From assembly GCF_000019345.1 (NCBI RefSeq), contig NC_010503.1, forward strand, positions 630,001 to 662,000: a stretch of DNA of 32,000 nt, read 5' to 3'. The position numbers were made by a program, and so were the translations under genes. The first letter of the stretch is position 1. The number at the start of each line of letters is the position of its first letter. The notes beneath the pieces were generated by a model. It did no database searches. It worked only from the letters and a program-made list of their open reading frames with translations, and was not told the origin of the DNA. Origin of the DNA: Ureaplasma parvum serovar 3 str. ATCC 27815. GTDB lineage: Bacteria; Bacillota_I; Bacilli_A; Mycoplasmatales; Mycoplasmoidaceae. Shown in pieces: positions 1-32,000 of this stretch.

Positions 1-659
1 TGCAATGCAGCTTCATAAAAAGCCTTATTTTTATGATTGGGAGCAGTAAAATAAGGATTTCCTGCTTGACCCATTCCTACAATCAAAGCTAGAGTATTAT
101 TTTTAGTAATGTTATTTAAAAGATTAATTTGTGAATCAAAGGTTTTATTTTTATCATTTGAAATAATAAACTCATCAACATAAACAATTGCTCCATCGCT
201 TGTTTTTAATACAAATCCATATGAATGAGGCATTGAGTTTGAAACTTTAAAAGATGTAACATAAATTGATCCAATTTTCTTATCTGAAATTGGATCTAGC
301 TCAATAATATTAGGTTCAATTTTTTTATTGTTTACTTTTTGTTCAAAAATTTTTTTAATAACAATTGCTCCTATTGGGCTTGTGTAAATTGGGATTTTAT
401 AACCTACTTGTCCTAGTAATAATTTAATTCCCATAACATTATTAAATGTTGGTGTACCAATAAAAATTCCCTTAACGCGTTTTGCGTTTTTTTCTAAATA
501 AGAATAATCACAAACAATCATATTTACGCCAAAAACATCACTTGTTGGAATTTTCGCACCAGCATTAAAAATAAAAATATCATCGTTCACTTCAAGAACA
601 AAGCAAGATTTTCCTCTTTCATCTTGTCCTCCTAACGATAAAAAATTAATTTTAGCCAT
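1..659 (-). CDS. RNase J-like (metallo-beta-lactamase/beta-CASP family) protein, N-terminal ~219 aa; the 3' end runs off the window; catalytic metal-binding motif degenerate
   Basis: ATG at 659-657 with AAAGGAG just upstream (rc of 661-670). Hand translation gives MAKINFLSLGGQDERGKSCFVLEVNDDIFIFNAGAKIP...YSYLEKNAKRVKGIFIGTPTFNNVMGIKLLL...SMPHSYGFVLKTSDGAIVYVDEF. This is colinear with the RNase J N-terminus as I recall it (ALGGLGEIGKN / IDAGIKFP / KGLFITHGHEDHIGG / HSIPDSYGIVVKT). Confidence 0.7.
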   Translation of the reverse strand, partial: MAKINFLSLGGQDERGKSCFVLEVNDDIFIFNAGAKIPTSDVFGVNMIVCDYSYLEKNAKRVKGIFIGTPTFNNVMGIKLLLGQVGYKIPIYTSPIGAIVIKKIFEQKVNNKKIEPNIIELDPISDKKIGSIYVTSFKVSNSMPHSYGFVLKTSDGAIVYVDEFIISNDKNKTFDSQINLLNNITKNNTLALIVGMGQAGNPYFTAPNHKNKAFYEAAL

Positions 660-798
660 AAAGCTCCTTTATATATAAAAATGTAAAATAATATGTGTTT
701 TAATCCTTAAATTATACTCTATTATATCTTATCGATATAAATATAAATTTTTTAAAAGAACATTATTTTCAACTAATTATTTAAAAGAGGTGATTATA

Positions 799-2775
799 AT
801 GAAAATTGTTCAACAAACTTCTGATAATGAATGTGGTGTGTGTGTTATTAACATGTTAGCAAATTATTATCATAATAAAACAATTGATAAAAACATCATT
901 CTTCAAAAAGCAAATTTAACAAAAAATGGTTTGAGTTTGCAAGAACTTGAAAACTTAGCAAATGAATTTAATTTAGATGCACAATCATTTGAATGTAGTT
1001 TTGAGGAGTTAATTGATGAAAAAATCAATGACTATTTTATAGCTTTAATTAACAAAAACGGTTTGAATCATTTTGTTATTGTTAAAAATTATAACAAAAA
1101 TTTTTTTCGTATTTATGATCCAGAAAATAAAATATATGAATTAAATAATGAAGAATTTAAAAAAATATTTTTAAATATAATTGTGCGTGTTTCTAAAAAT
1201 CATCAAATTTTTGACCTTCCCATATTTAAAGAATCTTATTTAAAAAATATTAAACTCTCATCGTTAATTATCATATTATTTATAGAGTTATTAAATATTC
1301 CTTTAAATATTTTTTTAAGTAAAATTGTAAACTTACTAATAGATTTAGTTTTAATTGACACACAAATTAAAAACTTAACATACTTATTTATTGTTTTTAG
1401 TTTATTTTATATTAGTAATGCTTTCAAAGATTTACTAATTACTATATACATAAATAAAATTAGTAATAATATTTTTTCTAATATTAATAATAAAATAGTT
1501 AATAATTTAGCTAATAAATCAATTATTTTTTTTAATAAAACAAATTTAGGTGAATTAAGCTCGATTCAGATTCATTTGAATAATATAATTCATTTTCTAT
1601 TAGTTAGTCGTATAAAATTATTAGTTAATACTTTATTTGCAATTTGTATTATTTGTTTATTAGGTTTACAAAATTGATCTTTATTATTAATAAGTTTAGG
1701 GTTTAGTTTGTTAAATTTTATAATAGGATTGATTAATTGAAAATATTTTAAAATCCACAGTTTAAAAATAATTAATATTGAAAACTCATTATTTATTAAA
1801 TATCAAAATTTTATTAAATTAATTAATCTCGAATACAATATCGATAAATATAATAACTATATTAATAGTTATAAAAAGCAATTTGATGAATTAATAATTT
1901 TTAAAAATAAAATTACTATTTTTAAATCGAATGTAAATTTTTATTTATCAATTATTAATAATATTGGTTTATTGATTTTATTAACTTATCTAATCATTAA
2001 TACCAATTATGATTATAAAGTTATTAGCGTAATCACTTATATAGTTTTTTTACATCAAAATCTAAATAATTTGTTTTTTGGTATCTTTAATTTTTTTAAT
2101 GAATTATTAAATTTTAAAAATGGAAAACAAATTGTTGAAAAAATTTTGTATATTGATAATTATGAAGAACATGATGGTATACAAATTAATAAAATTACAT
2201 CATGTAAAATTACCGAAAACCAAAAGGAATTTGAATTTAGCAAATCTTGTTTAATCATAGGAAAAAGTGGTGTTGGAAAAACAACATTATTAAAAAATTT
2301 TTTAAACTTTAATAATAAAAATTTATTTTTTAATAACTTAAATGTAAATAATATAAATTTAAATCAACTTAAAGAATTAATTATCTATCATCCAACAAAT
2401 CCTTTAATAAATGATTTTGATATAAATTGGTTTATAGATAAAAATGAAGAAATTATTAATGCTTTAAAAATAGTTATTTTTATAACAAAGATCGATTGAT
2501 CATTAAATAATAATTTTGAACATAATATTAACTTATCAACTGGTCAACAACAAATCCTTGCTTTTTTAAATCTTTTAAAATACAAAAATAAATTATTACT
2601 ACTTGATGAACCACTAGCACATGTTGATAATGATAATAAAAAAATAATTTTAAACTCAATATTGCCTATAATTCTAAAAAATAATTTTGTCATTTATGTT
2701 TCACATGATCATTATTTAAAAAAATATTTTGATCAAATAATTAATTTAAATGATGAAAAAATGGATAAGTATTAG
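799..2775 (+). CDS. Peptidase-C39-domain ABC exporter (PCAT-type: N-terminal Cys protease, transmembrane domain, ATPase), 658 aa, with 3 in-frame TGA-Trp codons
   Basis: AGAGG at 786-790 precedes ATG 799. C39 motifs: QQTSDNECGVCVINMLANYY (Cys), GLNHFVIVKNY (His), YDPENK (Asp). Hydrophobic core at aa ~150-430. Walker A GKSGVGKTT, signature LSTGQQQ, Walker B LLLLDEP, H-loop VSHD. ORF pieces 790-1677 and 1972-2499 plus the tail share frame 1; translated continuously to TAG 2773-2775. Confidence 0.85.
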
Positions 2776-3115
2776 TCTTTTGGGTTTTTTATTATCTTTA
2801 TTAATAGCAATTGGTGTAATGTTTGGATTTAAAAATAAAAAATATTTTAAAACGACATTAAACATTCAAACAAAATTATCTATAATCACTAAAAACAATT
2901 ATGAAAAAATTAAAACCAAAAAACAACTAGAAATTAAAATTAAAAATTTAACTTATTATGTTAAATTTAAATTTTTAAAACAAACTCATGATTATTGCCT
3001 AATAAAAATCTTTCTTAGTTTAAAAACAGATCAAAAAATGATTGATATTAGTATATACACTAATACTCAACCATTAATTGAATCTATAATTAATAATTTC
3101 AAATTATACAATTAA
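2750..3115 (+). CDS. Small N-terminally membrane-anchored protein (121 aa), unknown function; start overlaps the ABC exporter by 26 nt
   Basis: ATG 2750 lies inside the last codons of the exporter, which suggests translational coupling. One predicted TM helix (WISISLLGFLLSLLIAIGVMFGF) followed by a Lys/Asn-rich soluble part. No recognisable motif. Confidence 0.55.
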   Translation: MMKKWISISLLGFLLSLLIAIGVMFGFKNKKYFKTTLNIQTKLSIITKNNYEKIKTKKQLEIKIKNLTYYVKFKFLKQTHDYCLIKIFLSLKTDQKMIDISIYTNTQPLIESIINNFKLYN

Positions 3116-4240
3116 TTGAATAAAAAATTTTTGAATGTTAGGAAATAAATTTTCATCTTGTAAACTGCCTGTAATAAGAAGTGTAAAAATGAACATGATT
3201 GATATTACAAATGAATGTGAATCTATACGATCTAATAATCCACCATGGCCAGGAATTAAATTACTATAATCTTTGGTATGATAATTACGTTTAATCGCAC
3301 TAAATACTAAGTCCCCACTAGTGCTTATTAAACTCAAAAACAAAAAAGCAACTATTGTGCAAATTCATCATAATGCTTGTTTATGCAATGTAAGATTTTT
3401 TTCATTTGAACTAGAAAAATCTAAACCAAAAATATTATATAAAACATTTTGTGATTTTAACACTATGCCGTTTTTAGGTTTAATTGGCACATATGACAAA
3501 CCAAAAATTATTAACATAATAACAATTGTTGCAATTACTAAACCAAAAATTAATCCTTCAACTGTTTTGTTAGGACTTATTTTTGGTGCTAATTTTGTTT
3601 TACCAAATAAAACACCACCAACATATGCAAATGTATCACTTAAAAAAACAATCATCATTAGCAATAATGAAGTAATTCAACTTCTAATAAAAGTAAAATA
3701 AAGTAATCCTATAAAAAAACCACTTAAAAAACTAAAAATTAAAATTGTGTATAAACAATTTTTGAAATTAATTTTTTTTAGAAATGCTAAAAAGAAAAAT
3801 AAAATAACTAATGTAACAAAATACGAGCATCCTAAACATGCGCCAAATAGTTTGATGACGTAATGGTAATTTATAGTTAAAAGGTATTTAATATTTAAAA
3901 ACTCATATTGATATATAAAATAAGAAATCGTTGTAGTATAAATGCAAATATTAAAAACAATTGTTAAGATGATTAATGTTATCTTATTATTATCAAAAAT
4001 GACTTTATTCATTTCATACGAACCAATACATATTAATGGTAATAATCATATTAATAAAACAATTGCAATCCCTTGTTGAATATATAAATTATTAATTAAA
4101 GGTGTTCAATTATAATTACGATCTGCTAATAATGCTAAAACAAAATAAATTAATAAGTATAAAAAAATAAAAATCGATGAATAAAACCGTTTAAAAAAAG
4201 TGTTTTTTGTTTTTTCATTGATTTTATTGACACTAATCAT
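3104..4240 (-). CDS. cdsA: Phosphatidate cytidylyltransferase (CDP-diglyceride synthase), 378 aa
   Basis: Track pieces 3104-3343, 3368-3664 and 3677-4012 share one frame and extend by hand translation to ATG 4240 (MISVNKINEKTKNTFF...). C-terminal CdsA signature SAIKRNYHTKDYSNLIPGHGGLLDRIDS. Multi-TM throughout. Confidence 0.9.
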
Positions 4241-4250
4241 TTTTAATTAA

Positions 4251-4802
4251 TTAAACAGTCATTATGTCTTTTTCTTTATGACTTACAACTGTTTCGATTT
4301 CCTTATTTAATTCTTTTGTTAAATTATCTAATTCTGTTTGAAAAAACTTTTTATCGTCTTCAATAGTTGTTGAATCTTTTTTGAATAAATCTTGTGCTTC
4401 TTGACGGATATGACGTACACGAATTTTAGCTTCTTCGCCAACCTGTTTTGCTTTTTTAACTAAATTTTTTCTTACTTCTTCTGTTGGAGCAGCGAACGTT
4501 AAACGAATAATATCAACATCTACTTGAGGATTAACACCTAAATTTGATGCGTTAATTGCAGTAGCAATATCTTTAATACTACTTCTATCATAAGGTTTAA
4601 TTGCTAAAACACGTGGTTCTGGAACTGAAATATTTGCTAATTGATTAATTGGCATCATTGAACCATAATAATTAACTAAAATACCATCTAAAATAGCAGG
4701 CGTAGCTCTTCCTGTTCGCAATTTAATAAATTCATTGTGCATTCATTTTAACACTAATTCAAATTCTTCTCTGATTTTAGTTTCATAAATTTTAAAATTC
4801 AT
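4251..4802 (-). CDS. frr: Ribosome recycling factor, 183 aa
   Basis: ATG 4802 with AAGGAGAT upstream (rc of 4807-4814). MNFKIYETKIREEFELVLKW + MHNEFIKLRTGRATPAILDGILVNYYG..., typical of Frr. One TGA-Trp. Confidence 0.95.
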
Positions 4803-4819
4803 AAAATCTCCTTAAAAAA

Positions 4820-5527
4820 TTATTTTGAAACAATTGTGTATTTATTTTTTTTCTCTAAAACATCAACAATTGCATTTGGTTTATCAATATTAAAAACTAA
4901 TAAATTTATATTATTTTCTTGACACAAAGCTAAAGCTGTTGCATCCATAACTTTTAAATTTTGAGTAAGGGCCATATTAAATGTAATATGTTCATAAAAT
5001 TGTGCATTAGGATTAATTTTTGGATCACTATCATAGACACCATCAACACCATTTTTGCCCATTAAAATTATACTAGATTCTGTTTCAGCAGCTCTAATTG
5101 CTGCACACGAATCAGTTGTAAAATATGGAAATCCTGTTCCAGCCACAAAAATCATTACTTGTTCTTTTTCAATAGCTTTTTTTATATTATTAGCAGATGA
5201 TTCATGAACTAATTTATCACATTTAATTGCAGATAAAACAATAGTGTTAACATTCAAATGATTTAAAGCATTTTCTAAAGCTAACCCATTTATAATAGTT
5301 GCCATCATACCCATATTATCAGCTAAATTACGATCCATATCTAGCTCTTTGGCAATGCTACCTCGTCAAATATTGCCACCACCTAAAACAATTGATACAA
5401 TATATTTCTTAGAAATTTTTTCAATTTGTTCTGCTAAATCATTAATCTTTATAAAATCAATTATTGAACTATCATTTTGTTTTAAGCAAGCTCCAGAAAT
5501 TTTAATTACAATTCGTTGTTTTCGCAT
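4820..5527 (-). CDS. pyrH: UMP kinase, 235 aa
   Basis: ATG 5527. MRKQRIVIKISGACL...VLGGGNIWRG...MDRNLADNMGMMATIINGLAL...FVAGTGFPYFTTDSCAAIRAAE, the PyrH pattern. One TGA-Trp. Confidence 0.95.
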
Positions 5528-5564
5528 ATGAATTTCCTTTCATATTCCTTATTGACTACACTAT

Positions 5565-5599
5565 AAAAATAGAAAGAAACTTTGTTTCCTTCTATTTTT
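5565..5599 (-). terminator. Rho-independent terminator after tsf
   Basis: On the minus strand: ATAGAAGGAAAC-AAAG-GTTTCTTTCTAT (12 bp, one G.U pair) followed by a T-run. It sits between the tsf stop (5611) and the pyrH start (5527). Confidence 0.6.
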
Positions 5600-5610
5600 A
5601 CATTTAAAAA

Positions 5611-6486
5611 TTATTTTTTCATTTGTGCTGCTACTTCATCAGCAAAACTCATTTGAGGAGCTTTTTCAATTCCTTCGCCTACTTCATATGAGAAATAACC
5701 TACTGCAACAGCGTTATTATTCTTTAAATATTTTTCAATTGTTAATTCTGGTTGTTTAAAATATGATTGATCTACTAAACAATTTTCTTTTAAAATTTTA
5801 TTTAAACGCCCGTCAATAATTTTTGCAGCAAAAGCTGCTGGTTTACCTTCATGTTCTAATTGATTAACAATAATTTCACGTTCTTTCGCTAATCATAACT
5901 TATCAACAACTTTTTCATTTAAATAACGTGGACGCATTGCTGCAGCATGCATTGCTACATTTCGAACAACTTCATCTTCAACTTTTCCATCAACTAAAAT
6001 AATAGCAGCAACTCTGTTGTTATTGTGAGTATAAACACCTAAAGTTTGGTCATCATTAGCTTTTAAAATTTCTCCACGTCTAAAAACGATTTTTTCACCA
6101 ATATATGCTGTTAAATCTAATCCTGATTCAGCAATTGGTTTTCCATTTATAATTAATTTATCAAAATCTTCTTTATTTTCAACCTTAGCTAATGCTTCTT
6201 CTAAAATTTGATTAGCATAAGCTAAAAAATTTTCATTCTTAGCAACAAAGTCAGTTTGACAATTAACCTCAATAAGAATTGCTTTATTATTTATTTTTTT
6301 GGCCAATACAACACCATCTGTCGCTGCATTTTTTAGTTTATTAGCAGCCTTAATAGCACCATTTTCTCGTAATCATACTATTGCTTTTTCAATATCATTT
6401 TCTGACGCATCTAAAGCTTTAATACATTCACTCATACTAGCTTGTGTTCTTATTCTTAATTCTTTAACTAATTCAGCTTTTGTCAT
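5611..6486 (-). CDS. tsf: Elongation factor Ts, 291 aa
   Basis: ATG 6486. [43 protein letters not shown]...[10 protein letters not shown]..., ending ...AAQMKK then TAA 5611-5613. Two TGA-Trp. Confidence 0.95.
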
Positions 6487-6592
6487 TTATATTCACCTTT
6501 ATTAAATACATGTTTTTAGCATATCTTATATATTATATATAATTTATTATTGTTTTCATAATATATATTGATTAAATGAATAAAAATACATT

Positions 6593-6622
6593 AAAAAAAA
6601 CACTTTCAAAAGTGTTTTTTTT
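6593..6622 (-). terminator. Terminator closing the tRNA operon (symmetric A-run / stem / T-run, possibly bidirectional)
   Basis: aaaaaaaaCACTTtcaaAAGTGtttttttt, 12 nt beyond the 3' end of tRNA-Leu. Confidence 0.6.
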
Positions 6623-6633
6623 AGATAATTTAA

Positions 6634-6717
6634 TGGTGCGCTTGAAGAGACTTGAACTCTTACACCGCAAAGTACTAGATCCTAAGTCTAGCGCGTCTGC
6701 CATTCCGCCACAAGCGC
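6634..6717 (-). tRNA. trnL: tRNA-Leu (anticodon UAG), class II with long variable arm, CCA encoded
   Basis: rc reads GCGCTTG..CTAGA-CTTAGGA-TCTAG..CAAGCGC-A-CCA. Acceptor and anticodon stems pair. 84 nt. Confidence 0.9.
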
Positions 6718-6721
6718 TTAA

Positions 6722-6797
6722 TGGTGCTCTGTGAGGGTTTCGAACCCGCGACCCACTGATTAAGAGTCAGTTGCTCTACCTACTGAGCTAACAGAGC
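6722..6797 (-). tRNA. trnK: tRNA-Lys (anticodon CUU), CCA encoded
   Basis: rc reads GCTCTGT TA GCTC..GAGC A ACTGA-CTCTTAA-TCAGT .. TTCGAAA .. ACAGAGC A CCA. One C.U mismatch in the T stem. Confidence 0.85.
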
Positions 6798-6868
6798 ATA
6801 AACCCCTACCTACCCAAAGTAGATAGGGGTTTAGCTAAATCCCACTAATAAGCAGGTTGAGTATATAA

Positions 6869-6944
<76 letters not shown>

Positions 6945-6945
6945 A

Positions 6946-7021
6946 TGGTGGAGTGCAAGGGACTCGAACCCCTGACCCTTTGCTTGTAAGGCAAATGCTC
7001 TCCCAACTGAGCTAGCACTCC
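6946..7021 (-). tRNA. trnV: tRNA-Val (anticodon UAC), CCA encoded
   Basis: rc reads GGAGTGC TA GCTC..GAGC A TTTGC-CTTACAA-GCAAA .. AGGGG TTCGAGT CCCTT GCACTCC A CCA. Confidence 0.9.
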
Positions 7022-7067
7022 ACAAATAATACTTAAATTTTTAAGTATTACTTCGTGTTTTTATAAA

Positions 7068-7144
7068 TGGTGACCTGTACGGGATTCAAACCCGTGAATG
7101 CACGCGTGAAAGGCGTGTGTGTTCAGTCACTTCACCAACAGGCC
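7068..7144 (-). tRNA. trnE: tRNA-Glu (anticodon UUC), CCA encoded
   Basis: rc reads GGCCTGT .. CACGC-CTTTCAC-GCGTG .. GGGTTTGAATCCC .. ACAGGTC A CCA. Confidence 0.85.
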
Positions 7145-7145
7145 A

Positions 7146-7220
7146 TGGCGGCTACAGTAGGGATCGAACCTACGACCAACCGGTTAACAGCCGGTTGCTC
7201 TACCGCTGAGCTATGTAGCC
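7146..7220 (-). tRNA. trnN: tRNA-Asn (anticodon GUU), CCA encoded
   Basis: rc reads GGCTACA TA GCTC AGCGGTA GAGC A ACCGG-CTGTTAA-CCGGT .. GTAGG TTCGATC CCTAC TGTAGCC G CCA. Confidence 0.9.
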
Positions 7221-7250
7221 ATTTAATAATAATTTTAAAAACACTATAAA

Positions 7251-7279
7251 ATTATAGTTATTTTTTTAAAAAATGTCAA
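7251..7279 (-). promoter_or_regulatory. Consensus sigma-70-type promoter of the tRNA operon
   Basis: Minus strand reads TTGACA (7279-7274), a 17-nt spacer, then TATAAT (7256-7251). The -10 ends 30 nt upstream of the tRNA-Asn 5' end. Confidence 0.8.
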
Positions 7280-7413
7280 TCTTTTTTTAAAATTTTTAAT
7301 TTTTAATTTTTAGATACATAAAAATCCTTCCTATATATTATATATGTTATAAATTTTATAATCTCAAAGACTATAAAAAATATTTTTAATAAGCGTAAAT
7401 AGGAGATGAAATT

Positions 7414-8469
7414 ATGAATAAAATAAAAAATGCTAAATCTTCGTTTCTATATTTTAAAAAAATGCATAATTTAAAATCTTTTAACAAAAAAAGAAATAGA
7501 TTAAAAGGCATACAAATCATATTTATTGTTTTTCTAATAATCTTTTGTTCATTATTTTTCTTAATTGATTTATTTTTTACAGGTAATCATTTGAACGTCA
7601 TTAAAAGAATGTTTGAAAATAGTTCTCTTTCAAATTCAACTTATATTTTTGTTCCTGTTGCTAATATAATTACAGGATTTAGTTTAGGAATTGGTTCAAT
7701 TTCTATCCAAATTACTTCTAAAAATATTTTAGCTGGACCGTCAACACTTGGTTTTACACCAATGGCAATATTAGCATCAACCATTTCATTTATTATTACT
7801 TCAAGTGGTATTTTTTCAACAATTTTAATTTACTGTTTAGGTTTAATTTTTTCATTTATTATAATAGGTGTTAATTTTATATTAGTGAGAAATAATTTTT
7901 TAGAAAATAGTTTTAAACCTATTTTAGTTGCTTTTGGGATTGGAGCATTAGTGACGGGAATTAATATTGTTTTAATTGCAACACATGACAATTTAAAAAT
8001 TGTGGGATGATGGCGTTTTATTACTATCAACAATACATTAATAAACAATTATCGTATGATTGTTTCAAGTGTTCTAATGATTATTTCTACTATTATTTTA
8101 TTATTTTTATCTCCTTATTTAAATATTATTAGAAAAGATTATATACTTGCTAAATCATTGGGGATTAAAGTCAATCTAATTTATTGGTTAGTGGCTATTT
8201 GTGTGGTAACTATTACTATATCATCATCTATATTATTGGGAATAATTGCTTTATTAGGAGTAATTGTTGGAATTATTATTCAAACAATTTTTAAAAAAAC
8301 ACACGTTTTATTACTAATGATACTAGCAGGACTTTTTGGTAGTGGAATCTTATCATTTTCAAGTTACATTAATGAATATATTCCTAGTGCCCGTGAAATG
8401 ATTATTTGTGTTTTTGCTATACCAGTATTTGCTTACATTCTAAGTAAGAGAAAAGGATTTATTAAATAA
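7414..8469 (+). CDS. FecCD-family (iron-siderophore/cobalamin-type) ABC transporter permease, 351 aa
   Basis: AGGAG at 7401-7405 precedes ATG 7414. Pieces 7414-8010 and 8056-8469 are in frame (two TGA-Trp: GWWRF). Motifs align with BtuC/FecCD as recalled: SKNILAGPSTLGFTPMA (cf. ENPLAEPGLLGVSNGA) and RKDYILAKSLGIKVN (cf. LALGEISARQLGLPL). The C-terminus IPVFAYILSKRK matches the family ending. Confidence 0.8.
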
Positions 8470-8470
8470 A

Positions 8471-9496
8471 ATGATTAATTTAAACACTTGAAATAAAACT
8501 CATTCTTTTAAAAACCCTTTAAAATATCAAAATAAAATCGCATATTTAAAAACAATGATAACAGTAATTATAAGTATTGTTGTATTTATTATTACATTAG
8601 CTTGAACTTATGATTTTAATTTTAAACAAGACAATATTGCCTTGGCTTATATAATTATGCAAATTTTTTTATCAGGTTTTATTTTAGGATTTTGTGCATA
8701 TTTAATTCAAAAATTAACAAAAAACCGCTTCAGTGATACATCAATTATGGGAATTAGTAGTGTTAATATTTTAGGAGTAATTATTATTGCATTTCAGGTT
8801 GATTTTAATAATTTTAGTGCTGATAAATTATCAACATTAGAGCATACTGAACCAATAATATTTTTTATAGCACCAATTATTTTATGTATGCTCTATTATT
8901 TTACATGCAAAGAACAAAGTAGTTTTAATTATAAAAAAATGCTGATTTCAGGAGTTATTGTTAATTTTTTAAGCGTTGCATTAGGAGCAAGTATTGCTAA
9001 AAATTTACCTAAATTAGCTAATGCTTACGTTTCAAGATACACATATGGTAGTATTGAACCACAACAAGAGTCTTTTTTTATCGCTTTAGTTTTAATTATC
9101 ATAGGGTTATTAATAGTTTTATTTAATTTTAAAAAAATTCAAATAGTTTCATCTAATCAAGACTTAGCTAATCAATTAGGAATCAACGTCAAATTAACTT
9201 CTGGACTTCTTTTAGTTGCAATTTGTTTAATGGTAGGAGCATCATATAGTTTGAATGGAAATTTGATATTTATAGGATTAATGGCTGGAAACATGGGTTC
9301 TGTTATTAGTAACAACCGATTTAAATCCGCTGCTATTAGTTCAGGATGTTGTGGGTCATTAATATATATGTTGTCTTTTTTATTATTTATTAAAATTTTA
9401 AATTTTGATAGTCAATGACTAAATTTAGCCATTCCCTTAATTATTTCTCCTTACTTTATTTATATTATTGTTAAAAAAAATAAATCAGATTTATAG
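8471..9496 (+). CDS. Second FecCD-family ABC transporter permease, 341 aa
   Basis: ATG 8471 lies 1 nt after the previous stop. KNRFSDTSIMGISSVN and SSNQDLANQLGINVK are the same two family motifs. Four TGA-Trp. Ends at TAG 9494-9496. Confidence 0.75.
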
Positions 9497-9535
9497 TAAA
9501 ATATACAAAATATAAAAACAATTAAAGGACGATAT

Positions 9536-11146
9536 ATGAAAAAATGAAAACTAGTTCGAACTTCAGGGTTGATTCTTATTACAGGAATTAGTATACCTGT
9601 AATAACAACAAGTTGTTCTCTAATTGATTTGTTCAAAAGTAATAATGAGAAACAAAATGAATTTACTCATGGTAAACTAAAATCTAATCTTGATTACAAT
9701 GTAAGTACTGCTTATTTAAATAAAAGATCTATTGCTTTAAAATTCACAATACCTTTAGATAAAAATCAAGCTATTAATATTTTTGGAACAGGATGAATTT
9801 TTGATTTTCAAGAAGATCCATTTACAAAAAACATTAGAACTTATTACTTGGCAACTAACATTCATGTTATTAATTTGATTTCAGCAGCAAAACAAAATGC
9901 TTCTTTAACGCTTGGTCAATACGATTTAGAATCCCAATCCCAAGATACAAGAGCTTTTTTTAATGAAAATTTATCATTTAAATCCGCTAAAAAAACTTAT
10001 AATCCACAATACTATGTAAATTATAATCCAGTAGGCACTTTTTCAATTTTGCCTGTTGGATTAAAAAACCAACTAAAAAATTATGGTATTAAAAACCCAG
10101 CCGCTTTAGCTTCTTTAAATAATTTAACAACTGCTGTTGATTTAGCTATTATCAAAATCACACCAGATATCTTACAAAAAAATAATATTGATGCTTTGAG
10201 AAATTTTGATAAAGAAGTAGGTATTGGTTTTGGTAATACTATTAGCAATCATCAAAGGTTTTATGCCGCAGGATATCCACATGATGAAAAATATAGTCGT
10301 TGAAACCAGTATTCAAACCAACCAGATGAATTATTTAATTCATTTTCAACATCAAATTATCGGAAGGATAATCCAATAAATTTTAGTTATAATGAAGAAT
10401 ATATGACAGTTAGTAACCGTAACACAATAGGTAAAAATAATCCTACTAAATATGAAGCTTATGACTATGCAACAAAAAATTTTGATTTACATTCAGGAGC
10501 ATCAGGAAGTCCAATAATTGATGACAATAATAACTATGTTGGAATTTATTGAGGTGGATTTAAAATTCAAGAGGGTCTAAAAACAACTTTTTATGGTAAT
10601 TTTAGCCCTTTATTCGTTCATAAAGATAATGGATTATCTCAAGATTTATTAGCATATTATTTAGCATATACTGCAAATGAAACTACATATTTAGACACTA
10701 ATTTTAATACTAATTTACGTTATTCAGCATTATCAAAAGAAAATAAAGAAATATATGATAAATTTGTTCAAAGTCTTGAAAAACAATTTCTAAGTGATGA
10801 TAATCAGTATGGTGATAAAAATATTTTATCACTAAAAACAGTTGATGGATATTCTAAAAATAAACAAGATTTAATTAATACCTTATACAATTTTATTTTT
10901 AAGGATATTAATTCACCATCATTTAATGAGAAATATACACATGAAAATTTAAAATTAAAAGATATAATTGATGTAAAAGTTGAATGAAATCGTAACAAAA
11001 ATATTGATTTAAGAATCACATTTATAACAAAAAGACCGTTAAATTTTAATGTTAATCATATTGTTAATTTCAATACAAGCTTTACTTTTTTTAAAGAAAT
11101 CTCTAAACCAAATGAAAATAATAATTGAATTGACCAATTATTATAA
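9536..11146 (+). CDS. Lipoprotein with trypsin-fold serine protease domain (mycoplasma DUF31-like putative peptidase), 536 aa
   Basis: MKKWKLVRTSGLILITGISIPVITTS-C is a signal peptide plus lipobox. Catalytic-triad-like motifs appear in order: GTGWIFD...YYLATNIHV (His), AVDLAIIKI (Asp), HSGASGSPII (Ser). Translated continuously in frame 2 through 7 TGA-Trp to TAA 11144-11146. Confidence 0.75.
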
Positions 11147-11217
11147 TTTTGTTTATTTCATTGTTTCTATTTTATAAAATATAAATATGAAAATTTAGTT
11201 AAAAGGAATAATTATTT

Positions 11218-11436
11218 ATGGCATCTGAAGATAAAGTAGTTTACTATTTATCACCTAATGAAGATAAGGGTTGAAAGATCTTTAAAAAAGGTGGCGAACG
11301 TGCAACAAAATTATTTAGCACTAAAAAAGAAGCTTTAGAATATATCAAAACATTAGGACGTAATCAAAATGCTGTTGTTTATATTCAAACAAAAGATGGT
11401 AAATTCCAAGACGTTCGAAATTATCGTGATAAATAA
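11218..11436 (+). CDS. Small DUF2188-like protein, 72 aa
   Basis: AAAGGAA upstream of the ATG. MASEDKVVYYLSPNEDKGWKIFKKGGERATKLFSTKKEALEYIKTLGRNQNAVVYIQTKDGKFQDVRNY fits the DUF2188 pattern (GW.v...g..ra...f.tK.eA...a......l.ih..dG.i). One TGA-Trp. Confidence 0.6.
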
Positions 11437-11468
11437 ACAAGATAAATTAAAGATAAATTAATTGATTA

Positions 11469-11520
11469 AAAACATTAAGAAGTACACCCTAATAAATGTA
11501 TTTCTTAATGTTTTTATTTT
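11469..11520 (+). terminator. Rho-independent terminator between convergent genes
   Basis: ACATTAAGAAGTAC-(loop)-GTATTTCTTAATGT followed by TTTTTATTTT. It lies between the stop at 11436 (+) and the stop at 11550 (-). Confidence 0.6.
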
Positions 11521-11549
11521 TCGAATTAAAGGTTAATAATTGCTAAATT

Positions 11550-13343
11550 CTATTTTCATAAAATATGGCGGATTCATTTAAATGAATATTGATTAGTAAT
11601 TTGATTATCTTTATAATCGTTTTTATTTAAATACTTGTAGTAGACAATCGTAAACATTAATAAAGAAATAATTAAAATTACAGCACTAGATATTGATAAT
11701 GGCATTGATCACGCCAATAATCCAGCAAACTTAACACTACTTTGGTAATCAACACCAAAACCAACAACAAAAGCAATTACTAAAACTTGCAATAATAATG
11801 TTGGAAAAGGTGATTGTTGCTTTTTAGCAATTAGATCACGATAACGCATTAATGTTAATGACAATGAGTAAAAAATTGCAAATATTGTTAAATGAATATA
11901 TGTATTATCACCAATTAATAATTTTTTAACTACCTCTGCTGAAATTTGCACAAAAGATGTGGTAATTGGATTATCAATACCATATAAATATTTAAAGTTA
12001 GGCCCTGCTGCTCAAATTGGAGTTATTAATTGTTTAATAACAACTTTTCATACCTCAGGATTATGGTTTGTTAAGTGTGCTAAAATCAATCTTGGATCAA
12101 TATGGGCTTGTGCCCCTAAAAAGTATACTAATCGAGGATTATTTAAAATTCCTTGACGAATTGACATATAAAAATGATCTGGTATTTCTGCATCTAAATT
12201 AATATATGCTTCATTTTGTTCTTTAGCATAAACGACTGATAGAGGTTTGATTGAAAAACCAAAAATAATTGCTGCAATCATTAAATAAACAAACAATAAA
12301 CCAAAAACACAAATAAATAATTGGCGCGAATGGTAACGACGATCACGAATAGTTTGTTTTTGAAAAATATAAAATAGGTAATCAGTAAAACCTAATCCAA
12401 TCCCTTGAATAAACAACATCGCATGATATCATAAAATTCGACCAGTTTGTAGATTTAAAGGAACAGAATTTGTCATTTTTTGATTAATTAAATGATATAA
12501 AGCTAATAGAACAAACATTTTTATAATTGAACTAAAAATCGAAATTAAAGTTTGATTTCAAATTTGTTTAATGCTAATTTTTAATAAATTTAATGATAAA
12601 CCTAATTTAGATATCCTTCAATCTTTACTAAATTTAATAATACTAATGGCAATTGTTGAAATAATATAACCAATTGACAATCCTAAACCATACCCACTAT
12701 AAGCTAAAATACTATATTTACCTAATAAAAAACTTGTCACTAAACAAATTGTTCATGTGGCAAAATCTAAAATAATAGTTAATAGAATTTTACGACGATC
12801 ATTTGTTCAAATAGAAATTAAAAAATAATTATGAACTGGTGCTAAAACGATAATCCCCAAACTTGATCATATGTATTGTTCACCAAATAGTTGAGCAAAC
12901 AAGGTATTTTCATGAATGTTTGCATAAAGATTATAAGTATAAGATGTCGCCAAATAAACACCCAACATTATTAAACCGAATGAAAATGCATAAAAACTTG
13001 CTAAGTTAGTTGTTGAATGTGATGGAACAAACTTGTGTTTACTTCCATCATATAGTTTTTTAGCTCATAAGGCTAAAACTACACCTATATTTCCACCTAA
13101 TTGTATAAAACTAAATTGGAAAACAACAATATAGCTAACACTTGTCGCAGCAAATGCACCACTAAAATTATGTAACGCTATTATTATTGTAATTAATAAT
13201 AAAGCTAACGATGAGAACAAACTTGAAGCTATAAACGATGAGCTATCTTTTATGACTTCTCATAATGTTGTAAAAATGCCATAATGTTTTTTAAAAACAT
13301 GACGTTTAATTACAAGGGGCGTTTTTTCAATCGATGATGTCAT
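11550..13343 (-). CDS. Polytopic membrane protein, 597 aa, paralog A (possibly a MATE/MOP-superfamily-like transporter; function uncertain)
   Basis: ATG 13343 with AAAAGGAGA upstream. Fully hand-translated with no TAA/TAG and 14 TGA-Trp. About 12 or more hydrophobic segments plus a ~100-aa hydrophilic insert. Clearly paralogous to the next gene (shared RYHSRQLF, FGFSxK, SFYxFxFGL, LDFxTWT). Confidence 0.55.
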
Positions 13344-13431
13344 AATTTTCTCCTTTTCAAAATAAGTAATACATTTAAAAATTATACCATTAATATAAAA
13401 ATATTATTTAATATGTGGATATTAAATAATA

Positions 13432-15234
13432 TTAATTTTGACGAACCTTAATTTGTTGTTCTAATTGTTTTTTAGGCATAATTGATAATTTTTCATCATT
13501 GTACTTATGATTCTTTAAATATTTACGATAAATACGTAAAATTTTATAAGTGCTATATCCTAAAATAAAAATACTTGATATAAATAAAGGAAATGATCAA
13601 GCCATTAAACCAATGAAATGTGGATCTGATTGGTGTGTTAACCCAAATCCAGAAGTAAACGCAACCATAACTAATTGAATAACAATCATTACATATGGAG
13701 GACGTTGTCGTCGGGCAATTAATCCTACATAACGACTTAAAATAGAAGAAAAAGAAAAGAATGTACAAAAGAATGATAATAAAATATAAGCATTATTTTT
13801 AATTAAATAACTATAAATATTTGAAGCTGAAATATCAACAAATCGATGTGTAAAAGGATTTTTCATTTGATATATCGTTTCAAATTTATCACCTAGTTTT
13901 CATATTGGATCAATCACTTTTTGCGCCATTGGTAATCAAATATTTTTATCATTTGATGATAAAGCATTAACAACTTCTTGGCGACCAATATTCACATGAC
14001 TAGTAATAATATCTAATAATTTTTCATCATTAATTAAAATTTTTCTTAAAGATTGATAGAAATGTTCGGGAACTTGCTTTTCTAAAAATATATAAGATGG
14101 ACTTTGTTCACTTGTATACAATTGGACTAATTGTTTTACAGAAAAACCAAAAATAACTGAAGTAATTAAAGCAAATAAAATACCTAATATAAAAACTCAA
14201 AAAAATAATTGTCTTGAATGATAACGACAGTCTCTGACTTCTTGTTTTTGATATAAATAAAATAAAAAATCTGACAATCCTAAATTTAACATTTGTATGA
14301 AAATCATTGATTGGTACATTAGAATTCTCGTTGATTGAAAATCTAATAATGATGAACCAACTACACGTGAGTTAATTACCACAAATGTAATTAACAAAAT
14401 AAACATTTTACCAACTGATTTTAATGATGATAAAATCGTTTGAATTCATAATAATTTAATACTTAAAACAAATAATCTTTTTGAAATATATAATGGACGT
14501 AAAACAATTTGGGCTTTTTCAATTGTAGTCATACCAATAATAATAGTTCAAAAAACAAAACCAATTGACATACCAAGGCCATAGCCCCAATAATTTAAAA
14601 CACTATAACTACCTAATAAAAAAGCTGCAATTAATGCGGTTGTTCATGTACAAAAATCTAAAACAATTGCTAATAAAACATTAATGGACTTGGTTGATCT
14701 TATTAACATCAATAAATAGTTTCGCAAAGGTGCTAAACCAACAACTGCTAATCCTGAAACAATATATGCACTACCTACACTTTGATTAATCACTGTATTT
14801 TGGTGATCATTTGCAAAATGATTATAAATGTAAGAGGTTGTAAAATAAATTAATAAAACTACTAAACCAAAGATAAATGAATAAAAACTAGCAGCATTTA
14901 CTGTATCATTTGTAGGTTCAAACTTATACTTACCATCTTTAAATGATCTTTTTGACCAAATCGCAAAAACAATGCCAAAGGTTGTTCCTAATTGTAAAAA
15001 ACTTAACTGAAAGATAGTTAAATAACTAATACTAGTTGCTGCATAAGCACCAATATCTTTATGATGAGCAACAATTACAACAATTAAAATTAATGATAGT
15101 CCTGTAAAAACACTTGCAGCGATAAATGGCGAGCTTTCTTTTAAAAGTTCTAAAAGTGTTCTAAAAACGGTAAGATTTTTTTTAAAATAAGAATCGGATT
15201 TTTTAATAACTTTCATTTGTTTCTGTTCTTCCAA
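13432..15234 (-). CDS. Polytopic membrane protein, ~600 aa, paralog B
   Basis: Pieces 13597-13866, 13936-14121, 14197-14406 and 14644-15267 are in one frame. Likely start is TTG 15234, 6 nt after GGGGGAGA; the alternative is ATG 15216. Stop is TAA 13432-13434. Confidence 0.55.
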
Positions 15235-15296
15235 ATTAAATCTCCCCCTTTTATATAAAAACACCATATAGATTATATCATAAAATATACTAAAAA

Positions 15297-17132
15297 TTAT
15301 ATTTTTTTATTTATTAAAAATTTTTTAATTATTTTTATATAATCATCGATTCAACTATTAAAAATTATATTAACTTCTTCTCAAACATCGTTCTCATTAA
15401 TTTTTATATCTAAAATATTAATTGTTTCAAGAGGAGACAAACTCCCTCCAGATTTAAAAAAACAGAAATATTTTTCTTTAGCGTTTGCTTTATTATTGAA
15501 AATTCTTATCGCATTAATTAATCCACAAATTTGTCCAATAACATATTTATATACATAAAAATTACCAGTATAAAAATGTGGAATGTTAATTAAAATTAAA
15601 GCGTTTGCTTCATCATATTTACTGATTTTGTTTTTATTATATTTATATCCTGTATAATCATGATTTATTTCTAGATAAGCTAAAACTATTTTATTTCAGC
15701 TAAATTCTTCACCTTGATTAATTCATTCATTGGCAACTCACTCAAAATTTGAAAAAATCGCTTGGCGTGTAGTTGTAGCAATAAAACCACTAATCATTTC
15801 ATCTAAAATATAAAGACGCATTAAATCATCATTTTCGTATTTCTTTAATAAATGGTAATTCATTAAGATCTCATTAGTAATGGAAGCAATTTCTGCATAA
15901 AAGGTTTCATATTCATTATATACTTCTTGTGATTGATTAGCAAAATAAGTGTGTACAGAATGCCCTAATTCATGAACTAATGTTAAAATAGAATTATAAG
16001 TTTCATCATAATTCATTAAAATAAAAATTTTATCTAAGCCTTTAGTGTTACTTATAGAATATGCTCCAGAAATTTTATTATTATTTGGCATTCATGATAT
16101 TCATTGCTCATTGAACGCTCTTTGTACAACATTTATATATTCACTACCTAATAATGCCAAAGCTTCTAAAGTTAAGTTTTTAGCAGATTCAATACTAAAC
16201 ATGTTTTTTTTATCAATTATATCTAAATTTTTATCTCATGGTTCAACTTTAGTTAATTGATATTGTTGTTTTAGAAATAATGTTCGATATTTTGTATATC
16301 TATTAATTCCTTTAGCAAATTTTTTTGTTTGTGTATAAATATGATTTATAAAATTTTTATCAACCTTATCACTAAAAGCATCCGCAGAAATATAATCCTT
16401 AAAATTATGTAATTTTGCTAACTCGTTTTGTTTAACATATTCATAATATAATAATTTACTAAAAGTATTACGTAAATCATATATCGCTTTAAAATGAGAT
16501 TCATAAGCTGATTTTCGTAAAGCACGATCATTTGATTTAGATGCAACATAAAGATCAGTTTGATTTTTAAAACAAACTTTTTGTTTTTTATAGTTTATAC
16601 CATCCTGATACTGCATATCTGAATCTAATAAAACATCAAAAATATCACCAAAACTTGAACTAAAACGGCTAATAGCTGTAACAACTTTTTGTTGTTGTTC
16701 ATTTAAAATATGTTTTTCGTAACGTCATAATTCTTCATATTCTAATTGGTATTTAATTAATGAAGAATTTTTTAAATATGAATTAATTAAATCTTTATTT
16801 TTTATTGCTAAATTTTCAAAATTAATAAAAATTTTAGCTACACGATGTTGTTCATGTTCAATTTTTTGAGACCAAGCAAGCATTTCATTATCGATTAAAT
16901 TTGTTTGCAATTTATTTGAAACATAATTGTTAATTCGATTACTAATTAATAAATTTTTTTCTGAAACTTCGTGAAAATTAATAAAATCATTTAAACTATT
17001 AATCCACTTTTCAAAAGCTTTTATTAATTCATTATTTGATTCAACAAATTCATTGAACAAAATATCTAGTTTCTTGCCTTTTAATAATGAATCTATATCT
17101 CAATCATATTTTTTATCATTAATATCATTCAT
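15297..17132 (-). CDS. pepF: Oligoendopeptidase F (M3 family zinc metallopeptidase), 611 aa
   Basis: ATG 17132 (MNDINDKKYDWDIDSLLKGKKL...). HELGHSVH zinc motif; ...KISGAYS... Pieces 15738-16091, 16236-16616 and 16725-17060 are in frame, and the junctions were hand-checked. Confidence 0.9.
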
Positions 17133-17163
17133 TTAAACTAAATTTCCTTTTATAGAGTTATAG

Positions 17164-17205
17164 AAAAAAATGACCAAGTTTACTAAAAGACTTAGTCATT
17201 TTTTG
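17164..17205 (-). terminator. Rho-independent terminator after tuf
   Basis: Minus strand: ATGACTAAGT-(loop)-ACTTGGTCAT followed by a T-run (the A-run 17164-17170 on the plus strand). Confidence 0.6.
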
Positions 17206-17226
17206 TTTTTTGTTTTTTTAAAATTA

Positions 17227-18411
17227 TTAATTACTTGTTTTAATTACGCTACCATGACCTACAGTTTTACCACCTTCACGGATTGAGAATTTAGATCCAT
17301 CTTCAATCGCAACTGGAGCAATTAATTCTACAGTCATTTCAACGTCATCACCTGGCATAACCAAATCAACACCAGCAGGTAATGAAATAGCACCTGTTAC
17401 ATCTGTTGTTCTAAAATAGAATTGTGGACGGTATCCTGAAACAATAGGTGTATGACGTCCACCTTCTTCTTTTTTAAGAATATAAACTTTAGCAGTAAAA
17501 GTACGGTGAGGTTTAATTGATCCTGGTTTTACAAGTACTTGACCACGTTCAACATCTTCTTTTTTAATACCACGTAATAAAATACCAGCATTATCACCAG
17601 CTTCAGCTTGATCTAATGATTTTCTAAACATTTCAATTCCTGTAACAACAGTTTTTTGAGTGTCTTTTAGACCAACAATTTCAACCTCATCATTAACTTT
17701 TAATACACCACGTTCAACACGTCCAGTTACTACTGTACCACGTCCTGAAATTGTGAATACATCTTCAATTGCTAATAAGAATGGTTTGTCAGTACTACGT
17801 TCTGGTAATGGAATTCATGAATCAACTGCGTCCATTAATTCATCAATTTTTGCTTCTCAAACTGGATCTCCTTCTAAAGCCTTAAGACCTGAACCACGAA
17901 TAACTGGTGTGTTATCGCCATCAAATCCATATTTAGATAATAATTCACGAACTTCCATTTCAACAAGATCTTGCATATCTGGATCTGTCATGAAATCACA
18001 TTTGTTTAAGAAAACAACGATTTTTGGAACACCAACTTGACGTGCTAATAAAATATGTTCTTTAGTTTGAGCCATAACCCCATCAGATGCAGCAATAACT
18101 AAAATTGCTCCATCCATTTGTGCTGCCCCTGTAATCATATTTTTTACATAATCGGCATGTCCTGGACAGTCAACGTGTGCATAGTGACGTGTTTTTGTTT
18201 CATATTCAACGTGAGAAGCGTTAATTGTAATACCACGTTCTCTTTCTTCTGGTGTTTTATCAACATCAGCATATGATTGTGCAATAGCTTGTCCTTTTTT
18301 GGCAAGTACAGTACTAATTGCAGCTGTTAAAGTAGTTTTACCATGGTCAACGTGGCCTATAGTACCAATGTTAACGTGAGGTTTTGTTCTTTCAAATTTA
18401 GCTTTAGCCAT
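17227..18411 (-). CDS. tuf: Elongation factor Tu, 394 aa
   Basis: [31 protein letters not shown]...DCPGHADY...NKCD... Pieces 17227-17631 and 17857-18411 are in frame, joined through TGA-Trp codons. Confidence 0.98.
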
Positions 18412-18472
18412 TTTAAATCTCCTTAAAAATTAATTTATTTTCTAAATAATTTTTGAATACATAATAAAAGGT

Positions 18473-18500
18473 ATTATACCTTATAATTATAACATTTTAA
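18473..18500 (-). promoter_or_regulatory. Candidate internal promoter for tuf in the fusA-tuf spacer
   Basis: Minus strand has TATAAT at 18478-18473 (a second copy at 18491-18486) with TTAAAA 16 nt upstream. The spacer is 136 nt long. Confidence 0.35.
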
Positions 18501-18547
18501 CTTTTTAGATTATTAATTAAATACTTTATTGTTAATTGTTAAAATAA

Positions 18548-20614
18548 TTATTTTTTTGCACGTGCTACCATTACTTCTTCAGTAACAGACTTAGGTGCTT
18601 GTGCATAGTGACTGAATTGCATAATATATTGACCACGTCCTTGTGTATTTGAACGTAAATCCGTTGCATATCCAAACATTTCTGATAGCGGAACTTTAGC
18701 TTTAATAGCTTGTGCATTACCACGTTGTTCTTGTCCTTCAATTACACCACGACGTTTTGAAATATCGCCCATTACCGTCCCAAAATAATCATCAGGTGTA
18801 GTTACATCAACTGACATAATAGGTTCTAATAAAACTGGTTTGCATACTTTTGCTGCTTCTTTAAAAGCAAGAGATGCAGCAATTTTATAAGCCATACCAG
18901 ATGAATCAACATCATGATATGAACCATCAAAAATAGTTGCTTTAACGTCAATTGTTTGATAACCAGCAATTGGCCCTGATGTTAATGCCTCAATCAAGCC
19001 GTTTTCAACTTCTTTAATATATTCTTTTGGTACTTTACCACCTACAATGTTGTCAACAAATTCAAATCCTTTATCATGATTAGGTTCAAATTTAATTCAG
19101 ACATGCCCATATTGACCACGTCCACCAGATTGCTTAATATACTTACCTTCAGCATCAGCAACTTCAGTAAATGTCTCACGATAACTAACTTGAGGAGCAC
19201 CTACATTAACTTGAACATTAAATTCACGACGCATACGATCAACCAAAACATCTAAATGTAATTCACCCATTCCAGCAATAATAGTTTGACCTGTTTCTTC
19301 ATTTGTGTATGTTCTAAAAGTTGGATCTTCTTCAGCTAATTTAGATAAAGCTAAACTCATCTTTTCTTGATCTGCTTTAGTTTTTGGTTCAACAGATAAA
19401 GAAATAACAGGTTCTGCAAATACCATTTGTTCTAAAATAACTGGTTTTTTTTCATCACAAATTGTATCACCAGTAGTAGTGTCTTTTAATCCAATTACAG
19501 CACAAATATCACCAGCACTAATTGAATCAATCTCATCACGGTTGTTTGAATGCATTTTTACAAGACGAGAAATTCTTTCTTTTTTATCTTTTGTTGCATT
19601 GTAAATATAAGTACCTTTGTCAAGTTTACCACTATATACACGAATATATGTTAAACGTCCAACAAAAGGATCAGTTGCGACTTTGAAGGCAAGGGCAGCA
19701 AATGGTTCATTTGGATCATTATGATATTCAATTGGATTACCATGATCATCAACACCTTTAATTGGTGGAACATCAATTGGTGAAGGTAAGAAATCAACAA
19801 CTGCGTCTAATAATTTTTTAACACCTTTGTTTTTAAAAGCTGTACCACATAATACTGGGTATAATTCAGTTGAAATTACTCCTTTACGAATACATTTTTT
19901 AATATCTTCATGACTTAGTTCTTCACCAGATAAGTATTTTTCCATCACTTCATCATCAAAAACAGCTACATCATCGATCATTTGTGAACGCATTACTTGT
20001 GCTTTTGTTAAGTAATCAGCTGGAATATCTTCAATTTTATATTCTTCATCAGCTTTTCCATCATAAATATAAGCTTTCATTTCAATTAAATCAATACTTC
20101 CAACAAAATCGGCTTCAGCACCAATTGGAATTTGAATAGCTGTGGCTTTAACACCTAAACGATTCTTCATTGTCTCAATTGAGTAATAAAAATCAGCACC
20201 TGTTTTATCCATCTTATTAACAAAAACGATTCTTGGAACATTATATTTAGTAGCTTGTCTTCAGACTGTTTCAGTTTGTGGTTCAACTCCATTTTGACCA
20301 TCTAGAACAGCGACAGCTCCATCTAAAACACGCAAAGAACGTTCTACTTCAACAGTAAAATCAACGTGTCCCGGTGTATCAATTAAATTTAAACTATGAC
20401 CTTTTCATTTTGCATAAGTTGCTGCTGATGTAATGGTAATTCCACGTTCTTTTTCTTGTGCCATTCAATCCATTGTTGCAGCACCATCGTGAGTCTCTCC
20501 GATTTTATGATTCTTTCCTGTATGATATAAAATCCGTTCAGAGGTTGTTGTTTTACCAGCATCAATGTGTGCCATGATTCCAAAGTTACGAAATAATTTT
20601 AATTCTTTAGACAT
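18548..20614 (-). CDS. fusA: Elongation factor G, 688 aa
   Basis: ATG 20614: [34 protein letters not shown]...DTPGHVDF...[10 protein letters not shown]. Pieces 18548-18997 and 19097-20212 plus the N-terminus are in one frame. Confidence 0.98.
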
Positions 20615-20640
20615 ATATTAACAATTCCTTAAAACAAATT

Positions 20641-21108
<468 letters not shown>

Positions 21109-21135
21109 TTTTTTCGATCTCCTAACTAAATTTAA

Positions 21136-21561
21136 TTATTTAGATGCTTCTTTTTTAGGACGTTTAGCACCGTATAGTGAACGTTGTTGACGACGTTTTT
21201 CAACACCTGATGCGTCGCCAGCACCACGAACAATATGATAACGAACCCCTGGTAAGTCTTTAACTCTTCCCCCACGAATAACTACGACACTGTGTTCTTG
21301 TAAGTTATGTCCTTCACCTGGAATGTAAGCTAAAACTTCAAAACCATTACTTAAACGAACTTTAGCATATTTACGTAAAGCTGAGTTAGGTTTTTTAGGT
21401 GTCATTGTACCAACTCTAGTACAAACACCAGATTTTAGAGGTGATGGGTTTTTTGTTGTTTTTTTATGTAATGAGTTGTATGTAAATAAAAGAGCAGGTG
21501 ATTTAGTTTTTTTTACTTTAGGTGCTCGTTTATTACGAATCAATTGCGCAATTGTAGGCAT
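21136..21561 (-). CDS. rpsL: 30S ribosomal protein S12, 141 aa
   Basis: [12 protein letters not shown]...[19 protein letters not shown]...[29 protein letters not shown] upstream. Confidence 0.98.
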
Positions 21562-21588
21562 GTAAATTTCCTTTCATTTTTTATGTTA

Positions 21589-21617
21589 ATTATAGACAAC
21601 GACTCCGTGCGTATCAA
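21589..21617 (-). promoter_or_regulatory. str-operon promoter
   Basis: Minus strand reads TTGATA (21617-21612), a 17-nt spacer, then TATAAT (21594-21589), 28 nt upstream of the rpsL ATG. Confidence 0.7.
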
Positions 21618-21682
21618 AAAAGTAAAATTACGATTGATAAAACACGTTACAAATTATAAACGAAAAAATTATAAAAGTAAAT

Positions 21683-21718
21683 AAAAAAGAGCAAAAACAA
21701 ATTTTTTACTCTTTTTTT
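21683..21718 (-). terminator. Terminator after the acid-phosphatase lipoprotein gene
   Basis: AAAAAAGAG(C)AAAAA-loop-TTTTT(A)CTCTTTTTT, an A/T-flanked hairpin between the stop at 21747 and the rpsL promoter. Confidence 0.5.
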
Positions 21719-21746
21719 AGGATTTAAATATGAAATTAAAAATTAT

Positions 21747-23258
21747 TTATTTGCTTTTTGGTTCTCAATATAGTTGTTTTATGTAATCTTTTAGTGCTTT
21801 AGCTTGACCTTCTTTGCCTAATCCATAATAGCCTTTAGCGATTCCTGCTTCAAAACCACCATAAGATGAATTACCACCTATTAATACATAAGATTCTGAT
21901 CAAGTTTCATCAGATTTCACCATTTGACCGTTTTGATTTTTTTCGTATTTAACACCTTTATTATTTATATCAAAATTACCAAATAATTTACCATATTCTT
22001 TTAATAATGCTACACGTTCACTATTAAGTTTACCTTTTGAAGCATTATCATTAAAGTCATCAAAATTATCACCAATACGCATTACAGTTTTTAAAACTAC
22101 AGCATTACCACTACCGAATTCACTTAAATCATAACCTTGTGTACGCTTATTCATAGCATTCATACGGTCTTCTTTAGTAGATTTTACACGTTTTCCTTGT
22201 GCATCTTTTTTAATATTTGCTCATGGTTTATCGCTACTAAAATCTACTCCTTGCATTCAAAAAATTCATTTAGGTAATAAACTACGTTCTAAGCCTTCAC
22301 TAACCAAGTTTTCAATAGTTGGATCGACTTGGTTTTCTTGTTCACGGTTTGAGTTGAACATTACGACTCCACCATGTTCTCAAACATATTTAATGAATTC
22401 AAAAGCTCCAGCTAATCGTTTTGAAACCTTGTCATTCACAAATGCATCTCAATCCTTTGGATTATAAGCTTTATTATTTAATAATTGATAGTTTTGATTA
22501 GCGTAATTATTTAAAATTGTTTCATCAATATCCATAAATACTACAGGAATTGCCTTATTACTTTCAGGATTAGAAACTGTTACCTTTGTAATATTACCAT
22601 TTGAATCTTTTTCTACTTTTACTTTACTTGTATCAAAATCACTTTGTTTAATCATTGCATCAAATTGGTGTTTTGCACTATTATACTCTGTTAATAGCAT
22701 CCCATCTTTTTCAGCACTTAATGTGTTTCAAATATTAGCTAATCAACGTTGGTTGTAAATAATTGATTCTGCACTATTATATGATTTTATTTCATTTTTT
22801 TCATTACTATGACTTATTTGAACCTTTGGTCCATCATTTAATTCAATATTGCTTATATTTAGTGTTGTTACATAAACAGCACCTTTTTTTAAATTAGCAT
22901 CATCTGGTTTAATAATTACACGATCATCTTTTTTTGGTTCACGTGCTAATTTTACATAAACTCTACCATCCCTTAAAATCCCTGTAGATGATGTAAATTC
23001 AGCATTATTATCTTTATCAATAACACTAGTTTTAAAATTAAGATTTTGTAATGATTTTTTTTGGTTATCATCTAATTTAGTTCAATTTGTAATCTCATAA
23101 ATTGCATAAACACCATTTTGAGTTCTAACAAAAGATGAACTTACAGTTGATTCGATATTAGAGTTAGTACAAGCAGTAGCTGTAGCAATAATACTTGTAC
23201 TAACTATTATTGAACCTAATGATATAGCTCAAAATTTCTTATTTTTCAATAATTTCAT
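21747..23258 (-). CDS. Lipoprotein, HAD-superfamily class B / e(P4)-type acid phosphatase (5'-nucleotidase) with a ~200-aa N-terminal extension, 503 aa
   Basis: MKLLKNKKFWAISLGSIIVSTSIIATATA-C (lipobox). VVFMDIDETILNN (DxDxT nucleophile motif) and MRIGDNFDDF (GDxxxDF). Pieces 21900-22163 and 22449-22700 are in frame with ATG 23258. Stop is TAA 21747-21749. Confidence 0.8.
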
Positions 23259-23468
23259 AAAAACTCCTTAAACAAAAAACATCTTTTTTAAATTTTTAAT
23301 ACCAAAATTATAGTATGAAAAACCAATTATAAAGTAATGAAAAATTAAAAATATTAATAATAAAAATTTATTTATTTTTTTAAAAAATTAATTAAATTAA
23401 ATCATGAATCTTATTGTATAATTATGAATTGTATATACAAGTAAACTACAATTTTTACTTTATAATTT

Positions 23469-26384
23469 CTATTCTACATCTCAATCTTCATTAAATAAAG
23501 CAATTGATAATACCAACGCAATAGCTTGAGTTCGTTTTTTAATTTGTTCTGGTTGAAGTTCTTCTTTATCACTTAATTTTAAACTCATAAGTGCTTCTTT
23601 AAATACATCTTCATTAACATCAATTTTATTAGATTTTAACTTTTCATTTATTTTTGTGAATTCATTGTAAAGTTTTGTTATTTGTTCCTCATTTAATCCT
23701 TTGTATAATCAAAGATTTTGAATGATAGGTGCATTTTTATAACGTTGTTTTTTATCTTTAAATTCTTTATTATTAAGAGCTGAGTTGTATTCTTTAGTAA
23801 GTGGTATTAAATTACCAATATTATTTTTAACAATATTAAATCTTTCATCTTTTAATGATTGTGAATACATGTGTTCAATTGTTAAATCTGCTTTTTCATT
23901 ATCAGCATTACTTGGTGGATAAAAAAATACTTTTGTATCCTTATTTTTATTTATTTGCGTATCATCAAGAAAAAAAGTTAAATAAGTTTCAAATCTAATT
24001 AAATAAGCCAAATGAATATCACTAACCTTTTCATCAAGCATTTTGTTATAAAAATTTTTAATATTTTTTATTTCCATTTGATTATTGCTATTAAAAACAT
24101 CTAAAAATTTTTTTGATAAATTAATATTTTTAATGGAATTTATATTGTTTTTGTTAATATCATTATCAATTAACTTAATTAATTTAATAACACTATTTAA
24201 AATACTTTGACCACGAGTATTTAATAAAACATTTCTCAATGAAAAATTAGCAATCACGCTAACATATTCTTCAATATTAATTCTTAATTTGCTTTTATCA
24301 AAATTACCATTGTTATCAAAATCATACAATACATCCTCAGTAAATATTTTCTCTAATAAATAAACTAATAAAGGAATATAATTCTTTTTCTTTTTGTTCG
24401 TTAAGATTAGTAAATAATCACTAATTAAATAAAAATTACAATTATTGTTTGTGAATTTATCTTTGATTGTTAAGTCATTGTAAATATCTATATATTTACT
24501 AAAATATTTCAAACACGCTTTTCAATTATTTTTTAAAGTAAATTTTTTATTAATAATTTCAATAATAAAAAATCAACTTTTATTATAATATTCATCATCT
24601 TTATCGTTTTTTTCAAATCTTTTTAAATCCTCATCTTTACAAAGATTTAAAGCACTTAATGAATCAACAAATTCGTTAAAACGTTTTACTTCAATAATAT
24701 TTTCATCTTTTTTTAATAAAAATTTTTTCGTTATTAAATCATTATATTTCTGTTGGAATTCTTCTTTATTTTTAAAAATTGATTCTTTAAAATTTTCATA
24801 TCAACAAAACTTATTTTTTAACAATTCAATAGCGTTAAGTTTTTTAGCATTAGTATTTAATGATTCAAAAGTTTTAAATTCATCAACATTTTTTAAAATA
24901 ACTAAATTGAGGATTAAATTATTAAATAAGGCGTTAGCAAAATTCGCTCATTCTTTAAATTCTTTTGGTTTTTCTTCAAATCATTCAACAATATCTTTTA
25001 GATTCATAAAAATATGATTGTTTTTATTATCTAATTCATCATTAGATAATATTTGTTTTAAAGCTTCATAGTCAGGATTGCCACCAATACGACTAAAGCG
25101 ATCAATTATAAACTCTCTGTTAAAAAAGATATCTTTTAAATGACTTAGTTGCTTTATTTGTTCGTTTGTAAATTTTGTTATTTCTTCTCTGTTGTTATAC
25201 AAGAAAATAATAAATGCTTTTGTAATTAAAAATAAGGTTGTTAATCGTTGTTGACCATCAATAATTTGAATATTATCAATAGATTCTTCTTTAACTAAGA
25301 CACTAATGATACTACCTAAAAAATGGTTTTCATTATTTTGTTTGTTACTAATATCATTAATATCTTCTAGCAATTTTTCAATATTATCAATTGTTCAAAC
25401 ATAATTACGTTGAAAAACTGGAATACTCATTTTAATTGTTTCATTCTTGTTTAAAAATTTAATCAATCATACTAAATTAAAAATATAAGCATCACCATTA
25501 TCTGAAGCCAACTTCTTTGTACCATCTAATTTAGTCACTTCAATAGAATTGTCATTTGAAATTAATGGTAATTTTCAATTAGTAACTAATTCACACGAAT
25601 CACTATATTCTTCAAAATTAAATTTTTTATTATCTTTTTCTTGTTGAGTTTTCGCTGTTCTTAAAAAATCTGGTTTATTTTTAGTTTTATTTATATTAGT
25701 TTGATTGTTTGGATTTGCTTTATTTTCATCATTAGTTTTTGCTCAATAGTTTTCAAATTTGGTAATTAATTCATTAGAAATTATTTGATCTTTAAAATAA
25801 TTTTCAACAAATTCTTTATATTGTTTAAAATGCTTAAAATTGCTATCATTTTGCTTAGGTTCATAGTAGTATTCAAATAATTCTTTTTTAGTTAAATAAT
25901 CATTGTGTTTTTTATAATGTAGTAATGATAAGAAAATAGTTAAAACAAAATCTTTATTTTTTTGATCTATTGTTTCATTTTGAAAAAAATCATTTAAATC
26001 TAAATTTCTTAAAAATTTATTAACAAAAACATTTGTGATGTGTTTATTGATGCTTTTTTCGGTGTTATCTGATACATTAAAAGTAAATATATAATCTTTA
26101 AGAGTGTCATTTTTGTATGTATTAATTGTTTTATTTTTATCACTATCTACAATAATTTGTAAATAATAAAGAACACGTATTAATTCATAAGATGAACGTT
26201 TAAAACTAAATTCAACTTTTTTTTGATTTTTATCATTAATTAAAATTTTTCATTCTTGATCATTAGTATCAAGGTGTAATTTCTCATTCGAAAAAATCTT
26301 TTTAACATTATTTTCATTGCAGATCAAATATTTAATAAATGTATTAATACTTGTACTTATTTTTCAAAACTTTAATTTAGCCAT
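23469..26384 (-). CDS. DUF262 + DUF1524 (GmrSD/SspE-type) nuclease-family protein with an unassigned ~320-aa N-terminal region, 971 aa
   Basis: Hand-translated end to end from ATG 26384 to TAG 23469-23471; the only interruptions are TGA codons. DUF262 motifs IPVFQRNYVW and IIDGQQRLTTLFLI. DUF1524/His-Me finger LTIEHMYSQS...NIGNLIPLTKEYNSALNNKEFKDKK. The start lies 3 nt after the methyltransferase stop. Confidence 0.85.
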
Positions 26385-26387
26385 AAA

Positions 26388-27635
26388 TTATTTATTAAAT
26401 CTTTCTTGAATTAATTTCATTAAATAAACCATTACATCAACAACAATTGAATTTCCAGCTTGTTGATACATTTTAGCTTTTGATATTCCCTTAGCTTGAA
26501 TCGCTTCAAAATCTTTTTCATTAAAGCCCATTAATAGATAGGCTTCACGATTTGTTAATAAACGAAAGTTTGCTTTTTTAGGTAAATTATTGTGATCTTT
26601 TTCACGATAATCATCACCTAAAATCGTATTTTTTAAATTGATATAACCACCATTAGGAAAACGATCTTGACGTGTTGTAATTGTTGAAGTACAATAACAA
26701 TTAGGATTTAATAAATCATATTTTGGAATGACATATTTTATTCTTGAAAATGTGCGATTTGGTTGAGCTAAATATGCTTCTTGATAATATTTTTCAATTT
26801 TATAATTAGTTTTTAAAACATCCTTTAATTGTTTTTGTTTTCCATCAAAAATAGGTGCTTCTAAATCTAAAATATTTCCATTACTATCAATTAATCCATC
26901 ATAGTTTAGAATCGAAATTGCATATACTCGTTTACGACGTTGTGCTGACCCATAATCAAGAGCGTTTAATTGAAAAGTACATGTACTATAACCTAATTGT
27001 TTTAAAGATTTGGTTCACATATCATAATCTAGCTTATGTTGTTTAGATAACATGTTATTAACGTTTTCTAATAAAAGAAATTGTGGTAATTGATTTAATT
27101 TTTGCAAATCGAATAAAATGCGTTCAATTTCTCATAGTAATCCAGAACGTGTACCGGATCCTTTTTTCATTCCAAAAGCTTTTTTACTAAAGCTTCCAGC
27201 TGTTGATAAGTCTTGACAAGGGAATGAATAAGTAAGTAAATCTATCCCTTTGTTCCCAACACTTTTTATTAACTGCTCACCAGTCACACTTAAAATACTT
27301 CCTAAATTATTAGAATTAAGATATGCATCATATAATTCACGTTTAATATTTTCGCTAAAAGAACTAATTTTTTTACGAATTGGGTCTTTACCATTTGATG
27401 AGTGATTAAATTTTTCTAAATAATTATCAATTCTATTAATATCAATATTTAAATTAATTTTTTTATGTGGATAATGAATTGTGTTATAAGAAATATTTGC
27501 ATAAATATCTCATTCGCTTGTAGCAACAATTTTGTAGTCAAAGCCAAATTGTTTTTTTACAATTTCTAAAGCACGATGTTGTGCTCCAATTCCAGAAAAA
27601 GTTTCAAATACTCTTAAAACCTTAGTTTTATCTAT
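26388..27635 (-). CDS. DNA (cytosine-5)-methyltransferase, ~415 aa, intact body but without a canonical start codon in the present DNA orientation
   Basis: Hand-translated with no TAA/TAG and 3 TGA-Trp. Motif I FETFSGIGAQ, IV SFPCQDLS, GSGTRSGLLWEIER, VI LLENV, VIII QRRKRVY, IX RLLTNREAYLLMGF, X GNSIVV. Upstream in frame: TAA (27641-27639), AAC, ATA, then GAT AAA ACT AAG GTT. The nearest ATG (27645) is out of frame and stops after 5 codons. Confidence 0.85.
27616..27633. repeat. Left arm of the 18-bp perfect inverted repeat (aaaaccttagttttatct), inside codons 2-8 of the methyltransferase ORF
   Basis: Exact reverse complement of 27757-27774, checked base by base. The match stops at both flanks. 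Confidence 0.95.
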
Positions 27636-27739
27636 GTTTTAACATTGAAATTATTTAAAAATGCTAAAATTAAATAATAATTGATGTTTTTGTATTAATT
27701 TCGTACGAATAAATTATTTAGAACAAAATGTGGACATTT

Positions 27740-27790
27740 ATGAGCAAAAATAAAGCAGATAAAACTAAGGTTTTCTCTATTTTTTTGTAA
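27740..27790 (+). other. Displaced 5' cassette of the methyltransferase gene (ATG + MSKNKADKTKV), currently fused to a 5-codon nonsense tail (FSIFL*)
   Basis: atg agc aaa aat aaa gca gat aaa act aag gtt ttc tct att ttt ttg taa. Codons 7-11 (DKTKV) are the IR itself, read in the same frame as in the methyltransferase body. Confidence 0.7.
27757..27774. repeat. Right arm of the 18-bp perfect inverted repeat (agataaaactaaggtttt)
   Basis: Exact reverse complement of 27616-27633. It lies inside a 16-codon plus-strand ORF beginning ATG AGC AAA AAT AAA GCA. Confidence 0.95.
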
Positions 27791-27849
27791 TTTAAATTAA
27801 TATAATTTTAAAAATCCTATTGTTTTTTATATATTTATAATTTTTACAT

Positions 27850-28605
27850 ATGAAAAAATTTATAAATTATTTAAAAAATGTAAAAGGATATAGTGATGGT
27901 ACAATTGCTATTTATCAAAAATATGTTAAAGTACTAATTGATAATAATTTAGATTATTTAAAAGCTATTAAAAAATATGAACATAACGCTAATGTTACTA
28001 AGCGCGTTGTTTTAAGTGCTTTTAAAGCATATTTAAAATTTATTAATCATAAAGATGCTATATTGATTGTTATGCCTAAAAAAGAAATTAAAGTAAAAGA
28101 ATTTTTGACTTGAGATAATTTTTTAAAAATTATTAATAATATTAATCAAGCTACCTTTTTAGGTTTTCAGAAATATTTAATTTTAAGAATTTTATTTGAA
28201 ACAGGCATTCGATCTTGTGAATTATTAAAACTAGAAATTAAAGATATTTATGAAAATAAGTTAAAAATTCATGGCAAAGGCAAAAAAGAACGCTTTGTTT
28301 ATTTATCAAACGATTTACAAAATAATATTAAAAAATATATTGGTCAAATTAAAACAAAATATTTATTTAATTTTAGTTATAAAAATTTGTATCAAAAAGT
28401 TACTAGAATTAAAACTAATATTAGGCTAACGCCTCATATTTTACGTCGTAGTTTTGCTAACCATTGCATTAATAATGGTATTAATATTTATGATTTATCA
28501 TTAGTTATGGGTCATAACAATATTAATTCAACAAGTTTATATTTAAATAAGGAAAGTAAATTAGTAGAATTAGATCATCTTTTTGATAATAAAAAAGTTA
28601 ATTAA
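27850..28605 (+). CDS. Tyrosine site-specific recombinase (XerC/D / phage-integrase family), 251 aa
   Basis: Pieces 27850-28113 and 28387-28605 are in frame (one TGA-Trp). Catalytic residues in order: ETGIRSCEL (Arg), HGKGKKER (Lys), TPHILRRSFA (HxxR), MGHNNINSTSLYL (His...Tyr). Confidence 0.85.
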
Positions 28606-28734
28606 TTTTATAAATATATAAAATAAAAAATCTACTTCAGTTTTGCACTAAAGTAGATAATATAATTCAATTCTAAATACCAACAAAAAACTAAATTAAA
28701 AATAAACTTTTTTTAGTTTTTGTTAATTAATGTC

Positions 28735-30393
28735 TTAAAGACCTAAATAATTTTTTAAAAAATCTAAAATATCTTCAGCTTTAATTTTTAGTTCTTGATA
28801 AAAATCTCGTTTTTGATCTTTGCTAAAATCATATAAATCAATATATACTTTAAATTTAGGTTCTGTTCCAGATAATCTAAATTTGATTGTTGAGTATTCG
28901 TCTAATTTTCATTCAAGATAAGATCCTTGTTCATGAAAAATAATGTTATGAATGGTGTATTGGGTTACTGTTTTAAATTCAAAATTTCTTAAGTTATTTA
29001 AAATAATAAGTGCTTTTTGTTTTCAGTTATCACCATCAATAACAAACTGAGTAGTTTTACTATATCAATTCCCATACTTAGCAAAAATCTCTTTTTTTAA
29101 AACGGTAAATAAATCAAGTTTTTGTTCATAATAATAATTAATCATTTCTAACAAAATAGACGCAGTTTGATATGAATCTTTATCATTATTAATATCAGAT
29201 GGTAATGAACCAATTGCTTCTTCAAAACCAACAACCAAATTATGTGTTTTTTTACGATTGGCAATTAAATTACCATGATTTTTAAAACCTACATCTACAT
29301 ATAAAACATCACAATCAAAATTTTTAGCAAATAATTCTGGATAGCGTGTTGAAATAAATGTTGAAATAATATATGTAGGTTTAGTAAATTTTTTATGTTC
29401 TAATAAATAATGCGCAATTAAAACACCTGTTTGATTACCAGTCAAAAATTTTCAATAATTTTCATGACGTACAGCAATGGCCATTCGATCTCCATCAGGA
29501 TCAGATGCAATCATTATTTCTGCGTTTGTATTGTCTGCATATTCAACACTTAAATCAAATGAACATTGTTCTTCTGGATTAGAACTTGGGTCATCATTAA
29601 AATTAGGATCTTCAAAATTTTGTTCGCTAACGCTAACCATATCATAACCAAGTGATTCTAAAAAAGGAATCATGTCCTTTGTTGTTGTTCCATGATGACC
29701 ACTAAAAACAATTTTGAAGGGTTTTTTAATATTAGGATCAGTATTAATTAGTTGTGCTTTAACTGCATCAAAATAACTTTGAATTTGTTCTTTTGTTAAA
29801 AATCTAATATTATCTTGTTTAAATTCAAAGTTAAAATCCAATGCTTCTGTATATGATGGCATTAAAGATTCAATGAGATTAGTATCATCAACTAATGGCT
29901 GAGCACCATTAGCATTATAAACTTTAAAACCATTATAATTTTTAGGATTATGAGAAGCGGTGATCATAATTCCAGCTCCTGCTTGTAATTGATTAATTAA
30001 AAATGAAGTAATTGGAGTTGATAACATCCCATAATCTTCATTAATATAAACAGTATAATCAAAACTACTAAAAATTTCAGCAACTAGTTTCAAATTTTCA
30101 CGTGAGCCAAAGCGGTTGTCTCGGCCAATAACAATAATTTTATTAAAATTCTTTTTCGTTTCTAAATATTCAATAAAACCTAATGTCAATTGAGTATAAG
30201 TTATTGCATTTAAATAACGAGTTCCTTCTTCATAAATACAACGTACACCTGATGTACCGAATTTAAATCGATAATTTTCATCAAAAATATGATCAATTTC
30301 TTTTTGAGTTTTATTCTTATATTCTTCTTTAATTACTTGAGGAATTTTTGGTGAATTTAATCAACAATTAAAAATTTTATTTGTATTTTCCAT
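28735..30393 (-). CDS. Alpha-D-phosphohexomutase (phosphomannomutase/phosphoglucomutase family), 552 aa
   Basis: ATG 30393. GIMITASHNPKNYNGFKV (phosphoserine loop), ASDPDGDRMA (Mg site), GFEEAIG. Pieces 29065-29445 and 29452-30189 are in frame. Stop is TAA 28735-28737. Confidence 0.9.
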
Positions 30394-30427
30394 AATTTTA
30401 TCTCCTTTCTTATTTTATAATGAATAA

Positions 30428-30823
30428 CTATAGAGATATATTTGGATCTCATCCAAATGGTAATAATTGTTCAACATTATATTCTTTATAAGTACCATCA
30501 TTGTTAAAAACGACGATTTTTGCATCCTTTTTAAAAAATTCAAAAATCACTTGACGACATGCACCACAAGGACTCGCAATATCACCATTATTTTTTGTAA
30601 TTATATAAACTGTTTTAAATGTTTTTGCACCATTTGCAATTGCATTAAAGATTGCATTTCTTTCAGCACAAGAAGTTAATCCAAATGATCCATTTTCAAC
30701 ATTCACACCAGAGATAAATCCTAAATCAGTATCAACATAAGCAGCAACTGGATAATTTGAATAAGGACTATAACTTTTTTTTAATAACTCTAATAATCCC
30801 ATATAAATATCATTATATTTCAT
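30428..30823 (-). CDS. cdd: Cytidine deaminase, 131 aa
   Basis: SCAERNAIFNAI (H/CAE zinc motif) and SPCGACRQVIFEF (PCxxC). Continues through TGA-Trp to TAG 30428-30430 (...LLPFGWDPNISL). GGAG RBS upstream. Confidence 0.93.
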
Positions 30824-30911
30824 ACTTCAATAACTCCAAATGTTACAAATATCTAACACTATATTATAACATTTTGAAAAAAGTTATAACCTTTTAATAA
30901 ATGATAAGAGT

Positions 30912-30939
30912 AAAAAAACCATCATTATTGATGGTTTTT
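30912..30939 (-). terminator. Terminator after tRNA-Trp
   Basis: Minus strand: AAAACCATCA-ATAA-TGATGGTTTT followed by a T-run. Confidence 0.65.
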
Positions 30940-30947
30940 ATTTTAAA

Positions 30948-31023
30948 TGGCAAGGGTAACAGGACTCGAACCCGCAACACGCAGATTTGGAGTCTGCTGT
31001 TCTACCAATTGAACTATACCCTT
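30948..31023 (-). tRNA. trnW: tRNA-Trp (anticodon CCA, reads UGG), CCA end encoded
   Basis: rc reads AAGGGTA TA GTTC AATTGGTA GAAC A GCAGA-CTCCAAA-TCTGC GTGTT GCGGG TTCGAGT CCTGT TACCCTT G CCA. 76 nt. Confidence 0.9.
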
Positions 31024-31033
31024 TTTTTGTAGT

Positions 31034-32000
31034 TTATTTATATGCTAACCTTGTTAAAACCAGGGCTTGTCCGTCTTTTACTACAATTGTATCTTCAATT
31101 CTTACACCACCAACATTTGGGATATAAATTCCTGGTTCAACAGTAACAACTGCATTTAATGGCAATTTATTAGGATTACCAGCATTAGTATTTGGTAATT
31201 CATGTACTTGTAAACCTACACCATGACCTGTTCCATGTGTGAAATAGCCCTTAAATTTAGAATTATCAACAATGTCGCGACATACTTTATCAACTTCTTG
31301 ACCTGTTACTTTTGTACTCAATAGATTAATCCCTGCTGTTTGAGATTCAAGAACTTTATCATAAATTTCTTGCATTTGTGGATTTGCTTTATTTCCAACA
31401 ATAAAAGATCTTGTAATATCAGAACAATAACCTTTATAAGTACAACCAATGTCAACAGTTACCATATCTCCATCTTCAATTACACGATTTCCTGGATGAT
31501 GATGTGGTGATCCGCCATTTGGACCTGAAGCAATAATTGGATCAAATGAATTTAATTCTCCACCTAATTCTAACATATGTTTTGAAACTAATGTTGCAAT
31601 TTCAAGTTCTGTTCGACCAATAATATCTTGTTCTCGAATTCAATTACATGTTAAAGCTGCAATATCAGCAGCTTTTTGTAAATATTCAAGTTCTTTTTCA
31701 GTTTTAATAGCACGTAATGTAGCTGATGTAAAAGGAGTAGTATTTTTTACTAATTTTTTTAACATTTCATGAACATCTAATGTTACATAATCAGCTTCAA
31801 CTAATGCATTAGTAATATTTAATTCAACCATTGCGTCTTTTAGTAGATCAAAAGTTGATTTTTGTGGTGTGCGAGCTAATAAAATTACCTTTGCGTTTTT
31901 TACAGTTTCAGACGCTGCTGTATAATAACGAGCATCCACTAGATAAATTGCTTTACCATCTTTATTAATAAACACAAAACCATCACTTGAAGCAAATTCT
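31034..32000 (-). CDS. pepP: Xaa-Pro aminopeptidase/dipeptidase (M24B family); the 5' end is off the window
   Basis: DMVTVDIG...YCSDITR...HGTGHGVGLQVHE...EPGIY...GVRIEDT metal-ligand pattern. Pieces 31034-31576 and 31640-31975 are in frame and stay open to the window edge. Confidence 0.88.

Follow-up and report, generated by a model that had tools for sequence, protein, structure and literature searches.

Ureaplasma parvum is a human urogenital bacterium, and in the serovar 3 stretch analysed here (32,000 nucleotides, referred to below as the window) the gene for a GmrSD-type protein begins 3 nt after the stop codon of a C5 cytosine methyltransferase gene. Do the two genes form a functional pair, what does an inversion upstream do to them, and how would such a nuclease be used beside a methyltransferase? 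The window contains 25.6% GC and fits translation table 4 (TGA = Trp), which was used for gene calling since table 11 misses the nuclease gene: under table 11 the 971-aa reading frame is absent, with TGA in frame at codon 7, whereas under table 4 it is a single open frame, and the methyltransferase frame is also open throughout. The junction reads TAA(26390-26388)-TTT-ATG(26384); the 3-nt gap and the 971-aa DUF262 + DUF1524 protein described in the initial annotation are thus real, under genetic code 4 only. No terminator-like site was found between the two genes, in scans for promoters and terminators that performed overall at chance level and did not locate the promoter. The genes around the pair have housekeeping functions (pgm-like, cytidine deaminase, e(P4) lipoprotein and rpsL-rpsG-fusA-tuf). 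BREX and Hma gene sets, ssp and dnd genes, and the M33A/B/C genes of the PADLOC candidate PDC-M33 are all absent from the window; PDC-M33 genes were seen 3' of the pair in code-11 relatives only (L004, L006, L007 and L104). Feature coordinates are collected in Table 1.

Table 1. Features of the methyltransferase-nuclease locus, in window coordinates
Feature	Position	Strand	Basis
GmrSD-type protein, 971 aa (UU527-like; AAF30940): N-terminal extension, DUF262/GmrSD_N NTPase, linker, DUF1524/GmrSD_C His-Me nuclease	23469..26384	-	table-4 ORF, Pfam
GmrSD_C (DUF1524) His-Me nuclease, aa 773-911; E837-H838 (nt 23871-23876), G857-N858, N867	23652..24068	-	Pfam E 1.1e-12; invariant columns
GmrSD_N (DUF262), aa 310-526; IPVFQRNYVW and DGQQR (aa 376-380; nt 25245-25259)	24807..25457	-	Pfam E 1.9e-30; invariant columns
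N-terminal extension, aa 1-316, extreme N-terminal motif MAKLKFWKISTSINTFIKYL; defines the subfamily	25437..26384	-	alignments, profile search
Spacer TTT, 3 nt, methyltransferase stop to GmrSD-type ATG	26385..26387	-	sequence
C5 cytosine methyltransferase body (UU528-like; AAF30941), M.MpeI/M.SssI family; OFF, without native start	26388..27635	-	Pfam DNA_methylase E 2.3e-47
Proximal inverted repeat AAAACCTTAGTTTTATCT, 18 bp, within the methyltransferase coding sequence (encodes ..DKTKV)	27616..27633		
Invertible segment, 123 bp; methyltransferase ATG and codons 2-6 (MSKNKA)	27634..27756		strain comparison
Displaced native start (ATG 27740-27742), heading the 16-aa ORF MSKNKADKTKVFSIFL toward codV in OFF	27740..27790	+	
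Distal inverted repeat, 18 bp	27757..27774		
Tyrosine recombinase CodV (UU529; AAF30942), divergent from the pair, candidate invertase	27850..28605	+	Pfam Phage_integrase E 3.7e-21

The 971-aa protein matches U. parvum AAF30940.1/WP_010891809.1 exactly. Its two Pfam domains pass the gathering cut-offs, with 106.9 bits for PF03235 (cut-off 33.2) and 48.4 bits for PF07510 (cut-off 23), and the DGQQR and His-Me residues singled out initially are present and, in the alignment, invariant throughout the subfamily; the His-Me motif of the window protein reads EHMYS, without the Pro of EHxxP. A DUF262 protein of known structure (PDB 9jfl) matched aa 833-909 (E 1e-8), and the best PADLOC matches (HEC-06, Orf5 and SspE) reached the DUF262 core only, the HEC-06 profiles spanning only aa 317-551. 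The same two catalytic domains and motifs (a DGQQR NTPase and an EH...N...N His-Me nuclease) occur in GmrSD, BrxU and HEC-06. However, each of these works by itself on modified DNA and lacks a cognate methyltransferase, whereas members of the present subfamily have a private N-terminal domain and, obligately, a C5 methyltransferase gene 5' of their own.

The N-terminal domain has no Pfam match and varies from 215 to 320 aa across the subfamily. A profile built on it matched only 4 of 1.84 billion representative proteins, in every case at the N terminus, in proteins of 775-869 aa; the domain was confined to coupled proteins and never found alone. Its motif, "WKIGTS..YID", marks the methyltransferase-coupled GmrSD-type proteins, and its presence correlates perfectly with a methyltransferase gene directly 5'. 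M. neurolyticum P0219 and M. lipofaciens G1 were considered as members and rejected: their N termini are long, but lack the motif, and the genes do not lie directly after a methyltransferase. Structure models of the domain had pLDDT values of 38 and 58, with no Foldseek match below E = 0.4, and co-divergence between the domain and the methyltransferase TRD was not significant (Spearman rho 0.26, p = 0.19). No N-extended members were found on 80 viral contigs or in the phage collection.

The initial annotation had taken the two genes to be a functional pair, and the neighbourhoods of homologues bear this out. The methyltransferase gene lay directly 5' on the same strand in 11/11 N-extended lineages and in 0/145 evaluable ordinary GmrSD loci (Fisher p = 4e-17); two of the lineages, P0247 and P0248, were found through the N-domain profile alone and then checked blind. 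In ten relatives the genes either overlapped by 1-20 nt or were separated by 2-12 nt. The partner methyltransferases form one clade, scoring 292-790 bits against the partner HMM, whereas the other C5 methyltransferases found close to GmrSD genes, which are few, scored 43-54 bits. At the level of gene order, these comparisons show that the methyltransferase and the N-extended GmrSD-type protein are a module conserved in at least 11 lineages, with the methyltransferase gene leading. Several Mollicutes loci also hold a second GmrSD paralogue. Neither the pair nor the switch described below was found in the published literature.

The methyltransferase itself contains motifs I, IV (PCQ), VI (ENV), VIII (QRRKR) and X (GNS), and its nearest solved structures are those of M.MpeI (PDB 4dkj/8c56, E 1e-41). 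We compared the residues that determine the CpG specificity of M.MpeI (F302, E305 and G322-A323-N324-S325-R326). An aromatic residue aligns with F302, and recognition loop 2 reads TTRQDR, against ASGANSR in M.MpeI; because the loop differs, CpG specificity cannot be assumed. The CpG observed/expected ratio of 0.82, which refers to 32 kb only, is no guide to specificity, and neither are palindrome statistics. The enzyme shares its motif order with M.MpeI and M.SssI, a family confined to Mollicutes and known to be phase-variable. However, those enzymes are regarded as orphans that vary by slippage in poly(G)/poly(GA) tracts, whereas the U. parvum enzyme has a nuclease partner and varies by site-specific inversion.

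That inversion emerged from the 5' end of the gene. The methyltransferase had been drawn as extending to 27635, and the frame is indeed open to that point, but it does not start there: the codon at 27635 is ATA, it is preceded by an in-frame TAA (27641-27639), and the window contains no in-frame ATG, GTG or TTG at the 5' end of the gene. Apart from the start, the 415-codon frame is intact. A frameshift (a 1-nt insertion in an A4 tract, giving MLNIDKTKV) was considered as the cause and rejected, because other strains encode MSKNKADKTKV on an inverted segment. The window thus represents an OFF state, in which the native ATG has been turned onto the other strand. The upstream inversion proposed initially does exist, and it switches the methyltransferase: four loci (L089-L092) are ON, their 123-bp segment being the exact reverse complement of that in the window, L001 and L093-L099, and inverting the window segment in silico restored a 420-aa protein identical to that of a natural strain (P0165). 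ON strains carry the 420-aa methyltransferase together with an intact 971-aa nuclease gene. On this strain comparison, inversion is what turns the methyltransferase on and off, by way of its start codon. The segment possibly also carries a promoter. Because ATA is a permitted start in table 4, the OFF state may be leaky. The displaced start also accounts for the conflicting public annotations of the methyltransferase, which give it 299 aa (GTG start), 315 aa, 415 aa (ATA start) or 420 aa.

The segment is bounded by two perfect copies of an 18-bp repeat in inverted orientation, found by strain comparison (a default repeat search listed AT-rich noise only); no further copy occurs in the window at up to 3 mismatches. 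Among the retrieved loci there were 8 OFF and 4 ON, the index placed the OFF-type gene call in 61 collection blocks, and 19 of the contigs examined carried the ON form. The flanks of ON L089 and OFF L093 were 100% identical across 2614 + 4200 bp, and L089 showed 0 flank differences from either OFF L093 or OFF L099, which rules out an inversion fixed by lineage. In principle, the two orientations might reflect an assembly artefact or a polymorphism fixed long ago, with the methyltransferase of the window strain a decaying pseudogene. The orientations do come from separate assemblies rather than from within one clone, and one allele (P0164) has a G to R change in motif I. However, many independent assemblies, complete genomes included, carry the exact reverse complement between perfect inverted repeats, ON and OFF share an identical 6.8-kb of flank, OFF occurs on two haplotypes, and the frame is otherwise open; this explanation is already largely refuted and we give it very little credence.

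The likely invertase, judging from its position and family, is CodV. The literature assigns it no function, it is present in only some U. parvum strains, and a 2013 study left its role open, referring to "yet another unknown mechanism" (PMC3599477). The published difUP probe of CodV and the IRmba of XerC were examined as counterparts of the 18-bp repeat and rejected, since neither resembles it. No recombinase was found adjoining the pair in other lineages, and the switch is therefore specific to U. parvum. A reversible inversion that controls expression, with short inverted repeats and a neighbouring tyrosine recombinase, is likewise found in the mba and UU172 (XerC) loci of U. parvum, the hsd and vsa loci of M. 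pulmonis, and the Type I hsdS "epigenetic invertons". However, mba uses IRmba and XerC, whereas the methyltransferase switch uses AAAACCTTAGTTTTATCT and, as the candidate recombinase, CodV; and where other invertons shuffle hsdS or surface-antigen cassettes, the U. parvum inversion deprives a Type II-like C5 methyltransferase of its start codon.

What might the pair do? A methyltransferase with a complete set of motifs lies beside the nuclease, with a 3-nt gap and no terminator-like site, as in restriction-modification systems, and the absence of a cognate methyltransferase that characterises Type IV systems does not apply, since a cognate-looking C5 methyltransferase abuts the gene in 11/11 lineages. 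On balance we favour, with moderate confidence, a phase-variable two-gene system resembling restriction-modification, built on a Type IV chassis in the manner of LlaJI. CodV would flip the 123-bp segment, the methyltransferase would mark the cell's own DNA, and the GmrSD-type enzyme would attack DNA without the mark by way of its private N-terminal domain, which may either recognise the unmodified site or serve to dock the methyltransferase. A Type IV chassis would thereby have been converted to a modification-protected restriction enzyme, as LlaJI was for McrBC. LlaJI is a relative of McrBC with a swapped N-terminal domain that reads an unmodified site, and travels with two methyltransferases (PMC12707154). 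It is the closest analogue in logic, with a Type IV chassis, a replaced or added N-terminal domain and one or more C5 methyltransferases, although the activity of the U. parvum pair is only predicted. The LlaJI chassis is also different, consisting of an AAA+ GTPase and an McrC nuclease encoded by two R genes, whereas in U. parvum one polypeptide combines a ParB-like NTPase with a His-Me nuclease; the two chassis are unrelated in sequence.

The OFF genomes retain an intact nuclease gene, which would be safe in our preferred model only if the nuclease were co-switched with, or dependent on, the methyltransferase. Frequent flipping would be dangerous with a free-standing, stable, methylation-blocked nuclease, and the nuclease is therefore most likely methyltransferase-dependent. 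It most likely needs the methyltransferase for expression, given the operon, the 3-nt coupling and its own weak Shine-Dalgarno sequence, and possibly also for targeting, in a Type III-like division of labour. A stronger version, which we put forward tentatively and regard as possible rather than probable, is a new class of restriction-modification system, in which a GmrSD-type nuclease has become modification-protected, the N-terminal domain binds the methyltransferase, which supplies target recognition, and this dependence permits safe flipping by CodV. It had been argued initially that a Type IV enzyme would destroy its own host if it recognised the mark placed by its partner. The ON strains, in which both genes are intact, agree with that argument, and hence fit a nuclease that does not attack the mark.

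Counting against our main reading are the modification dependence of all characterised stand-alone GmrSD enzymes (PMC12707154) and the non-significant co-divergence of N-terminal domain and TRD. The window protein could be an ordinary Type IV enzyme whose specificity does not extend to the partner's m5C, the two genes being complementary, as are BrxU in BREX or GmrSD-like genes in Hma and Type I systems. The GmrSD, BrxU and HEC-06 enzymes characterised so far all attack modified phage DNA unaided, GmrSD-like genes frequently lie, in the same orientation, within systems that contain a methyltransferase, the second paralogue occurs at several Mollicutes loci, and an intact nuclease would be harmless in OFF genomes. 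Left unexplained, however, are the single methyltransferase clade that abuts or overlaps the gene in every coupled lineage and at none of the ordinary loci, and the private N-terminal domain carried by exactly the coupled proteins, so that we judge this reading unlikely, if the most serious of the competitors. A harmless nuclease in OFF cells would also be expected if host m5C stimulated the NTPase of the nuclease and invading DNA were then nicked, methylation being needed for activity rather than protection. This would follow SspABCD-SspE, in which a DUF262-DUF1524 effector is likewise tied to, and dependent on, the DNA-modification module of the host, and there is similarity to SspE itself (PADLOC profiles, E 5e-15; PDB 6jiv, E 9e-5). 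But the profiles match only aa ~309-420, i.e., about 100 residues of the common DUF262 core, the N-terminal domain is unrelated to any part of SspE, the locus lacks ssp and dnd genes, and the SspABCD mark is a phosphorothioate made by four genes, whereas the U. parvum mark would be m5C made by one. The term "SspE-like", applied initially to the logic of the pair, was therefore loose, and licensing of this kind seems to us improbable.

Alternatively, the switch might serve mainly for epigenetic phase variation (a phasevarion), with the nuclease as a passenger, or as a partner acting in addiction or stabilisation. The CpG-family methyltransferases of Mollicutes are treated as orphans, with known phase variation through poly(G)/poly(GA) tracts (PMC9465063), and natural U. 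parvum strains with damaged nuclease genes exist: in L097 the gene is frameshifted and split into 569 + 412 aa, and in P0142 the protein is truncated to 764 aa beside an ON methyltransferase. However, the nuclease is intact, with all catalytic motifs, in most U. parvum strains, in a 25% GC genome that decays open frames fast, and the coupling across lineages indicates selection on the pair, which makes a phasevarion with a dispensable nuclease more doubtful still.

If our main reading is correct, a methyltransferase-coupled branch would be added to the GmrSD family, now filed as Type IV, and the pair would be the second independent Type IV chassis to have been turned into a restriction-modification system, after LlaJI/McrBC. 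For U. parvum, CodV (UU529) would gain a concrete, testable role, and the locus would become the third phase-variable one, beside mba and UU172, and one that acts on cytosine methylation across the genome of a human pathogen. It bears on differences in methylome between strains, on possible epigenetic phase variation, and on the barriers to genetic manipulation of ureaplasmas.

Under the bacterial code, ORF calling gave no 971-aa frame at 23469-26384, and codon 7 after the ATG at 26384 is an in-frame TGA; translation table 4 yields long ORFs in the window (GC content 25.6%). A separate tRNA-Trp(CCA) gene (30948-31023, -) is notable here since the genome also reads UGA as Trp, and there is a six-tRNA cluster (Leu, Lys, Thr, Val, Glu, Asn) at 6634-7220 (-). 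The junction TAA-TTT-ATG described in the initial annotation was found to be identical in the sequence. Exact-sequence look-up matched the window's genes to those of Ureaplasma parvum serovar 3: AAF30940 for the DUF262 protein, AAF30941 for the cytosine methyltransferase and AAF30942 for the recombinase CodV/UU529. Catalytic motifs are intact in both proteins of the pair, and the 971-aa protein is a near-orphan by sequence, its next matches being 26-34% identical. The gene directly downstream (21747-23258, -) encodes a lipoprotein of 503 aa from the e(P4) 5'-nucleotidase/HAD-IIIB family; UniProt calls it an 'MBA N-terminal paralog', a family tied to the other U. parvum phase-variable loci. Elsewhere in the window are tandem paralogous polytopic membrane proteins of 597 and 611 aa, 43% identical (11550-13343 and 13432-15267, both -).

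In the window, the methyltransferase frame opens on an ATA codon right behind a TAA and has no in-frame ATG, GTG or TTG start; public annotations give inconsistent lengths of 299, 315, 415 (from the ATA) or 420 aa. Other U. parvum assemblies encode the 420-aa form (MSKNKADKTKV...) immediately 5' of an intact 971-aa gene, and locus alignment revealed that 27634-27756 of the window is the exact reverse complement of the corresponding segment in those loci. This segment supplies the methyltransferase ATG together with codons 2-6. Of the two 18-bp repeats that bound it, the proximal one lies within the coding sequence; no third copy was found in the window with up to three mismatches allowed. Flipping the segment in silico restored a protein of 420 aa that exactly matches the natural form with its start in frame (ON). 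The methyltransferase lacks a start codon here because the inversion switch is in its OFF position in the window. The inversion proposed in the initial annotation is borne out, with 123 bp exactly reversed between strains and the start codon removed in OFF, although the ATA may permit leaky initiation. In OFF, the displaced ATG heads a 16-aa ORF (27740-27790, +) directed toward codV.

Features of the window and of related loci
Feature	Locus	Position or junction	Strand	Source
GmrSD-type frame, 971 aa	Window	23469-26384	-	Table 4 ORF
GmrSD_N	971-aa protein	aa 310-526		Pfam
GmrSD_C	971-aa protein	aa 773-911		Pfam
Methyltransferase frame, open	Window	26388-27635	-	Table 4 ORF
DNA_methylase	Gene upstream of 971-aa gene			Pfam
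Perfect 18-bp inverted repeats AAAACCTTAGTTTTATCT, bounding 123-bp segment	Window	27616-27633 and 27757-27774
Displaced methyltransferase ATG, OFF	Window	27740-27742	+
Phage_integrase gene, divergent from pair	Window	27850-28605		Pfam
Junction, U. parvum	Window	3-nt gap
Junction	L002/L003	1-nt overlap
Junction	L004/L005	20-nt overlap
Junction	L006	19-nt overlap
Junction	L007	10-nt overlap
Junction, Mycoplasmataceae MAG	L009	1-nt overlap
Junction, Mycoplasmopsis lipofaciens (G2)	L077	11-nt overlap
Junction, M. synoviae	L100-L102	14-nt overlap
Junction (P0247)	L104	12-nt gap
Junction (P0248)	L105	8-nt overlap
Junction, M. gallopavonis (RefSeq 'dcm' + DUF262)	L186	2-nt gap
621-aa canonical GmrSD-like paralogue, divergent	L009	190-2052	-
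943-aa N-extended paralogue without motif	L077	5071-7899	+
734-aa DUF262 + HNH-like paralogue	L002	4916-7117	+

OFF was observed in eight retrieved loci (the window, L001, L093-L097 and L099; L098 duplicates the L001 contig) and ON in four (L089-L092). Across 2,614 bp of upstream flank and 4,200 (or 3,054) bp of downstream flank, the ON locus L089 shows neither mismatches nor gaps against L093 (from the complete genome CP021988.1) and L099, both of them OFF, and these identical flanks speak against a lineage-fixed rearrangement. OFF was found too on the window's haplotype, 4-5 SNPs distant. The inversion looks like a recent and recurrent phase-variable switch, which may operate within clones. 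Natural loss-of-function variants also occur within U. parvum: a nuclease split into 569 and 412 aa by a 1-nt indel in an OFF strain (L097 5404-8320, CP021990.1), one shortened to 764 aa beside an ON methyltransferase (P0142), and a methyltransferase allele with G to R in motif I, FSRIG (P0164).

Each site comprises an 8-bp arm (AGAGAAAA or TCTTAAAA), a 6-bp asymmetric centre (CCTTAG) and a second 8-bp arm (TTTTATCT), a layout that by our own reading is usual for the core sites of tyrosine recombinases. CodV, encoded next to the segment, is the obvious candidate for the invertase. In the sole study of CodV, the protein bound a putative dif site, was toxic in E. coli and was carried by only some strains (PMC3599477); that study left room for 'yet another unknown mechanism', and its probe sequences do not resemble the 18-bp repeat. 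We found no prior description in the literature of an invertible or phase-variable methyltransferase in Ureaplasma, or under these locus tags.

The nearest relatives of the 971-aa protein all lie directly behind a C5 methyltransferase of one clade. The adjacency emphasized in the initial annotation recurs in 11 lineages, which are unequally independent (L004/L006/L007/L104 form one group and L002/L105 another); P0247 and P0248 were retrieved by a profile of the N-terminal domain only, their gene context being examined afterwards. As background we used 158 other GmrSD-family loci (78 in genomes, 80 on viral contigs), 145 with enough upstream sequence to judge. None of these 145 was directly preceded by a co-oriented C5 methyltransferase gene (Fisher's exact test versus the coupled lineages, p = 4e-17), as judged with an HMM built from the partner clade, which does not detect N6/N4 enzymes and picks up very divergent C5 enzymes less readily. 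Only three background loci had a C5 methyltransferase anywhere in their flanks; partner enzymes score 292-790 bits against their own HMM, versus 43-54 bits for stray ones. The methyltransferase and GmrSD-type nuclease therefore form a conserved module: co-inherited, methyltransferase-first and translationally abutted.

The M. gallopavonis pair (NZ_LR215033.1) sits on a 22-kb sequence record named 'plasmid 3', with IS3-family transposases on both sides (123-1337 and 11133-11473), which hints at how the module moves. In four code-11 relatives the same three genes follow the pair (L004 3664-7022; L006 3666-7012; L007 3661-7019; L104 3593-6832). They correspond to the PADLOC candidates PDC-M33A (~585 aa, carrying an 'EIIQNSLDA' motif that is GHKL-ATPase-like), M33B (~280 aa) and M33C (DUF6339), and may make up a five-gene system with the pair rather than two neighbouring ones; PDC-M33 genes are absent from the Mollicutes loci. 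Three of the latter (L009, L077, L002) have a second GmrSD-like paralogue beside the pair, and because GmrSD enzymes form dimers, heteromers are conceivable. Downstream of the L002 pair (7186-7488), a truncated second C5-methyltransferase start (MKLKVVELFSGIGAQ...) running into an (ER)n repeat is possibly a remnant of another module copy.

All coupled nucleases carry a 215-320-aa N-terminal extension opening with a conserved motif (MAKLKFWKISTSINTFIKYL in the window, 'WKIGTS/N..YID' elsewhere), whereas in ordinary family members the DUF262 core comes first. Proteins from M. lipofaciens (G1) and M. neurolyticum (P0219) are long but lack the motif, and neither lies directly behind a methyltransferase. 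The extension has no Pfam match, and its profile, run exhaustively against 1.84 billion representative proteins, gave only four matches, all N-terminal in 775-869-aa GmrSD-type proteins. Four is a lower bound, because gene calling in that library probably misses proteins of code-4 organisms. Predicted structures had pLDDT 38 (poor) or 58 (moderate; core residues 40-165 at 70-86), with no fold match. Within L004/L006/L007, the N-domain (36-49% identity versus 65-67% for the core) and the methyltransferase TRD (56-63% versus 75-81% for the core) are the fastest-evolving parts of their respective proteins; across all pairs, their divergences were not significantly correlated.

The methyltransferase's nearest relative with a solved structure is the M. 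penetrans CpG methyltransferase M.MpeI (E 1e-41), whose family is confined to Mollicutes and phase-varies by poly(G)/poly(GA) slippage (PMC9465063). The CpG-reading elements of M.MpeI (F302, E305 and loop G322-A323-N324-S325-R326; PMC10899764) are only partly matched, with an aromatic at the F302 position and TTRQDR as the loop, so CpG specificity is not assignable to the window enzyme. T-x-T/S-T-K/R-Q-D-R is common to all partner methyltransferases at the loop position.

On balance, these sequences favour a restriction-modification-like system, in which the methyltransferase would mark self DNA and the GmrSD-type enzyme would act on DNA without the mark, via its private N-domain. ON strains carry both genes intact, so the nuclease does not attack its partner's mark. 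Less likely readings are an orthogonal Type IV enzyme, SspE-like licensing of the nuclease, and a phasevarion with the nuclease as passenger. The 971-aa protein belongs to the GmrSD family by its domains. It departs from Type IV enzymes, which are solitary and have no cognate methyltransferase, and it is not an orthologue of SspE, BrxU or HEC-06, because their profiles cover only its DUF262 core.

Under the restriction-modification-like reading, the nuclease would depend on the methyltransferase for expression (one operon, 3-nt gap), GGAG-like sites ahead of the nuclease gene in relatives being missing in U. parvum, and possibly for targeting too, in a Type III-like manner. Such dependence is suggested because, with frequent flipping, a nuclease that was stable, free-standing and blocked by methylation would meet unmethylated self DNA. 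In its logic the system would come closest to LlaJI (PMC12707154); this relative of McrBC is accompanied by two m5C methyltransferases and uses an exchanged N-terminal domain to recognise a site that is unmodified. Phylogenomic work on GmrSD from 2015 described an enrichment of Type I components in the vicinity and C-terminal domain fusions, and reported no C5-methyltransferase-coupled, N-extended clade; in the openly accessible literature, neither the pair nor the U. parvum switch turned up.

Promoter scans of the window did not locate the promoter. If it rides on the invertible segment, OFF would drive codV transcription, with possible feedback on switching. The locus would be a new combination of familiar elements, namely GmrSD-family enzymes, the logic of restriction-modification and phase variation driven by a recombinase.

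What the first reader, a model, noticed from the sequence alone, without database searches (positions are those of the whole stretch)
27616..27774. A 159-bp invertible segment carries the start codon and first 11 codons of a cytosine methyltransferase, and is currently flipped away (OFF)
Seen directly in the sequence:
- (i) An 18-bp perfect inverted repeat, AGATAAAACTAAGGTTTT, occurs at 27757-27774 (+) and as its reverse complement at 27616-27633.
- (ii) The left copy encodes residues D-K-T-K-V at the very beginning of the minus-strand methyltransferase ORF. That ORF is otherwise intact but is preceded in frame by TAA-AAC-ATA and has no ATG/GTG/TTG.
- (iii) The right copy encodes the same D-K-T-K-V in the same codon phase inside a plus-strand mini-ORF, ATG AGC AAA AAT AAA GCA GAT AAA ACT AAG GTT, followed by a 5-codon nonsense tail.
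- (iv) Flipping 27616-27774 in silico produces, on the minus strand, ...gtggacattt ATG AGC AAA AAT AAA GCA GAT AAA ACT AAG GTT TTA AGA GTA TTT GAA ACT TTT TCT GGA ATT GGA. This reads MSKNKADKTKVLRVFETFSGIG, a complete N-terminus running straight into motif I.

A repeat that long, placed in phase at a gene's 5' end with a tyrosine recombinase gene 76 nt away, is what a site-specific inversion ON/OFF switch looks like.

Mollicutes are known to use recombinase-driven inversions for surface lipoprotein and hsd (type I R-M) variation. I do not know of a described switch that swaps the 5' coding end of a C5 methyltransferase, which would make a phasevarion-like methylome switch driven by inversion rather than by repeat slippage.
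Basis: partly seen in the sequence, partly recalled or inferred. Interest (0 to 1): 0.92.

Follow-up and report, generated by a model that had tools for sequence, protein, structure and literature searches.

The report
Invertible on/off switch for DNA methylase
In the human urogenital bacterium Ureaplasma parvum, a 159-bp piece of DNA carrying the promoter and start codon of a cytosine DNA methylase lies in both orientations in public genomes, so a gene long annotated as a truncated remnant is probably a working gene in its OFF phase, flipped by a neighbouring recombinase.

Summary
The window is Ureaplasma parvum (genetic code 4).

- **Repeat and flip.** The 18-bp perfect inverted repeat (27616-27633 / 27757-27774) is real. 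Flipping it in silico gives a 420-aa C5-methyltransferase starting MSKNKADKTKVLRVFETFSGIG.
- **Both states occur naturally.** That exact protein (WP_340045337.1) and the exact flipped DNA are found in at least 19 public contigs. Most other assemblies, including both serovar-3 reference strains, carry the OFF arrangement and annotate a truncated protein. The flanks are collinear and nearly identical, and the 123-bp core is base-identical but reversed.
- **The recombinase.** The adjacent tyrosine recombinase is UU529, called 'CodV' in the literature. It is an accessory gene with no proven function.
- **Relatives.** Its closest homologues in other mollicutes sit beside C5-methylase/nuclease operons with the same core site, AAAACTAA(G/A)GTT, encoding (D)KTKV. 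Some of these are ON and some OFF.
- **Likely scope.** The switch probably also controls the GmrSD-family nuclease gene that starts 3 nt after the methylase stop.

Not shown here: switching within a clone, catalysis by UU529, and any change in methylation. I found no published description. I rate it a new variant of a known kind (site-specific inversion phase variation). Interest 0.7.

The parts
27616..27633 (.). Left arm of the 18-bp perfect inverted repeat (AAAACCTTAGTTTTATCT on the + strand). It overlaps methylase codons (AT)A-GAT-AAA-ACT-AAG-GTT-TT on the minus strand. Proposed recombination site.
   Evidence: Natural ON and OFF loci differ only by reversal of the DNA between the arms, so the breakpoints lie inside this repeat.
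27757..27774 (.). Right arm of the inverted repeat (AGATAAAACTAAGGTTTT), on the recombinase side.
   Evidence: The core AAAACTAA(G/A)GTT is conserved in L016, L017, L024, L026 and L028.
27634..27756 (.). The 123-bp invertible core. It carries a promoter-like element, the ATG and the first 5 2/3 codons of the methylase. Here it points towards the recombinase gene (OFF for the methylase).
   Evidence: The core is 100% identical but reverse-complemented in L001-L004 relative to the window and to L005-L008, L010 and L011. L009 has the OFF orientation with one substitution in the core.
27690..27698 (+). TGTATTAAT, an extended -10-like element. It aligns with the TGTATAAT found upstream of the start codon in the invertible cores of all relatives. 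A second -10-like hexamer, TAAAAT, lies at 27665-27670. Neither has been tested.
   Evidence: alignment of ON-configuration leaders. One search lists one promoter-like site in the core, on the + strand (27654-27681), and none on the - strand.
27741..27791 (+). Mini-ORF MSKNKADKTKVFSIFL*. Its ATG and first 11 codons become the methylase N-terminus after inversion.
   Evidence: The N-terminus is identical to natural protein P0122.
26388..27635 (-). Body of the C5 cytosine DNA methyltransferase (PF00145). All catalytic motifs are intact: FSGIG, PCQ, ENV, QRRKR, GNS. In this orientation it lacks a canonical start and is preceded by TAA AAC ATA.
   Evidence: The closest solved structure is the CpG methylase M.MpeI, E = 4e-42 over the full length.
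23469..26384 (-). 971-aa GmrSD-family (DUF262/DUF1524) nuclease-like gene. It starts 3 nt after the methylase stop codon, so it is probably co-transcribed and co-switched.
   Evidence: junction; GmrSD_N at 310-526, GmrSD_C at 773-911; PADLOC HEC-06/Orf5/SspE-like. The same methylase-GmrSD pairing occurs in L017.
27850..28605 (+). 251-aa tyrosine recombinase, UU529 or 'CodV' in the literature. Proposed invertase.
   Evidence: PF00589. The catalytic R, K, HxxR, H and Y residues align with XerA 4a8e. The UU529 primers published in PMC3599477 match both ends of the gene. Homologues sit next to equivalent switches.
27807..27835 (+). Promoter-like site (TTTAAA-17-TATATT) outside the invertible segment, upstream of the recombinase ATG. 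It may be the recombinase's own promoter.
   Evidence: This is a consensus match only and is not enriched over shuffled sequence.
28630..28658 (-). Intrinsic terminator of the phosphoglucomutase-like gene on the minus strand. It should stop read-through transcription from reaching the methylase in the OFF state.
   Evidence: 12-bp stem followed by a T-run; none expected in shuffles. (-15.8 kcal/mol, z = -5.5).

Best explanation
This is a site-specific inversion ON/OFF switch for a C5 cytosine methyltransferase operon of Ureaplasma parvum.

**Proposed mechanism.** A tyrosine recombinase, most likely the divergently encoded UU529 ('CodV'), recombines the two 18-bp inverted sites and flips the 123 bp between them. 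That core carries an extended -10-type promoter, the ATG and the first codons.
- In one orientation the core is joined in frame, through the shared D-K-T-K-V codons, to the methylase body. A 420-aa enzyme is then made. The GmrSD-family nuclease gene 3 nt downstream is probably expressed with it.
- In the orientation seen in this window, the promoter and ATG face the recombinase gene and give only a 16-aa peptide. The methylase has no promoter and no canonical start, so it is OFF.

**Shown here:**
- The repeat itself.
- The exact in-frame reconstitution of the gene on flipping.
- Both orientations in natural isolates on near-identical flanks.
- The same design, with a conserved core site, in other mollicutes.
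- Intact catalytic residues in the recombinase and intact motifs in the methylase.

**Inferred:**
- Which enzyme catalyses the inversion.
- The switching frequency within a clone.
- Promoter activity.
- Co-regulation of the nuclease.
- Any effect on the methylome or on gene expression.
- Orientation-dependent read-through into the recombinase gene.
For: 1. **The predicted ON form exists.** The in-silico flip yields an intact 420-aa protein. It is identical to database protein P0122/WP_340045337.1, read on at least 19 contigs.
2. **The DNA is an exact inversion.** ON loci L001-L004 and OFF loci L005-L011 plus the window share both arms and collinear flanks (0-5 differences per 3-4.5 kb). They differ by exact reversal of the 123-bp core.
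3. **ON and OFF share backgrounds.** Across 8.7 kb of flanks there are only 16 variable columns. ON and OFF each occur on both sub-haplotypes, so all four combinations of that flank SNP and orientation are seen (the four-gamete pattern). L001 (ON) and L009 (OFF) are identical at all 16 columns.
4. **The recombinase family is small, and four of the seven contexts I examined carry an adjacent switch.**
   - L016 (Ca. Mycoplasma mahonii, 49% identity) and L017 (46%) are divergent from C5-methylase + nuclease operons with the same core site.
   - L017 is OFF, with the same TAA AAC ATA junction as the window, and its flip restores a 420-aa methylase.
   - L020 and L021 have 18-bp and 23-bp perfect repeats next to other genes.
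5. **The site pair recurs at methylase 5' ends.** A paired-site scan of 185,579 species genomes found the pair exactly at C5-methylase 5' ends in four mollicutes: three ON and one OFF.
6. **The leader belongs to the switch.** The closest methylase homologues without the recombinase lack the DKTKV leader.
7. **Only one promoter direction in the core.** The only -10-like elements in the core point at the ATG, and TGTATAAT is conserved at that position in relatives.
8. **UU529 does not look like a true Xer.** It has all catalytic residues but scores far below the XerC/XerD equivalog cut-offs. It is an accessory gene found only in some U. parvum strains and is not needed for mba/UU172 inversion (PMC3599477).
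9. **Insulation.** A terminator shields the locus from upstream minus-strand transcription.
Against: - No read-level data were available, so both orientations within a single clonal population have not been shown.
- The four-gamete pattern rests on one flanking SNP. Homologous recombination between strains could also produce it.
- Purified CodV/UU529 bound a different sequence ('difUP') in gel shifts, and it has never been tested on this repeat (PMC3599477). I found no meaningful similarity between difUP and the switch.
- In L024 the homologous recombinase is 3.4 kb from the switch. In L028 none lies within 4 kb.
- U. parvum's putative -10 has a 1-nt insertion relative to TGTATAAT.
- ATA is an allowed rare initiator in table 4, so OFF may be leaky.
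- Some strains carry a motif-I G->R change (P0001) or a split GmrSD gene (L002, L009). In those strains the module may be decaying rather than being actively used.
Confidence: 0.8

Rival explanations
1. The inversion is real, but it is a rare, effectively fixed structural polymorphism: one or a few ancient events segregating among lineages. On this view it is not an actively operating phase-variation switch, and the OFF allele is simply a dead gene.
For: All evidence for two orientations comes from comparisons between isolates or samples. All fetched ON loci belong to one of the two major flank haplotype groups. Signs of decay exist in some strains: a motif-I G->R change in P0001, frameshifted fragments P0128 and P0130, and split GmrSD genes in L002 and L009.
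Against: - Both arms are perfectly conserved in every locus, and the methylase body is intact in OFF strains.
- ON and OFF occur on identical 8.7-kb flanks and on both sub-haplotypes.
- The same architecture is kept, in both states, across lineages whose recombinases are only 43-49% identical.
- An intact recombinase with all catalytic residues is always adjacent in U. parvum.
Confidence: 0.1
2. The switch flips, but the catalyst is the core recombinase XerC (UU222), which already inverts the mba and UU172 loci. On this view UU529 has another role, such as dimer resolution at difUP or mobility of the island.
For: XerC is the only U. parvum recombinase with demonstrated inversion activity. CodV bound difUP in vitro (PMC3599477). 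In L028, and perhaps L026, no UU529 homologue lies next to the switch.
Against: - The XerC sites (consensus TTATCAAACAG) bear no resemblance to AGATAAAACTAAGGTTTT.
- UU529 homologues repeatedly lie beside repeats of this family or comparable perfect repeats.
- UU529 is strain-variable. It accompanied the methylase in all ten fetched U. parvum loci whose contig reaches that far; L004's contig ends inside the recombinase gene.
Confidence: 0.1
3. The present orientation is not truly OFF. The methylase is still made from the ATA codon (the 415-aa form annotated by NCBI) using some other promoter. Inversion would then only change the expression level or the first residues of the protein.
For: ATA is an accepted alternative initiator in translation table 4, and PGAP calls a 415-aa protein from it (P0001, P0123). 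AT-rich DNA offers many weak promoter-like hexamers.
Against: - No -10-like TANAAT on the minus strand of the core faces the methylase.
- A terminator blocks read-through from upstream.
- The OFF junction (stop codon, AAC ATA, then the site) is the same in the distant L017. M. marinum and M. muris OFF forms likewise have no start.
- Other annotators call only truncated products of 260-315 aa.
Confidence: 0.1

Closest known systems
[quoted passage not shown] 2009, 2011, 2013; PMC3047005, PMC3599477)
   Same: Same organism and same logic. Short inverted repeats lie in or next to the 5' coding end, so inversion moves the promoter and N-terminal coding part between partners. A tyrosine recombinase does the flipping.
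   Different: - The target is a cytoplasmic DNA methyltransferase/nuclease operon, not surface lipoproteins.
- The site sequence is unrelated to IRmba/IRUU172.
- There is no alternative partner gene, only a 16-aa dead-end ORF, so this is a pure ON/OFF switch.
- The candidate recombinase is the accessory UU529, not XerC.
Mycoplasma penetrans mpl invertible promoters (Horino et al. 2003, 2009, as summarised in PMC2268961) and E. coli fimS with FimB/FimE
   Same: A small invertible element (about 100-300 bp) flanked by short inverted repeats carries the promoter and gives ON/OFF control of one adjacent gene or operon. A dedicated tyrosine recombinase is encoded nearby.
   Different: Here the element also carries the start codon and first codons, and the recombination site lies inside the coding sequence. 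The site sequence therefore fixes the N-terminal peptide (D)KTKV. The regulated product is a DNA-modifying enzyme.
Mycoplasma pulmonis hsd loci and other Type I hsdS 'epigenetic invertons' (Dybvig & Yu 1994; Sitaraman 2002; PMC7672463; PMC4948785)
   Same: In a mollicute or host-adapted bacterium, DNA inversion by a tyrosine recombinase changes restriction-modification or methylation activity.
   Different: Those systems shuffle hsdS target-recognition domains of Type I N6-adenine systems and so change specificity. This one switches a monomeric Type II-like C5-cytosine methylase on or off by swapping its 5' end.
Phasevarions (phase-variable Mod/HsdS/HsdM methyltransferases; Jennings, Seib, Atack and colleagues)
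   Same: A DNA methyltransferase whose expression toggles stochastically, which could give two epigenomes in one strain.
   Different: Classical phasevarions switch by slippage in simple sequence repeats, or by hsdS recombination. No regulon has been shown here, and a nuclease is co-encoded.
Gene-altering programmed inversions in Type II R-M, BREX and DISARM methylases (Milman et al. 2023, PMC9881135) and 'inverton-like' epigenetic phase variation near R-M genes in gut bacteria (PMC11741434)
   Same: Programmed inversions that target non-Type-I methyltransferase genes.
   Different: Those swap C-terminal or specificity segments with silent pseudogene copies in large N6-adenine Type IIG/IIL enzymes, using repeats of at least 22 bp. 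None involves a C5 methylase start-codon swap, a mollicute, or this recombinase family.

Membership tests
Site-specific DNA inversion switch (tyrosine-recombinase invertible element) | A pair of inverted repeats bounds the segment | tested here: met
   An 18-bp perfect inverted repeat, with only two copies in the window. It is rare by simulation.
Site-specific DNA inversion switch (tyrosine-recombinase invertible element) | Both orientations occur in nature, with breakpoints inside the repeats | tested here: met
   L001-L004 are ON; L005-L011 and the window are OFF. The core is exactly reversed and the flanks are collinear. This was shown between isolates only.
Site-specific DNA inversion switch (tyrosine-recombinase invertible element) | Both orientations coexist within a clonal population (reversible, high-frequency switching) | not testable with these tools
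   No sequencing reads were accessible. The only indirect support is the four-gamete pattern.
Site-specific DNA inversion switch (tyrosine-recombinase invertible element) | A cognate site-specific recombinase with catalytic R-K-HxxR-H-Y residues | tested here: met
   PF00589 at 76 bits. All catalytic residues align with XerA 4a8e. Catalysis on this site has not been tested.
Site-specific DNA inversion switch (tyrosine-recombinase invertible element) | Orientation determines expression of the adjacent gene | tested here: inconclusive
   At sequence level the answer is yes: the start codon and the only -10-like elements lie in the core. No expression data exist.
Phasevarion | The DNA methyltransferase gene is intact and switches ON/OFF | tested here: met
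   Motifs I, IV, VI, VIII and X are present. ON and OFF alleles are both observed.
Phasevarion | Methylation differences change expression of a set of genes | not testable with these tools
   This needs methylome and transcriptome data from ON and OFF subclones.
Xer/dif chromosome-dimer resolution recombinase (the 'CodV' annotation of UU529) | Meets the XerC/XerD (CodV/RipX) equivalog thresholds and is a conserved core gene | tested here: not met
   NCBIfam scores: XerC 103 bits against a cut-off of 335; XerD 93 against 330. The gene was detected in 3 of 6 serovar-3 strains and is annotated only in U. parvum (PMC3599477). Only 13 relatives with E below 1e-10 were found among 5.8 billion proteins.
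Type II restriction-modification system | A methyltransferase paired with a cognate endonuclease that is blocked by its methylation | tested here: inconclusive
   The downstream gene belongs to the GmrSD/DUF262-DUF1524 family, which is typical of Type IV or SspE-like enzymes. Relatives of the switch carry HNH_2 or unknown genes of about 350 aa in that position. Specificity and self/non-self logic are unknown.
Gene-altering shufflon (alternative coding variants exchanged by inversion, as in hsdS or mba/UU172) | A second partner ORF or pseudogene receives the mobile part in the other orientation | tested here: not met
   In the OFF orientation the mobile 5' end runs into a stop after 5 more codons (16-aa ORF). 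There is no third copy of the repeat in the window.

The most novel reading that the evidence does not exclude
UU529-type recombinases and their roughly 100-160-bp invertible promoter/start-codon cassettes may form a portable switch family that makes Type II-like C5-cytosine methylase/nuclease operons phase-variable across Mollicutes.

In U. parvum this would create two heritable epigenomes (5mC present or absent, possibly at CpG given the M.MpeI relationship) within one strain. The effects would be a phasevarion-like change in gene expression and a toggling barrier to foreign DNA.

The OFF orientation would also drive extra recombinase expression, biasing the switch back towards ON.

A non-homologous switch of the same design on an M.MpeI-like methylase in Malacoplasma muris suggests that 5'-end inversion is a general, overlooked way of regulating C5 methylases in these minimal genomes. 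If so, many 'truncated' methylase annotations are OFF phases.
Probability: 0.35. Interest if true: 0.85.

Novelty: new variant of a known kind. Interest (0 to 1): 0.7.

Why it matters
- **Reannotation.** A gene that ureaplasma genome papers treat as a truncated R-M remnant (annotated at 260-315 aa) would become a complete, switchable C5 methylase operon.
- **A testable function for UU529.** It gives a concrete function to UU529/'CodV', a recombinase whose role has been open since 2000-2013.
- **A third invertible locus.** It adds a third invertible locus to U. parvum, and the first that is not a surface antigen.
- **Extends a known mechanism.** Inversion-driven control of methylation has been known for Type I hsdS and large N6-adenine enzymes. 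This extends it to a simple C5-cytosine methylase through a start-codon swap.
- **Practical consequences.** A phase-variable methylase/nuclease module could explain strain-to-strain and culture-to-culture differences in the transformability of ureaplasmas. It could also explain variation in 5mC patterns seen by nanopore or bisulfite sequencing.
- **Possible gene regulation.** If methylation affects transcription, this would be a bet-hedging regulator in an organism that has almost no transcription factors.

Tried and rejected
- **ORF calling.** Table-11 ORF lists fragment every gene here, so I redid the calling with table 4 in Python.
- **Empty site not found.** I looked for the 'empty site' and island boundaries through the phosphoglucomutase neighbour. 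I therefore could not test directly whether methylase and recombinase always occur together or are absent together, and rely on PMC3599477 for UU529 being strain-variable.
- **Is the switch a property of the methylase family?** No. The closest homologues outside U. parvum (L012, L013, L015) have ordinary short leaders and no adjacent recombinase.
- **Second repeat around the recombinase gene.** The repeat at 27825-27840 / 28608-28623 (16 bp) is AT-only and is not conserved around homologous recombinases. I treat it as chance.
- **difUP.** I found no meaningful similarity between the published CodV-binding 'difUP' sequence and the switch. The best ungapped match in the switch region is 19 of 28, no better than elsewhere in the window.
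- **Chance hits in the paired-site scan.** L027 (Spirochaetota MAG) and L029 (Coxiellaceae MAG) have 38-40% GC and no methylase or recombinase.
- **Promoter scan.** Promoter-like sites are not enriched over shuffles in this AT-rich DNA. I use only their strand asymmetry and the cross-species conservation.
- **M.MpeI's own locus.** I could not examine it in M. penetrans because the database entry has no contig. I looked at M. muris instead.
- **Pattern syntax.** Several gapped patterns were rejected before a valid one was found.
Full report
**What is in the sequence.** The window has 25.6% G+C, and its genes are interrupted by TGA under table 11 but open under table 4, so it comes from a mollicute. 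Protein matches identify it as Ureaplasma parvum. On the minus strand, a 971-aa GmrSD-family gene (23469-26384) lies directly downstream of a C5 cytosine methyltransferase frame (26388-27638), with 3 nt between them. On the plus strand, 75 nt beyond the right repeat arm, lies a 251-aa tyrosine recombinase (27850-28605). The primer sequences published for UU529 ('CodV') match both ends of this gene.

**Check of the observation.**
- The 18-bp arms are perfect reverse complements.
- They are the only two copies in the window, even allowing three mismatches.
- They form the longest perfect inverted repeat with arms up to 1 kb apart in the 32 kb.
- A repeat this long with arms up to 300 bp apart appeared in 1% of 300 Markov-1 simulations.
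- The methylase frame reads TAA AAC ATA GAT AAA ACT AAG GTT..., with no ATG, GTG or TTG before motif I.
- The plus-strand mini-ORF ATG AGC AAA AAT AAA GCA GAT AAA ACT AAG GTT shares the D-K-T-K-V codons in phase and stops five codons later.
- Flipping 27616-27774 gives a 420-aa protein, MSKNKADKTKVLRVFETFSGIG....

One caveat applies. NCBI annotation of some strains starts the protein at the ATA codon, giving 415 aa.

**Direct evidence that the segment inverts in nature.** The 90%-identity cluster of this methylase holds 11 sequences. One of them, P0122 (WP_340045337.1, 420 aa), is letter for letter the predicted ON protein. The others are OFF-state annotations of 415, 315, 299 and 260 aa. They include AAF30941.1 and ACA32926.1, which carry the 299-aa OFF form.

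I fetched DNA for both kinds. In L001-L004 (the ON form, read on at least 19 contigs from NCBI, ENA and Logan assemblies), the 123-bp core between the arms is the exact reverse complement of the core in the window and in L005-L008, L010 and L011. L009 has the OFF orientation with one substitution in the core. Both arms and the flanks are collinear, with 0-5 differences per 3-4.5 kb. The flipped window equals natural locus L001 over 150 bp.

Over 8.7 kb of aligned flanks there are only 16 variable columns. L001 (ON) and L009 (OFF) are identical at all of them. ON and OFF both occur on each of two sub-haplotypes. That pattern suggests repeated flipping, although inter-strain recombination could also produce it. 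I could not examine reads, so coexistence of both states in one clone has not been shown.

**The recombinase and its relatives.**
- UU529 has the Phage_integrase domain.
- All catalytic residues align with XerA.
- It scores far below the XerC and XerD equivalog cut-offs.

Zimmerman et al. (PMC3599477) found the gene in 3 of 6 serovar-3 strains and only in U. parvum. They showed it is not needed for mba/UU172 inversion, which XerC/UU222 performs. Its only reported activity is a gel shift on a putative dif site. That paper does not mention the neighbouring methylase.

In a search of 5.8 billion proteins, only 13 relatives scored below E = 1e-10, all from mollicute-type sequences. I examined seven of their contexts:
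- **L016 (Ca. Mycoplasma mahonii, 49% identity).** The recombinase is divergent from a C5 methylase plus an HNH nuclease. The methylase starts MSTKKTDKTKV..., so it is ON. A partial second arm lies 82 bp away.
- **L017 (46% identity).** The recombinase is divergent from a methylase plus a split GmrSD gene, with a 16-bp perfect repeat, ACAAAACTAAAGTTAT. The methylase frame reads *NIHKTKV..., the same TAA AAC ATA junction as the window, so it is OFF. Flipping restores a 420-aa enzyme, MNSKKIDKTKVIRVYETFAGIG.
- **L020 and L021 (44% and 41% identity).** These have perfect 18-bp and 23-bp repeats with 81-bp and 63-bp cores, next to an ABC-ATPase operon and a 1084-aa protein. The L021 site and leader (ATG AAA AAT AAA ATA GAT AAA AAT...) are visibly related to the methylase switches.
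- **L022 (and its shorter twin L023) and L018/L019.** I found no obvious switch in these.

**Distribution of the site pair.** I scanned one genome per species (185,579 species) for AACCTTAGTTTT...(76-134 nt)...AACTAAGGTT. Four mollicutes have the pair exactly at the 5' end of a C5 methylase:

| Locus | Organism | State | Methylase N-terminus |
|---|---|---|---|
| L025 | Ca. M. mahonii | ON | MSTKKTDKTKV... |
| L024 | Mycoplasmatales MAG DT_67 | ON | MSAKKVDKTKVIRV... |
| L028 | Mycoplasma sp. MAG-1 | ON | MNETKVIRVFEAFAGIG |
| L026 | Mycoplasma marinum | OFF | ATG GAG AAA ACT AAG GTT faces away |

In L024 the recombinase homologue lies 3.4 kb away. Two further hits, in contigs of 38-40% G+C, have no methylase and are chance matches.

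In every relative, the invertible core has TGTATAAT a short distance upstream of the ATG. U. parvum has TGTATTAAT at 27690-27698. In the window's core, the only TANAAT hexamer and the only promoter-like match are on the strand that reads towards the ATG.

The closest methylase homologues that lack the recombinase have plain leaders such as MKKLRVFETF and no DKTKV. The leader and site therefore belong to the switch cassette, not to the methylase family.

**What is switched.** The methylase has all the C5 motifs. Its closest solved relative is the CpG-specific M.MpeI of M. penetrans (E = 4e-42 over the full length). That makes CpG a reasonable first guess for specificity, but no more than a guess.

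The next gene starts 3 nt after the methylase stop codon, which leaves no intergenic space for a separate promoter. It encodes a GmrSD_N/GmrSD_C protein with a 300-aa N-terminal extension, and it matches defence-nuclease models. Relatives of the switch carry GmrSD, HNH_2 or unknown genes of about 350 aa in that position. The unit under control is therefore best described as a methylase-nuclease (R-M-like) operon.

A strong intrinsic terminator after the upstream minus-strand gene (28658-28630) should keep outside transcription out of the locus. In the OFF orientation the core promoter faces UU529. In L017 the mini-ORF is even annotated as an in-frame N-terminal extension of the recombinase. 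Orientation-dependent recombinase expression is thus possible, but this is pure inference.

**An independent example of the same design.** Many M.MpeI-like methylases in the database are annotated without motif I. One of these, from Malacoplasma muris (L030, 56% identical to M.MpeI, annotated at 361 aa), has an unrelated 29-nt inverted repeat. Flipping the 140-bp element (4791-4930) restores a 394-aa protein, MIINKKSRENNNFIPRSVRLFESFAGIG, behind a TATAAT and a ribosome-binding site. No recombinase lies within 5 kb, but two inverted hsdS genes lie nearby. Start-codon swapping by inversion may therefore be a recurrent way of controlling C5 methylases in mollicutes.

**Comparison with what is known.** Mechanistically this is the same kind of device as three known systems:
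- the U. parvum mba and UU172 switches (PMC3047005, PMC3599477);
- the M. penetrans mpl invertible promoters;
- E. coli fimS.

Control of restriction-modification by inversion has been known in M. pulmonis since 1994, and is widely documented for Type I hsdS (PMC7672463, PMC4948785). Milman et al. reported programmed inversions in Type II, BREX and DISARM methylases (PMC9881135). Those are specificity swaps in large N6-adenine enzymes and needed repeats of at least 22 bp. A 2025 preprint lists 'inverton-like' events near Type I, II and III R-M genes in gut bacteria.

Nine of my ten allowed full-text searches, and the ureaplasma papers I read, turned up no description of an inversion switch on a C5 methylase. 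They also turned up no description of this locus or of a function for UU529 at it. The 19-genome ureaplasma comparison describes most R-M systems as incomplete remnants. The library covers open-access papers only, so an earlier description in a subscription journal cannot be excluded.

**Verdict.** I put 0.8 on a recombinase-driven ON/OFF inversion switch for the methylase operon. I give about 0.1 to each of three rivals: a fixed polymorphism, XerC as the catalyst, and a leaky OFF state. These rivals overlap with the main model, so the figures are not meant to sum to one. It is a new variant of a known kind. I score interest at 0.7 because the evidence is unusually direct for a sequence-only finding, it reinterprets an annotated 'remnant', it gives a long-unexplained recombinase a testable function, and it points to a family of such switches.

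Noticed in passing
window 27825-27840 and 28608-28623 (extended 27820-27840 / 28608-28628): A 16-bp perfect, AT-only inverted repeat (21 nt at 90%) brackets the recombinase gene almost exactly. It is not conserved around the homologous recombinases in L016, L017, L020 or L021, so it is probably chance.
   Followed up: partly
L030 4778-4806 / 4915-4943 (Malacoplasma muris CP177248.1): An M.MpeI-like C5 methylase annotated as truncated (361 aa) has an unrelated 29-nt inverted repeat. Flipping the 140-bp element restores a 394-aa protein with a start codon, RBS and TATAAT. An HNH_2 gene lies downstream, two inverted hsdS genes lie upstream, and there is no recombinase within 5 kb.
   Followed up: partly
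L020 3868-3885 / 3967-3984 and L021 3871-3893 / 3957-3979: Homologues of the recombinase (44% and 41% identity) sit next to perfect 18-bp and 23-bp inverted repeats with 81-bp and 63-bp cores containing TATAAT. These lie upstream of an ABC-ATPase operon and of a 1084-aa protein with a signal-peptide-like N-terminus. L021 has a second recombinase copy on the other side of that gene.
   Followed up: partly
PDB 4dkj/8c56 (M.MpeI) and protein P0144: The well-studied CpG methylase M.MpeI of M. penetrans begins MNSNKDKIKVIKVFEAFAGIG, which resembles the switch-encoded leader (MSKNKADKTKVLRVFETFSGIG). I could not check whether its gene also has an inversion switch, because no contig was available for it.
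   Followed up: no
Proteins P0151, P0154, P0157, P0204, P0227, P0229, P0235, P0239, P0241, P0243, P0247, P0248: Many M.MpeI/M.SssI-like methylases from mollicute-type contigs are annotated as starting just after motif I (346-370 aa). This is the pattern expected for OFF-state 5'-swap switches, or for 5' truncations.
   Followed up: no
Protein P0001 (U. parvum, 734,075-nt contig) and loci L002 and L009: One strain has Gly->Arg in methylase motif I (FSRIG instead of FSGIG). Two strains have the GmrSD-like gene split into two ORFs (764+202 aa and 569+412 aa). Logan fragments P0128 and P0130 suggest frameshifts in the methylase. The module seems to be decaying in part of the population.
   Followed up: partly
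L026 (Mycoplasma marinum NZ_PSZO01000057.1), positions 31-137 of a 2035-bp contig: The contig ends 30 bp from the switch. An assembly break at an invertible element can mean the sequenced culture contained both orientations.
   Followed up: no
L017 5001-5813: The recombinase is annotated with a 20-residue N-terminal extension (270 aa). This extension is the switch's mini-ORF (MNSKKIDKTKV) read in frame into the recombinase in the OFF orientation. It hints that the OFF state may feed expression of the recombinase.
   Followed up: no
L028 1919-3856 (minus strand) and L017 5803-7689: Genes for roughly 630-645-aa SLFN-g3-helicase-like proteins recur next to these switches. In L028 one of them abuts the outer arm, so inversion there might alternate between two divergent genes.
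   Followed up: no
window 28630-28658 (minus strand): A strong intrinsic terminator (12-bp stem, T-run, z = -5.5) follows the phosphoglucomutase-like gene and lies just past the 3' end of the recombinase gene.
   Followed up: yes
Genome-contig collection: Neither the U. parvum phosphoglucomutase-like protein nor the U. parvum switch pattern was found in the one-genome-per-species collection, although both should be in most U. parvum genomes. Either the species representative lacks the island or it is not searchable there. I did not resolve which.
   Followed up: no

What the first reader, a model, noticed from the sequence alone, without database searches (positions are those of the whole stretch)
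26388..27645. Intact C5 methyltransferase body with all catalytic motifs but no usable start codon in the sequenced configuration
The 415-codon frame contains motifs I, IV (PCQ), VI (ENV), VIII (QxRxR), IX and X (GNS) with no TAA/TAG. This is not how a decaying pseudogene looks in a genome this AT-rich.

The frame opens only at TAA 27641-27639. The only nearby ATG (27645) is in another frame and terminates after 5 codons (ATG TTA AAA CAT AGA TAA). So the gene is silenced at initiation rather than destroyed.

Several blocks (KxxRVFExFxGIGAQ, LLTYSFPCQDLS, GSGTRSGLLWEIER) resemble what I recall of the mollicute CpG methyltransferase M.SssI and its relatives. The target-recognition region (about aa 225-345) cannot be assigned by eye, so the specificity is unknown.
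Basis: partly seen in the sequence, partly recalled or inferred. Interest (0 to 1): 0.6.

Follow-up and report, generated by a model that had tools for sequence, protein, structure and literature searches.

The report
Flip-switch-silenced DNA methylase gene
This Ureaplasma parvum cytosine DNA-methylase gene is intact but lacks a start because its start codon sits on a 123-base flippable DNA piece that points the wrong way here; other strains carry it flipped on, and the neighbouring recombinase (CodV, function until now unclear) probably does the flipping.

Summary
The minus-strand frame 27638-26388 encodes a complete C5 DNA methyltransferase. It is opened by TAA 27641-27639 and has no in-frame ATG, GTG or TTG near its N-terminus.

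The cause is a DNA-inversion switch, not decay, sequencing error or an ATA start.
- A perfect 18-bp inverted repeat (27616-27633 and 27757-27774) brackets a 123-bp core (27634-27756).
- The core carries ATG plus five codons at 27740-27756, now on the + strand and facing the recombinase gene codV (27850-28605). This is the OFF state.
- Inverting the core in silico reproduces, base for base, the 420-aa ON allele (MSKNKADKTKV...) found on 19 public contigs.
- ON and OFF loci are identical over up to 12.7 kb apart from orientation.

At least three other mollicute genomes hold methyltransferases of this family behind analogous start-bearing inverted-repeat cassettes. All three are assembled OFF.

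Specificity is unknown. The CpG-reading loops of M.MpeI are not conserved, and genomic CpG is not depleted.

No paper in the searchable library describes this switch. The 2013 CodV study never tested these repeats.

This scan had already noted this inverton, and a similar C5-methylase inverton on other DNA.

The parts
26388..27633 (-). Fixed body of the C5 DNA methyltransferase gene, from the third base of codon 6 to the stop codon. It corresponds to UU528, inferred from its position next to UU529.
   Evidence: PF00145 2e-47 and TIGR00675 above cut-off. All catalytic motifs lie on family-invariant columns. Best PDB match is M.MpeI, 6e-42.
27616..27633 (.). Gene-proximal arm of the perfect 18-bp inverted repeat. 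It lies inside the coding sequence and encodes the D-K-T-K-V stretch.
   Evidence: Exact reverse complement of 27757-27774, and these are the only two copies in the 751,679-bp genome even with one mismatch allowed.
27634..27756 (.). 123-bp invertible core, here in the OFF orientation.
   Evidence: In-silico inversion gives 0 mismatches in 341 nt to the natural ON locus L021. The core sequence is conserved in 28 loci, with one SNP in one strain.
27740..27756 (+). Displaced start of the methylase: ATG, four more codons and two bases of codon 6 (M-S-K-N-K-A). It currently reads toward codV.
   Evidence: After inversion it fuses in frame to give MSKNKADKTKVLRVFETF, identical to protein P0123 found on 19 contigs.
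27740..27790 (+). 16-codon mini-ORF (MSKNKADKTKVFSIFL) formed by the displaced start in the OFF state. Probably a by-product.
   Evidence: Translation.
27662..27670 (+). Candidate extended -10 promoter element (TGnTAAAAT) on the cassette, about 70 nt upstream of the mobile ATG and in the same orientation. TTGAAA lies at 27645-27650.
   Evidence: Read directly from the sequence. The consensus scan was not above shuffled controls in this AT-rich DNA, so this is an inference.
27757..27774 (.). Distal arm of the 18-bp inverted repeat, 75 nt upstream of the codV ATG.
27850..28605 (+). Tyrosine recombinase (CodV/UU529 type, 251 aa), divergent from the methylase. It is the candidate invertase.
   Evidence: PF00589 4e-21 and XerA-type NF040815 2e-39. 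The R..K..HxxR..H..Y residues are present, and the best PDB match is XerA 4a8e at 1e-19. Identified as CodV through PMC3599477.
23469..26384 (-). 971-aa GmrSD-type (DUF262 + DUF1524) protein. Its ATG is 3 nt after the methylase stop, so it is probably co-transcribed and under the same switch.
   Evidence: GmrSD_N 2e-30 and GmrSD_C 1e-12. PADLOC matches HEC-06, Orf5 and SspE-like models. The same kind of neighbour recurs beside related methylases in L003, L042, L069 and L079.

Best explanation
The methyltransferase gene is the fixed part of a binary DNA-inversion (phase-variation) switch, caught in the OFF state.

**Shown**
- A 123-bp cassette (27634-27756), bounded by perfect 18-bp inverted repeats, carries the gene's ATG and first five codons.
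- In this genome the cassette points at the neighbouring recombinase gene. The methylase body therefore begins right after a stop codon, with no usable start.
- Recombination between the two repeats would flip the cassette. That would join ATG-AGC-AAA-AAT-AAA-GC to A-GAT-AAA-ACT..., giving a 420-aa enzyme.
- Both orientations exist among otherwise identical strains.

**Inferred**
- The cassette also carries the leader and most likely the promoter.
- Flipping ON would probably also drive the GmrSD-type gene 3 nt downstream.
- The adjacent tyrosine recombinase CodV is the invertase.
- Switching is reversible and happens within populations. This would make cytosine methylation, and perhaps a linked defence function, phase-variable.
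For: 1. **Exact inversion.** Inverting the core in silico reproduces the natural ON locus L021 exactly: 0 mismatches in 341 nt, and 4 in 6001 nt over the wider region.
2. **ON allele in nature.** The ON protein P0123 (420 aa, MSKNKADKTKV...) is on 19 public contigs from NCBI, ENA and Logan. OFF-type calls (299 aa and 415 aa) are in 61 or more index blocks. Gene order is the same in both.
3. **Near-identical flanks.**
   - Flanks show only 4 variable sites in 3.9 kb across 14 loci.
   - Some ON/OFF pairs show 0 differences over up to 12.7 kb.
   - The two long ON loci differ from each other by 6 sites, but from some OFF loci by only 2-4.
4. **Two sites only.** The repeat occurs exactly twice in the genome.
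5. **Intact recombinase next door.** A catalytically complete tyrosine recombinase starts 75 nt from the distal repeat.
6. **Same design elsewhere.**
   - L002 has a divergent integrase, an 18-nt repeat and a 171-bp core. Inversion creates a GAGGG Shine-Dalgarno (ribosome-binding) sequence plus ATG, giving MAVDKNKDLS...
   - L018 has a 17-nt repeat and a 112-bp core.
   - L020 has a 20-nt repeat and a 90-bp core.
   - In all three, in-silico inversion creates a -10-like element or ribosome-binding site plus an in-frame ATG.
7. **Shared site motif.** The repeats of the window and of L002, the two cases with an adjacent recombinase, share the 9-mer AGATAAAAC.
8. **N-terminus fits.** The ON N-terminus matches the length and character of relatives' N-termini.
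Against: - Both orientations were seen only between strains or samples, never inside one culture.
- **CodV dependence is inferred from adjacency only.**
   - The one experimental study found CodV binding to a putative dif site that does not resemble this repeat.
   - In two analogous switches (G002, G052) no recombinase is adjacent, so a trans-acting Xer-type enzyme could do the job here too.
- **The promoter is not established.** The consensus scan did not exceed shuffled controls.
- **A perfect 16-18-nt inverted repeat alone is weak evidence.** The genome has 7 such pairs, and random genomes gave 3-7 seeds.
- **OFF strongly predominates among assemblies.** That would also fit a rare, slow rearrangement.
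Confidence: 0.88

Rival explanations
1. The gene is expressed as it stands from the non-canonical start ATA 27635, a permitted table-4 initiator. This gives the 415-aa protein that public annotation lists, so the missing ATG has no consequence.
For: - ATA is the second codon after the opening stop.
- Public records carry a 415-aa product beginning M-DKTK (P0124).
Against: - A canonical ATG allele arises by exact inversion and is common in nature.
- No ribosome-binding site or convincing promoter faces the gene in the OFF orientation.
- Gene callers disagree on the OFF start, giving products of 415, 315, 299 and 260 aa. That disagreement is typical of a frame without a real start.
- Three other genomes show the same ATG-less state next to an inverted-repeat cassette.
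Confidence: 0.05
2. The gene is a frameshift pseudogene, or the sequence has a homopolymer error. The original start would be ATG 27645, and one extra A in the AAAA run 27640-27637 threw it out of frame. Removing one A would give M-L-N-I-D-K-T-K.
For: - Deleting one A does put ATG 27645 in frame, read.
- The resulting N-terminus would be about as long as that of M.MpeI.
Against: - No member of the 90%-identity cluster starts MLNIDK.
- The OFF sequence is identical at this point in 20 or more independent assemblies made with different technologies.
- The ATG in question is simply the far end of the cassette seen in reverse.
Confidence: 0.02
3. The two orientations are a fixed polymorphism from a single old or rare inversion, for example by homologous recombination between the repeats. 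On this view the locus is not an active, recombinase-driven switch, and OFF lineages are simply losing the gene.
For: - OFF is about three times commoner.
- Some strains show decay: a Gly-to-Arg change in motif I (P0002), a frameshifted methylase (P0129/P0131), and split GmrSD genes in L046 and L052.
- All ON loci fall in one of the two local haplotype groups.
Against: - 18 bp is very short for homologous recombination.
- The repeats stay perfect in every locus.
- A complete recombinase is retained beside the cassette.
- ON and OFF share identical multi-kb flanks, and ON loci are not each other's closest relatives.
- The same architecture has arisen or been kept in three other genomes from two further genera.
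Confidence: 0.07

Closest known systems
[quoted passage not shown] 2009, 2011, 2013; PMC3047005, PMC3599477)
   Same: The organism is the same. Short inverted repeats, one of them inside the 5' coding region, allow a site-specific inversion. That inversion moves a promoter and 5' gene end and so decides which reading frame is expressed.
   Different: - Those loci toggle between two alternative surface-protein genes and are inverted by XerC (UU222).
- Their repeats (core TTATCAAACAG) do not resemble the repeat here.
- This switch turns one enzyme gene simply on or off, sits beside a different recombinase (CodV/UU529), and is not mentioned in those papers.
Phase-variable CpG methyltransferases of mycoplasmas (M. 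agalactiae poly(G); M. pulmonis and M. crocodyli poly(GA); PMC9465063, citing Wojciechowski 2013)
   Same: The enzyme family is the same (M.SssI/M.MpeI-like C5 methylases of Mollicutes), and so is the outcome: stochastic ON/OFF of cytosine methylation. A same-genus relative (L003) has a (GA)n tract between an upstream ATG and the methylase frame.
   Different: Those switches work by slipped-strand frameshifting in a repeat tract, with no recombinase or inverted repeats. CpG specificity is shown for those enzymes but is not supported here.
Mycoplasma pulmonis hsd1 inversion-regulated restriction-modification (Dybvig & Yu 1994, cited in PMC13736764 and PMC9881135) and type I hsdS 'epigenetic invertons'
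   Same: A mollicute restriction-modification function is controlled by site-specific DNA inversion.
   Different: Those inversions shuffle hsdS specificity domains of type I systems. Here a 123-bp cassette supplies or removes the start of a type II-like C5 methylase.
E. coli fimS / FimB-FimE and 'partial intergenic invertons' (PMC10028968; PMC9881135)
   Same: A short invertible element, bounded by short inverted repeats next to a tyrosine recombinase gene, gives binary ON/OFF control. The element overlaps the 5' end of the regulated gene, which is what 'partial intergenic' means.
   Different: fimS carries only the promoter, whereas here the start codon and five codons move as well. The 18-bp repeat is below the 22-bp threshold of the 2023 systematic screen, so that screen would have missed it.

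Membership tests
C5 cytosine DNA methyltransferase (PF00145 / TIGR00675) | Profile score above the curated cut-offs | tested here: met
   PF00145 scores 162.5 bits against 22. TIGR00675 scores 130.5 against 100.65.
C5 cytosine DNA methyltransferase (PF00145 / TIGR00675) | Catalytic and AdoMet motifs: I (FxGxG), IV (PCQ), VI (ENV), VIII (QxRxR), X (GNS) | tested here: met
   FSGIGAQ, FPCQ, LENV, QRRKR and AGNSI are all present. They lie on columns invariant in 21 relatives.
C5 cytosine DNA methyltransferase (PF00145 / TIGR00675) | Methyl transfer to cytosine C5 in DNA | not testable with these tools
   This needs a methylome or an enzyme assay of the ON form.
CpG-specific methyltransferases (M.SssI / M.MpeI) | Closest overall similarity to the solved CpG enzyme | tested here: met
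   M.MpeI is the best PDB hit: 6e-42 for the single sequence and 6e-82 for the family profile.
CpG-specific methyltransferases (M.SssI / M.MpeI) | Conservation of the CG-reading loops (Phe302, Ser304, Glu305; Gly322-Ala323-Asn324-Ser325-Arg326; PMC10899764) | tested here: not met
   The loop region aligns poorly, with blank match lines. The family has its own invariant TxTTxQDRxPNxG block instead.
CpG-specific methyltransferases (M.SssI / M.MpeI) | Genomic CpG depletion, as reported for hosts of CpG methylases | tested here: not met
   CpG observed/expected is 0.88 in this genome. M. agalactiae shows 0.46-0.5 (PMC9465063). This is weak evidence, because the gene is mostly OFF and lies in a block that the sister species lacks.
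Site-specific invertible switch (inverton) | Segment bounded by inverted repeats | tested here: met
   Perfect 18-bp arms at 27616-27633 and 27757-27774, with only two copies in the genome.
Site-specific invertible switch (inverton) | Both orientations exist in nature with breakpoints exactly at the repeats | tested here: met
   In-silico inversion matches the natural ON loci with 0 mismatches in 341 nt. There are 19 ON contigs and many OFF.
Site-specific invertible switch (inverton) | Both orientations coexist within one clonal population | not testable with these tools
Site-specific invertible switch (inverton) | A site-specific recombinase that performs the inversion | tested here: inconclusive
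   An intact tyrosine recombinase is adjacent, but its action on these repeats is untested. Published binding data concern other sites.
Site-specific invertible switch (inverton) | The segment carries the expression signal whose orientation decides expression | tested here: met
   The start codon and first five codons are on the cassette. The promoter on the cassette is inferred only.
Phasevarion (phase-variable methylase controlling a regulon) | Switch state changes genome methylation and thereby expression of other genes | not testable with these tools
   No methylome or transcriptome data were accessible.

The most novel reading that the evidence does not exclude
The cassette may be one example of an undescribed, recurrent design in Mollicutes and some relatives.
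- Very small invertons (90-171 bp) carry the start codon, or the promoter, of M.MpeI-family C5 methylases.
- These methylases are habitually paired with GmrSD-type (DUF262) nucleases, so the inverton gates a methylase-plus-nuclease defence or epigenetic module.
- In U. parvum, CodV would be the dedicated invertase rather than a chromosome-dimer resolvase.
- The cassette's promoter would drive the methylase operon in one orientation and codV in the other, making the switch self-regulating.
Probability: 0.35. Interest if true: 0.7.

Novelty: new member of a known kind. Interest (0 to 1): 0.58.

Why it matters
- **A phase-variable methylase in a human pathogen.** U. parvum is a human urogenital bacterium linked to chorioamnionitis and preterm birth. 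A reversible ON/OFF cytosine methylase could create epigenetically distinct subpopulations. Through its co-transcribed GmrSD-type partner, it could also vary the barrier to foreign DNA.
- **A candidate job for CodV.** The published dif-binding result for CodV (UU529) left its role open, given that the gene is missing from many strains (PMC3599477).
- **An annotation lesson.** Public records give this gene an ATA start or truncate it to 299 aa. The real start is 100 bases away on the other strand.
- **Likely overlooked elsewhere.** The same hidden-start design in other mollicute genomes suggests such switches are systematically missed. Their repeats are shorter than the thresholds of published screens.

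Tried and rejected
- **One-base frameshift in the AAAA run.** Considered first and rejected. No such allele exists in the cluster, and the inversion explains the ON form exactly.
- **Promoter scan.** The number of hits was no higher than in shuffled sequence.
- **Specificity from sequence.**
  - The M.MpeI recognition loops are not conserved.
  - CpG observed/expected is 0.88.
  - A palindrome-avoidance analysis gave no candidate site, and CGTACG from the cassette palindrome is not clearly avoided.
- **Tree test for repeated switching.** There are only 35 variable sites in 21 kb. ON loci are not monophyletic, but the signal rests on one or two sites.
- **CodV relatives.**
  - The nearest homologues (42-48% identity) sit next to mnmG like ordinary Xer genes and give no functional hint.
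  - The published CodV-bound difUP site does not resemble the repeat.
- **Other short inverted repeats.**
  - Other perfect 16-18-nt repeats in this genome are intragenic and look like chance.
  - The L042 repeat is a self-palindromic hairpin and was not counted.
- **U. parvum strains lacking the block.** An exact-protein look-up of the neighbouring PGM gene returned only block-bearing contigs.
- **Literature.** Searches for UU528, UU527, a Ureaplasma methylome, a Ureaplasma phasevarion or an invertible promoter found no description of this switch.

Full report
**What is in the sequence**

On the minus strand a frame opens after TAA 27641-27639 and runs to the stop at 26390-26388. It contains three TGA codons, read as Trp under table 4, and no TAA or TAG. 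The only common start codon in frame is GTG 27287, which would cut off motif I. ATG 27645 is out of frame and ends after five codons. ATA 27635 is the only table-4 start near the N-terminus.

The product is a complete C5 DNA methyltransferase.
- PF00145 scores 162.5 bits against a cut-off of 22, and TIGR00675 scores 130.5 against 100.65.
- FSGIGAQ, FPCQ, ENV, QRRKR and GNS lie on columns invariant across 21 relatives.
- The closest solved structure is the CpG methylase M.MpeI. The alignment starts at M.MpeI residue 4, so only about three to five N-terminal residues are missing.

**Where the window comes from**

The genome is a single 751,679-bp contig with 25% G+C. A neighbouring gene carries the Ureaplasma MBA N-terminal paralogue domain. 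[quoted passage not shown]

**Why the start is missing**

The 90%-identity cluster of this protein holds several versions.
- A 415-aa version annotated from ATA.
- Truncated versions of 299, 315 and 260 aa.
- A 420-aa version beginning MSKNKADKTKVLRVFETF.

Contigs encoding the 420-aa form have the same gene order and the same intergenic length as the window. Aligning them shows identity everywhere except a central block that is reverse-complemented.

A script then located a perfect 18-bp inverted repeat at 27616-27633 and 27757-27774 around a 123-bp core.
- Inverting the core in silico reproduces the natural ON locus, with 0 mismatches in 341 nt and 4 in 6001 nt.
- The mobile ATG is at 27740 on the + strand, pointing at codV.
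- Codon 6 (GCA) is split between the core and the repeat, and the repeat itself encodes D-K-T-K-V.
- In the OFF state the displaced start reads a 16-codon mini-ORF ending at 27790.
- The repeat occurs only twice in the genome, even with one mismatch allowed, so this is a two-state switch.

**Is it a switch or a one-off rearrangement?**

- All 28 loci examined keep perfect repeats and a conserved core, with one SNP in one strain.
- The ON form is on 19 contigs. The 299-aa OFF call alone is indexed in 61 blocks, including three complete NCBI genomes.
- Flanks are almost invariant, with 4 variable sites in 3.9 kb. Some ON/OFF pairs show no difference over up to 12.7 kb.
- The two long ON loci differ from each other by 6 sites but from some OFF loci by only 2-4.

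This indicates that orientation changes faster than point mutations accumulate, and probably changed more than once. The SNP signal is thin.

**The recombinase**

codV starts 75 nt beyond the distal repeat. It has the full R, K, HxxR, H, Y catalytic set and resembles XerA-type single recombinases.

The published study tested CodV on the mba and UU172 repeats, two candidate dif sites and a direct repeat.
- It found binding only to a candidate dif site, whose sequence does not resemble the repeat here.
- It noted that codV is missing from many strains and from U. urealyticum.
- It left open 'yet another unknown mechanism'.
- The methylase is not mentioned in that paper.

In the closest sister species in the collection (G272), the whole 4.95-kb block is absent between the conserved flanking genes, with DUF1410 ORFs in its place. 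The block comprises the nuclease, the methylase, the switch and codV, which fits a functional unit. CodV as the invertase remains an inference from adjacency, which I put at about 0.65.

**The same design elsewhere**

I scanned 49 loci from family- and class-wide genome searches.
- **L002** (another genus, methylase 54% identical) has a divergent integrase 42% identical to CodV, no ATG on the methylase frame, an 18-nt repeat with one mismatch, and a 171-bp core. Inverting the core creates GAGGG plus ATG, giving MAVDKNKDLS....
- **L018 and L020** (a third genus, methylases about 37% identical) have perfect 17- and 20-nt repeats around 112- and 90-bp cores. Inversion creates TATAAT plus an in-frame ATG. 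Their recombinases lie on other contigs.
- In all four cases the proximal repeat sits in the variable N-terminal tail just before the first strand of the fold, and all four reference assemblies are OFF.
- The window and L002 repeats share the 9-mer AGATAAAAC. My rough estimate of the chance probability is 0.004.
- **L069 and L079** have related promoter-type cassettes. In L069 the repeat contains the ATG itself.
- **L003**, a same-genus relative, instead has a (GA)n tract between an out-of-frame ATG and the methylase. This resembles the tract-based switches known for mycoplasma CpG methylases (PMC9465063).

**What the enzyme does**

Specificity cannot be assigned.
- The M.MpeI residues that read CG (PMC10899764) are not conserved, and the subfamily has its own invariant recognition block.
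- Genomic CpG is not depleted, at observed/expected 0.88.
- Palindrome statistics give no clue.

A 971-aa GmrSD-type gene starts 3 nt after the methylase stop. DUF262-type neighbours recur beside related methylases in four other loci. The switch therefore probably governs a two-gene methylase-nuclease module. How such a nuclease coexists with a methylase is unresolved, and it is the subject of a separate note of this scan.

**Comparison with what is known**

Inversion switches are well known, including in this organism (the mba and UU172 loci, inverted by XerC) and for restriction systems in M. pulmonis. Phase-variable methylases are also well known.

This instance falls in the class called 'partial intergenic invertons' (PMC10028968). 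Its 18-bp repeat is below the 22-bp filter of the 2023 systematic screen (PMC9881135).

No paper in the searchable library describes this locus. Subscription-only literature and REBASE could not be checked.

Earlier notes of this scan had already recorded the inverton on this window, and a similar C5-methylase inverton on other DNA. I tested the former independently.

**Verdict**

- The mechanism is a recombinase-type inversion switch in the OFF state, with confidence about 0.88.
- It is a new member of a known kind.
- Interest is moderate, for three reasons:
  - It gives the orphan recombinase CodV a likely function.
  - It corrects the public annotation of this gene.
  - It points to a recurrent, overlooked way of gating cytosine methylases in Mollicutes.

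Noticed in passing
L002:1294-1500 (G020, another genus of the same family): A second recombinase-adjacent switch. An 18-nt inverted repeat with one mismatch flanks a 171-bp core. The methylase frame has no ATG as assembled, and in-silico inversion gives GAGGG plus ATG (MAVDKNKDLS...). The repeat shares AGATAAAAC with the window's repeat.
   Followed up: yes
L018:2392-2537 (G002) and L020:2372-2501 (G052): Two more OFF-state methylase genes (about 37% identical to the window's). They have perfect 17- and 20-nt inverted repeats around 112- and 90-bp cores that hide TATAAT plus an in-frame ATG. The only integrase-family genes of these genomes are on other contigs.
   Followed up: yes
L003:1349-1500 (G051, same genus): The related methylase has no in-frame ATG. 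An upstream ATG-initiated ORF runs into a (GA)n tract just before the methylase frame, which suggests slipped-strand phase variation instead of inversion. The downstream gene is again GmrSD_N.
   Followed up: partly
L069 (G148) and L079 (G314): Promoter-type inverted-repeat cassettes (119 and 131 bp) lie directly upstream of related methylases. In L069 the repeat contains the ATG and the TATAAT faces away from the methylase. In L079 a TGnTATAAT faces the methylase. Neighbours are GmrSD_N genes and a PLD-ResIII helicase.
   Followed up: partly
window 23469-26384; L046 and L052: The 971-aa GmrSD-type gene is split into two ORFs in some strains of either switch state (569+412 aa in OFF L046; 764+202 aa in ON L052). 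Its loss is therefore not tied to the switch state.
   Followed up: partly
protein P0002 (a strain with a 734,075-bp contig); P0129/P0131 (one Logan contig): One strain has Gly-to-Arg in motif I (FSRIGAQ), which probably inactivates the enzyme. One sample has a frameshifted methylase. This is sporadic decay of the gene in some lineages.
   Followed up: no
window 27700-27709: The 10-bp palindrome TTCGTACGAA (two CpGs) sits in the middle of the cassette. One strain (L038/L046, GCA_002205595.1) has TTAGTACGAA. Its role is unknown. CGTACG is not clearly avoided in the genome (12 observed, 15.8 expected).
   Followed up: partly
window 23764-28715 versus L067 (G272:C1:731000-741600): The 4.95-kb block of nuclease, methylase, switch and codV is absent from the sister species. 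That species has about 2.7 kb with DUF1410 ORFs between the same flanking genes (acid-phosphatase/MBA paralogue and phosphoglucomutase).
   Followed up: partly
window 21747-23258: A 503-aa protein combines an MBA N-terminal paralogue domain (NF045871, 5e-43) with a class B acid phosphatase / e(P4) 5'-nucleotidase domain.
   Followed up: no
G000:C1:257055-257430, 677013-677257, 253819-253943: Three other perfect 17-18-nt inverted repeats with 91-340-nt spacers exist in the genome. All lie inside long ORFs, and their number is close to that in random sequence, so they are probably chance.
   Followed up: partly
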